Source of the DNA: a virus | Taxonomy: Duplodnaviria > Caudoviricetes | IMG/VR virus record: IMGVR_UViG_3300022178_000315 | Location: 1 to 24,002 of that record | DNA length: 24,002 bases | Direction: 5' to 3' (one strand) | In this document: piece after piece, positions 1 to 24,002 of the stretch | How the letters are laid out: each line of letters begins with the position of its first letter | Position numbering within the stretch: the first letter of the stretch is position 1 | Made by a program: the position numbers and the translations under genes | Notes under the pieces: generated by a model | Seen by the model: only the letters and a program-made list of their open reading frames with translations | What the model was told of the DNA's origin: nothing | Database searches by the model: none

Positions 1-296
1 CAATTAAAGGAAAAGAATTAGATCCTGAAAAATTAATAGAACTTCAAACCAAAATAAATCTAGCTGAAGCTTCACATCGAACGTTATTTGTTGCCGGATG
101 GAGACCTTTTATAGGTTGGATATGTGGTTTTGCATTAGCTTACAATTTTGTTATACGTGATTTATTTATTTGGATAACAAAAACAACAGACGCGCCACCA
201 CCATTGCAAATGGAACATTTAATGACAGTATTGCTGGGAATGCTCGGACTTGGCGGACTAAGAACATACGAAAAAATAAAAGACAAGGTAAAATAA
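1..296 (+). CDS. 3-TM holin (GTA_holin_3TM-like), 5'-partial
   Basis: Not in the ORF track. The frame starting at nt 3 reads IKGKELDPEKLIELQTKINLAEASHRTLFVAGWRPFIGWICGFALAYNFVIRDLFIWIT...LMTVLLGMLGLGGLRTYEKIKDKVK, with TAA at 294-296. The WRP..GW and LGMLGLGGLRTYEK motifs plus hydrophobic helices are characteristic of this holin family. Confidence 0.85.
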   Translation, partial: IKGKELDPEKLIELQTKINLAEASHRTLFVAGWRPFIGWICGFALAYNFVIRDLFIWITKTTDAPPPLQMEHLMTVLLGMLGLGGLRTYEKIKDKVK

Positions 297-302
297 AAAA
301 AC

Positions 303-1439
303 ATGTATAACACAAATCAAACACCATTCACTACAAGCGCTGTTGATCTTCTATTGGCCTCAACATTGAAAGCTGAAACTGTATTATTAACAAACGCTGC
401 TTTAGCCAGCACGGTAACAGGTTTACCAGCTAGTTCAAGTGCTATTGTTTATTCAGACGGCGGAACATTTACTGGTTCAGCAGTTAGAAACACTCTAGGA
501 CCTACATCTGGAGCTCTATACCAAGTAAATTCAGCAGCAGATGGAACAGTAGAAAGTATAACTATAATAGATCAAGGACCTAACTCTGCAGCTGGAAAAA
601 CAATTACATTTAGTAATGAAACGCTATCTAGTAGCTTTGGAAATAACGGAACTTATGTTGGAGCCGTCATCAACACAACTGCTTCTACTATAACTTTAGA
701 TAACAGTAACGGTGGTGTGAATCCAGTTGGTGGATACACTGTAGGTGATGTTATTTCATTTGATTATAATTTTACAACAAACAATGGAGGTTTAGATTTT
801 GGACTACAAGGAGCGTCTGGAACAATAACAGAAGCAAGTGCAACGGGTTTTACAATATCATCGTTTAACGTTGGATCTGTGCAAACTGGTAGTTACGTTT
901 CTGGATCTATATCTATATTATCTGGAACTGAAGACGCATACAATATAGGTGGGCCTTCTGATACGGCTTCTGTTACTTTGAGTTACGGTGGAGGCACCGT
1001 TGTTAATAGCCAAACCGAAGTAGGAGATTACTTTACAGTAATACCACCAGCTAGCTTAACCCCACAAACTTTAGTAGTTACTTCTATTGATAAGGTAGGG
1101 CAAAGAGTTGTGTTCGCGGGAACATTTACATCTGACGACGTAAGTGGCGCTTTTGGAGCCTGGTATGTTTACGAATCAAACTACCAACCTGCGCTTAGTG
1201 GAGATATAACTTACACTCCAGCTGTTGCTAATTTAGAATTACCTAGCACTAATTTTACACAAAACCCAGCGGCTTTATACGTTGGAGTTGGAGGTGACAT
1301 AACTTTAACTTTACTTAATGATTCAACTGAAGTTAAATTTGCAGGTGTAACTGCTGGAACTTTTCTAGACGTACTATGTACTGGCGTTAATCTTGCAGCG
1401 GCTGGAACTCCAGCATCAGGATTGCTAGCTATTAGATAA
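303..1439 (+). CDS. Virion structural protein, probable head spike/decoration protein with a C-terminal spike-base-like domain
   Basis: 378 aa, rich in G/T/S/N with beta-type patterns. The C-terminus ALYVGVGGDITLTL...VKFAGVTAGTFLDV...GTPASGLLAIR resembles the RcGTA Rcc01079-type head-spike base family. Confidence 0.6.
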   Translation: MYNTNQTPFTTSAVDLLLASTLKAETVLLTNAALASTVTGLPASSSAIVYSDGGTFTGSAVRNTLGPTSGALYQVNSAADGTVESITIIDQGPNSAAGKTITFSNETLSSSFGNNGTYVGAVINTTASTITLDNSNGGVNPVGGYTVGDVISFDYNFTTNNGGLDFGLQGASGTITEASATGFTISSFNVGSVQTGSYVSGSISILSGTEDAYNIGGPSDTASVTLSYGGGTVVNSQTEVGDYFTVIPPASLTPQTLVVTSIDKVGQRVVFAGTFTSDDVSGAFGAWYVYESNYQPALSGDITYTPAVANLELPSTNFTQNPAALYVGVGGDITLTLLNDSTEVKFAGVTAGTFLDVLCTGVNLAAAGTPASGLLAIR

Positions 1440-1462
1440 ATAACAATAACAATAACAATAAC
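1439..1462 (+). repeat. Tandem hexamer (AATAAC)x4 followed by degenerate copies
   Basis: aataac aataac aataac aataac, then caataatcaat, in the intergenic leader of ORF 1487. Confidence 0.9.
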
Positions 1463-1486
1463 CAATAATCAATTAAATTTAATCAA

Positions 1487-1741
1487 ATGAAAAAAGTAGA
1501 AAGTAAAAAAGTAAGTAAAATTACAGACGAGCAATTAGAAGTAATTACAAAGCACCAAAAAGATTTAAACAAGTCTCTAACTAACATTGGTTTTTTAGAA
1601 ACTCAAAAACACAGCTTACTACATGAGTACGCTGGGATTGTTGACGATATCGAAAAGTACAAAAAAGAACTAGAAGATATTTATGGTGCTATAAATATCA
1701 ATATTGAAGATGGTACTTACACTACTATTGAAAAAGAATAA
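1487..1741 (+). CDS. Hypothetical small coiled-coil protein
   Basis: 84 aa, ATG start after an A-rich leader, heptad-like helical pattern, fits the operon. Confidence 0.75.
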   Translation: MKKVESKKVSKITDEQLEVITKHQKDLNKSLTNIGFLETQKHSLLHEYAGIVDDIEKYKKELEDIYGAININIEDGTYTTIEKE

Positions 1742-1743
1742 TA

Positions 1744-1971
1744 GTGGACCATGTTATAAGAAAAATAAGCATAGGTTCTGACTATAAAAACGAGGCTATG
1801 CATTATGCCGTAGGCCAGCAAGTTTACGGCGGACACACTATATGTAATATAATGTTCGATAAAGAAGAACAATCTTACAATATTCATATAAAGAAGAACA
1901 ACGAAATTTTGCCTTGGAAGAAGTTTAATAAAAACATGGCAATATCTGTTGAATATGATTTAGAATACTAA
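1744..1971 (+). CDS. Hypothetical phage protein
   Basis: 75 aa with a GTG start; its stop overlaps the next start (TAATG); globular beta-like composition. Confidence 0.75.
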   Translation: MDHVIRKISIGSDYKNEAMHYAVGQQVYGGHTICNIMFDKEEQSYNIHIKKNNEILPWKKFNKNMAISVEYDLEY

Positions 1972-2576
1972 TGAATAGTATTTATCAGTTTATAATAAAA
2001 CCGATAGGCGAAAGATATAATAATGAGTTGAACGTTGGTGATAAAAAGCTAATTATCAACTCTAGTATCTCTAGTCATAAATTTGTTAATAGAAAAGCAG
2101 AAGTAGTTGCTGTGCCTTTAGCGTTTGAAACAGAACTAAAAAAAGGTGATAAAGTTATTGTGCATCATAATTTATTTAGAAGATATTATAATCAAAAAGG
2201 TAGATCTGTAAATAGCGGAAAATACTTTAAAGATGATATGTATTTTGCTTCTGAAGATCAGATATACATGAAACAGGTTAATAACAGCTGGAAGACAGTC
2301 AAAGACTATTGCTTCGTCAAGCCAGTTGTTGATAAGGACAACTCTAGCTTAAGCAAACTAAAAGAGCGCGTTGGTATAGTAAAATACGGAAACAACGTCT
2401 TAGAAGCTCTTAAAATCAATAAAGGGGATTTAGTTGGATTTAAAAAGAACAGAGAATTTGAGTTCTTGATAGATGGTGAAATACTTTATTGCATGGAATC
2501 AAATGATATTTTAATTAAATATGAAAATAAAGGAAACGAAACTGAATATAATCCAAGCTGGGCAAATAGCAGTTGA
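1971..2576 (+). CDS. Co-chaperonin GroES/Cpn10-like protein with two tandem GroES-like domains
   Basis: Two copies of the Cpn10 pattern: FIIKP...KAEVVAVP...LKKGDKVIV...ASEDQIY and YCFVKP...VGIVKYG...INKGDLVGF...EFLIDGEILYCMESNDIL. Confidence 0.7.
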   Translation: MNSIYQFIIKPIGERYNNELNVGDKKLIINSSISSHKFVNRKAEVVAVPLAFETELKKGDKVIVHHNLFRRYYNQKGRSVNSGKYFKDDMYFASEDQIYMKQVNNSWKTVKDYCFVKPVVDKDNSSLSKLKERVGIVKYGNNVLEALKINKGDLVGFKKNREFEFLIDGEILYCMESNDILIKYENKGNETEYNPSWANSS

Positions 2577-2799
2577 AGAACTTATAAAGGTGGCAAAAGA
2601 AAAGATCGTTGACTCAGAAGATGATATCTCTGCTGACAGACTTAAAAACGCTGCCGCTACAAAGAAACTTGCTATATTTGATGCTTTTGAAATATTAGCT
2701 AGAATAGAATCAGAAGAAGATCTTTTAAACGATAAACCAAAAACTAGCGCTATTAAAGCCGAAGAGTTTAAAGGTTTTGCAGAAGGAAGATCTAGATAA
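2521..2799 (+). CDS. Probable terminase small subunit
   Basis: 92-aa helical protein directly upstream of TerL and coupled to it by TAATG; overlaps the GroES-like gene by 56 nt. Function is inferred from position only. Confidence 0.5.
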   Translation: MKIKETKLNIIQAGQIAVEELIKVAKEKIVDSEDDISADRLKNAAATKKLAIFDAFEILARIESEEDLLNDKPKTSAIKAEEFKGFAEGRSR

Positions 2800-5015
2800 T
2801 GTATAAGCAAAATCTATACCATATAGTAGAAGACCATATAAAGTCAAACGTTCTAAGTAGAATGAATAGGCTTAAAAAATGGGAATACGGATACAATAAA
2901 GAGCATGACATAGTTGTCATAAGCAAAACAGGACAAATAGGAGAGATATATAGTATACAAAATCTATTAATAGCTCTTCCGTTGGCTGAAGACGTGTACA
3001 AGTGTTCTAAGAAGAAAGAAGAACAACGTTGGAAAGTTTTAGAATATCCATCTGAATTAAATAAAATAAAAACAGTTTATGATTGGAACGAAAGACCAGT
3101 CGAGTTTAAAGAAAAATGGTACGAGTACATTAACAAAGAGTTTGTTCGTCGCGAAGAAGGCTATTGGTTCTATAGCAACGGCGTTCCTACTTATATTACT
3201 GGTTCTCAGTACATGTACCTGCAGTGGACTAAAATTGACGTGGGGTCAGCAGATTTTCGCGAGTCAAACAGGTTATTCTACATATTCTGGGAGGCTTGTA
3301 AATCGGACAGTAGGTGTTACGGAATGTGCTATCTTAAGAACAGACGGTCTGGATTTAGTTTCATGGCATCATCCGACACAGTTAACCAGGCAACAATTTC
3401 AAGAGATGCTAGGTTTGGAATACTCTCCAAGTCTGGAGCTGATGCTAAGAAAATGTTCACTGATAAAGTTGTACCCATATCGATTAACTACCCCTTCTTT
3501 TTTAAACCAATACAGGACGGAATGGAACGTCCAAAGACAGAATTATCATACAAAGTACCTTCGAAAAGGCTCACGCGTAATTCCATCAAAGAAACAACGG
3601 AAGATTTACAGGCGGGTCTTGACACCACGATCGACTGGAAGAATACAGGGGACAACTCCTATGATGGAGAAAAACTCAAGCTTCTCGTCCACGATGAATC
3701 GGGTAAATGGGAAAGACCAGATAACATCCTCAACAACTGGAGGGTTACGAAAACAACGTTAAGATTAGGTAGAAAAATAGTAGGTAAGTGCATGATGGGA
3801 TCTACTTCAAACGCATTAGACAAAGGTGGATCAAATTTTAAAAAACTATACGAATCTTCGGACGTCACAAAAAGAAACCGCAACGGACAGACTAGCTCAG
3901 GATTATATAGTTTGTTCGTACCTATGGAGTGGAATTACGAAGGATACATTGATTCTTATGGAATACCTGTATTCGACACTCCAAAAAAACCAATTAAAGG
4001 TATAGATGGTGAAGATATAGATATAGGTGTTATATCACATTGGGAAAATGAAGTAGATGGACTACACGACGACCAAGATGGCTTAAACGAATACTATAGA
4101 CAGTTTCCAAGAACAGAGAAACACGCTTTTAGAGACGAAGCTAAAGAATCTTTGTTTAACTTAGGTAAAATATACGAGCAAATAGACTATAATGAAGACT
4201 TACGTAATACTAATGTTGTTACACAGGGTAATTTTCAGTGGGAAGGTGGGATTAAAGATACTAGAGTGCTGTTTGTTCCTAGTAAAAGTGGAAGATTTTT
4301 TGTTAGCTGGGTTCCTCCGGTTACACTACAAAATAGATACAATATAAAAAATAACGTTAAGTATCCTGGTAATGAGCACTGTGGAGCTTTTGGATGCGAT
4401 AGTTACGATATATCTGGTACTGTTGATGGTAAAGGTTCTAAAGGATCTTTACATGGATTAACTAAGTTTTCAATGGAAGACGTACCGCCTAACTTATTTT
4501 TTTTAGAATATATAGCTAGACCACAGACAGCTGATATATTTTTTGAAGATGTTTTAATGGCTTTGGTTTTTTATGGTATGCCTATACTAGCAGAGAACAA
4601 CAAGCCAAGACTCTTATATTATATGAAAAGAAGAGGTTACAGAGGTTACTCTATGAATAGACCTGATAGGGTTATGCATAAATTATCTGTAACAGAAAGA
4701 GAGATAGGTGGAATACCTAACTCAAGTGAAGACATAAAGCAAGCTCACGCAGCAGCTATAGAGGATTATATAGAAAACCACATTGGTTTACTAAACGAAG
4801 GTTATGGCAGCATGTACTTTCAAAGAACTTTAGAAGATTGGGCGAAATTTAATATAAACAATAGGACTAAGCACGATGCATCTATAAGCTCTGGTTTAGC
4901 TATGATGGCTTGTAATAAACATAGATACACGCCTGTCGCGCAAAGAGTAATATCTAAAGTATCTTTAGGTTTTAGAAAATATAACAATTCAGGTCAAAAT
5001 TCAAAAATAATATAA
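2799..5015 (+). CDS. terL: Terminase large subunit
   Basis: 738 aa with Walker A-like YLKNRRSGFS, Walker B LKLLVHDESGKW, coupling motif GSTSN, and RNase H-type nuclease motifs AFGCDSYD and KHDASISSGL; lies immediately upstream of the portal. Confidence 0.93.
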   Translation: MYKQNLYHIVEDHIKSNVLSRMNRLKKWEYGYNKEHDIVVISKTGQIGEIYSIQNLLIALPLAEDVYKCSKKKEEQRWKVLEYPSELNKIKTVYDWNERPVEFKEKWYEYINKEFVRREEGYWFYSNGVPTYITGSQYMYLQWTKIDVGSADFRESNRLFYIFWEACKSDSRCYGMCYLKNRRSGFSFMASSDTVNQATISRDARFGILSKSGADAKKMFTDKVVPISINYPFFFKPIQDGMERPKTELSYKVPSKRLTRNSIKETTEDLQAGLDTTIDWKNTGDNSYDGEKLKLLVHDESGKWERPDNILNNWRVTKTTLRLGRKIVGKCMMGSTSNALDKGGSNFKKLYESSDVTKRNRNGQTSSGLYSLFVPMEWNYEGYIDSYGIPVFDTPKKPIKGIDGEDIDIGVISHWENEVDGLHDDQDGLNEYYRQFPRTEKHAFRDEAKESLFNLGKIYEQIDYNEDLRNTNVVTQGNFQWEGGIKDTRVLFVPSKSGRFFVSWVPPVTLQNRYNIKNNVKYPGNEHCGAFGCDSYDISGTVDGKGSKGSLHGLTKFSMEDVPPNLFFLEYIARPQTADIFFEDVLMALVFYGMPILAENNKPRLLYYMKRRGYRGYSMNRPDRVMHKLSVTEREIGGIPNSSEDIKQAHAAAIEDYIENHIGLLNEGYGSMYFQRTLEDWAKFNINNRTKHDASISSGLAMMACNKHRYTPVAQRVISKVSLGFRKYNNSGQNSKII
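3079..3762 (+). CDS. Candidate overprinted gene (+1 frame of terL), lipoprotein-like
   Basis: 227 open codons in the +1 frame. Contains a KKAIGSIATAFLLILLVLST-C signal/lipobox-like segment (alternative TTG start at 3142) and an R/S/T-rich tail; the region is locally richer in C/G. Confidence 0.45.
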   Translation: MIGTKDQSSLKKNGTSTLTKSLFVAKKAIGSIATAFLLILLVLSTCTCSGLKLTWGQQIFASQTGYSTYSGRLVNRTVGVTECAILRTDGLDLVSWHHPTQLTRQQFQEMLGLEYSPSLELMLRKCSLIKLYPYRLTTPSFLNQYRTEWNVQRQNYHTKYLRKGSRVIPSKKQRKIYRRVLTPRSTGRIQGTTPMMEKNSSFSSTMNRVNGKDQITSSTTGGLRKQR

Positions 5016-5018
5016 TAA

Positions 5019-7427
5019 ATGGTCTACAATACTAATAATAGCATCTTTCCAGATCAGGTGGTACCTGAAGAAGAAAAGAAATCATTTGAATATGGTTTAG
5101 CTGTTGGAAACGCTATTGAACAAGAATGGTTTAGAAATAACAGTGGTCAGGATAGGTTTTCCTATAATTTCCAGAACTTCAATAGACTAAGATTATACGC
5201 TAGAGGTGAACAACCTGTACAGAAGTATAAAGATGAATTATCTAATAACGGTGACTTGTCTTATTTGAATTTAGACTGGAAGCCAATACCGGTTCTTTCT
5301 AAGTTTGTAGATATAGTAGTTAATGGCATGACTGAAAAGGGTTATGAAATGAAAGCTTTTGCTTCAGACCCATTTGCTTTAAAGCAACGTACTGATTTTG
5401 CTGCTAACGCCTTAAGAGACATAGAAAACAAAGAAGCTATAGATAGATTATCTCAAGCTACTGGTCAAAACTTCTATGCTTCTACTGATCCAGAAAACAT
5501 ACCTAGAGACAAAAACGAATTAGACTTAATGCTACAGCTTAACTACAAATTAAGTGTAGAAATAGCTGAAGAAGAGGTTGTTAGCAACGTGCTTAAGTAT
5601 AATAAATTTGATGAAATTAAAAAAAGACTAGCTTATGACCTTACCGTTTTAGGAATTGCAGCTAGTAAAACTAGCTTTAATCTTTCTGAAGGTATAACAA
5701 CTCACTACGTGGATCCAGCTAACTTAGTTTATTCAGCTACAGATGATCCTAATTTTGAAGACATTTATTATGTTGGAGAAATTAAAGCTTTAACTTTGCC
5801 TGAAATAAAAAGATTATTTCCTAATCTAACTAACGAAGAGTTAGAAACTATACAGAAGTATCCAGGTAGACAGAATTACGCTCAAAGCGATTGGCAGGTA
5901 AATAGTGATACAGAGAAACATCAGGTTTTATTTTTTGAATACAAAACGTATCACGATCAAGTGTTTAAAATAAAACAAACTGAACAAGGTTTAGAAAAAA
6001 CATTAGAAAAGCAAGACACATTTAATCCTCCTCCAAGTGATAACTTTGAAAGAGTGTCTAGATCTATTGAAGTATTATATACTGGAGCGAAAGTTTTAGG
6101 TATGGGAGATACTATGTTAGAGTGGAAGTTAGCTGAGAACATGACAAGACCTTACGCTGATACTACTAAGGTTAATATGAATTACTGTATATCAGCTCCT
6201 AGAATGTATCAAGGGCGTATAGAATCTATAGTTAGTAGAACAATAGGTTTCGCTGATATGATTCAATTGACTCATTTAAAGCTACAGCAAGTATTAGCTC
6301 GTATGGTTCCTGATGGAGTTTACTTAGACGTAGACGGGTTAGCTGAAGTTGACTTAGGCAATGGAACGAACTATAATCCAGCAGAAGCATTAAATATGTA
6401 CTTCCAGACCGGAACAATAGTAGGTAGATCATTAACTCAAGATGGCGAGATTAATCGTGGTAAAGTGCCAATTCAAGAGCTTCAAAGTTCTTCTGGTATA
6501 TCTAAAATACAAGCAATGATACAAACGTATCAATACTACTTGCAAATGATTAGAGATGTAACAGGATTAAACGAAGCTAGAGATGGAAGTTCTCCAGATA
6601 AAAACGCTTTAGTAGGTCTACAAAAACTAGCAGCAGCAAACTCTAATACGGCTACAAGACATATATTACAGTCTTTAATGTATATTACGATTAGAACATG
6701 TGAAAATATAAGTTTAAGGGTAGCTGATGTGTTGCAGTTTCCATTAACAAAAGCATCTTTACTTAATAGTATAAATGCTTTTAATGTAGCTACTCTAAAG
6801 GAAATAGATACTCTATCGTTACATGACTTCGGTATATTCTTAGATCTAGAACCAGACGAAGAAGATAAAGCCCAATTAGAAAAAAGCATACAAATAGCAT
6901 TGCAATCTGGAGCTATAAAACTTTCAGATGCTATAGATATAAGAGATATACAAAACATAAAGCTAGCTAATACATATTTGAAGTTTAGACAAACTGAAAA
7001 TCAAGAGGCTGAAAGAGCTGCACAGATGGAAAACATTCAGGCTCAAGCTCAAGCTAATAGTGAATCTGCTGAAAAAGCTGCCGAGGCTGAAGTTCAAAAA
7101 CAACAAGCTTTAGCTCAAACTACTGTTCAAATAGAGCAAGCTAAGTCTCAGTTTGAAATACAACGCATGGAGCAAGAGGCTGAAATAAAAAGAGGTCTAA
7201 TGGCTGAAGAGTTTTCATATCAAATGAAACTAGCAGAAATGCATGCTAAAGCTAATTCTCAAAAAGAAGCTCAAATAGAGGACAGAAAAGACAAAAGACT
7301 ACAAATGCAAGGCACTCAACAGAGTGAACTTATAGATCAAAGACAAAACGATCTGCTACCTAAAAACTTTGAATCAACTAATGACGGCTTAGGCGGTTTT
7401 GATTTAGAACAGTTTACCCCGAGATAG
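5019..7427 (+). CDS. Portal protein (crAss/P22-like podovirus type)
   Basis: 802 aa between TerL and scaffold/MCP, with a long Q/E/A-rich C-terminal coiled coil (barrel) and a MIRDVTGLNEARDGS motif typical of such portals. Confidence 0.88.
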   Translation: MVYNTNNSIFPDQVVPEEEKKSFEYGLAVGNAIEQEWFRNNSGQDRFSYNFQNFNRLRLYARGEQPVQKYKDELSNNGDLSYLNLDWKPIPVLSKFVDIVVNGMTEKGYEMKAFASDPFALKQRTDFAANALRDIENKEAIDRLSQATGQNFYASTDPENIPRDKNELDLMLQLNYKLSVEIAEEEVVSNVLKYNKFDEIKKRLAYDLTVLGIAASKTSFNLSEGITTHYVDPANLVYSATDDPNFEDIYYVGEIKALTLPEIKRLFPNLTNEELETIQKYPGRQNYAQSDWQVNSDTEKHQVLFFEYKTYHDQVFKIKQTEQGLEKTLEKQDTFNPPPSDNFERVSRSIEVLYTGAKVLGMGDTMLEWKLAENMTRPYADTTKVNMNYCISAPRMYQGRIESIVSRTIGFADMIQLTHLKLQQVLARMVPDGVYLDVDGLAEVDLGNGTNYNPAEALNMYFQTGTIVGRSLTQDGEINRGKVPIQELQSSSGISKIQAMIQTYQYYLQMIRDVTGLNEARDGSSPDKNALVGLQKLAAANSNTATRHILQSLMYITIRTCENISLRVADVLQFPLTKASLLNSINAFNVATLKEIDTLSLHDFGIFLDLEPDEEDKAQLEKSIQIALQSGAIKLSDAIDIRDIQNIKLANTYLKFRQTENQEAERAAQMENIQAQAQANSESAEKAAEAEVQKQQALAQTTVQIEQAKSQFEIQRMEQEAEIKRGLMAEEFSYQMKLAEMHAKANSQKEAQIEDRKDKRLQMQGTQQSELIDQRQNDLLPKNFESTNDGLGGFDLEQFTPR

Positions 7428-7456
7428 GGAATTATTAATTTTTATTATATTATATT

Positions 7457-8665
7457 ATGTCAGAAACAAAAGAAGTAAAATCAGAAGGAGAATTTAAATT
7501 AAAAAAGAAAACTTCAAAAATGAAAGGCCAAGGAAATGTTGTTCCTGAGGTTACTAAGATAGATTTAAGTAAAAAAACAGAAGAAGATGCCATTCAAGTC
7601 GGAGAAACAGAAACAGTGGTTGATGATAAACAAACCAGAGATTTACCAGAAATGGAAAAAGAAGTACGGAGCGACTCCAGTGAAGTTACTAAAATTGATC
7701 TCAAAGAAAAAATAGAATCACCTTTAGAATTAGTAGAAGATGAAAACGATAACCCTGAAGAGGTCACAATGGTTGGAGGCACTGAAGGTCCCGACACCCC
7801 ACAGGAACAAAAAGAAGTATTACCGCAAGCTCAAACACAAGACTACCCAGAAAATGTAGATAAACTTATTGAGTTTATGAAAGAAACTGGCGGAACTATT
7901 GACGACTACGCTAGGCTTAATGCTGATTATAGCGACGTTGACGGAGAAGCATTATTAAAAGAATATTACAAACAAGCTAAACCACATTTAAATTCAGAAG
8001 AAATTGACTTCGTAATTGAAGACTCTTTTAGTTTTGATGAGGATTTAGACGAAGCAAGAGATATTCGAAAGAAGAAACTTGCATATAAAGAAGAAGTTGC
8101 AAAAGCCAAAAGCTATTTGGAATCGCTTAAGGATAAATATTACGCAGAGATCAAGTTGAGACCTGGGGTTAATCCTGAGCAACAAAAAGCTACAGACTTT
8201 TTTAACCGATACAACGAAGAGCAGGCAGCTACCAAAGTTAACCAAGACAGATTTATTAGCCAAACAGACGAGCTTCTTAACAACGATTTCAAAGGTTTTG
8301 ATTTTAAAGTTGGAGAGAAAAAGTTTAGATATGGCATTAAAGATCCAGTTAAGGTTGCAGATAATCAAAAAGACATTTCCACGTTCATCAAGACGTTCTT
8401 GAATGACAAAGGAGAAGTCGTAGATACAAAAGGTTATCATAAAGCTTTGTATGCAGCGCGAAACGCAGATACTATTGCACAACACTTTTATGAGCAAGGA
8501 AAAACAGACGCCATAAAAGGACAGATTGCTAAGGACAAGAATATAACTACAGAACCTAGAAAAACACAAGATGGTAATGTATTTGTAAATGGATTTAAAG
8601 TAAAAGCTATTAGCGGGCAAGACTCTTCAAAACTTAAAATTAAAACAAGAAAATTTAACAATTAA
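7457..8665 (+). CDS. Capsid scaffolding/assembly protein
   Basis: 402 aa with a very acidic low-complexity N-terminal part, helical C-terminal part and basic C-terminus (KLKIKTRKFNN); located between portal and MCP. Confidence 0.7.
   Translation: MSETKEVKSEGEFKLKKKTSKMKGQGNVVPEVTKIDLSKKTEEDAIQVGETETVVDDKQTRDLPEMEKEVRSDSSEVTKIDLKEKIESPLELVEDENDNPEEVTMVGGTEGPDTPQEQKEVLPQAQTQDYPENVDKLIEFMKETGGTIDDYARLNADYSDVDGEALLKEYYKQAKPHLNSEEIDFVIEDSFSFDEDLDEARDIRKKKLAYKEEVAKAKSYLESLKDKYYAEIKLRPGVNPEQQKATDFFNRYNEEQAATKVNQDRFISQTDELLNNDFKGFDFKVGEKKFRYGIKDPVKVADNQKDISTFIKTFLNDKGEVVDTKGYHKALYAARNADTIAQHFYEQGKTDAIKGQIAKDKNITTEPRKTQDGNVFVNGFKVKAISGQDSSKLKIKTRKFNN
7587..7715 (+). CDS. Nested small basic protein (MPFKS-type), +1 frame within the scaffold gene
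   Basis: ATG 7587 to TAG 7713-7715 gives 42 aa: MPFKSEKQKQWLMINKPEIYQKWKKKYGATPVKLLKLISKKK. This resembles a recurrent small phage protein pattern MPFKSxKQRx(W/Y)...PEIA.(K/R)W. Confidence 0.65.
   Translation: MPFKSEKQKQWLMINKPEIYQKWKKKYGATPVKLLKLISKKK
7740..7859 (+). CDS. Second nested small basic protein, +1 frame within the scaffold gene
   Basis: ATG 7740 to TAG 7857-7859 gives 39 aa: MKTITLKRSQWLEALKVPTPHRNKKKYYRKLKHKTTQKM. Confidence 0.55.
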   Translation: MKTITLKRSQWLEALKVPTPHRNKKKYYRKLKHKTTQKM

Positions 8666-8676
8666 AATTAAAAATT

Positions 8677-10098
8677 ATGGCAATAGCACCTAATTTTGGC
8701 TCGATAGTACCATCGCAGTCACAACAATTATTACAATCGAACTACTTACAGTTCAATAACAGCACGTCTGACTTTGCTCAGCAATATCTACCTGAAATCT
8801 ACGAACAAGAAGTAGAGCGTTACGGAAACAGAACTTTATCTGGATTCTTACGTATGGTTGGAGCTGAAATGCCAATGACGTCGGATCAAGTTATTTGGTC
8901 AGAACAAAATAGATTACACGTTGCTTACGACGGATGTACCAATGATGACGCAAACGGTATTGGAATTCCAGTAGCTGCTGGTATTGTAAACGTTATTTCT
9001 CCCGGCCAAACTATCGTTCTTATGGACGCCGCTGGTGTTGAGTTGAAAGCTGTAGTTACATCTTCAAACCCAGGAACTGGCGCTTTAATCGTAGCCCCTT
9101 ATACTGCTGCTAATACAGCTGCACTTGCTGCGACTGGAATTAAGATATTTGTATACGGTTCTGAATTCAACAAAGGATCTCAAACAACTAACTGGGATGG
9201 AGCTGCTGGAGCAATCACGGGAACTACTAATGTTAGTATTGACCCTACGTTTACTCAATTTAGCAACTCACCAATTATTATTCGTAGCAATTACAGTATC
9301 AATGGATCTGACATGGCTCAAATCGGTTGGGTTGAAGTTGCAACTGAAGACGGAACTTCTGGATACTTATGGTATTTAAAAGCAGAATCTGAAACTCGTT
9401 TACGTTTTGAAGACTACTTAGAAATGAGTGTAGTTGAAGGAGAACTTGCTGCTGCAGGATCTGGAGCTTTAGCTGGAGGATTTAAAGGTACGCAAGGTTT
9501 ATTTGCTGCTGTAGAAGCTAGAGGTAACGTTGAAACTGCATTTAGTGGAGCTAACTTAACTGACTTTGATAATATCTTGAAAAATTTAGATACTCAAGGA
9601 GCGATTGAAGAGAACATGCTTTTCTTAGATCGTACAACTTCATTAGAAATTGATGACATGCTAGCTGGTATTTCTGCAGGAGCAAACGGAGGTACTGCTT
9701 ATGGATTATTTGAAAACTCTGAAGAAATGGCATTAAACTTAGGGTTTAGCGGTTTCCGTAGAGGATCTTACGATTTCTATAAAACAGACTGGAAATATCT
9801 AAATGACGCGTCAACTCGTGGAGCAACAACTGGAATTTCTTCTATTGAAGGAGTATTAGTACCAGCTGGAACTTCTACTGTTTACGATCAAATTTTAGGA
9901 ACTAACATCCGTAGACCATTCTTACACGTGCGATACAGAGCTTCTCAAACAGAAGATCGTCGTATGAAGTCTTGGTTAACTGGATCTGCTGGTGGTGCTT
10001 TCACTTCTAGTTTAGATGCAATGGACGTTAACTTCTTATCTGAAAGATGTTTAGTAGTACAAGCTGCTAACAACTTTGTATTGTTCAAAGGAGCATAA
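8677..10098 (+). CDS. Major capsid protein
   Basis: 473 aa after the scaffold, with highly biased codon use and a following terminator. Motifs QQYLPEIYEQEVERYGNR, GTQGLFAAVEARGN and GFSGFRRGSYDFYKTDWKYLND are typical of capsids of Bacteroidota podoviruses (HK97 fold inferred). Confidence 0.88.
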   Translation: MAIAPNFGSIVPSQSQQLLQSNYLQFNNSTSDFAQQYLPEIYEQEVERYGNRTLSGFLRMVGAEMPMTSDQVIWSEQNRLHVAYDGCTNDDANGIGIPVAAGIVNVISPGQTIVLMDAAGVELKAVVTSSNPGTGALIVAPYTAANTAALAATGIKIFVYGSEFNKGSQTTNWDGAAGAITGTTNVSIDPTFTQFSNSPIIIRSNYSINGSDMAQIGWVEVATEDGTSGYLWYLKAESETRLRFEDYLEMSVVEGELAAAGSGALAGGFKGTQGLFAAVEARGNVETAFSGANLTDFDNILKNLDTQGAIEENMLFLDRTTSLEIDDMLAGISAGANGGTAYGLFENSEEMALNLGFSGFRRGSYDFYKTDWKYLNDASTRGATTGISSIEGVLVPAGTSTVYDQILGTNIRRPFLHVRYRASQTEDRRMKSWLTGSAGGAFTSSLDAMDVNFLSERCLVVQAANNFVLFKGA

Positions 10099-10104
10099 AC
10101 AATT

Positions 10105-10152
10105 GGTAGACTTACCCTCGTTGAATCTACGGGGGTAATTCTTACCTTTATT
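10105..10152 (+). terminator. Rho-independent terminator-like hairpin after MCP
   Basis: Stem TTACCCTCGT (10112-10121) / ACGGGGGTAA (10129-10138, one G-U pair) with a 7-nt loop, an outer imperfect GGTAG/CTTACC extension, and a T-rich tail. Confidence 0.75.
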
Positions 10153-10175
10153 AAACTATTAAATTTTATTATATT

Positions 10176-10940
10176 ATGGCTAAAAAAGAAGTAATTCAAG
10201 ATGTATCTTGGGAAGTTAAAGATAGAACATATCTACTAACCGGGAACAATAAACCGTTGACATTAAAAATTCCATCAAGACACAACACGAGACATGCTCT
10301 GTTGTATTACGATGAAAGCAATAATACGCAGCGTGAAATAAGATATGCAACTAATCAAAACTCACCCTTCAAAGAAGAGCAAGGTGGAGAAGCAACATTA
10401 GGGCATATTGTTTTTAAAGAAGGAAGCTTGTTTGTTCCAAAAAAGAACCAAGTTCTTCAAAAAATATTATCGTTATATCACCCACTAAAAGGAGTTATAT
10501 ACTCTGAATTAGACGTAGTGGAAGAAGCTAAAGATGAACTTTTAGATTTAGAATTAGAAATCGAAGCATTAAACCTAGCTCAGAACATTGATGTAGATCA
10601 AGCTGAAGCTATAATGAGAGTTGAGATTGGATCTAAAGTGTCTGACATGAGTTCTAAGGAGCTTAAAAGAGATTTATTGTTATTCGCTAAGCATAACCCT
10701 AAACTCTTTATTACACTAGCTAATGATGATAACGTACAATTAAGAAATTTTGCAATTAGAGCAACTGAAGCTAAGATAATTAAACTAGCTGATGACCAAA
10801 GAACATTTACTTGGGCTTCTAATGGTAGAAAATTAATGACAGTGCCTTTTGACGAAAACCCATACTCAGCTATGGCGTCGTTCTTCAAGACAGACGAAGG
10901 CATTCAAGTCTTTCAGTCTATAGAGAAAAAGTTCTCTTAA
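10176..10940 (+). CDS. Conserved head-associated protein downstream of MCP
   Basis: 254 aa with a clean ATG and leader; occupies the position of the post-MCP gene in crAss-like modules. Function unknown. Confidence 0.6.
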   Translation: MAKKEVIQDVSWEVKDRTYLLTGNNKPLTLKIPSRHNTRHALLYYDESNNTQREIRYATNQNSPFKEEQGGEATLGHIVFKEGSLFVPKKNQVLQKILSLYHPLKGVIYSELDVVEEAKDELLDLELEIEALNLAQNIDVDQAEAIMRVEIGSKVSDMSSKELKRDLLLFAKHNPKLFITLANDDNVQLRNFAIRATEAKIIKLADDQRTFTWASNGRKLMTVPFDENPYSAMASFFKTDEGIQVFQSIEKKFS

Positions 10941-10955
10941 CATGTAATACTATAA
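10938..10955 (+). promoter_or_regulatory. Candidate phage promoter motif, copy 1 (TAACAtGTAATAcTATAA)
   Basis: 16/18 identical to 17409..17426; both copies lie at gene boundaries upstream of tail genes. Confidence 0.4.
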
Positions 10956-10980
10956 GGGAGGCTAACGCCTCCTTTATTTT
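10952..10980 (+). terminator. Hairpin with T-tract: terminator or 5' leader hairpin
   Basis: ATAAGGGAGGC-TAAC-GCCTCCTTTAT forms an 11-bp stem (one G-U pair) followed by TTT. Confidence 0.75.
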
Positions 10981-10994
10981 AATAATAATAACAA

Positions 10995-11744
10995 ATGGCT
11001 ATAAACGTAAATACAGTATATCAAACTGTTTTAATGATACTGAATAAAGAGCAGCGTGGTTATATGACCCCGACTGAGTTCAATACAGTAGCAACACAAG
11101 TACAGTTAGAAATATTTGAAAAATACTTTGATGATCTTAATCAGCAACTACGTGTTCCTCAAGCGGATACAGATTATGCCGATAGACAAGAAAACATCGA
11201 TGAAAAATTAGCTATTTTTAAAACATTCGGCGACGCGATATACACTGCAATTGGTGGCCTTTCGTATTTTGTACTACCCACATCAGACACTTACGGTGAT
11301 GTTGTTTCTTTTTACAGACTAGGTAACGTGCTTTATAACGACGAAAAGGTTGTTCAAAGACTCGATAGACATGAGTTCTATTATGCTAATCAGTCTAGAC
11401 TTACAAAACCAAGCACTATAAATCCAGCTTATCTTTATGAAAACCAAAAGCTTTTTATAAAACCAACAACTATAACAGATAAAATAAAAGTAGACTATAT
11501 AAGAAAACCTAATGATATAGTATGGGGATTTACTCCAGGCTCTGTGGGTCAATACGTGTGGAATAATACGCCTTACTCTTTAAGTAACCCAACGGGATCT
11601 ACTAATTTTGAGATACACGAATCAGAACAAACTGAAGTTATATTAAAAATATTGTTATATTCTGGTATCATAATAAGAGATCCTGAAGTAGTACAAACAG
11701 CTGCTGCTTTAGTACAAGCTGATGAAGCTAATAAAAAAAGTTAA
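10995..11744 (+). CDS. Tail ring / head-tail adaptor protein
   Basis: 249 aa with an N-terminal helical motif (LNKEQRGYMTPTEFN..ATQVQLEIF), a VDYIRKP strand and a C-terminal helix; pattern and position match crAss-like ring proteins. Confidence 0.65.
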   Translation: MAINVNTVYQTVLMILNKEQRGYMTPTEFNTVATQVQLEIFEKYFDDLNQQLRVPQADTDYADRQENIDEKLAIFKTFGDAIYTAIGGLSYFVLPTSDTYGDVVSFYRLGNVLYNDEKVVQRLDRHEFYYANQSRLTKPSTINPAYLYENQKLFIKPTTITDKIKVDYIRKPNDIVWGFTPGSVGQYVWNNTPYSLSNPTGSTNFEIHESEQTEVILKILLYSGIIIRDPEVVQTAAALVQADEANKKS

Positions 11745-11747
11745 ACA

Positions 11748-12974
11748 ATGGCTATACCTAATAACGGTTTAATAACCGAAACTAATGCGCAATATTATTC
11801 TGGTTCTCAAACTTTTGAAGCGCCTATAGTAAACTCTACTATAAAAGCTACTTTTGATACTGATTTAATTTTTGGTAGTTACGATCCAACAACTGCTGGA
11901 TATAATTTAAACAATTTTAAATTATATGTGAGTCAACTAGGAATTCCTGGTAGTTTCATAGAGTACACTTCGTCTTATACAGTTTCAAATAACGTAATAA
12001 CTTTAAACACTCCTCCACAACCTAACGAGTGGTTTGTAATTCAGCTGCTTAGCCAATACGGAGGTGAATACGGAAACAGAGACGCGTATGGCGACGCTGT
12101 AGAGGATAATTATGGAGGCTACGCTTACACTACTTTAGAAGATGTTATAACTAACTTCATGATAGGTTACGTTGGAGCTGGCAAATTGATACCTAGCGCT
12201 AAAACAACAGATGTAATGTTTTTTGCTAAAAGAGGACTTCAAGAGTTTAGCTATGATACGTTAAAAAGCATAAGATCTCAAGAATTAAATATTCCTGCTA
12301 ATCTTAGCATACCGCTTCCTCAAGATTATGTTAACTACGTAAACGTATCTTGGATTGATAGTCAGGGAGTTAAACATGTTATATATCCAACCACTTTAAC
12401 TACTAATCCCTATGAAACACCTAGTCAAGATACTCAAGGCATAGCAATACAAGACAACATAGGTGAGAACATAGACACTACTTCTACAACAGAAAATCGA
12501 TGGGCTACTAATAACTCAGAGCAGGTTAATGCAGCTCAAAGCAACCTTACTGGTATGTTATTGTCGGATGGTCTAGGTTACCCAGGAATGTATGGAGATA
12601 ATTATATTGGCCAAAGATATGGCTTACAACCTGAAACATCTCAAGTTAATGGTTGGTTTACTATAAACGAAAAAAACGGTAAAATGTCTTTTTCTAGTGA
12701 TCTTGCTGATAAACTTATAGTGTTAGAATACATATCAGACGGATTAGGATATGATGCTGATATGAAGATACCTAAATTAGCAGAAGAAGCTTTGTATGCT
12801 CATATAAGTCATGCAATTATAGCATCTAGAATTAATCAGCCTGAGTATGTTGTGCAGAGATTAAAACGAGAAAGAACCGCTAAGCTTAGAAACGCTAAGA
12901 TTAGATTGTCAAATATAAAATTAAATGAGTTTGTTCAGATTGCTAGAGGTAAATCTAAATGGATTAAATACTAA
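11748..12974 (+). CDS. Tail ring / tail tubular (P22 gp4-like) protein with an N-terminal beta insertion
   Basis: 408 aa with LPQDYVNYVNVSW, IVLEYISDG and IPKLAEEALYAHI motifs typical of podovirus adaptor/tubular proteins. Confidence 0.65.
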   Translation: MAIPNNGLITETNAQYYSGSQTFEAPIVNSTIKATFDTDLIFGSYDPTTAGYNLNNFKLYVSQLGIPGSFIEYTSSYTVSNNVITLNTPPQPNEWFVIQLLSQYGGEYGNRDAYGDAVEDNYGGYAYTTLEDVITNFMIGYVGAGKLIPSAKTTDVMFFAKRGLQEFSYDTLKSIRSQELNIPANLSIPLPQDYVNYVNVSWIDSQGVKHVIYPTTLTTNPYETPSQDTQGIAIQDNIGENIDTTSTTENRWATNNSEQVNAAQSNLTGMLLSDGLGYPGMYGDNYIGQRYGLQPETSQVNGWFTINEKNGKMSFSSDLADKLIVLEYISDGLGYDADMKIPKLAEEALYAHISHAIIASRINQPEYVVQRLKRERTAKLRNAKIRLSNIKLNEFVQIARGKSKWIKY

Positions 12975-12979
12975 ATTGA

Positions 12980-15900
12980 ATGGCTGAAGTTAAAAATGCT
13001 TTTATAAAGTCTAAAATGAATAAAGACCTAGATAGTAGATTATTACCATCTGGCGAATATCGAGACGGACAAAATATACAAGTTAGTGAATCAGAAGGCG
13101 AAGACGTAGGTGCTTTAGAGAACGCATTAGGTAACACTTTAGCTGTTGATTTTAATCAACTTGCTGTAACTTTTTTAAACGACCCAAGCATAACTAGTTT
13201 AGATTTAAAATCTATTGGCATGCATACAGATACTGCAACTAGCACTGTATTTGTGTTTTTAACTGATTATAATGATCAAGACTACGCTTCGACCGGCATA
13301 TCAACATATAGTCCTTCAGCTAACAACTTTATATACGCATACAACACCACAACGAAACAAAATCCAACTCTTTTGGTTTACGGTTCGTTCTTAAATTTTT
13401 CTCAATCATCGCCAATACACGGTATTAATCTGTTAGAAACTTTACTTTTTTGGACAGACAATAGAAATCAACCACGTAAAATAAACTGGCAAATAGCTGA
13501 CGGCGTTTATTATAGTACAGAAGATAAAATGTCTGTAGCTAAGTACAACCCATACCAGCCTATACACATGTACTACACTAGTGGGTCTGGTTCTTACACT
13601 TCAATGCAAGATGTTGTTTCTCCTACACTTCCAGATGGAACAGCTAATCCTTTTTTAAATGCACCTCAAGGTAATCAAATATTAGATCAAAATGGCGTAG
13701 CAGCTGCTTGGCCTGGAGATCCTGATTATTTAACACCCAAGTTTGCTAGATTTAGCTATAGATTTAAATTTAATGACGGTGAATATTCTATAATGGCTCC
13801 TTTTACTCAACCAGCTTTTATACCTAAGCAAGATGGTTACTTTTTAGCATCGGACGAGGATGAAGCTTTCAGAAGCTCTATAGTTAGATTTATGCAGAAT
13901 AAAGTTAATAATGTAGCTTTATATATTCCGCTTCCTTTTGCCGCTAATAGCTTATACACTAATCTCGATGTCGCTGAAATAGATATACTTTACAAAGAGT
14001 CAGATGCTTTAAGTGTTAAAATTCTAGAATCTATAAGCTCAAATGTTTTTTCAACAAATCCAGATGACTCTGTTAACACTTCTTCTGTGTATACGTATCA
14101 ATACCAATCTAGAAAACCTTACAAAACTTTACCTGAAGCGGAGATAATTAGAGTGTTTGATAGAGTTCCTGTAAAAGCTTTAGGTCAGGAGGTTATAGGC
14201 AATAGAATTGTTTACAGTAATTTTCAAGACAAACATACGCCACCAGCTTCTATTAATTATAACGTTGCTGCTAATCAAAAATACACATTCAACAATAACA
14301 CTAATAACACTTTAAGGTATACTAGCGAAGTAGAATATCCTATGCATACTTTAAAGCAAAATAGAAGTTATCAAGTTGGGTTCGTGTTATCAGATAGATA
14401 TGGTAGACAATCTACTGTGGTTTTATCTCCAGTAGGTAACAAAAAGAACGAGGTGTTTGTTGAGGGTGGTATAACCTACTCGGGTTCAACCTTTTACAAC
14501 CCTTACAAAGCTGATCCAGGTACAGGAAATAACAATATAGATTCTTGGTCTGGCGATTCTTTGAAAATAATAATAGATGGTCGAATACCAGCCAACATAG
14601 AAGGTGCTGGATATCCTGGCCTTTATAATGGCGACGCAAATAGCGCTGACTATAATCCTTTAGGTTGGTACTCTTACAAAGTTGTTGTTAAGCAGACAGA
14701 GCAAGATTACTACAATGTTTACTTGCCTGGAATATTAGATGGTTATCCTGATTTTGGATCTCAACAAACTCCTCCAGACGCAGAAAACACTATTGCGCAC
14801 ATAACGCTTATAGGAGATAATATAAACAAAGTACCTAGAGATTTAACAGAAGTTGGTCCAGAGCAAAAGCAATACAGAAGTGATGTTAAGCTTTTTGGTA
14901 GAGTTTCTCCTGAAAGAGCAACCGCACCCGTATTTAATGTTCCGTATTATCCTCAAACAAACTATCAAGAGCCTGTAGCTATCGCAGAACAAGATTATAT
15001 ATTTGCTGACGCTACTACCGACGCACCTTATGGAACTGTATATCAATCTGATTCAGATCCTTATATAGCTAGATTAACTCAAGGTAATGTGTCAACAGTT
15101 GCTGGATCTAGTTTACCTCTACCTATAGGATCTTTACAGACAACTGGTAATCCAGGAGCTACATATCCTATACTTTTAGGTGTATTTGAAACAGCTCCCG
15201 TAGAGTCTTCAATTGATATATTTTACGAAACATCTACTAGTGGGCTAATATCTGAATATAATGACGCGTCAGACACTGTAGATGCTAGCGGTTATAATGA
15301 CTTTGTTTGGGTTCAAAGTGAAGACACCGTACCCAGCTTAACGCAACCGGTAAGTGGTCCTGATGGATTCTACCCTGTAAAACCAGGTTTAATCCCTGTT
15401 GCAATAATAGATAGCACCTTAGAACTTTCTTCGGTTTCTGTTGCTGGCTTTACCGCTCCTGGTCCAGATGGAAATCCATGGAAAGACAACTGGAGTTTAA
15501 CCGCTAGAGCCGAAGGAGGAACAGGAACTACGCCTATAAGATGGGATTTGAAATGCTTAAACACTTTATACCATCAGCTAGATGATACAAACAACTGGAT
15601 TACTTTTAATATTTCAGTAACAGATAACTCTGCAGGAGGTTCAACTAACGTAATAGTACCTATAGTACGAAAGCTAATAAACGTTAAGCCTTCGTTTACT
15701 TCACCAGGTTCAATTAGTTTTTCAGGTGATAGAAACTTAAATAATCCTATATACACAGCTACAGCTACAAACGGTGTTGCTGTGCCAAATATAACAAATA
15801 CACCTCAAAGCAAAGATTTGAGTTACGAAATAGTTTCTCAAACTCCTGATTTAGGTCCAGGTTTAAATATAACATTAGAACCTAATGAAAACGCAGGTAC

Positions 15901-17386
15901 GGCTGACTTGTATCAAAGAAATGGAGATGCTAGTGGTTTATTCACTGTGGTATTAAAAGTAACAGATTCAGGTCAAGATACTGCAGAGAAAACGTTAACA
16001 GTTGTTTTTGGTGAAGAGCAAATAAACTCTACTTTTGGAACAGCTAAAAACCGAACCTTTTCGTCGGGTCTTGAATCTTCAGGTTTATTCTGGGCTAATG
16101 ACTACAGTGATGTTGTTGGTAACATGCCGTCCGCAGTTGATCTTTCTGCTAGGGCTGTTTATGTAGATCCATCAAATTCTGACAACGATTTAACTTTTGG
16201 TGGCACTCCAATAAACGTAGACGGTAAAAGACAAGAATCCGTGAATACAGGAATTAATACTGGTGATCCTGGAGGCTATGTAGATTCGACTGGCGCTGGT
16301 TATACTTGGAAAAATACCAATTATGTACCTAAATCATTTCAACCTAGTTTACCTACTAGTGGTAATGATCTTCAATCTGGTACTGCTTATATTAAGTTAG
16401 ATTTTAGTTTTAAAACTTGGGGAACTCCAAGCGCAAACTACCGGCCAGGTCCTAACAACAAGTATGGAGCTATTTGGCCTTGCTATTTGCAGTTTAGAGC
16501 TGCTGGAACTACGAACTGGGTTACAGCTACAGATGTAGAAGGAAACGAAATAAGTTTTGGTAAGACCCAACAAAATGTTCAACTTCAAGGAGGTAGTAAT
16601 AACATTAATTTTAATTTAGGTGTTGTAACTGATAATGAAGAGTCTATAGGTAGACCAAGCACCAGTAATCAAGCTGACGCAAATGCCGTTCAAGCTACAA
16701 CTGTTTTTCCACAAGAAAATGAAACCGCAACTGGTTCAACCGCGTCTTTTGTTTTTGCCTTTGGTAAAGATCAAGGTTATGGAGTTCAACCTGATAAATT
16801 TGGAGATTATAGATTATTAATGAGATACCCACAAGATATCTTATCAACATCGACATCAGACATTAGAGCTATACCGCGTTACGCCAACAATCAACAATGG
16901 ATATATCCTAACAATGTATTTACCTTCTTGGGTAATATGAATTTAAATAATAATGTTAAAGTAGATATTTCTTTTGGAGATTTTTATTATAATAACGTTT
17001 CTAGTGGAAGCGCAAGTTATTCTTATTCCGTGTCTAATGGATACAGCAATTCCGATATAGCATCTTTTAATAATCCTACAACTGTTGTTTTTGCTAAAGA
17101 GTGGTCTTATAAATATGTAACTCAATTTTATACAGATGAGACTCTTACAACTACATGGACGCCAATTCAAACCGCTGGAACTTGGCATTCGTATTCAGGC
17201 AGAGGAACAAGCTCAGCTGATATAGGTGCAGAAAACTCGAACAACCAAAATAACAACAGTACCGTTGATGCTGGTAACTTAACCAACAACAACTCTTTAA
17301 ACGAAAGAAGATGGATGGCGCAGTTTGATGCTGCTGGTAAAAAAGTAAATGGTACCGCTGTTCCTTCTACTGGAGAAAGTGCCTAA
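12980..17386 (+). CDS. Tail muzzle/stabilisation protein (P22 gp10 / crAss muzzle-like), N-terminal part with appended Ig/cadherin-like and variable domains
   Basis: 1468 aa. The N-terminus KMNKDLDSRLLPSGEYRDGQNI and motifs LLFWTDNRNQPRKIN, FSYRFKFNDGEYS and RSYQVGFVLSDRYGRQS match this family; the C-terminal third is N/T/S/G-rich. Confidence 0.7.
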   Translation: MAEVKNAFIKSKMNKDLDSRLLPSGEYRDGQNIQVSESEGEDVGALENALGNTLAVDFNQLAVTFLNDPSITSLDLKSIGMHTDTATSTVFVFLTDYNDQDYASTGISTYSPSANNFIYAYNTTTKQNPTLLVYGSFLNFSQSSPIHGINLLETLLFWTDNRNQPRKINWQIADGVYYSTEDKMSVAKYNPYQPIHMYYTSGSGSYTSMQDVVSPTLPDGTANPFLNAPQGNQILDQNGVAAAWPGDPDYLTPKFARFSYRFKFNDGEYSIMAPFTQPAFIPKQDGYFLASDEDEAFRSSIVRFMQNKVNNVALYIPLPFAANSLYTNLDVAEIDILYKESDALSVKILESISSNVFSTNPDDSVNTSSVYTYQYQSRKPYKTLPEAEIIRVFDRVPVKALGQEVIGNRIVYSNFQDKHTPPASINYNVAANQKYTFNNNTNNTLRYTSEVEYPMHTLKQNRSYQVGFVLSDRYGRQSTVVLSPVGNKKNEVFVEGGITYSGSTFYNPYKADPGTGNNNIDSWSGDSLKIIIDGRIPANIEGAGYPGLYNGDANSADYNPLGWYSYKVVVKQTEQDYYNVYLPGILDGYPDFGSQQTPPDAENTIAHITLIGDNINKVPRDLTEVGPEQKQYRSDVKLFGRVSPERATAPVFNVPYYPQTNYQEPVAIAEQDYIFADATTDAPYGTVYQSDSDPYIARLTQGNVSTVAGSSLPLPIGSLQTTGNPGATYPILLGVFETAPVESSIDIFYETSTSGLISEYNDASDTVDASGYNDFVWVQSEDTVPSLTQPVSGPDGFYPVKPGLIPVAIIDSTLELSSVSVAGFTAPGPDGNPWKDNWSLTARAEGGTGTTPIRWDLKCLNTLYHQLDDTNNWITFNISVTDNSAGGSTNVIVPIVRKLINVKPSFTSPGSISFSGDRNLNNPIYTATATNGVAVPNITNTPQSKDLSYEIVSQTPDLGPGLNITLEPNENAGTADLYQRNGDASGLFTVVLKVTDSGQDTAEKTLTVVFGEEQINSTFGTAKNRTFSSGLESSGLFWANDYSDVVGNMPSAVDLSARAVYVDPSNSDNDLTFGGTPINVDGKRQESVNTGINTGDPGGYVDSTGAGYTWKNTNYVPKSFQPSLPTSGNDLQSGTAYIKLDFSFKTWGTPSANYRPGPNNKYGAIWPCYLQFRAAGTTNWVTATDVEGNEISFGKTQQNVQLQGGSNNINFNLGVVTDNEESIGRPSTSNQADANAVQATTVFPQENETATGSTASFVFAFGKDQGYGVQPDKFGDYRLLMRYPQDILSTSTSDIRAIPRYANNQQWIYPNNVFTFLGNMNLNNNVKVDISFGDFYYNNVSSGSASYSYSVSNGYSNSDIASFNNPTTVVFAKEWSYKYVTQFYTDETLTTTWTPIQTAGTWHSYSGRGTSSADIGAENSNNQNNNSTVDAGNLTNNNSLNERRWMAQFDAAGKKVNGTAVPSTGESA

Positions 17387-17408
17387 TAATTTAGGTGAAA
17401 ATACACTA

Positions 17409-17426
17409 TAACAAGTAATAATATAA
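17409..17426 (+). promoter_or_regulatory. Candidate phage promoter motif, copy 2 (TAACAaGTAATAaTATAA)
   Basis: 16/18 identical to 10938..10955; ends 1 nt before the ATG at 17428. Confidence 0.4.
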
Positions 17427-17427
17427 T

Positions 17428-18882
17428 ATGGCTGGAGTAATAGAAGTTAAATTTTTTAACAGTTTTATACTGAGAAAAACTCTTGATGCGTTAGATATTC
17501 CTGTGTGGAATGGCTCTAGAGGAGATGGCACGTATCCACCAGATGCAAATCCAGCCGTATCTAACGACGCTAATTGGGCTATTGAAGAAGCTAGAATAAC
17601 AGGTGGATACAATAATACGCAAACAGATATAGGTGTAAAAGCTTATTTAACTGAAAGCGAGCCTAACGCAGTGTTTAAAACCAATAGTATGATATACTCA
17701 GGTATATTTAATTCTAGAACAGGTATAAACGATACTAACGTATTTTCAGTTGGAACAGATATAACTAAAAGTGTAAATCCAGCACATGGTTCTATACAAA
17801 AACTATATGCAGAAGATACTAACTTAATAATATTTCAAGAATCCAAAGTAAGTCGCGCTTTAATCGATAAAGATGCCATTTACTCAGCGGAAGGAGGTCA
17901 AATATCTACCGTAGGAAATGTTGTTATTGGACCTGTAACTGCTTATGCTGGTGATTTTGGAATAAGTAGAAACCCCGAAAGTTTTGCTATTTACGGTAGA
18001 AGAAAATACTTTACAGACAAGAATAGAAACGTACTTTTAAGACTTTCTAATGATGGTTTAACTGAAATATCTAATTATGGTATGTCTGACTTCTTTAGAG
18101 ACGAATTAAGTGCTTTAAATGGCAACGCAAGCACGTCAACAGGTAAAGCCGTAGGAGCTTGGGATATTCACTCAAGACAATATGCACTGTCTTTACAAAA
18201 ATACGTTACTCCTGGCTCTCCGCAAGTGTTTAAAACTCTTTCTTTCGATGATAGCGTGAATGGATTTCCTAGTTTCTTTGATTATGCTCCGGATCACGGT
18301 GATAGCATTAAAAACGAATACTACACTATTAAAGACGGTAGTATGTGGCTGCATTATAGTCCTACCGCTTTAAGATCTAACTTCTACGGAACTCAATATA
18401 AGTCTAGCATACAGTTTGTTTTTAATCCTAAAGTTAGTATGTCTAAAGTTTTTAAGACTATCAACTACGAAGGAGGAAATGGTTGGGAAGTAAATGCATT
18501 TCAATCAGATATAACTGGAATACATAGTATTGGTGCTCCAGAAGGTGCTTTGAATGACGAATGGGAATTAGGAACTAGAGATACAACGGCTTTAGTGTAT
18601 AGCTATAATCAAGGATCTTACGACAACTATGGTAATACATTTCCAAGTCAATTAACTCCTCCAATAAATCACGCTGGTTTTGATCGTAAAGAAAATAAAT
18701 ACATGTCTAACTTAATAAACAATAGTCCAGCCGCAGCTGGTGAAGTTATGTTTGGAGCTGACATGACGGGTATAAAAGGTTACTTTGCAACAGTAACAAT
18801 GTCTACAGATAACGTAACTGACGTAGGCGGAATGAAAGAATTGTTCGCAGCGTCTTCAAGCTATGTAGAGTCATCATATTAA
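17428..18882 (+). CDS. Tail muzzle/stabilisation protein, C-terminal beta-propeller-like part
   Basis: 484 aa with GSIQKLYAEDTNLIIFQESKV, GISRNPESFA...YFTD...LRLSNDGLTEIS.YGM and SKVFKTINYEG motifs corresponding to the C-terminal half of crAss-like muzzle proteins. Confidence 0.7.
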   Translation: MAGVIEVKFFNSFILRKTLDALDIPVWNGSRGDGTYPPDANPAVSNDANWAIEEARITGGYNNTQTDIGVKAYLTESEPNAVFKTNSMIYSGIFNSRTGINDTNVFSVGTDITKSVNPAHGSIQKLYAEDTNLIIFQESKVSRALIDKDAIYSAEGGQISTVGNVVIGPVTAYAGDFGISRNPESFAIYGRRKYFTDKNRNVLLRLSNDGLTEISNYGMSDFFRDELSALNGNASTSTGKAVGAWDIHSRQYALSLQKYVTPGSPQVFKTLSFDDSVNGFPSFFDYAPDHGDSIKNEYYTIKDGSMWLHYSPTALRSNFYGTQYKSSIQFVFNPKVSMSKVFKTINYEGGNGWEVNAFQSDITGIHSIGAPEGALNDEWELGTRDTTALVYSYNQGSYDNYGNTFPSQLTPPINHAGFDRKENKYMSNLINNSPAAAGEVMFGADMTGIKGYFATVTMSTDNVTDVGGMKELFAASSSYVESSY

Positions 18883-18892
18883 ATTAAATTAA

Positions 18893-19306
18893 ATGGAATT
18901 AAAAATACGTAAACTAGAGGAGTCTGATTGGGATACTTTGGTTAGTCTTTGGAATATGTGGCCCGATTGGCAGCATCATCCTCCTAAAGCGCTGCTTCCT
19001 GAAAACGGAACCGGTGGACTTATAGTAGAAAAAAACGAGCAACCAATAATAGCTGGTTTTATTTACACTACTAACTCTAAAATAGGATGGATGGAGTGGT
19101 TGGTTTCTGATCCAAACTACAGAGAAAGTGATAGAAAAGAAGCTACTAAGATGTTGATATCAGGATTAGAATATGTAGCTAAAATAAGCGGCTGTGAGGC
19201 TGTTATAAGTATAGGTAGAAATGAAAGTTTAATGGAAATACACAAGAGTTTGGACTATACAATAGATGAAGAACCTTCTTATGAAATTTCAAAAAAAATA
19301 ATATAA
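18893..19306 (+). CDS. GNAT-fold protein (T7 gp13-like position)
   Basis: 137 aa with LKIRKLEESDW, IIAGFIY, WLVSDPNYR and HKSLDY in acetyltransferase-fold order; lies between the tail and ejection genes. Confidence 0.65.
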   Translation: MELKIRKLEESDWDTLVSLWNMWPDWQHHPPKALLPENGTGGLIVEKNEQPIIAGFIYTTNSKIGWMEWLVSDPNYRESDRKEATKMLISGLEYVAKISGCEAVISIGRNESLMEIHKSLDYTIDEEPSYEISKKII

Positions 19307-19307
19307 A

Positions 19308-20033
19308 ATGGCATTAGTAACAGCAGCAATAATTGGAGGCATAGCAGCGGTAGCAGGTAGCACTATAGGTGCTGTTTCGGCCGGCAAAGCCGAAAGAAGG
19401 GCTAGATCAGATAAAAACAGACTCACTGGTGAGCTAGAAGAGTTAGAATTAAAACGACAAGACATTATAAACCCCTATGAGGGTGTAACAGATTTATCTA
19501 GTATGGTATCTGATTTAAGTAGTATCGCTTCTAATCCTTATCAAAACTTAGCTGTATCTACTGCGGCTGCTGAGATGCAGATAGAAGAAGCTGATATAGC
19601 TTTAGCTAATACTCTAGATACTCTTAGAGCTACTGGTGCTAGTGCTGGTGGAGCTACTGCTCTGGCTAGAATGGCATTGGAAAGTAAAAAAGGCGTATCA
19701 GCTAGTATAGAACAACAAGAGGCTGACAATCAAAGATTAAGAGCTAGCGGCGAAGAAAGACTTCAAAATGTTGAGTTAAACGAAGCTAAAAGAGTTCAAT
19801 CTGGATTAATGGGTGAAGCTCAAAGAATACAAGCTGTTGAGGCTGATGCTGAGTTATTCCAGTTTGGTCAAAAAGAAAAAAGAGAAAAAGAGCAACTTAA
19901 TAGAAAACAGTCTCAAATAACAGGAGCGGCAATGCAAGAAGGAGCGGCTGTTGAAGCTAAAGGAGCTGCTATAGGTGGTGGAGTTTCGGCTGTTGGTAAT
20001 TTAGCTGGATCTTATATGGGTGCAAAAGGTTAA
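19308..20033 (+). CDS. Internal virion / DNA ejection protein
   Basis: 241 aa with G/A-rich hydrophobic N- and C-termini, a central coiled coil and a GASAGGATALA motif; position follows the GNAT-like gene. Confidence 0.65.
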   Translation: MALVTAAIIGGIAAVAGSTIGAVSAGKAERRARSDKNRLTGELEELELKRQDIINPYEGVTDLSSMVSDLSSIASNPYQNLAVSTAAAEMQIEEADIALANTLDTLRATGASAGGATALARMALESKKGVSASIEQQEADNQRLRASGEERLQNVELNEAKRVQSGLMGEAQRIQAVEADAELFQFGQKEKREKEQLNRKQSQITGAAMQEGAAVEAKGAAIGGGVSAVGNLAGSYMGAKG

Positions 20034-20040
20034 TCAAAAT

Positions 20041-21201
20041 ATGGAAGCAAAACAAAATACTTTTACATCTGTAAATAAAGAAGCTAATAAGATATGGACA
20101 AGCGCTATAGGCGATTTAGGTCTAGATACTATTGAGTCTATAAATAAAAACAAAGCCTTTATGTCTGCTTCTCAAAAAGAAGCCGCTACAGTGCAACGTG
20201 ACATATCTGCAAAGCTTTTTGACAATCAAGAAGAAGCTTTAAATAGTATGAAAAAAGGTGGTATTAGGAACCCATCTTTAGCTAAATTAGGTAATGACTT
20301 AATATGGGGAATATACTACGCTGATGCGGCTGTTTCTCAGGCTAAAACTAGACAAGAAAGAAATGACGCTAACATAGCTTTGTCTAAATTAAACAAATCC
20401 CTTCAAGAGCTTTATAAGATAATAGAGATAGGTAAAGATACTGATGCTATTTTCATGCAAGAATATTTTGGACTAGAAGGATCCAAAAATCCAGGTCAAC
20501 CAGGTGGTATGGCTTTAGTTGGTAGAGATACTCCGCTATGGTGTAAGACGATGGCAATAAGAAGCGGTTTAGCTGGTGATAGTGCTAGTGAAGAATATAT
20601 TGTTGGTGATAACAGCGAAATAAGATTAAGATACACTGGATCTATCTTAAATGGAGAGGCTGTAGATAAACCAGCTTTAACATGGTTAGCTTATGATCCT
20701 GGCATTATATTGGATTTAAAAAGTGAGAACATAAAAATGCTTCAAGCTCCAAGTGCTTTAAACGCTGATGGAGAACAAGTTGGTATTATAGACAGTAGCT
20801 TACAGTATAACGATGCTTACTTATTATTAGATCAAAAGTACATGGAAGTATCTAAAGACGGTAAAACTCAAACAGAGTTTATACCTGCTAACATGGCTAA
20901 AATAGTATACGACACAAAAGCTAGATCTGCAGCTAGAGCAAACGCTTTGTTAAATGACTATCAAGAAGCTAATAGAGTTTGGAGAAATAACTTTAACATG
21001 GAAGAAGATCTTAAATTTGCAGTAGCAGCTAACGGTAAAAATGTAGACGCAGGACAGCAAGCTGAGTTTCAAGAGCTTATGTTTGGTAGCTTAAAACCAT
21101 TGTTACCTACGGTAGCAGTTGGTGCAACTACAGAGGTAGTTAAAGAAGTACAACCTGAGATGGTTGAAGAAGAAGCATTAACAGCAGATCAATTTAACTA
21201 G
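20041..21201 (+). CDS. Putative internal virion / ejection protein
   Basis: The ORF track starts at GTG 20020 inside the previous gene; the in-frame ATG at 20041 after TAATCAAAAT is more plausible (386 aa). Largely helical; function is inferred from position. Confidence 0.55.
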   Translation: MEAKQNTFTSVNKEANKIWTSAIGDLGLDTIESINKNKAFMSASQKEAATVQRDISAKLFDNQEEALNSMKKGGIRNPSLAKLGNDLIWGIYYADAAVSQAKTRQERNDANIALSKLNKSLQELYKIIEIGKDTDAIFMQEYFGLEGSKNPGQPGGMALVGRDTPLWCKTMAIRSGLAGDSASEEYIVGDNSEIRLRYTGSILNGEAVDKPALTWLAYDPGIILDLKSENIKMLQAPSALNADGEQVGIIDSSLQYNDAYLLLDQKYMEVSKDGKTQTEFIPANMAKIVYDTKARSAARANALLNDYQEANRVWRNNFNMEEDLKFAVAANGKNVDAGQQAEFQELMFGSLKPLLPTVAVGATTEVVKEVQPEMVEEEALTADQFN

Positions 21202-21202
21202 T

Positions 21203-21450
21203 ATGTATACATATAAAGATAGAGAGTTAACTAAAGAGCAGGTAGATAAACTCGCTGCTGAAAAAGGTGTTGAAGTTAATGTTTTTTTAACTAACAACCC
21301 AGATATAAAAATACAAGAGGCGGTAGTAGAAACTACTGAACCAGAGGGAAAGACAACAGCCACAGAAACGGACACGTCTGTGGATGCGATCGAAGTGTCC
21401 GGTACGGAATCACAATCGGAAGATGGTTCTTTGGAATTAAAAGAAACTAA
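21203..21450 (+). CDS. Predicted 82-aa transframe (-1 frameshift) product of the giant gene
   Basis: 50 zero-frame residues ending ...TTEPEGK, then the -1 frame from 21352 reads DNSHRNGHVCGCDRSVRYGITIGRWFFGIKRN, with TAA at 21448-21450. Confidence 0.6.
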
Positions 21451-24002
21451 ATATAAAACTCCTTTAACTTTAGAAGAAAAGAAATCTTTACAAAACAATC
21501 AGTTTTCTAAACAGATGTCTAAAGAAGATAACTTTACTAAAGAAAGACTTGAAGAGTTAACCAAACAAAAAGAAGATATAGTATCAGGCTATGATACTAT
21601 AATAGAAAGAGAGTTAGGTGTAAATGAGGTTACTGATTTTTTTGGAGATCTATATAGGGCTGGAGAACAAGGTTTTGAACAAGCTAAAGCCGTTGATCCT
21701 AGTATAGATATATATAGAGCAGGAAAAGAGACTTCTGACGAGCAAATAATAAAATGGATTGAAACAAATAAAAGCATTGCAGATAAAAATAAAGAATCTG
21801 AAGAAATGCAAAGTTTTAATAAAATATATAAAGAAAATGGTGGTGGTTGGCTAGGGTTCGTAAAAGGAGTTGCTAAAAATCCTTCTACTTTATCTTCAAT
21901 GTTAGTAAGTTCTATGACCACTCAATTAGGATCTTTACAGTCTGAAGAAGTTTTAGCTTCGGCAGCCGCGGGTGGAACCGCTGGGGCAGCTGGAGGATCT
22001 TTATTCGCCGGAATAGGCGCTATACCAGGTGGATTAGCTGGCGCTATGAGTGGCACTATGACAGCTATGGAAACTGGATTGACTTTTTCTGAACTATTAA
22101 CCGAAGAAGTAGGTGAGGATATTGACGTTGACAAAGTTAGAAAAATTTTAGAAAATCCAAAAAAACTAGCTGAATTAAAAAACAAAGCATTAGGAAGAGG
22201 TATTGCTATAGGCGCTATTGAATTAGCTACGATGGGATTAGCTAAAGGTGTTGGAGGAAAAATAGCTAAAGCTGGGTTTAAAGGAGCTAAACCAACTGGA
22301 ATCGCAGCTGCTGGGGCAGTTGAAGTCGTTGGCGGAGGAACAGGTGAAGTTGCTGGAAGATTTGTAGCTGACCAAGAAATGGATATTGCTGAAATAGGTT
22401 TTGAAGCTTTTGCTGGTTTAGGCAGTGCTCCTGTAACTATAGCTAGTCAATTAACAGATTTAGGCAGAAATGTAGATATAGCAAATTTAAACAAGTTTTT
22501 AAATGAAACTAACTATAAAGAAGTTACAGAAGCTTTTTTACCAGAAGTTGAAACTTCTGAAGCTCAAGTTAAAATGGCTCAAAGCAAAAACGCTGTTGAT
22601 ATAATAGATAAAAAGCTAAAACAAGAGGTTATTGACGGTGTTAAAACACCTGAAGAAGCAGATGCTGTTGCTTTAAACTTTAGAGAAACTCAAGGAGCTG
22701 TAAACCAAATAAAACCTTTAAAACTTTCTACAAAAGATCAGGCCACGGCTGTTCAGTTGATGAAAGAAAAGAAACAACTTAGCAACGAAATAAAACAAGT
22801 TGGTGAGGCTAATTTAACTATAGAGCAATCTAATAGAATTAAAGAAATAGATAATGATCTAAAAAATATTGGTTCTAAAGCTGTTACGCAGGAAGTTGAA
22901 AAAGTTAAAAAAGCTGCTGAAAGCATTAAAGACTTAGATGTTCAAGAATTTGCAAGCACAGAAGAAACAGAAGCTTTTTTAAATAAACAAAATCAAGATC
23001 CTAAAGCGTCTGGTCAACAAGGATTTATAATTCAAGATCCTAAAACAGGTAAGCAAACTATTGTAATAAATAGAGAAATAGCTGACAAAGAAATAGCCGT
23101 TGCCGCACCGTCTCACGAGTTTTTACATGCGTTATTATTTCAAACTGTCAAAGACAGTCCTGAAACGCAACTAGCGTTAGGTAATTCTTTAAAAGAATAT
23201 ATAAATAAAATAGACGTTGACAAGGTAGTTAAAGATAGTAATTTTGCTAAAAGATTAGAACAATATAAATCTGATCCTGAGGCTGTGCAAGCTGAAGAAG
23301 TTTTAACTTTATTTTCTGACGCTATTAGAACTGAAGATATTAAGTTTAATGAAACTGTTTTTACTAAAGTTGGTGATGTTATTCGTAAAGCCCTACAAGC
23401 TTTAGGTGTTAAAGTTAAGTTTAATAACGGTAAAGACGTTTATAACTTTATAAAAGACTATAATAAAAGTTTAGAATCTACTGGACTTACTAAGGCTCAA
23501 GTTAAAGCTGCAGAAGGAGTTACAGGTGAGTTAGTTGCTGACAAGGTTAAAACAGACGAGCAGATTATAAAAGAGTCTAGATCTGAAGAAGCATCCGCAA
23601 GAGTTCAAGAATTGTATGACACACAAGGTGAAGCTGCTGCGTTTGACATTATAGAGCAGTTCAAACCTATAACTAGTAAGATAGTAGAAAAAAGATCTGA
23701 AGCCCCAGGCTTTGACCGTCAGCTACTTACAGACGAAATAGAAACTGGCAAGCGAGGTATATTAGATTTAATTAAAGAATATAAACCTGAAATGAAAACA
23801 CCATTAGCTGCCTGGATAAATAAGTTTTTACCAGCTAGAGCTATTGAAGCATCAAAAAGAATACTAGGTAAAGAATTTACTGATGATATTACCGAAGCTA
23901 AAGGTGTTGCCGCTGAAGAGGTTAGCGTTGCTGAAAAACCTATAGACAAATCAACTACATCTAAACTAAGAAGAGTTCTTGGAATAAAACAAGGTGATGC
24001 TA
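21203..24002 (+). CDS. Giant internal virion (polyvalent/ejection) protein, 3'-partial, with glycine-zipper segments, HExxH zincin and a sigma70 region-2-like segment
   Basis: Not in the ORF track because it has no stop in the window. ATG 21203 opens MYTYKDRELTKEQVDKLAAEKG... and stays open for 933 codons to the window end. HEFLH is at 23114-23128, the downstream EEV at 23294, and the sigma-like stretch at about 23633-23866. Confidence 0.85.
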   Translation, partial: MYTYKDRELTKEQVDKLAAEKGVEVNVFLTNNPDIKIQEAVVETTEPEGKTTATETDTSVDAIEVSGTESQSEDGSLELKETKYKTPLTLEEKKSLQNNQFSKQMSKEDNFTKERLEELTKQKEDIVSGYDTIIERELGVNEVTDFFGDLYRAGEQGFEQAKAVDPSIDIYRAGKETSDEQIIKWIETNKSIADKNKESEEMQSFNKIYKENGGGWLGFVKGVAKNPSTLSSMLVSSMTTQLGSLQSEEVLASAAAGGTAGAAGGSLFAGIGAIPGGLAGAMSGTMTAMETGLTFSELLTEEVGEDIDVDKVRKILENPKKLAELKNKALGRGIAIGAIELATMGLAKGVGGKIAKAGFKGAKPTGIAAAGAVEVVGGGTGEVAGRFVADQEMDIAEIGFEAFAGLGSAPVTIASQLTDLGRNVDIANLNKFLNETNYKEVTEAFLPEVETSEAQVKMAQSKNAVDIIDKKLKQEVIDGVKTPEEADAVALNFRETQGAVNQIKPLKLSTKDQATAVQLMKEKKQLSNEIKQVGEANLTIEQSNRIKEIDNDLKNIGSKAVTQEVEKVKKAAESIKDLDVQEFASTEETEAFLNKQNQDPKASGQQGFIIQDPKTGKQTIVINREIADKEIAVAAPSHEFLHALLFQTVKDSPETQLALGNSLKEYINKIDVDKVVKDSNFAKRLEQYKSDPEAVQAEEVLTLFSDAIRTEDIKFNETVFTKVGDVIRKALQALGVKVKFNNGKDVYNFIKDYNKSLESTGLTKAQVKAAEGVTGELVADKVKTDEQIIKESRSEEASARVQELYDTQGEAAAFDIIEQFKPITSKIVEKRSEAPGFDRQLLTDEIETGKRGILDLIKEYKPEMKTPLAAWINKFLPARAIEASKRILGKEFTDDITEAKGVAAEEVSVAEKPIDKSTTSKLRRVLGIKQGDA
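21346..21401 (+). other. Predicted -1 programmed ribosomal frameshift signal: slippery heptamer plus H-type pseudoknot
   Basis: In-frame G_GGA_AAG (21346-21352), 7-nt spacer ACAACAG, stem 1 CCACAGA (21360-21366)/TCTGTGG (21377-21383), stem 2 CGGACAC (21369-21375)/GTGTCCG (21395-21401). Confidence 0.8.

Follow-up and report, generated by a model that had tools for sequence, protein, structure and literature searches.

Tailed phages are considered to have few long overlapping genes on the same strand, and such genes are suppressed by gene callers. The phage exclusion lipoproteins T5 Llp and Cor are small folded proteins encoded by free-standing genes. The u-spanins (T1 gp11 type) combine an N-terminal lipoprotein signal with a C-terminal transmembrane segment and have a role at the outer membrane in lysis. 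In the Rz1-type o-spanins embedded in Rz (lambda; Shewanella LambdaSo SO_2972a/b), as presented in one account of these genes (bioRxiv 10.1101/2024.01.23.576932), a +1 ORF with a lipoprotein signal is located wholly inside a late phage gene, the mature part is of low complexity and predicted to be unstructured, and overprinting is the likely origin. For overprinted viral genes, PMC8227390 describes a phylogenetic range narrower than that of the host gene, a frame shifted within an older gene, biased composition and predicted disorder.

The ORF described here was found in the window, that is, the whole stretch of 24,002 nucleotides of tailed phage DNA that was analyzed, and it resembles each of these systems in part. 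Like the Rz1-type o-spanins, it is a +1 ORF with a lipoprotein-like signal wholly inside a late gene, with a low-complexity mature part; however, its host gene encodes the terminase ATPase instead of an i-spanin, no i-spanin partner was found, its mature part is ~180 residues long and strongly basic instead of a short Pro-rich peptide, its lipobox in the window is non-canonical, and the sequences show no similarity. It is not an o-spanin in the sense of a gene within, overlapping or adjoining an i-spanin gene in a lysis cassette, because it is embedded in terL. It shares with the u-spanins the N-terminal signal and, possibly, a lysis role at the outer membrane, but its product has no C-terminal transmembrane segment. 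As with T5 Llp and Cor, the predicted product would be a small, accessory phage lipoprotein of the envelope, one that lineages can lose; unlike them, it is embedded, long and predicted to be disordered, and no similarity to them was found. It has the features listed above for overprinted viral genes but differs from these genes generally in sitting in the most conserved enzyme core of a tailed phage, in having two signal-peptide solutions and in its repeated absence within one clade. Our literature searches revealed no terL-embedded gene of this sort.

We consider it probable that the ORF is a genuine gene, overprinted on terL, and that it encodes an exported envelope protein. Ribosomes would initiate within the late terL mRNA, likely at ATG 3079, and the product would be exported by the Sec pathway and lipidated at Cys46 or Cys48; it would thus reside in the periplasm as an envelope protein, likely lipid-anchored, whose tail of ~180 residues is basic and predicted to be disordered. 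If so, a common family of aquatic phages carries a ~200-codon unannotated gene inside terL, over its Walker motifs.

The terminase gene and its open +1 frame

The older host gene, terL (2799..5015, + strand), encodes a terminase large subunit of 738 aa, identified by its profile match (PHROG 6681, E 6e-164) and its ATPase motifs. These are KNRRSGFS (3336..3359, + strand), (near-)invariant in 118 related TerL sequences, and LLVHDE (3681..3698, + strand), in which the D and E are invariant in the same 118; from the motifs familiar in terminases, we take them to be Walker A and Walker B, respectively. A Pfam search with TerL returned no match, and no solved structure in the PDB matched it by sequence; relatives with 44–62% identity are present in flavobacterial phages.

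The overprinted ORF (3079..3762, + strand) begins with ATG and comprises 227 codons plus a TGA in the +1 frame of terL; both Walker motifs lie under it, and its TGA is imposed by Cys-Met-Met in TerL. An open +1 frame across this region, in a segment richer in G/C than the rest of the gene, had been noticed in the preliminary description, and both observations are confirmed: the G/C content is 0.395–0.44 over 3100–3899 and 0.29–0.37 on either side (200-base windows). The same description considered the ORF the only same-strand nested ORF in terL, and this holds for ORFs of at least 60 aa; two shorter ones are also present (3826..4005, 59 aa, and 4192..4347, 51 aa).

The +1 frame of terL contains 48 stops, and its longest open run is 231 codons, the next longest being 62; the +2 frame contains 88 stops, with a longest run of 41, and is not depleted. 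When the codons of the window sequence are shuffled synonymously within the region's own GC-rich codon pool, the +1 frame acquires a mean of 5.5 stops and is stop-free in 3 of 20,000 shuffles; with the codon pool of the whole gene, the mean is 10.5, and none of 4,000 shuffles is stop-free. All 11 lineages tested in the window's clade have zero +1 stops over ~205 codons (shuffle means 4.3–6.3 and P 0–0.0015 with the region pool; means 8.4–11.0 and 0 of 4,000 stop-free with the whole-gene pool), and in the sister clade the frame is stop-free in 12 of 12 lineages (means 3.6–6.9, P ≤ 0.0011). Pooling the two clades, the probability of a stop-free frame is ≤ 0.0015 in every one of the 23 lineages, with shuffle means of 3.6–6.9. 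The openness of the +1 frame far exceeds what codon composition allows, and these comparisons support the view that 3079–3762 behaves as a selected protein-coding gene in the relatives. A second open stretch in the +1 frame, at terL codons 341–406, has weak shuffle support (P 0.001–0.7).

Distribution among relatives and genomic context

Of 118 distinct related terL genes, 103 keep the +1 frame free of stops, at TerL identities as low as 68%, and the ORF ends at positions that vary from terL codon 263 to codon 328. Frequent +1 stops in relatives, named in the preliminary description as a sign that no gene is present, thus do not occur in most of them; at least three lineages and both outgroups (62% and 44% TerL identity) do have 7–16 stops, lack the ORF and have baseline composition. 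The ORF-less lineages, of which there are at least three, are placed separately in both trees. Each of them either lost the gene or never acquired it, and the outgroups lack it as well. The narrower phylogenetic range than that of the host gene is as expected for an overprinted gene. With outgroups that lack the gene, two signal-peptide solutions, varied tails and at least three ORF-less lineages, the family would provide a natural series for the birth of a gene by overprinting.

By the search's own estimates, related terL genes are present in ~4,300 to 14,000 IMG/VR stretches. The ORF product and three relatives had no match in Pfam, the PHROGs or the ESM Atlas, and the ORF had none among 50,697 GenBank phage records (tblastn). 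When 1.84 billion representatives were searched with a profile, 154 protein clusters (50% identity) matched; judged by length and matched range, and taken out of genomic context, these resemble members of this embedded family, whole or in fragments. Four metatranscriptome runs contain near-identical contigs over 2500–4200, although such contigs show neither transcription nor strand nor ends; the contigs from these RNA libraries include five variants inside the ORF, none of which makes a +1 stop, a sample too small to carry weight.

All four long ORF-bearing contigs carry, on the strand of terL and 1.3–1.9 kb upstream of it, a gene of the holin family (PHROG 3427); in both sister-clade genomes (G003 and G005) an endolysin gene adjoins this gene. 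The position of the holin-family gene just upstream of terL in ORF-bearing genomes therefore weakly favors a lysis role. The two near-complete sister-clade genomes encode no credible canonical lipoprotein other than that of the embedded ORF, and a crude scan beside the holin and endolysin genes of G003 and G005 revealed no i-spanin-like gene. In one ORF-less clade, the endolysin gene adjoins a gene with u-spanin architecture (L178:4931-5398), and all 13 contigs that carry both this u-spanin-like gene and terL are ORF-less; the two genes are therefore mutually exclusive where this can be tested, which is essentially within one clade, and we regard their complementarity as a lead only. Another six ORF-less loci (L231, L236, L244, L256, L258 and L294), each with an upstream flank of 7 kb or more, contain no canonical lipoprotein ORF in the sequence examined, and likewise none was found in ORF-bearing loci with similar flanks.

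The link to lysis is weak. Our committed guess, to which we give somewhat less than an even chance, is nevertheless a function in an outer-membrane or envelope step of lysis, together with the holin encoded upstream of terL; the product would then be a spanin substitute and not a spanin. The most specific form of this proposal, which we offer tentatively and with some doubt, is that a de novo lipoprotein gene was overprinted on the terminase ATPase core in an abundant clade of aquatic flavobacterial podophages, that its signal peptide was reinvented at a second site, and that its product is the missing outer-membrane lysis factor, that is, a one-piece polycationic lipid-anchored spanin substitute that is dropped whenever a lineage gains a conventional u-spanin. 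If the product does act in lysis, the rarity of reported spanins in flavobacterial phages would be easier to understand; among the isolates described in one account (PMC8776804), a spanin is predicted in only two.

The main alternative to a lysis role is superinfection exclusion: the gene would be real, but its product would be an envelope lipoprotein that excludes superinfecting phages or masks a receptor in the manner of T5 Llp or Cor. The accessory character of the ORF, with its absence from separately placed lineages, agrees with this, as do the fast evolution and variable length of the mature part and the fact that no spanin partner was seen. Exclusion genes, however, are usually early or lysogenic, and the ORF belongs to the late packaging transcript, a short way downstream of the holin-family gene; the lack of similarity to any PHROG family also counts against exclusion, which we consider possible but doubtful.

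The signal region and the mature part

The N-terminus of the predicted product has a basic stretch, with five Lys at positions 5–27, followed by the uncharged hydrophobic run AIGSIATAFLLILLVLST (3160..3213, + strand), a candidate signal peptide core or membrane anchor that relies on T at the third positions of terL codons. The run is followed by Cys-Thr-Cys (3214..3222, + strand), the candidate lipid-attachment cysteines at residues 46 and 48. When read from TTG 3142, as in the preliminary description, the sequence is as given there, with Cys codons at 3214–3216 and 3220–3222.

That description also raised the possibility that the hydrophobic and Cys pattern is a by-product of conserved TerL residues. 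This is so for the first Cys, which is dictated by Met139-Tyr140 of TerL, but not for the second Cys or the hydrophobic run. The second Cys requires that the Leu141 codon end in G, as it does in 62 of 62 members of the window's clade versus 4 of 12 ORF-less genes; terL codons 134 and 136 have T in the third position in 62 of 62 members of the window's clade, mixed T and A in ORF-less genes and non-T in the sister clade; and synonymous diversity over the hydrophobic run is 0.19–0.29 versus 0.44 in ORF-less lineages. These patterns support a signal-like N-terminus (basic, hydrophobic, Cys) that is kept by way of synonymous sites in terL and is not merely imposed by TerL.

The two clades have opposite synonymous-site patterns over this region. 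In the window's clade, the third position is A at codons 113, 116, 119 and 120 and T at 130–136, and the Cys codons are at 139 and 141; in the sister clade, T occupies the third position at codons 107–122 and is followed by an invariant G-S-C-A (F124 is TTC and C126 is TGC in 41 of 41), with non-T at 129–137. The hydrophobic run and the Cys are thus located ~14 codons further on in the window's clade; both sister clades retain a basic-hydrophobic-Cys signal at the N-terminus, each at its own site.

For the lipobox we used the PROSITE-like pattern [LVI][ASTVI][GAS]C. All 41 sister-clade sequences have a canonical lipobox (V[IT]GSC). The window has L-S-T-C and fails the canonical pattern because of the Thr at −1. 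Across the window's clade the −1 residue is Thr (48 of 62) or Ile (14 of 62) and never G, A or S; the pattern is matched by 4 of 62 members, a number that rises to 58 when Thr is accepted at −1. The membrane lipoprotein proposed in the preliminary description is therefore favored by the signal-like N-terminus and by the sister-clade lipobox, and it is weakened by the non-canonical lipobox of the window.

An unlikely, though not negligible, reading is that the gene is real but that in the window's clade its product is an uncleaved, non-lipidated signal-anchor membrane protein, e.g., a holin/antiholin accessory. This reading would account for the 58 of 62 sequences in which the canonical lipobox fails at −1, for a Cys as far as residue 46 from ATG 3079, and for the AlphaFold2 model, in which residues 4–59 form one long helix. 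However, the lipobox is canonical throughout the sister clade; Thr is the smallest −1 residue that Tyr-Met in TerL permits, and it occurs in preference to Ile (48 of 62 versus 2 of 12 in ORF-less genes); and the second Cys is retained in 62 of 62 by synonymous choice alone.

The mature part (3223..3759, + strand) evolves fast, is basic and predicted to be disordered, and has a high content of S, T, R, P, G and Q; the tail is indeed rich in R, S and T, as first described. Over terL codons 145–320, the net charge is +18 to +19 and the GRAVY −0.87; in the tail the GRAVY is about −1.3, and hydropathy stays below zero along the whole C-terminal half. Composition is alike in both clades (ILVFM 0.21–0.22, STPGQ 0.39–0.40, charge +18 to +19), and third-base use also converges between their mature parts; the same frame in ORF-less lineages has an ILVFM fraction of 0.37 and 5.3 stops per 100 codons. 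Part of the basic charge may be a by-product of G/C at the second codon position. AlphaFold2, run with a 62-sequence alignment, gave a mean pLDDT of 41.7 and no fold, with values <50 for residues 50–227 and no C-terminal helix.

Composition of the tract and initiation

The GC3 of terL rises from a baseline of ~0.2 to 0.45–0.70 over the open frame only. It is 0.66 and 0.70 and then 0.25 in lineages whose ORF ends at codon 321 (n = 22), 0.71 and then 0.24 in those with the end at codon 293 (n = 12), and 0.59 and then 0.24 in those with the end at codon 274 (n = 6); ORF-less lineages (n = 11) have 0.17–0.30 throughout. The steps are unchanged when only codons unable to make a +1 stop are counted. 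The two outgroups, with TerL identities of 62% and 44%, contain 10 and 14 stops, respectively, and their GC3 is the same inside the region as outside; one outgroup has a GC3 of 0.42 throughout terL and yet has 10 +1 stops, so GC alone is insufficient for the open frame. The synonymous sites of terL carry a second, frame-specific coding signal, the extent of which tracks each lineage's own +1 stop. A second frame would thus reshape the codon usage of an essential enzyme; terL is the marker gene most used for phage phylogeny, and the effect bears on the use of its synonymous sites in evolutionary analyses.

Synonymous divergence in the window's clade is 0.46–0.49 inside the overlap versus 0.36 outside, which counts against a gene; the gene-wide suppression of synonymous rate expected if the whole product were conserved is therefore rejected, the rate inside being equal to or above that outside. 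Normal synonymous variability had been named at the outset as a sign against a gene, and the overlap as a whole indeed has no reduction; a reduction is present over the signal peptide only. Because overall divergence is unreduced, most of the product would be conserved only in openness and composition, not in sequence. Selection on the alternative frame, as expected for an overprinted gene, is indicated by the shuffles, the GC3 steps and the constraint on synonymous sites in the signal region.

The unreduced divergence, together with the rise in GC3 even at codons that cannot make stops, would also fit the absence of any gene, the open frame being a by-product of a GC3-rich terL tract that arose by recombination with a GC-richer relative or from mRNA structure or codon optimization of the ATPase core. 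We consider this improbable: shuffles with the tract's own codon pool still yield 3.6–6.9 stops, the GC3-0.42 outgroup is not open, the effect is confined to one frame, the tract stops at each lineage's +1 stop, and a run of third-position T followed by Cys occurs at two different sites in the two clades, which matches the logic of a signal peptide; in addition, TerL protein identity inside the tract is higher, not lower.

Programmed ribosomal frameshifting from terL, which would fuse the TerL N-terminus to the +1 sequence and could account for the lack of a conserved start codon in the window's clade and for database proteins that join the two frames (P0074, P0076 and P0077), is rejected as highly improbable: a signal peptide must be N-terminal, and the sister clade has an ATG at codon 94 (38 of 41 genes) that is followed directly by the basic stretch, hydrophobic run and lipobox and preceded by +1 stops 4–7 codons upstream, no conserved slippery site was seen by eye, and assembly indels explain the chimeric proteins more simply.

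In the window's clade no start codon is common to all; ATG is present at codon 108 in 52 of 61 relatives, and 2 of 61 have none. The window itself has ATG at codon 94, the same position as in the sister clade. The alternative start given in the preliminary description, TTG (3142..3144, + strand), arises from a TerL Phe followed by a codon that begins with G, and 27 of 61 window-clade relatives share this TTG. The Cys is at residue 46 from ATG 3079, 25 from TTG 3142 and 32 in the sister clade; by the criterion applied for lipoproteins (Cys ~15–35 residues from the start), residue 46 is unusually distant, which counts against the lipoprotein reading if ATG 3079 is the start. As a start, ATG 3079 is nevertheless no weaker a candidate than TTG 3142, since the sister clade starts at this position and the leader is A-rich, and the data do not separate the two. 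The candidate start ATG 3079 would be used with an A-rich leader that lacks a Shine-Dalgarno sequence (3054..3081, + strand); the A fraction of this leader is 0.65, in the top 1.1% of terL 20-mers, and the leader resembles those of the window's other gene starts without a Shine-Dalgarno sequence.

The open +1 frame within terL

The embedded ORF (3079..3762, plus strand; 227 codons) is shifted by +1 relative to terL (2799..5015) and covers two invariant TerL motifs, KNRRSGFS and LLVHDE, which we take to be Walker A and Walker B. A preliminary description, made by a model from the sequence, had remarked both on the openness of this frame across the motifs and on a C/G content above that of the rest of terL; both observations hold. 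The tract is richer in GC than its flanks, and its openness is exceptional within the gene: the +1 frame of terL contains 48 stops, with a longest open run of 231 codons and a next longest of 62, and the +2 frame contains 88 stops and no long open run.

Four scans of viral contigs yielded 285 loci. Our main comparison uses the terL sequences from two of these scans that have at least 700 open codons (shorter fragments were dropped), together with the window and two named outgroups, that is, 128 sequences, of which 118 are distinct. These separate into the clade of the window (T1; 62 sequences, 73–100% TerL identity to the window), its sister clade (T2; 41 sequences, 68–73% identity), 14 ORF-less sequences (terL with +1 stops in this tract, both outgroups included) and one unclassified sequence. 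The +1 frame is open in all members of T1 (from approximately terL codon 115) and of T2 (from approximately codon 94), and ends at lineage-specific stops at codons 263, 267, 270–274, 293, 311–316, 321 and 323–328. The stop depletion for which the preliminary description proposed a check across homologs is, then, a property of T1 and T2; the ORF-less relatives carry stops, and the homologous tract contains 10 in the outgroup at 62% TerL identity and 14 in the one at 44%.

We compared this openness with chance by exchanging codons at random between positions of the tract that encode the same amino acid; this is a conservative control, as it alters neither TerL nor the GC-rich set of codons that the tract uses. 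Shuffles of the window contained a mean of 5.5 +1 stops and were stop-free in 3 of 20,000 cases; with the whole-gene codon pool, the mean was 10.5 and none of 4,000 was stop-free. The probability of no stop was ≤0.0015 in 11/11 T1 lineages and ≤0.0011 in 12/12 T2 lineages; the shuffle-tested lineages differ pairwise at 0.35–0.48 of third positions, so stops had ample opportunity to arise. Composition is a further candidate explanation for the open frame; however, the 62% outgroup has a GC3 (GC at terL third codon positions) of 0.42 throughout, yet 10 stops, so GC3 at this level is not sufficient for an open frame.

Elsewhere in terL, a second +1 open stretch of 58–107 codons (window 3820–4065, codons 341–422; strongest at ~3891–3968) is shared by T1, T2 and several lineages without the main ORF, with weak shuffle support (P 0.001–0.7). 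Synonymous sites at codons 370–390 are highly conserved; Tyr370 is TAT, Leu372 ends in G, Phe373 is TTC and Pro375 is CCT, each in 62/62 T1 sequences. Three predicted database proteins (P0074, P0076 and P0077) shift between the TerL and +1 reading frames; these are the type of record that a frameshift hypothesis would cite, and the switches are likely single-base assembly indels.

Coding signal at synonymous sites and the candidate lipobox

The third position of each terL codon is the second position of a +1 codon, so each terL-synonymous change alters a +1 residue. GC3 is ~0.2 outside the overlap; inside, it is 0.45–0.70 in ORF-bearing sequences and at baseline in ORF-less ones. The rise stops at each lineage's own +1 stop: GC3 is 0.66 and 0.70 before and 0.25 after an end at codon 321 (n = 22), 0.71 and 0.24 for codon 293 (n = 12), 0.59 and 0.24 for codon 274 (n = 6), and 0.33 and 0.18 for codon 263 (n = 12); ORF-less sequences with a first stop at codon 133 (n = 11) have 0.17–0.30 throughout. 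The pattern persists when codons with the potential to form a +1 stop are left out of the count. Third-base use in the region encoding the mature part (the product after its N-terminal signal) is alike in T1 and T2 (T 0.22, C 0.27, A 0.27, G 0.24; baseline, T 0.41, C 0.10, A 0.40, G 0.09), and their products converge in composition (ILVFM 0.21–0.22, STPGQ 0.39–0.40, Arg 0.13, net charge +18 to +19); translated in this frame, ORF-less lineages would have ILVFM 0.37, a GRAVY of +0.08 and 5.3 stops per 100 codons.

Synonymous-site conservation, also raised in the preliminary description, is found over N-terminal segments only: diversity is 0.19–0.29 in T1 at codons 129–144 (ORF-less, 0.44) and 0.11–0.30 over most of codons 89–144 in T2, whereas across the mature part it equals or exceeds the average for the gene. 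Selection appears to act on three properties, a Cys-containing export signal at the N-terminus, the openness of the frame and a composition that is basic and hydrophilic, and not on any particular mature sequence. The AlphaFold2 model, with a single predicted helix (residues 4–59), pLDDT <50 for residues 50–227 and a mean of 41.7, agrees with this reading.

In T1, codons 130–136 nearly always end in T (62/62 at codons 134 and 136), so that the +1 codons specify Leu, Ile and Val; in ORF-less lineages, T and A are mixed at these sites. Tyr140 ends in C in 61/62, giving Thr instead of Ile; Leu141 ends in G in 62/62 (ORF-less, 4/12), giving Cys instead of Tyr; and Gln142 ends in G in 51/62. None of these choices at codons 130–136 and 140–142 is required for stop avoidance. 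The suspicion that the hydrophobic/Cys pattern is a by-product of conserved TerL residues is justified for the first Cys, which Met139-Tyr140 forces, but not for the hydrophobic run or the second Cys. The pattern is displaced in T2, with T at third positions over codons 107–122 followed by an invariant Gly-Ser-Cys-Ala; Phe124 is TTC and Cys126 is TGC in 41/41, and codons 129–137 carry C, G or A, which makes the +1 product polar here; Cys is absent at codons 139 and 141. A PROSITE-like lipobox pattern matches 41/41 T2 and 4/62 T1 products; 58/62 T1 products match solely with Thr permitted at −1, where TerL Tyr138-Met139 limits the residue to Thr or Ile (Thr in 48/62 T1 vs 2/12 ORF-less).

An ATG at codon 94, the position of ATG 3079 in the window, is the predicted beginning of the product in 38/41 T2 sequences (e.g., MIFKAFQKTLKKNTILTLIVSLLTGMLVIGSC/ATV). 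The leader of ATG 3079 has an A fraction of 0.65 (top 1.1% of terL 20-mers) and resembles the window's other gene starts, which have A/T-rich leaders without Shine-Dalgarno sequences. In T1, 52/61 have an ATG at codon 108, and 59/61 have some open-frame ATG that precedes the hydrophobic run or stands at its beginning (in three, at codon 127 only); 2/61 have GTG or TTG only. Contigs from four RNA libraries span the stretch, which prove neither transcription nor strand. We infer expression of the ORF, with ATG 3079 as its likely start.

Evolutionary history, host and distribution

Trees of TerL outside the overlap and of codon positions 1 + 2 inside it place T2 as the sister of a group made up of T1 and the ORF-less lineages of the ingroup, which occupy at least three separate places among T1. 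The simplest reading would be that the ORF arose once, after the 62% outgroup had diverged, and was lost at least three times, with GC3 relaxing and 7–16 stops accumulating; recombination could lower the count of losses. The outgroup TerL has both Met-Cys (residue 125) and Met-Tyr (residue 139); T2 retained the former and T1 the latter.

The nearest cultured TerL relatives are podophages of Flavobacterium, Cellulophaga, Tenacibaculum and Maribacter, all at <60% identity (listed Flavobacterium phages, ~44%; an uncultured record, 62%), so the host is probably a member of the Flavobacteriia. Sequence nearly identical to window 2500–4200 occurs in 20 public runs from 18 studies (six runs are RNA libraries), labeled freshwater, seawater, sediment, coral reef and oyster. 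P0070, which belongs to the embedded-ORF family, is on a 72.5-Mb contig, presumably phage sequence within a large, possibly eukaryotic or chimeric, assembly.

Gene neighborhood and possible functions

The window (24,002 bases, the whole IMG/VR record; estimated completeness 39%) contains a phage morphogenesis module: a GroES-like co-chaperonin gene (1971–2576; PHROG 13932) just upstream of terL, an ORF of 92 aa (2521–2799) that overlaps the 3′ end of the GroES-like gene by 56 bases and ends where terL begins, terL, a portal gene and virion proteins. Genes for GroEL and for a second GroES occur in related genomes as well.

Family searches, AlphaFold2 and a language-model search gave no family, fold or neighbor for the embedded ORF product, and tblastn found no match among 50,697 GenBank phage records. 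Titles and abstract openings, which make up most of the literature considered (Cellulophaga phage spanins included), mention no gene embedded in terL. The embedded ORF resembles Rz1 (bioRxiv 10.1101/2024.01.23.576932) in having a lipoprotein-like signal and in lying within a late gene, shifted by +1; by the features compared here, its predicted product is outside every spanin class, with no C-terminal membrane segment and no i-spanin partner seen.

The lysis context is weak and points both ways. In 4/4 long ORF-bearing contigs, terL is preceded at a distance of 1.3–1.9 kb by a same-strand PHROG 3427 holin-family gene; an endolysin gene follows the holin gene in both T2 genomes (98% and 100% complete), in which we find no credible canonical lipoprotein apart from the embedded ORF. 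An ORF-less contig has a separate cassette of a small ORF, an endolysin gene and a gene for a 156-aa protein whose predicted lipoprotein signal and C-terminal membrane segment are a u-spanin architecture; contigs that hold a homologue of this gene plus terL are ORF-less in 13/13 cases, but these are largely one clade, and six other ORF-less loci with long flanks have no lipoprotein gene nearby. We therefore favor, tentatively and at less than even odds, a role of the embedded ORF product in an envelope or outer-membrane step of lysis; a role in exclusion is less likely still, and a function other than these two makes up the remainder.

Two other lipoprotein genes occur among the relatives, the second of them the u-spanin-like gene just described. 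In G002, a complete T1-type genome in which the embedded ORF is short (ending at codon 263), 60214–60876 (L167:214-873) encodes a free-standing canonical lipoprotein of 220 aa (…VASC/GIQKTPPPP…) with no PHROG match. On contig G004, L178:4931-5398 (minus strand), directly after an endolysin gene (PHROG 17001), encodes this 156-aa protein, with the lipoprotein signal LIAC and a C-terminal membrane segment; it also occurs at 44 further loci (L183–L226) and is assigned to phrog_5885 (function unknown). It may represent a family of unimolecular spanins in aquatic phages that has so far gone unannotated.

Follow-up and report, generated by a model that had tools for sequence, protein, structure and literature searches.

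The gene that lies between the portal and capsid-like genes of an uncultured tailed phage raises the question of whether a single long reading frame in the head region can hold further, complete genes. The window analysed here is a stretch of 24,002 nucleotides, positions 1 to 24,002 of IMG/VR record IMGVR_UViG_3300022178_000315 (Duplodnaviria; Caudoviricetes). An earlier note on this DNA had proposed that a small basic gene is hidden within the scaffold gene, in its +1 frame. The ORF was found exactly at the coordinates and with the peptide sequence quoted there, offset by 130 nt from the host start. The acidic stretch that the note had placed over it is the same sequence read in the host frame. 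The comparative analysis described below makes it probable that this ORF (ORF1) is a nested protein-coding gene, which is kept under purifying selection with the host frame open and has predicted internal initiation at its own ATG. The features of the locus are collected in the table.

Table. Features of the locus, in positions of the window.
Feature	Position	Strand	Description
Portal gene, directly 5' of host gene	5019..7427	+	phrog_6547, E 3.4e-135
Host gene, scaffold position, 402 aa	7457..8665	+	ORF call and gene order
Predicted ORF1 translation-initiation region	7557..7616	+	A-rich, almost without predicted structure
Putative nested gene 1 (ORF1), 42 aa, basic	7587..7715	+	ATG at 7587, TAG ending 7715; +1 frame of host gene
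Putative nested gene 2 (ORF2), 39 aa, basic	7740..7859	+	Same +1 frame; begins 24 nt past ORF1 stop
Capsid-like virion structural gene, directly 3' of host gene	8677..10098	+	phrog_13704, E 3.1e-97

The order of portal gene, host gene and capsid-like gene is the one that positions a phage scaffolding protein, and the label "scaffold" is used for the host gene on the strength of gene position alone. No Pfam or PHROG family matched the host gene and no homology to a described scaffold family was found, while a homologue in a Flavobacterium phage is annotated as "structural protein". The gene 3' of it also has weak major-head and Crass_capsid matches (E 0.017 and 0.051). In the host protein, conserved parts of ~43 aa at the N-terminus and of aa ~131-402 at the C-terminus (the C-domain) are connected by an acidic linker (codons ~44-135), within which both nested genes are carried. 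Over ORF1, Asp and Glu make up 29% of the host-frame residues, and aromatic residues and Cys are absent (0%). An EVTKIDL repeat, which might be taken to mark an insertion site, flanks the nested region; two such motifs are also present in relatives that lack the nested gene.

Homologues of the host gene from 80 IMG/VR loci, together with the window, make up a set of 81. ORF1 is present in 65 of these, in every case in the +1 frame and wholly within the host gene, and its start codon is ATG in 64 copies and TTG in one. A further 27 nested copies were found, all 27 of them in more distant scaffold homologues (37-56% identity), again all in the +1 frame and wholly inside the host gene, and all with the ATG kept. 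The portal gene lies upstream in each of the 27 and a capsid-like gene downstream in 21, the remaining contigs ending first. The whole ORF is thus embedded in a longer ORF of the same strand and another frame in 65/65 and 27/27 copies. The carriers form a large group of uncultured aquatic phages. ORF1 has no counterpart at 16 of the 81 loci, so the gene is dispensable in some lineages, and neither Flavobacterium phage elemoF nor Maribacter phage Panino, the two cultured relatives inspected, carries it. A search for stand-alone copies in four gene-less records gave none (4/4), the records being 20-59% complete and the positive control reaching only E 0.0115.

The pattern of substitution was used to ask which frame is constrained. 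Because the linker aligns poorly, codon alignment of all pairs guided by the host protein gave an indistinct signal; alignments anchored on the nested ORF were used instead. Among 367 same-length pairs, which are not phylogenetically independent, differences at nested codon positions 1, 2 and 3 number 1650, 1422 and 3690. The 22 independent (disjoint) pairs have 43, 39 and 102 substitutions at these positions (chi-square p 1.5e-9), with synonymous/non-synonymous counts of 105/79 (nested frame) and 27/152 (host frame). The corresponding pN/pS over the ORF1 bases, also from disjoint pairs, is 0.17 when they are read in the nested frame, as against 1.41 in the host frame; the C-domain of the scaffold, read in its own frame as a control, has 0.14. 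The earlier note had asked whether the +1 peptide is conserved better than the host frame, and it is (mean amino acid identity 0.847 versus 0.658 over the 367 pairs).

The host frame over ORF1 is nevertheless open in 53/53 unique sequences. When the nested gene was randomised synonymously, the host frame stayed open in 0.3% of trials (maximum 1.3-1.5%). Selection is therefore seen in both frames, as amino acid constraint in the nested frame and as the maintenance of an open reading frame in the host. The means by which the host frame is kept open can be read in codon usage. The frequency of third-position T is 0.04-0.05 in nested copies, as compared with 0.27 for 32 stand-alone homologues and 0.40 for the genes of the window. 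T before AA, AG or GA codons occurs in 0/799 and 0/472 cases (0/1271) in nested copies versus 200/738 (27%) in stand-alone copies. The synonymous sites of ORF1 are, by this comparison, recoded such that the host frame contains no stops and stays acidic.

These data bear on the possibility that the 402-codon ORF is not one protein, that the small genes are ordinary ones, that the scaffold starts downstream (for example at ATG 7766) and that the open host frame is incidental. Such an arrangement would account for the host-frame pN/pS of 1.41, which shows no amino acid constraint over ORF1, for the matches of the cultured relatives, which span aa 121-397 of the host protein only, and for a GAGG five bases 5' of an in-frame ATG (7755-7768). 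However, it leaves without reason both the host frame that is open in 53/53 and 25/25 unique sequences, against the expectation from random synonymous recoding, and the avoidance of T described above. In the gene-less lineages, moreover, the N-terminal ~43 aa of the host protein are joined straight to the C-domain, and one loss took the form of an in-frame 69-nt deletion. As to the GAGG, Bacteroidia do not use Shine-Dalgarno sites according to PMC6847099. Separate genes of this kind are quite improbable.

It could be argued instead that ORF1 is a by-product which is never translated into a protein of its own, the +1 reading being conserved only as a reflection of constraint on the nucleic acid or on the scaffold protein. 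A Glu-rich linker automatically gives a Lys-rich +1 reading, the acidic linker of Maribacter phage Panino holds an unrelated Lys-rich +1 ORF of 54 aa, and expression of ORF1 is deduced from sequence alone. The substitutions, however, fall where the third codon position of the +1 frame coincides with the first of the host frame, and pN/pS is 0.17 in the nested reading versus 1.41 in the host reading. The ATG is kept in 64/65 and 27/27 copies, the peptide is homologous to annotated stand-alone genes, and the +1 frame of the gene-less linkers is full of stops. We regard the by-product explanation as exceedingly improbable. Dual coding, as proposed in the earlier note, is thus upheld by the signature of selection on the nested reading, the open host frame and a profile match to stand-alone proteins.

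A nested gene requires a start of its own. The ORF1 start is the sole ATG within the 30-nt upstream stretch. Among 44 unique contexts, A is found at positions -3, -6, -12 and -13 in 70, 89, 82 and 86%, versus 37, 44, 59 and 30% at the same positions of 789 control ATGs. The predicted minimum free energy of the start region is -1.60 versus -6.74 kcal/mol, and for 60 of 62 genes the region belongs to the least-structured quartile. In Flavobacterium johnsoniae, initiation is stimulated by A at -3, -6, -12 and -13 and by low structure (PMC6847099). The phage presumably infects Flavobacteriia, since its only cultured relatives infect Flavobacterium, Cellulophaga and Maribacter, and the start-site argument depends on this host. 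For ORF1 the predicted route is internal initiation at its own ATG within the late head-gene mRNA; the site is A-rich and unstructured, like those used by Bacteroidia ribosomes. From its start context, ORF1 is likely translated from its own start codon. Contigs from four metatranscriptome runs cover 7300-8700 without an indel, which attests presence only; such contigs show neither transcription nor starts nor strand, and the libraries may hold DNA. Their sole base difference is A>G at 7343, upstream of the host gene.

A +1 peptide might alternatively be made without a start of its own, as a frameshift fusion to the scaffold N-terminus produced by ribosomal slippage on an upstream A-run. The window has an AAAAAAA run 10-16 nt 5' of the ATG, and a few public gene calls (P0007, P0056) cross from the scaffold into the nested frame, perhaps through assembly indels. 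Yet the A-run is missing from some lineages, the window has a +1-frame stop six codons 5' of the ATG, and the RNA-library contigs are free of indels. The ATG and the Met-Pro-Phe start are conserved as they are in the stand-alone proteins, with the module always at residue 1. A frameshift product is highly improbable in view of these features.

The earlier note had pointed to stand-alone phage proteins of the MPFKS type, and such proteins do exist. Phage 023Pt_psg01 has an annotated 39-aa CDS (URG13095.1) that is a stand-alone homologue, and Prochlorococcus phage P-RSP2 and phage C75C1 have homologous stand-alone ORFs that are unannotated. The three peptides have identical first residues at the start. 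The relationship emerges from profiles: tblastn of the window peptide against cultured phages gave only E 0.2-0.3, and the window peptide matched no Pfam or PHROG family at E<=1, while the nested and stand-alone profiles align with hhalign at 99.6% (E 1.1e-24). A search with the family profile at E<=1e-3 returned 2921 cluster representatives (50% identity), and the size of the family is estimated at 7700 IMG/VR stretches. ORF1 carries the module Met-Pro-Phe ... Gln8 ... Pro17 ... Trp23, and M1, P2, Q8, P17 and W23 are invariant in 75 sequences including the window, which places it in the family. In most of the best 150 of the 2921 representatives the module occupies residues 1-30. Family members mostly stand alone, often just 3' of a portal gene, or make up the N-terminal ~30 residues of longer proteins. 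Mycobacterium phage Papyrus gp8, encoded directly after the portal gene, matches phrog_1375 (E 2e-18), and Streptomyces phage FlowerPower gp48 is a further member.

The family shares its core motif with phrog_1375, a group of unknown function; members of phrog_1375 have a basic leader before the motif, whereas the family described here begins at Met-Pro-Phe. Of nine nested relatives, two match phrog_1375 at E<1e-3 and five at E<1e-2 (E 6.5e-5 to 7e-3), a link that exists via profiles only. Pfam gave nothing consistent for the 75 family members, and none of them (0/75) matches DUF3008 (PF11450) at E<=1, for which there is only a 0.82 Atlas lead. No earlier description of the locus or the family was found in the literature searched on genes nested in or overlapping scaffold genes, nor in that on out-of-frame embedded small phage proteins, DUF7230 or phrog_1375. 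Judged by its profile, the Met-Pro-Phe module defines a very large phage protein family that is unannotated and unnamed.

The genes around the stand-alone relatives give a clue to function. At 45 non-nested loci, many of which are close relatives so that the counts are not independent, a portal gene within two genes upstream is the commonest named neighbour (12 loci), phrog_3287 "virion structural protein" precedes long forms directly or almost directly in 4, and other head genes are adjacent in 2. A GroES-like gene adjoins in 8 of these loci and lysis genes in 5. This neighbourhood points to the head module. The earlier note had put forward a DNA-binding core or an assembly factor. The ORF1 product may be a small basic accessory of head assembly, located at the portal or in the procapsid interior and co-expressed with the scaffold, a tentative assignment that we place somewhat short of an even chance. 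Structure comparison added little: the best PDB matches by sequence had E 0.9 and 6, Foldseek against the PDB gave nothing below E 5.7, and Foldseek against BFVD gave only unnamed family members (E 0.1-0.2).

The nested gene could also be real with a role outside head assembly, as a small nucleic-acid-binding regulator (of late or scaffold mRNA, for example) or as a factor in lysis timing or host interference. Its product is strongly basic with a predicted two-helix hairpin, some lineages do without the gene, the P-RSP2 copy sits in an early or middle region, and holin or endolysin genes lie beside the family member in 5 of the 45 loci and in FlowerPower. Against such roles stand the lack of a transmembrane segment, the location of the nest itself within the head module, the portal as commonest named neighbour, to which Papyrus gp8 can be added, and the position of the long forms (4/45) after a head-and-packaging gene. 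A role outside the head is rather unlikely on this balance, and a head-assembly accessory is the reading we prefer.

ORF2 was missed by the earlier note. It is present in 28 of the 81 loci, with 11, 18 and 43 substitutions by codon position over 9 independent pairs and a pN/pS of 0.18, and 69 relatives of stand-alone type were found. By this evidence ORF2 is a second predicted nested gene with the same selection signature as ORF1. It has a Lys-rich C-terminal motif in common with Pfam DUF7230 and phrog_6310. Its relatives score 15-20 bits against DUF7230, below the gathering cut-off of 27 bits, and ORF2 of the window has no Pfam hit and matches phrog_6310 only at E 0.065. The predicted structure at its start is -5.88 versus -6.42 for the rest of the gene, and only 10 of 27 starts belong to the least-structured quartile. 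Translation of ORF2 might occur by re-initiation 21-33 nt past the ORF1 stop. A further open +1 frame (3079..3762) lies inside the terminase gene.

If the term "overprinted" in the earlier note is taken to mean birth of ORF1 de novo, this part of the proposal was not supported: the family is far wider than the present phage group and mostly stand-alone, so the nest probably arose by capture of an existing gene, and birth in place is rather unlikely. The linker of the scaffold gene, acidic and disordered, would have taken up a small basic gene that already existed. With the frame set back by one base, Lys codons (AAR) turn into Glu-type GAR codons, so a basic gene fits inside an acidic linker. 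A first tree, with gene-less lineages at the base, had suggested a gain within the group; this was rejected once 27 more distant scaffolds were added. In the extended tree (FastTree, rooted on two long outgroup branches), both gene-less groups lie deep inside gene-bearing clades. In one lineage the ORF was lost via an in-frame 69-nt gap that starts just 3' of the nested ATG. The nested gene has, on this tree, been lost twice through in-frame deletion. A bolder and improbable reading is that mobile small basic genes use the linker as a landing pad. They would be inserted in the +1 frame, which the Lys-to-Glu codon relation allows with the host left intact, and later be recoded synonymously, and their products would bind the acidic linker that the same DNA encodes, or the portal, and time scaffold action or exit. 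If this were true, tailed phages would have a general, overlooked way of acquiring overlapping genes, by gene-in-gene capture in place of overprinting.

Gene finders skip genes inside genes, and the locus is therefore annotated as one gene where comparative evidence indicates three. It is an unusually clean case: diverged copies number in the dozens, the stand-alone family serves as a control and the synonymous recoding is visible. The locus suggests that an overlap may originate when a ready-made gene is captured, and that it can survive divergence of the host protein down to 37% identity. The tie of the family to the portal and head module provides a concrete target for tests of function. 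The substitution T7588C would change the nested ATG to ACG and the host codon from GAT to GAC, which is synonymous, so that the two functions would be separable.

Known phage systems resemble the locus in part. The internal proteins of T4 carry capsid-targeting sequences, and a short N-terminal module found on small and large head proteins would fit a targeting role; this is an analogy only, and no sequence or structural link between these sequences and the ORF1 module was found. Lambda Rz1, which uses the +1 frame, lies inside Rz and is, like ORF1, a small gene wholly within a larger phage gene in another frame. The two genes of a spanin pair are embedded, overlapped or separated in different phages (PMC6139136). 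Spanins are membrane proteins of lysis and their two products bind each other. The present locus differs from them in having a head-assembly host gene, two unrelated guests in tandem and soluble basic peptides. Lysis gene E of phiX174 occupies the +1 frame inside the external scaffold gene D, so that, as with ORF1, a small +1 gene lies within the gene of a scaffolding protein. However, E is a membrane protein thought to be overprinted in a tiny ssDNA genome, whereas the locus described here belongs to a tailed dsDNA phage and its guest has thousands of stand-alone relatives.

The window covers an entire IMG/VR virus record (24,002 bases, rated 39% complete), and all its genes lie on the + strand. 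The small gene that the earlier note placed inside the scaffold gene, here ORF1, was read correctly, its sequence agreeing exactly with our translation of 7587..7715. The holin and GroES-like families of the window also adjoin stand-alone ORF1 homologues on other viral contigs.

Features of the window, in order of position
Feature	Position	Strand	Remarks
Holin fragment	3..296	+	PHROG match, phrog_3427
GroES-like gene	1971..2576	+	
Terminase large subunit (terL)	2799..5015	+	phrog_6681, E 6e-164
227-codon ATG ORF	3079..3762	+	230-codon stop-free run in the +1 frame of terL
Portal	5019..7427	+	phrog_6547, E 3e-135
402-codon 'scaffold' gene	7457..8665	+	No family match; named by position only
EVTKIDL, first copy	7547..7567	+	Scaffold frame
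ORF1	7587..7715	+	42-codon ATG ORF, +1 frame of the 402-codon gene
EVTKIDL, second copy	7682..7702	+	Scaffold frame
ORF2	7740..7859	+	39 aa, same +1 frame, 24 nt beyond the ORF1 stop
Capsid-like virion structural gene	8677..10098	+	phrog_13704, E 3e-97
Further virion structural genes	window	+	

Cultured-phage relatives of the scaffold-position protein found by tblastn are all distant (Flavobacterium 'elemo' phages, Cellulophaga phages and Maribacter phage Panino) and align only to its residues 121-397. The nested ORF is absent from both that were inspected, elemoF and Panino. Closer relatives came from IMG/VR, where 80 loci of 52-100% identity were fetched, making 81 genes with the window. An ORF of 37-52 codons begins 82-196 nt downstream of the host ATG in 65 of them, always in the +1 frame and wholly within the host gene. 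The earlier note would have counted a broken +1 frame or missing ATG in related scaffolds against the gene; the ORF is intact and starts with ATG in 64 of the 65 copies. The other copy (in locus L077, region 3122) has TTG at the start position and a more diverged peptide. The copies comprise 53 distinct nucleotide and 41 distinct protein sequences and fall into several variants. In the 16 genes lacking the ORF, the linker is shorter and its +1 frame is riddled with stops. A search seeded with stand-alone homologues added 27 nested copies in scaffolds of 37-56% identity, all in the +1 frame and all with a portal upstream (27/27). Four public gene calls on relatives (P0004, P0007, P0045, P0056) pass between the scaffold and nested frames in one direction or the other, and may be assembly indels or genuine fusions. 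The Panino homologue (L087:1319-1483) has an unrelated 54-codon Lys-rich +1 ORF within its acidic linker, which shows that a Glu-rich linker alone suffices to produce such ORFs.

Because a synonymous site in one frame is non-synonymous in the other, the position of substitutions discriminates between the nested and host frames. Across 367 pairs of equal length, differences at the three nested codon positions number 1650/1422/3690. The +1 peptide is better kept than the zero frame, with mean amino-acid identities of 0.847 and 0.658. The 22 disjoint closest pairs give 43/39/102 (chi-square p 1.5e-9), with synonymous/non-synonymous counts of 105/79 in the nested frame and 27/152 in the host frame. 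The pN/pS of ORF1 is 0.17 in the nested frame and 1.41 in the host frame; the control, the scaffold C-terminal domain, gives 0.14 in its own frame and 2.22 in a shifted one. Judged by this frame-specific pattern and by pN/pS, ORF1 is constrained to the same degree as an ordinary gene, and the host frame across it is without constraint on residue identity.

The host frame is nevertheless open over ORF1 in 53/53 unique sequences, and with the nested pN/pS this bears out the dual coding proposed earlier. When nested codons were swapped for synonymous ones by the window's codon usage, the host frame stayed open in 0.3% of trials (maximum 1.3-1.5%). The stand-alone homologues served as a natural control for codon choice. 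T at third positions falls from 40% in the window's long genes and 27% in the stand-alone genes to 4-5% in the nested ones; G is 10%, 23% and 51%, respectively. T before a codon starting with AA, AG or GA, which makes a host-frame stop, occurs in 0/799 and 0/472 nested cases, against 200/738 stand-alone and 649/1554 in the long genes. The host-frame residues across ORF1 are 29% Asp/Glu, with no aromatics and no Cys. In guest-less lineages the approximately 43 conserved N-terminal residues of the host are joined directly to the C-domain, and one loss of ORF1 is an in-frame 69-nt gap beginning right behind the nested ATG. The long ORF might be an artefact rather than one protein; the open frame, the avoidance of T, the N-terminal join and the in-frame loss jointly make this unlikely. 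The two EVTKIDL copies of the host frame are 135 nt apart and flank the ORF1 start region; gene-less relatives have two such motifs too, but spaced only about 12 codons.

ORF2 was found in 28/81 loci (21 unique nucleotide, 16 unique protein versions) and is restricted to one well-supported clade (24/26 tips). Differences by its own codon position are 11/18/43 (9 disjoint pairs, p 7.6e-6), pN/pS is 0.18 against 0.72 in the host frame, and the host frame across it is open in only 2% of synonymous randomisations. Its profile matches 69 small proteins (best E 4e-16), which are separate gene calls, some on contigs >100 kb. ORF2 relatives match Pfam DUF7230 below threshold; matches to phrog_6310 are weak (E 0.014-0.065) and come from ORF2 itself and one nested variant. 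The linker is thus home to two unrelated guest genes.

The open +1 run in terL also exceeds synonymous randomisation (mean 58, maximum 138, 2000 trials), and at least 160 open codons are retained in 50/61 relatives. Substitutions across it track the terL frame (third-position share 0.75 inside, 0.69 outside), so its peptide sequence is not conserved. The product would contain a hydrophobic stretch.

A profile of 28 nested ORF1 peptides, run against 1.84 billion cluster representatives, had 2921 protein matches at E<=1e-3, 19 of them at E<=1e-10, with 'hypothetical protein' the name returned throughout. Among the best 150 matches most are 33-110 aa long and match at residues 1-30; others of 170-570 aa have the same module N-terminally. 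Seven proteins of 250-550 aa (P0010, P0016, P0021, P0023, P0025, P0041, P0063) start with this 30-residue module and have part of a second copy towards the C-terminus. M1, P2, Q8, P17 and W23 do not vary among 75 sequences. The stand-alone phage homologues that the earlier note pointed to do exist, the nested and stand-alone sets matching in profile-profile comparison at 99.6% (E 1.1e-24). An estimated 7700 or so IMG/VR stretches have the family pattern, and the family is rare among cultured phages. It is annotated in 023Pt_psg01, unannotated in P-RSP2 and C75C1, and includes gp48 of Streptomyces phage FlowerPower and its relatives. Mycobacterium phage Papyrus gp8 is a more distant member (phrog_1375, E 2e-18). 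That phrog was matched by 5/9 nested variants tested (E 6.5e-5 to 7e-3) and not by the window's own peptide; no Pfam family was matched by ORF1 or family members.

The AlphaFold model of ORF1 (75-sequence input; mean pLDDT 77.8, residues 1-20 at 87-93) has an extended N-terminus, a helix at 6-15, a kink at Pro17 and a helix at 17-28, and ends in a basic tail modelled with low confidence. The searches found no resemblance to a solved or named structure. Gene context was drawn from 45 non-nested loci, many of them near relatives, using 150 of 168 neighbouring proteins. A portal lies at most two genes upstream in 12, other head genes are adjacent in 2, a GroES-like gene lies two genes downstream in 8 and lysis genes are adjacent in 5. 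In 4 (L094, L103, L109, L110), a long form comes directly or nearly directly after a 'virion structural protein' gene of the head-and-packaging class (phrog_3287). The remaining loci have unnamed neighbours. With Papyrus gp8 immediately downstream of the portal and the nest itself in the head module, our best, still tentative, guess is that ORF1 encodes a small basic protein accessory to head assembly. Through its N-terminal module the protein, or a longer cargo, could be docked at the portal or inside the procapsid.

The hosts of the cultured relatives are Flavobacteriia. In Flavobacterium johnsoniae, according to PMC6847099, initiation dispenses with Shine-Dalgarno pairing; A at -3, -6, -12 and -13 and a lack of structure promote it, and AUG is depleted around starts. 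At these positions A occurs in 70/89/82/86% of 44 unique ORF1 start contexts and in 37/44/59/30% of 789 other out-of-frame ATGs; A content from -20 to -1 is 64% against 37%. Upstream ATGs within 30 nt number 0.02 per sequence. For the 60-nt segment on the ATG, the MFE is -1.60 kcal/mol, against -6.74 for segments elsewhere in the gene; in 60/62 genes the ATG segment ranks in the least-structured quartile. The ORF1 start fits the F. johnsoniae preferences and may be used in this way. The structure at the ORF2 start is unremarkable (MFE -5.88 against -6.42; least-structured quartile in 10/27), and ribosomes might re-initiate there after terminating at the ORF1 stop, 21-33 nt upstream. Contigs from four metatranscriptome runs span 7300-8700 with no indel, which attests presence in RNA libraries, not transcription; their sole base difference is A>G at 7343, upstream of the host gene.

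The earlier note regarded ORF1 as overprinted. Since the family extends well beyond this phage group and most of its members stand alone, capture of a pre-existing gene is the probable origin. A first tree with gene-less lineages basal was overturned after 27 more distant scaffolds were added. The enlarged FastTree phylogeny has 92 tips and was rooted with elemoF and Panino, two long branches that leave the root uncertain; every early branch in it is gene-bearing, and the two gene-less groups, of 6 and 5 tips, sit well inside gene-bearing clades. The best reading of this tree, given its uncertain root, would be a single gain at the base of the group and two losses, with ORF1 retained as identity of the host protein dropped to 37%. 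Peptide variant 'e' is scattered across the scaffold tree (at least 4 changes) and occurs in genes 78% identical to that of the window. At this identity, the scaffold genes of loci L015-L019 have a nested peptide very different from the window's, of a Met-Pro-Phe-Lys-His type that is scattered over the tree. Such scatter suggests that the linker cassette may have been exchanged between lineages.

Neither the locus nor the ORF1 family turned up in our literature search. Out-of-frame nested phage genes as such are already known, as with E of phiX174 within scaffold gene D. Spanin pairs are described in PMC6139136 as embedded, overlapped or separated. Beyond these examples, the present nest has a tailed-phage head gene as its host, two tandem guests from families that stand alone elsewhere, and a guest measurably recoded to suit the host frame.

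Follow-up and report, generated by a model that had tools for sequence, protein, structure and literature searches.

The question raised by this locus is whether the giant open reading frame (ORF) at its 3' end encodes one protein or two. The window, i.e., the whole stretch of 24,002 nucleotides analyzed here (IMG/VR record IMGVR_UViG_3300022178_000315, a virus of the Caudoviricetes), ends within a long gene that carries a slippery heptamer and a putative RNA pseudoknot shortly after its start (Table 1). Judged from the sequence comparisons presented below, the in-phase G_GGA_AAG, together with a conserved H-type knot 7 nt further on, most likely shifts a fraction of the ribosomes into the −1 frame (a probability of roughly 80% in our estimate), where translation would end at a UAA and leave a predicted protein of 82 residues beside the full-length giant. 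A sequence-only reading of the same DNA had already proposed a programmed −1 frameshift, and this proposal is supported by the conservation of the heptamer, the retention and covariation of the stems, a switch of selection between frames, the lack of a start codon in the −1 frame, and the existence of a family with other slip devices.

Table 1 Coordinates of the features at the 5' end of the giant gene (positions within the window)
Feature	Position	Strand	Remarks
Giant ORF, zero frame	21203..24001	+	ATG at 21203; 933 codons, 3' end open (runs off the window); last gene of the structural module
Codons 1–50, common to both predicted products	21203..21352	+	
TGA closing the −1 frame	21337..21339	+	two codons upstream of the slip site
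Slippery heptamer G_GGA_AAG	21346..21352	+	X_XXY_YYZ phase; codons 48–50 = GAG GGA AAG
−1 frame ORF from the heptamer	21346..21450	+	GK + 32 residues, TAA stop 21448–21450
Spacer ACAACAG	21353..21359	+	7 nt; sequence variable among relatives
Pseudoknot stem 1	21360..21383	+	CCACAGA 21360–21366 with TCTGTGG 21377–21383; perfect 7 bp
Pseudoknot stem 2	21369..21401	+	CGGACAC 21369–21375 with GTGTCCG 21395–21401; perfect 7 bp
Pseudoknot loop 1	21367..21368		2 nt
Pseudoknot loop 2	21376		1 nt
Pseudoknot loop 3	21384..21394		11 nt
Conserved tail core YGITIGRWFFGI, −1 frame	21403..21438	+	

The features of a canonical −1 signal, namely a phased heptamer, a 7-nt spacer, and a stable H-type knot, are all present in the window. 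The phased G_GGA_AAG, the spacer, and the two interleaved 7-bp stems with loops of 2, 1, and 11 nt lie exactly where the sequence-only reading had placed them, and the GC-rich island that it had pointed out was recovered as well (GC 0.53 in 21340–21429 vs. 0.20–0.37 in adjacent 60-nt windows). Stem 1 encloses loop 1, the 5' arm of stem 2, and loop 2, and the stacking energies of the knot (7 + 7 bp) sum to −20.1 kcal/mol. A scan of both strands of the window detected a single H-type pseudoknot in which the two stems are perfect and 7 bp long, namely that at the slip site; dinucleotide-shuffled sequences contained 0.09 such knots on average, with at least one in 8 out of 100 shuffles. Phased XXXYYYZ sites with Y = A/T number 51 in 18 ORFs (7,829 codons), only one of them being GGGAAAG, and the joint expectation for a knot located 5–9 nt after a phased heptamer is approximately 5e−4 per window. 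Nested folding of 21353–21410 was unremarkable (MFE −15.4 kcal/mol, z = −1.19) because this method cannot score a pseudoknot. No Rfam family matched over the knot, and the lone Rfam match, rli43 at 21502–21666, is unrelated and sub-threshold (21.9 bits vs. a gathering score of 100). G_GGA_AAG is also the slip site of phage lambda itself. According to PMC5009743, this heptamer is highly shift-prone in E. coli and is used by HCTV-5 g-t.

Conservation was analyzed in 28 loci, i.e., the window's own copy (L001) and the close relatives L003–L029, of which 27 were complete and represented 21 distinct cassettes. The phased GGGAAAG is kept in 27 of the 28 loci, a count in which independent events are fewer than sequences, as these relatives are mosaic recombinants ~80–95% identical in the cassette. 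The codon providing the first G always ends in G (GAG in 24 loci, GCG in 2, and CTG in 2), and the slip codon index ranges from 33 to 48 across 27 loci. The exception, L021, carries the non-canonical heptamer G_GTA_AAG, with knot and tail retained (read by hand and with the knot finder). Variable columns, sorted by zero-frame codon position (1/2/3), numbered 14/21/15 for the overlap in 18 sequences, with 1/8/5 in the part after the knot, vs. 11/9/22 and 5/1/9 in the flanks (Fisher tests of column distributions, p = 0.0097 and 0.0048). In the overlap, the zero frame had a pN/pS of 1.03 and the −1 frame one of 0.43; the corresponding values were 0.68 and 0.25 after the knot, and in the flanks 0.14 and 0.25 for the zero frame vs. 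6.9 and 3.5 for the −1 frame. In the aligned sequences, purifying selection acts on the zero frame in the flanks and on the −1 frame inside the overlap, the switch coinciding exactly with the latter, and conservation extends jointly to the heptamer, the knot, and the −1 peptide.

The pairing of the stems was followed in two architectures. In that of the window (13 gap-free sequences), 92.9% of the cells pair vs. 23.1–42.9% with partners slid, and six pairs are changed on both sides (stem 2 at 4 of its 7 pairs), giving a covariation score reached by none of 500 shuffles, with all six both-sided changes coming from a single row, L080, which has an identical spacer and loops (7; 2, 1, 11) and different stems (CCACATC/GATGTGG and CGGGTGC/GCACCCG). 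In the second architecture (eight sequences including L002), 91.7% of the cells pair, 5 of the 11 stem-1 pairs are compensatory, and the score was again reached by 0/500 shuffles. Spacers in the relatives measure 5–7 nt. Heptamer retention, stem covariation, and purifying selection on the −1 peptide were the three checks that the sequence-only reading had suggested for homologs, and all three speak for its proposal.

The −1 ORF is open for 32–37 codons in all 27 complete loci, and a −1 stop is located 0–23 codons upstream of the heptamer (0, i.e., directly adjoining, in L003 and L022). In the window, the −1 frame adds 32 residues to the 50 of the shared part, which would yield the 82-residue product predicted earlier. 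Independent initiation of this ORF was rejected, as ATG, GTG, and TTG are absent from it in 21/21 distinct sequences; the +1 frame is interrupted by stops in 17 of these 21. An antisense gene (minus-strand ORF 21178–21498) was rejected as well, given that its third codon positions coincide with the zero-frame thirds, a misfit to the variation pattern, and that all three antisense frames contain stops in several relatives. The conserved part of the −1 peptide consists of basic residues followed by YG[IFVL]x[FIL]Gx[WYF]FFG[FIL]. The CGC previously singled out as distinctive is indeed present in the −1 peptide, but its cysteines do not extend to the poly(A)-type relatives, which likewise have no knot; the codons of these cysteines lie in the stems of the pseudoknot, and the residues may have arisen as a side effect of the RNA structure. 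A tblastn search with the 34-residue tail against cultured phages returned only chance-level matches (E 4–8), and an HMM search of the tail profile against 1.84 billion representatives gave only three matches, one of them unrelated. AlphaFold modeled the tail alone with a pLDDT of 58.5 and no secondary structure, and the tail within the contiguous short form of L036 with a pLDDT of 48–59 and no confident structure.

Beyond the close relatives, a DNA pattern for the tail, in which Y, G, G, F, F, G and two further bases were preset, matched ~720 IMG/VR stretches, of which 120 were examined. The same layout, i.e., a tail-frame ORF of ≤ 70 codons lying in −1 relative to a long ORF, was found in 109 of them. 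At least four kinds of slip devices occur (G_GGA_AAG, N_NNA_AAG, T_TTT_C, and runs of A8–A11); phased heptamers reach a density of 0.0495 per codon in the permitted stretches vs. 0.0145 downstream, and a canonical heptamer is absent in 28 of 107 family loci. With a threshold of ≤ −14 kcal/mol for the stacking energy and a spacer of 4–10 nt, pseudoknots were detected in 38 of 65 non-poly(A) loci (27 were below threshold) and in none of the 36 poly(A) loci, while the controls gave 4/650 (shuffles) and 0/65 (200 nt downstream). The 36 poly(A)-class loci comprise A10 in 25 cases, A9 in 7, A8 in 1, and A7 in 3. Tail positions left free by the pattern are hydrophobic in the −1 frame in 104/107 and 106/107 loci, and a further position, for which the pattern had fixed no more than an initial T, is aromatic in 104/107, the zero frame there being a mixture of S, L, G, T, and I. 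The −1 stop follows 3–9 residues past FFG in 101/107 loci, and the tail is kept with unrelated knots in L002 and L013. L036 encodes the short form in a plain ORF of 98 aa, and a single ORF for it is also present in P0027, P0028, P0030, P0037, P0038, and P0039, with assembly errors being possible in such in-frame contigs (e.g., P0038, P0039); P0039 reads as though the slip site held one extra G. In assemblies of the A-run relatives, the N-terminus may lie in each of the three frames. Cultured phages with the poly(A) version are Cellulophaga phage phi38:1, Flavobacterium phage elemo, Tenacibaculum phage Gundel_1, and Maribacter phage Panino.

We lean towards a broader reading of these loci, less firmly than for the window's site itself: the site would be one member of a large unannotated recoded family, in which a small second protein, composed of an exchangeable N-terminal module and a near-universal basic-aromatic tail (YG-I-x-F-G-x-WFFG), is concealed within the giant virion genes of Flavobacteriia podoviruses and of their uncultured relatives. 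Several interchangeable devices, at least four in number, would lead to this tail: G_GGA_AAG or N_NNA_AAG, each together with a covarying pseudoknot; T_TTT_C, also with a pseudoknot; and A8–A11 runs, these probably via polymerase slippage. The giant protein would need the short one as its partner during assembly or host entry.

The cassette lies at a mosaic junction, with N-terminal modules and bodies swapped on either side, and contigs from RNA libraries break within it toward variant cassettes. Such observations could also be expected if the conserved pseudoknot were another RNA element (one that slows or attenuates translation of the giant gene, affects mRNA stability, or serves as a recombination junction) and the −1 product an unselected by-product, particularly since the zero-frame linker is relaxed (pN/pS 1.03) and a constraint at the RNA level could explain the conservation of the stem nucleotides. 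We consider this improbable, as the strongest −1 signal is situated after the knot and outside the stems (columns 1/8/5, pN/pS 0.25), the tail persists both beside unrelated knots and in the knotless poly(A) relatives, the −1 stop keeps its place shortly after FFG, and some contigs contain the short form as a plain ORF. Even less probable for the window is an entry into the −1 frame through slippage of the RNA polymerase or through length variation at the DNA level, which is plausible for the relatives with A8–A11 runs at the equivalent place and with N-termini assembled in any frame; the apparent extra G of P0039 would also agree with it. The window's site is only G3A3, which is, as far as is known, too short for polymerase slippage and falls below a homopolymer of about nine or more A or T; moreover, knots are confined to the non-poly(A) sites, as would suit a stimulator of ribosomal slippage, and the contigs from four RNA-library runs showed 0 other letters and 0 gaps over 21346–21352, contigs being an assembly level that hides rare variants. 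According to PMC5009743, nine A or T in a row suffice for efficient slippage of bacterial RNA polymerase. Hardly credible is the notion that a zero-frame peptide (e.g., a linker or cleavage motif around EGK...DGSLE) is the conserved feature and the slip site, knot, and −1 ORF are incidental, because, although E48, G49, K50, and several linker residues are (nearly) invariant and a DGSL-like motif recurs across the family, A or L replaces E48 with the nucleotide G kept, codon position 2 is the most variable in the overlap, tail positions mix S/L and G/T/I in the zero frame vs. hydrophobic/aromatic residues in the −1 frame, and the zero-frame pN/pS is ~1.

In the preferred reading as a ribosomal −1 frameshift, tRNA-Gly would occupy GGA (P site) and tRNA-Lys AAG (A site) at the moment of the slip, with the knot resisting its unwinding at the mRNA entry channel; the two tRNAs would re-pair on GGG AAA, and 32 further codons would be translated in the −1 frame. 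The resulting short product would consist of the shared N-terminal module of ~50 residues, a basic stretch, and an aromatic glycine-rich tail (YG-I-x-I-G-x-WFFG), the latter two being, very tentatively, an anchoring or interaction element. The long product would continue after the slip codon with an acidic Thr/Ser/Glu linker, followed by the giant body. In our view, the frameshift would set the stoichiometry of a small partner relative to the giant protein, fixing their ratio while both are addressed by the same N-terminal module.

The giant ORF product is taken to be a virion or ejection protein on the basis of synteny, as the syntenic giants in cultured relatives are annotated as structural proteins, and not by sequence similarity. 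In relatives, the giant protein measures 1,587–1,997 aa; residues 130–583 of the giant ORF match phrog_32588 (PHROG). The alignment of relatives revealed at least four unrelated N-terminal modules fused to the same cassette, by which this module appears to be exchangeable. Searches of cultured phages gave no match for the region with blastn and nothing useful for the giant protein or P0004 with tblastn, and a sequence search of the PDB with P0004 returned nothing. No significant Pfam family was obtained for the giant proteins or for 25 N-terminal modules, five of which hit DUF3364 under its cut-off. Scores in the ESM Atlas were < 0.8.

Three known systems are close to the proposed one. The copA slip site of E. 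coli is, as Meydan et al. reportedly described in 2017, of the N_NNA_AAG type with a downstream pseudoknot. The copA product terminates almost immediately past the shift and is not known to have a conserved trans-frame tail. Unlike copA, a cellular metal-pump gene, the gene studied here is a phage structural gene; what they would share is the early −1 shift in a long gene, which in copA/CopA(Z) gives an N-terminal-domain product of ~70 residues (PMC5009743). E. coli dnaX resembles the proposed case in its truncating shift, the shorter of the tau/gamma products being the N-terminal part of the longer one. Across dnaX lineages, one product pair is generated in two ways, some ribosomes slipping on a heptamer of the N_NNA_AAG type and other lineages relying on a long A/T run, with transcriptional slippage in Thermus thermophilus (PMC5009743), and this has its parallel in the relatives that use G_GGA_AAG with an RNA structure and those that use A8–A11 runs. 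Unlike in dnaX, the shift would take place here at codon 50 of a gene of > 933 codons, with an H-type pseudoknot as stimulator and a conserved, selected tail of 32 residues, and the proteins are unrelated. With lambda gpG/gpGT and other tail-assembly-chaperone shifts, the locus would have in common a phage late gene in which −1 slippage sets the ratio of two proteins sharing an N-terminus (PMC5009743 and PMC10885494). Those shifts extend the product and link two genes upstream of the tape-measure gene, whereas here the product would be truncated, and the gene is the giant last one of a podovirus-type structural module with no tape measure, i.e., not an arrangement of the G/GT type.

The mechanism itself is canonical; the proposed recoded family is apparently large and unrecognised, and literature searches found no description of such a frameshift, in agreement with the earlier statement that no case had been described. 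If real, it would add a class of phage structural genes to the short list of truncating frameshifts (dnaX, copA) and reveal a small protein missed by gene callers in hundreds of phage contigs; cultured model phages of Cellulophaga, Flavobacterium, Tenacibaculum, and Maribacter would be among them. It would also provide a natural series in which one product is obtained via a pseudoknot-driven ribosomal slip or long A runs, and thereby a test bed for how the ribosomes of Bacteroidota, which according to PMC10798248 do not use Shine-Dalgarno pairing, are made to shift. Annotations would have to be corrected too, for instance that of the giant gene of Maribacter phage Panino. This gene has apparently been called from an internal GTG.

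The heptamer, spacer, stems, loops and -1 ORF of the cassette near the 5' end of the giant ORF, all named in the sequence-only reading, were each confirmed by reading nt 21100-21700 and by the ORF list (see table). The giant ORF starts immediately past the stop of the preceding ORF, and its codons 48-50 (GAG GGA AAG) carry the slip site in X_XXY_YYZ phase, followed by a 7-nt spacer and an H-type pseudoknot. Past the heptamer the -1 frame reads GK and DNSHRNGHVCGCDRSVRYGITIGRWFFGIKRN up to a TAA stop, so that the predicted short product has 82 residues. The GC content of 21340-21429 is 0.53 vs 0.20-0.37 alongside. Exactly one 7+7 perfect knot occurs on the two strands of the window, while dinucleotide shuffles contained 0.09 on average (at least one in 8 of 100 shuffles); phased slippery heptamers number 51 in 7,829 codons, and the joint chance expectation for knot and phased heptamer is ~5e-4. 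Nested folding by itself is unexceptional at the site (z = -1.19), and Rfam gave no family match there. A 106-codon antisense ORF overlapping the cassette was rejected as unconserved, with stops in the antisense frames of relatives. Two further phased A_AAA_AAG heptamers lie elsewhere in the window.

Coordinates of the features in the window
Feature	Position	Strand	Details
GroES-like co-chaperonin	1971-2576		phrog_13932
A_AAA_AAG, phased	7501-7507		in ORF 7457-8665
A_AAA_AAG, phased	10439-10445		in ORF 10176-10940
Stretch that holds a crAss muzzle-protein C-terminal domain	17428-18882		PF25729, E 4e-12
ORF preceding the giant ORF	20020-21201		
Antisense ORF (rejected)	21178-21498	minus	106 codons, TTG start
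Giant ORF, ATG	21203		933 codons, 3' end open
Slip site G_GGA_AAG	21346-21352		codons 48-50
Knot stem 1	21360-66 / 21377-83	+	CCACAGA / TCTGTGG, perfect 7 bp
Knot stem 2	21369-75 / 21395-21401	+	CGGACAC / GTGTCCG, perfect 7 bp
Knot loops		+	AA (2 nt), G (1 nt), 11 nt
-1 frame stop	21448-21450		TAA

Heptamer retention, stem covariation and purifying selection on the -1 peptide, proposed earlier as checks, were all found among homologues. When the first 150 residues of the giant protein were used as a protein query, 25 proteins were found, in which at least four unrelated N-terminal modules and differing downstream bodies flank one conserved joining block from EGK on. At the DNA level, GGGAAAG is in phase in 27 of 28 loci (L003-L029 plus the window's own copy, L001), the sole exception being L021 with GGTAAAG. 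Ahead of it stands a GAG codon in 24 loci and GCG or CTG in 2 each; the residue varies (E, A, L), and the third-position G that the heptamer needs is always kept. The upstream 393-residue gene is just 29-35% identical in 13 of these loci, the cassette thus being far better conserved than its surroundings, and the loci are mosaic, as the N-terminus of the window is shared by L004 and the body by L003 (95% identity). Contigs of four metatranscriptomic runs cover the heptamer with 0 differing letters and 0 gaps, which shows presence in RNA libraries, not transcription, rare variants being hidden in contigs. Loose ends of such contigs at 21403, 21411, 21415 and 21447 enter variant cassettes (e.g., the TESPLDPGSSGF type), which fits co-occurring mosaic relatives; the cassette is a junction of exchangeable modules among them.

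Among 20 sequences of window relatives, 18-20 form the six inner pairs of either stem and only 9 the outermost one, and one-sided stem changes are wobble-compatible; the row of L021 is misaligned in this set and its apparent double changes were left out. In a gap-free alignment of 13 sequences with the window architecture, 92.9% of the cells pair vs 23.1-42.9% with slid partners, and the covariation score was reached by 0 of 500 shuffles; the 6 pairs altered on both sides all belong to the row of L080 (same spacer of 7 and loops of 2, 1 and 11, different stems) and may represent few independent events. The long-stem architecture (8 sequences) pairs in 91.7% of the cells, with compensatory changes in 5 of 11 stem-1 pairs and a score that again 0 of 500 shuffles reached. 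The knot finder recovered a kept knot in L021 (CCACAA/TTGTGG and GGATGC/GCATCC), and an unrelated 10-bp stem 1, 6 nt past the same heptamer, in L013 and L014. L002, a locus found via the protein body of the giant, has G_GAA_AAG, a spacer of 6 nt, stems GATGTTGTGG/CTGTAACATC and GGATGC/GCATCC, and the tail ...YGIRAGRYFFGIRRS.

In all 27 complete loci the -1 frame stays open over 32-37 codons; its end comes soon after a conserved ...YGI(T/S/A)(I/F/V)G(R/S/A/K)WFFG... motif. None of 21 distinct -1 ORF sequences contains ATG, GTG or TTG, and an upstream -1 stop lies 0-23 codons ahead of the heptamer (abutting it in L003 and L022), hence this frame can be entered only at or past the heptamer. Counted at zero-frame codon positions 1/2/3, variable columns number 14/21/15 in the overlap, where 18 sequences are alignable, and 1/8/5 over the ten codons past the knot. 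The flanks have a normal pattern, 11/9/22 downstream (12 sequences) and 5/1/9 upstream (7 sequences); Fisher p is 0.0097 and 0.0048. Position 2 of the zero frame serves as wobble position in the -1 frame, which accounts for the altered pattern. Tabulated by frame, pN/pS in the overlap is 1.03 for the zero frame and 0.43 for the -1 frame (0.68 and 0.25 past the knot), vs 0.14 and 6.9 in the downstream and 0.25 and 3.5 in the upstream flank. One radical zero-frame change, TESQSEDGSLELKE vs TESPLDPGSSGFTEE, corresponds to a conservative one in the -1 peptide, YGITIGRWFFGIKRN vs YGISFGSWFFGFYRGR. Inside the overlap, the frame under selection is the -1 frame.

An estimated ~720 IMG/VR stretches match a degenerate DNA pattern built for the tail, and all figures in this paragraph rest on the 120 matches listed. 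In 109 of them (107 distinct sequences) the tail is encoded by a short ORF (≤ 70 codons) in the -1 frame relative to a long one (≥ 150 codons); in 104 loci the tail starts 48-129 codons (median 67.5) past the first ATG of the long ORF. A phased XXXYYYZ site is present within the permitted range in 79 of 107, at a density of 0.0495 per codon vs 0.0145 downstream. By slip class, 35 loci have GGGAAAN, 36 have A runs of at least 7 (A10 25, A9 7, A8 1, A7 3), 16 have phased NNNAAAG (e.g., G_GAA_AAG, A_GCA_AAG) and 20 have other sites, 14 of these with TTTT[CA]A, in most cases as GAT TTT CAA (T_TTT_C). With H-type knots defined by a stacking energy ≤ -14 kcal/mol and a spacer of 4-10 nt, knots follow 38 of 65 non-poly(A) sites, vs 4 of 650 shuffles and 0 of 65 control positions 200 nt downstream. 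Of the 36 poly(A) sites 0 have one, vs 5 of 360 among their shuffles. By design, the search pattern prescribed Y, G, G, F, F and G of the tail; at pattern-free positions the -1 residues are hydrophobic in 104 and 106 of 107, and 104 of 107 have W, Y or F at a position with only the first base T fixed. At these places the zero frame is a mixture of S/L and G/T/I. The -1 stop comes 3-9 residues past FFG in 101 of 107. The CGC that had been called distinctive is present in the window's -1 peptide, but the CxC cysteine codons sit in stems and the poly(A) class has neither knot nor cysteines, so the Cys/His cluster is possibly a by-product of RNA structure. GAT TTT CAA recurs at the entry to the tail frame (e.g., L048, L050, L069, L078, L084, L104, L107, L144), with pseudoknots in 12 of 14 such loci; T_TTT_C is a non-canonical slip site that would permit only re-pairing of a single tRNA-Phe. 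The family exposed by the tail pattern appears to be large and unannotated.

The short form also occurs as an ordinary ORF. In L036 (585-878, minus strand; A8 run) a contiguous 98-residue protein joins an N-terminal module to KKRRYYGITFGTWFFGFVKIC, and the giant body occupies the next frame. A search with it gave 12 proteins: five, including L036 itself, end in the tail, two have the N-terminus in the third frame (P0029, P0031) and two continue in the giant frame. The single-ORF form (N-terminal module plus KKKRRYYGITFG.WFFGF tail) is seen in L036, where the A run is shorter (A8), P0027, P0028, P0030 and P0037. These three outcomes among records imply that A-run length differs among assemblies. 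A tail profile run against 1.84 billion representatives recovered only three proteins, one of them unrelated; P0038 has a window-type N-terminus fused to the tail and P0039 another N-terminal module fused at LGK. Such in-frame records could reflect true variants or errors of assembly. AlphaFold modelled residues 1-60 of the L036 form, whose module is of the MNEQA type (tandem ..Y.L....GY.KS..DF..L repeat) and differs from that of the window, as four helices (pLDDT 87-94), and the tail as unstructured (pLDDT 48-59). In 5 of 25 N-termini, Pfam DUF3364 scores slightly below its cut-off.

The architecture, its conservation and covariation, and the selection on the -1 peptide are evident at the sequence level; the efficiency of the shift and the role of the short product we infer. 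tRNA-Gly and tRNA-Lys would slip in tandem from GGA AAG to GGG AAA, with the knot as stimulator; G_GGA_AAG is described as highly shift-prone in E. coli (PMC5009743). We propose that the common N-terminal module directs both products to one site or partner, that the short form has a separate role in anchoring or binding through its basic-aromatic tail, and that the frameshift sets the short:giant ratio; this is the weakest step of the argument. Nearest in logic is the truncating shift of dnaX, in which slippage is ribosomal in E. coli and that of the polymerase in Thermus, and copA is similar in that an early shift frees a ~70-residue N-terminal product (both PMC5009743), whereas the frameshift of tail-assembly chaperones is of a different type. 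The sequence-only reading knew of no case in a podovirus ejection-protein gene, and the literature, mostly at the level of abstracts, likewise yielded none. No description of recoding in these giant genes was found in publications on phage frameshifting, pseudoknots, truncation and PRFect, on crAss-like, Flavobacteria and Cellulophaga phages, or on transcriptional slippage in phage structural proteins and podovirus ejection proteins (mostly abstracts). The mechanism is canonical, and what appears to be new is the giant-gene family in which recoding is predicted.

The window is a 24-kb fragment of an uncultured virus record (estimated 39% complete). Among its genes are a co-chaperonin-like one, those for large terminase, portal and a protein with the crAss muzzle domain, and several with 'virion structural protein' PHROGs, the giant ORF being the last. 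Through the muzzle domain and the co-chaperonin, the group is connected to Crassvirales-like tails and to the Pervagoviridae, which bear cpn10 (PMC8776804). The closest terminase is that of an uncultured podovirus record (62% identity), followed by Flavobacterium phage vB_FspP_elemo (44%) and then Cellulophaga phages, Maribacter phage Panino and Tenacibaculum phage Gundel_1. These genomes have a giant ORF of about 1,690-3,860 codons at the equivalent position, annotated as (virion) structural protein in elemoB, phi38:1, phi19:3 and Gundel_1. No sequence match to the giant protein of the window was detectable among cultured phages, so that its identity as a virion protein is deduced from synteny.

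The giant genes of elemoB (L150), phi38:1 (L153) and Gundel_1 (L155) have an A10 run at nt 99-170, and that of the uncultured record MW202828 (L151) an A11 run at nt 188. Each run, near codons 33-63, is followed by a -1 ORF of 28-47 codons, basic and then aromatic/glycine-rich; the strict tail motif has 0 matches in these four. The ORFs look like divergent forms of this hidden tail. Nothing comparable was found in the giant gene of phi19:3, and a term search for 'frameshift' and 'slippage' in the Gundel_1/Calle description (PMC8776804) gave no hits. In Panino (L154, PP540027.1; ~23700-23900, minus strand) an ORF beginning MEDELMSF runs into an A9 tract in a frame that is neither that of the annotated giant CDS nor the tail frame; the latter ends ...GGGWFFGISRKSD. 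Given this upstream ORF, the tract and the separate tail frame, the start of the giant CDS, annotated as 'tRNA methyltransferase' from an internal GTG, looks mis-called, and expression of the gene would need slippage. Both tRNA-Lys(UUU) and tRNA-Gly(UCC), which would read the slip-site AAA/AAG and GGA/GGG codons, are encoded by phi38:1 (L153 5523-5596, 5806-5879) and Panino (L154 16564-16636, 16825-16899).

Follow-up and report, generated by a model that had tools for sequence, protein, structure and literature searches.

Phage transcription is thought to start either through the host holoenzyme or through a polymerase of the phage's own that is packaged in the particle. SPO1 gp28 and T4 gp55 are phage stand-alone sigma factors, and phiEco32 and 7-11 reportedly encode stand-alone sigma factors as well; through such proteins, which are made after infection for the middle and late genes, the phage gives promoter specificity to the host core polymerase. 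In crassviruses, the cargo genes follow the muzzle gene in the numbering, with gp44 succeeded by gp45-50 (accessible text of PMC10172136). The same slot in phi14:2 is described as encoding a zincin and a virion RNA polymerase, while the host polymerase reads −35/−10-like middle promoters (accessible part of bioRxiv 2020.03.07.982082). For polyvalent proteins, a peptidase was proposed to free the modules, and the main text of the corresponding paper contains no instance of the word "sigma" (Iyer et al. 2017, PMC5512222). A virion-carried sigma factor was not found in the literature searched, whose coverage left out most subscription journals.

Here, we analyzed the window, i.e., the entire 24,002-nt virus record IMGVR_UViG_3300022178_000315 of an uncultured marine phage, in which a giant protein holds a sigma-2-like segment. 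We regard this segment as a genuine sigma-2 that has diverged strongly and occurs in a new setting and, by its proposed role, as a variant of virion-delivered early transcription. The locus resembles phi14:2 gp65-67, crAss001 gp47-50, and the N4 virion RNA polymerase in that a giant gene follows the muzzle gene and two cargo-type genes, in that a zincin lies in or beside the giant gene, and in the proposed start of early transcription. It differs from these in that no polymerase was found and in that the cargo would be a specificity factor for the host core. The DFDxD catalytic motif and the homology to gp66 that characterize crAss-like virion RNA polymerases were not found in the giants or the complete relatives searched, and, unlike in phi14:2, early transcription would be rifampicin-sensitive. 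With the MPTase polyvalent proteins, the giant protein shares an HExxH motif with a downstream Glu, a late-gene neighborhood, swappable modules, and proposed self-processing, while none of the named LPD domains gave a hit in it. As with the stand-alone phage sigma factors, the phage would give promoter specificity to the host core; unlike them, the virion module would arrive in the particle and act first. The 254-aa sigma factor encoded by relatives is of the stand-alone kind.

Late arm and giant protein

The window covers the late arm of a podophage, with terminase, portal, and capsid genes, a muzzle domain, two genes in cargo position, and a giant ORF that is open at the contig end (Table 1). 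The capsid and portal proteins are 46-52% and 27-49% identical, respectively, to those of flavobacterial phages (Elemovirus, Maribacter phage Panino, and Cellulophaga and Tenacibaculum phages) and of an uncultured spring phage. Among relatives, Shine-Dalgarno-like signals were scarce (29 of 972 ORFs), and 611 of the 972 ORFs had A at −3, which is Bacteroidota-like; scarcity of Shine-Dalgarno signals is a Bacteroidota trait. Based on the related phages and these scarce signals, we infer that the hosts of this phage group are Bacteroidota.

Table 1. Coordinates of features in the window (position 1 is the first nucleotide of the record)
Feature	Position	Strand	Basis or remark
Terminase, portal, putative scaffold, and major capsid genes	2799..10098	+	Late arm, flavobacterial-type podophage
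Class II (candidate middle/late) promoter-like site GTAATAATA	17415..17423	+	Ahead of the muzzle gene
Tail-tip protein, crassvirus muzzle C-terminal domain	17428..18882	+	PF25729, E 4e-12, above cut-off
Two genes (241 and 393 aa) in the slot of cargo proteins 1 and 2	19308..21201	+	Role suggested by position
Giant putative cargo/ejection polyprotein, N-terminal 933 aa	21203..24001	+	PHROG 32588, E 6e-48
HEFLH motif of a zincin-like metallopeptidase (aa 638-642), followed by a glutamate helix (aa 697-701)	23114..23305	+	Sequence
N-terminal helix of the sigma-2-like domain, region 1.2-like position	23555..23632	+	Model helix H4-38
K-E-S boundary motif, aa 790-792	23570-23578	+	Motif in the N-terminal helix
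Core of the sigma-2-like domain, regions 2.1-2.4, aa 811-888	23633..23866	+	Profile, predicted model, conservation
Acidic linker and start of second conserved helical domain	23867..24001	+	Candidate reader of the upstream promoter element

Eighty homologous loci in IMG/VR yielded 62 ORFs with a stop codon, which ranged from 1,777 to 3,593 aa, and 845 clusters (50% identity) matched the zincin-plus-sigma region. Among these loci, L001 comes closest, with 87% identity over the region and a full-length protein of 2,428 aa. These proteins follow a common plan: the variable N-terminus includes a Gly/Ala-rich stretch, the zincin comes next, the sigma-2-like segment lies ~150 aa past it, and the second domain is separated by a variable middle part from a C-terminus of 690 conserved residues. 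HExxH was present in all 80 homologues, and L001 gave a weak Pfam zincin match (E 0.056). While the sequence-only reading had placed the protease next to this protein, HEFLH at aa 638-642 makes it a domain of the same protein.

"Structural protein" genes also precede the giant gene at syntenic loci in MW202828, Panino, and elemoE. The syntenic giants of these phages match neither domain profile, and the proteomics of the three phages is therefore not transferable to the window. Searching 50,697 phage records by tblastn with the window protein and the 2,428-aa L001 protein returned no match. Based on gene position, the giant protein is likely packaged and injected.

K-[FYLM]-S motifs repeat at module borders of the giant proteins. 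The first such motif lying >150 aa past the start of the domain was 300-339 aa downstream in 37 of the 123 proteins that have one and 514-539 aa downstream in 13, mostly of a clade with an insertion in the domain. In L024, an AAA_33/zeta-like kinase module is inserted at a K-[FYLM]-S border at the same junction. L024 and L029 were first taken to be without the sigma-2-like domain; inspection by eye showed that both retain it behind the inserted module. The built-in zincin may cleave its own protein at K-F-S-type motifs.

The sequence-only reading had also offered that the domain serves a virion RNA polymerase encoded further downstream, and a phage polymerase hidden in the giant protein or elsewhere would fit the use of the same slot for a zincin plus RNA polymerase in crAss-like phages and N4, as well as the ~800 variable and 690 conserved C-terminal residues to which no family is assigned. 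The searches went against it: the catalytic D[FYLM]DGD motif occurred in none of the 80 homologous giant ORFs, PF00623 (beta-prime) in none of five complete relatives, phi14:2 gp65-67 as queries found nothing in the relatives, and no RNA polymerase family matched 16 full-length giants. PF00940 (single-subunit RNA polymerase) matched none of five genomes, in a search in which no positive control gave a match, and none of the 16 giants. Based on these results, a hidden phage polymerase is highly improbable. We note that three of the 80 giant ORFs carry an unrelated DLDID and that an N4-like polymerase suggested by a palindromic early repeat in MW202828 was set aside, as the giant of that phage had no PDB or RNA polymerase Pfam hit.

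Resemblance of the embedded segment to sigma-70 domain 2

The 78 residues quoted in the sequence-only reading are the exact translation of nucleotides 23633-23866 on the plus strand, aa 811-888 of the 933-aa ORF, and the conservation of their motif in homologues, one of the points that this reading had named for a check, was borne out. Over aa 791-890, five relatives are 89, 87, 77, 66, and 43% identical to the window protein; over the first 250 residues, the same relatives, in the same order, are 40, 39, 12, 21, and 20% identical. No stretch of the N-terminal 933 aa was more conserved than the domain in four of the five pairwise comparisons. Of 207 homologues of sufficient length, 185 had a match (E<1e-4) to a fixed 35-sequence profile of the domain 95-560 aa past HExxH; this is a minimum count that includes the profile's own members, and the profile matched none of 224 shuffled regions. 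Thirteen of the 22 misses belong to a clade with an insertion of ~50 aa between regions 2.2 and 2.3, in which a second profile finds the domain at E<=1e-21. A widened iterative profile drifted into the zincin and was dropped in favor of the fixed-profile count.

Single-sequence searches did not name the domain: Pfam gave no hit for the window protein or the segment, the PDB search of the segment gave no sigma hit, and the PHROG search did not identify it. The gathering score of PF04542 was not reached; this family matched 3 of the 35 profile members (best E 0.032), and 4 of 40 relatives gave a match within the giant ORF (E 4e-4 to 7e-3) that stayed below the cut-off. Searched against the PDB, the 35-member profile aligned with region 2 of FliA (residues 13-88, E 0.0073) and with SigE-N (E 0.047), and pro-sigmaK and RpoS were also among its 30 PDB rows, which include unrelated hits. 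A designed kelch repeat outranked FliA and SigE-N in this search and represents a summed artifact.

The predicted model of the domain has a pLDDT of 78 overall and ~90 over the core. Among the 48 rows listed by Foldseek, 46 were RNA polymerase or sigma entries, none at E<=0.001. VIA-align ranked 17 sigma-2 chains first, at Z 6.5-8.5, which is middling, and the first non-sigma chain also had Z 6.5; the best values were those of SigB (Z 8.5, a score that helical bundles can reach by common arrangement), sigma28 (Z 8.4), and sigma70 (Z 8.2). With a second model, made from L001, the top 30 VIA rows were sigma chains, with Z up to 8.6. The nearest Atlas cluster is viral, with 54% Sigma70_r2 and a score of 0.96. 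The proposed FliA/SigB likeness thus stood, as a remote one (profile E 0.0073 for FliA, VIA Z 8.5 for SigB), and similarity to sigma domain 2 was recovered by profile and VIA-align, while a curated Pfam match and a Foldseek E<=0.001 were not obtained. Because these separately modest lines (profile, models, Foldseek, VIA, and Atlas) agree, the segment very probably has a diverged, predicted sigma-70 domain 2 fold.

The closest solved structures for sigma-70 domain 2 (PF04542) are Staphylococcus aureus SigB (8x6g_H), sigma28/FliA (6pmj_F and 9wsf_A), sigma32 (8hkc_E), and SigE-N (8b3z_A). The phage domain shares with them the arrangement of helices (Z, rmsd, and aligned residues of 8.5, 5.3, and 95 for SigB; 8.4, 3.5, and 82 for sigma28; and 8.2, 2.5, and 86 for 1sig), a turn of the form G-hydrophobic-x-x-x-[YF]-x-P, and an aligned aromatic in region 2.3, and the −10-like hexamer proposed to go with it retains A-11 and T-7. 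It differs in being only 8-19% identical and under the Pfam cut-off, in being embedded in a late-arm protein of 1,800-3,600 aa, in being followed by an unrecognized helical domain in place of sigma-3/4, and, in one clade, in the insertion between regions 2.2 and 2.3. When compared as profiles, the domain and the stand-alone sigma factor of relatives matched weakly (probability 2%, E 0.023), which gives no evidence of a recent duplication between the two.

By the residue roles generally ascribed to sigma-70, a Glu in region 2.2, where a 3-residue insertion blurs the register, and a Y/W/F in region 2.3 are aligned, while the tryptophan dyad of primary sigma factors is not retained. The loss of this dyad would suit a decoy, in which the injected sigma-2 occupies the core polymerase or soaks up an anti-sigma or defense sensor without reading DNA. 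Polyvalent proteins bear assorted conflict effectors, as the text of PMC5512222 has it, and the kinase module of L024 sits at the same junction. Yet the aromatic of region 2.3 is kept in most alignment rows, and such host shut-off would leave unexplained the nonhost early motif and its co-variation with the module, described below. We regard a decoy as quite unlikely.

The second domain begins at the end of the window. In L001 it comprises ~195 aa and ends at a K-F-S motif, and a model of the 336-aa module consists of the sigma-2, a disordered linker, and a confident helical domain of 195 aa. Looking for a region 4 beyond the window, as had been suggested, gave no match to the second domain of relatives in Pfam, the PDB profile search, or Atlas. 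A structure search performed jointly with the sigma-2 gave no named fold for it.

Promoter-like sites of relatives and a candidate reader

The early arm lies outside the window, and the evidence on class I promoters is therefore all from relatives. On their opposite arm, relatives encode a separate sigma factor of ~254 aa with regions 2 and 4; PF04542 matched it in 5 of 5 records in one set and in 19 of 40 in another, including 12 of the 14 at >=90% completeness. Its gene adjoins an array of class I sites, YAC-N22-GATAAT, and lies downstream of them. In an unbiased scan for gapped repeats in 24 contigs or part-contigs of relatives, a GATAAT-ending motif was among the top hits in 15. Pattern searches identified 96 sites in 19 genomes (excluding one stray hit in G002), of which 96 lie on the early-arm strand and most right before small ORFs. 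Under a looser rule, 42 of 59 further loci (two repeating earlier genomes) had at least 2 sites, and most loci without sites had <2.3 kb of upstream DNA. Class I sites were absent from G003, G031, G032 (part), and G034, and of these, G003 (99% complete by CheckV and apparently chimeric) and G034 (92%) have the domain.

With GATAAT set at −12 to −7, two positions unused in the selection stood out, with A at −6 in 95 of 96 sites and a purine at +1 in 96 of 96, as opposed to 36% and 58%, respectively, at 1,550 other GATAAT sequences; YAC lay at −37 to −35 in 93 of 96 sites. The combination of A-11 and T-7 with spacing like that of class I is sigma-70 promoter geometry. The flavobacterial sigma-A box is given as TAnnTTTG at −12 to −5 (accessible text of PMC9723704). 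Class I differs from it at four of six fixed positions, for a host placed in the Bacteroidota as above, and only 5 of 96 sites fit TAnnTTTG in the best shifted register. The phi14:2 DNA upstream of g070 and g075 contains TAnnTTTG boxes, unlike class I.

Because no RNA polymerase was found and class I is unlike the host TAnnTTTG, a factor appears to be needed. Judging from sequence and predicted models, we lean toward the segment being part of an injected early sigma factor for the host core RNA polymerase. By analogy with crassvirus cargo, the giant protein would be ejected together with the DNA, and the zincin may cut at the recurring K-[F/E/Y]-S motifs to free a module of ~330 aa. The sigma-2 is predicted to dock on the beta-prime clamp and to open GATAAT at −12 to −7, while the second domain, replacing sigma-3/4, would read the upstream YAC element at −37 to −22. 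The early arm would then make the normal 254-aa sigma factor, which would read class II for the middle and late genes. We note as a counterpoint that the sequence similarity to sigma-2 lies under every curated cut-off.

Class II sites, GTAAA..GT[AG]A[CT][AT]ATA, are noisier than class I. Among 120 such sites, 77 lie on the late strand, and class II sites are found mostly there and just past the stand-alone sigma gene; a GTAAA-like word is present at −34 in 28 sites and YAC in none of the 120. The −10 boxes of the two classes are alike (GATAAT for class I and RAYWAT for class II) and overlap in G020, so one sigma factor might read both classes.

We give about even chances to the wider proposition that uncultured aquatic phages of Bacteroidota, as a large group, inject within an ejection polyprotein a two-domain sigma factor that is freed by the built-in protease and fires private early promoters with the host core polymerase, with the sigma-2 setting the −13/−10 specificity and a new, non-sigma-4 domain reading the upstream element, as the first step of a two-sigma cascade. 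If true, packaged sigma factors would join the host holoenzyme and the virion RNA polymerase as a third route; early expression would be independent of the host's sigma state, and the host sigma could be displaced at entry. The paired module and promoter variants would be an immediately testable in vitro system and possibly a source of orthogonal sigma/promoter pairs for Bacteroidota.

Co-variation of promoter and sigma variants

For 12 genomes, similarity of class I promoters correlated with that of the virion sigma-2 (rho 0.76), the module (0.61), the stand-alone sigma factor (0.49), and terminase (0.38). This Mantel set was without G001, G004, and G041 (stand-alone sigma truncated, split, or not recovered), G028 (terminase not recovered), and G016, G019, and G024 (1-2 sites each). 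When the module was controlled for, the partial correlation with the promoter was 0.44 for the stand-alone sigma (p 0.013) and 0.47 for terminase; that both keep such partial correlations is a counterpoint to an injected sigma factor. In G042, the stand-alone sigma groups with clade A (0.72-0.74), while module and promoter group with clade B, and G007 and G014 share closest modules and promoters, while the stand-alone sigma of G007 is nearest that of G009.

Among 33 genomes, whose relatedness makes the counts nonindependent and inflates them (nominal Fisher p 1e-5), G at −13 was present in 58 of 60 sites in the 10 genomes with the window's L[AS][AG][YW]IN[KT] sigma-2 type and in 36 of 147 sites in the 23 genomes with other sigma-2 types, 4 of which also fix the −13 G, while an ACAA-type upstream element was present in 24 of 24 genomes with an A-type second domain and in 2 of 9 without. 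From this set, 13 of 30 further genomes without an A2 match and G057 (match in a 401-aa frame) were omitted. Genomes with identical stand-alone region 2.4 had opposite −13 G contents, i.e., G005 (5/5) versus G047 (1/6), G060 (6/6) versus G055 (0/10), and G009 (5/5) versus G017 and G042 (0/6 each). Variation in class I agrees more closely with the virion module than with the stand-alone sigma factor. The earlier suggestion that the phage redirects the host polymerase gains indirect support from this co-variation of a nonhost early motif with the module.

Two further explanations assign the −10 box to another sigma factor. In the first, the module acts as a cofactor: it binds the upstream element as well as the core or the holoenzyme, and the −10 box is opened by either the sigma-A of the host or the stand-alone sigma of the phage. 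That no sigma-3/4 was recognized in the module and that the two −10 classes are alike would agree with this, as would the last T of GATAAT and the next bases, which loosely resemble TAnnTTTG (32 of 96 sites at <=1 mismatch). A cofactor is unlikely, as the base at −13 varies with the sigma-2 type of the virion protein rather than with stand-alone region 2.4, and as a sigma-2 fold would take the same clamp site as any sigma factor. In the second, the host polymerase starts transcription leakily, the stand-alone 254-aa sigma then reads both classes, and the virion domain has a structural role or is a helical fold that resembles sigma-2 by chance. The stand-alone factor has regions 2 and 4, adjoins the class I array, and correlates with the promoter as stated above, and the scores of the virion domain are weak; yet its own gene lies downstream of the class I sites, its region-4 helix is the same in G042, with CACGGA sites, and G016, with one TACAGA site, and the high conservation of the virion domain in four of five comparisons argues against chance. 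We assign this second explanation a quite low probability. Across the 12 genomes, the promoters track the virion sigma-2 better although the stand-alone gene physically adjoins them.

Early signals and sigma genes among the relatives

In the syntenic phage MW202828, the early arm (MW202828.1 43745-55154; L172) carries 15 copies of the palindrome GTGTCGTTAACGACAC, which are located 5' of early genes. This palindrome is a private early signal that differs from the class I early promoter-like motif (YAC-N22-GATAAT). The giant protein of this phage (3,859 aa) contains two HExxH motifs and lacks a sigma-2 match. In G020, the relative with the strongly diverged stand-alone sigma listed in the table, the early motif TACGTTACA..GTGATAAT mixes features of class I and of the candidate middle/late class II. 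Two further loci (L208 and L210) contain 15-20 copies of GATAATA in the 10 kb 5' of the stand-alone sigma gene, yet only one class I site apiece; the surplus copies possibly go with additional upstream-element variants. The apparent split of the stand-alone sigma gene in G004 would result from a frameshift or an assembly error.

Features in the window and in relatives
Feature	Location	Details
ECF-like third sigma gene	G042 19117-19320 (L101)	201-aa frame; PF04542, E 2e-13; adjoins stand-alone sigma
Stand-alone sigma, seemingly in two ORFs	G004 8520-9258	113 + 123 aa
Stand-alone sigma, strongly diverged	G020 41051-41827	similarity to other stand-alone sigmas ~0.12
Hairpin TTACCCTCG...CGGGGGTAA	window 10099-10175	3' of capsid gene; kept in at least 11 relatives
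137-aa gene	window 18893-19306	between muzzle and cargo genes
GroES-like gene	window 1971-2576	5' of terminase
AAA_33/zeta-toxin-like kinase module	L024 giant ORF, aa 831-995	E 5e-15

Other genes and elements

The post-capsid hairpin is a candidate terminator or processing signal. The 137-aa gene resembles in size and position a gene 5' of the cargo genes in MW202828 whose annotation reads N-terminal acetyltransferase subunit. A GroEL/GroES-like pair is also encoded in relatives (G001 38749-40549).

Genome G003 and an inserted kinase module

The genome of the relative G003, which is rated 99% complete, has two sets of tail/cargo genes, lacks the early small-gene region and appears to be chimeric. 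In the giant protein of L024, the kinase module is an insertion that separates the zincin from the sigma-like domain.
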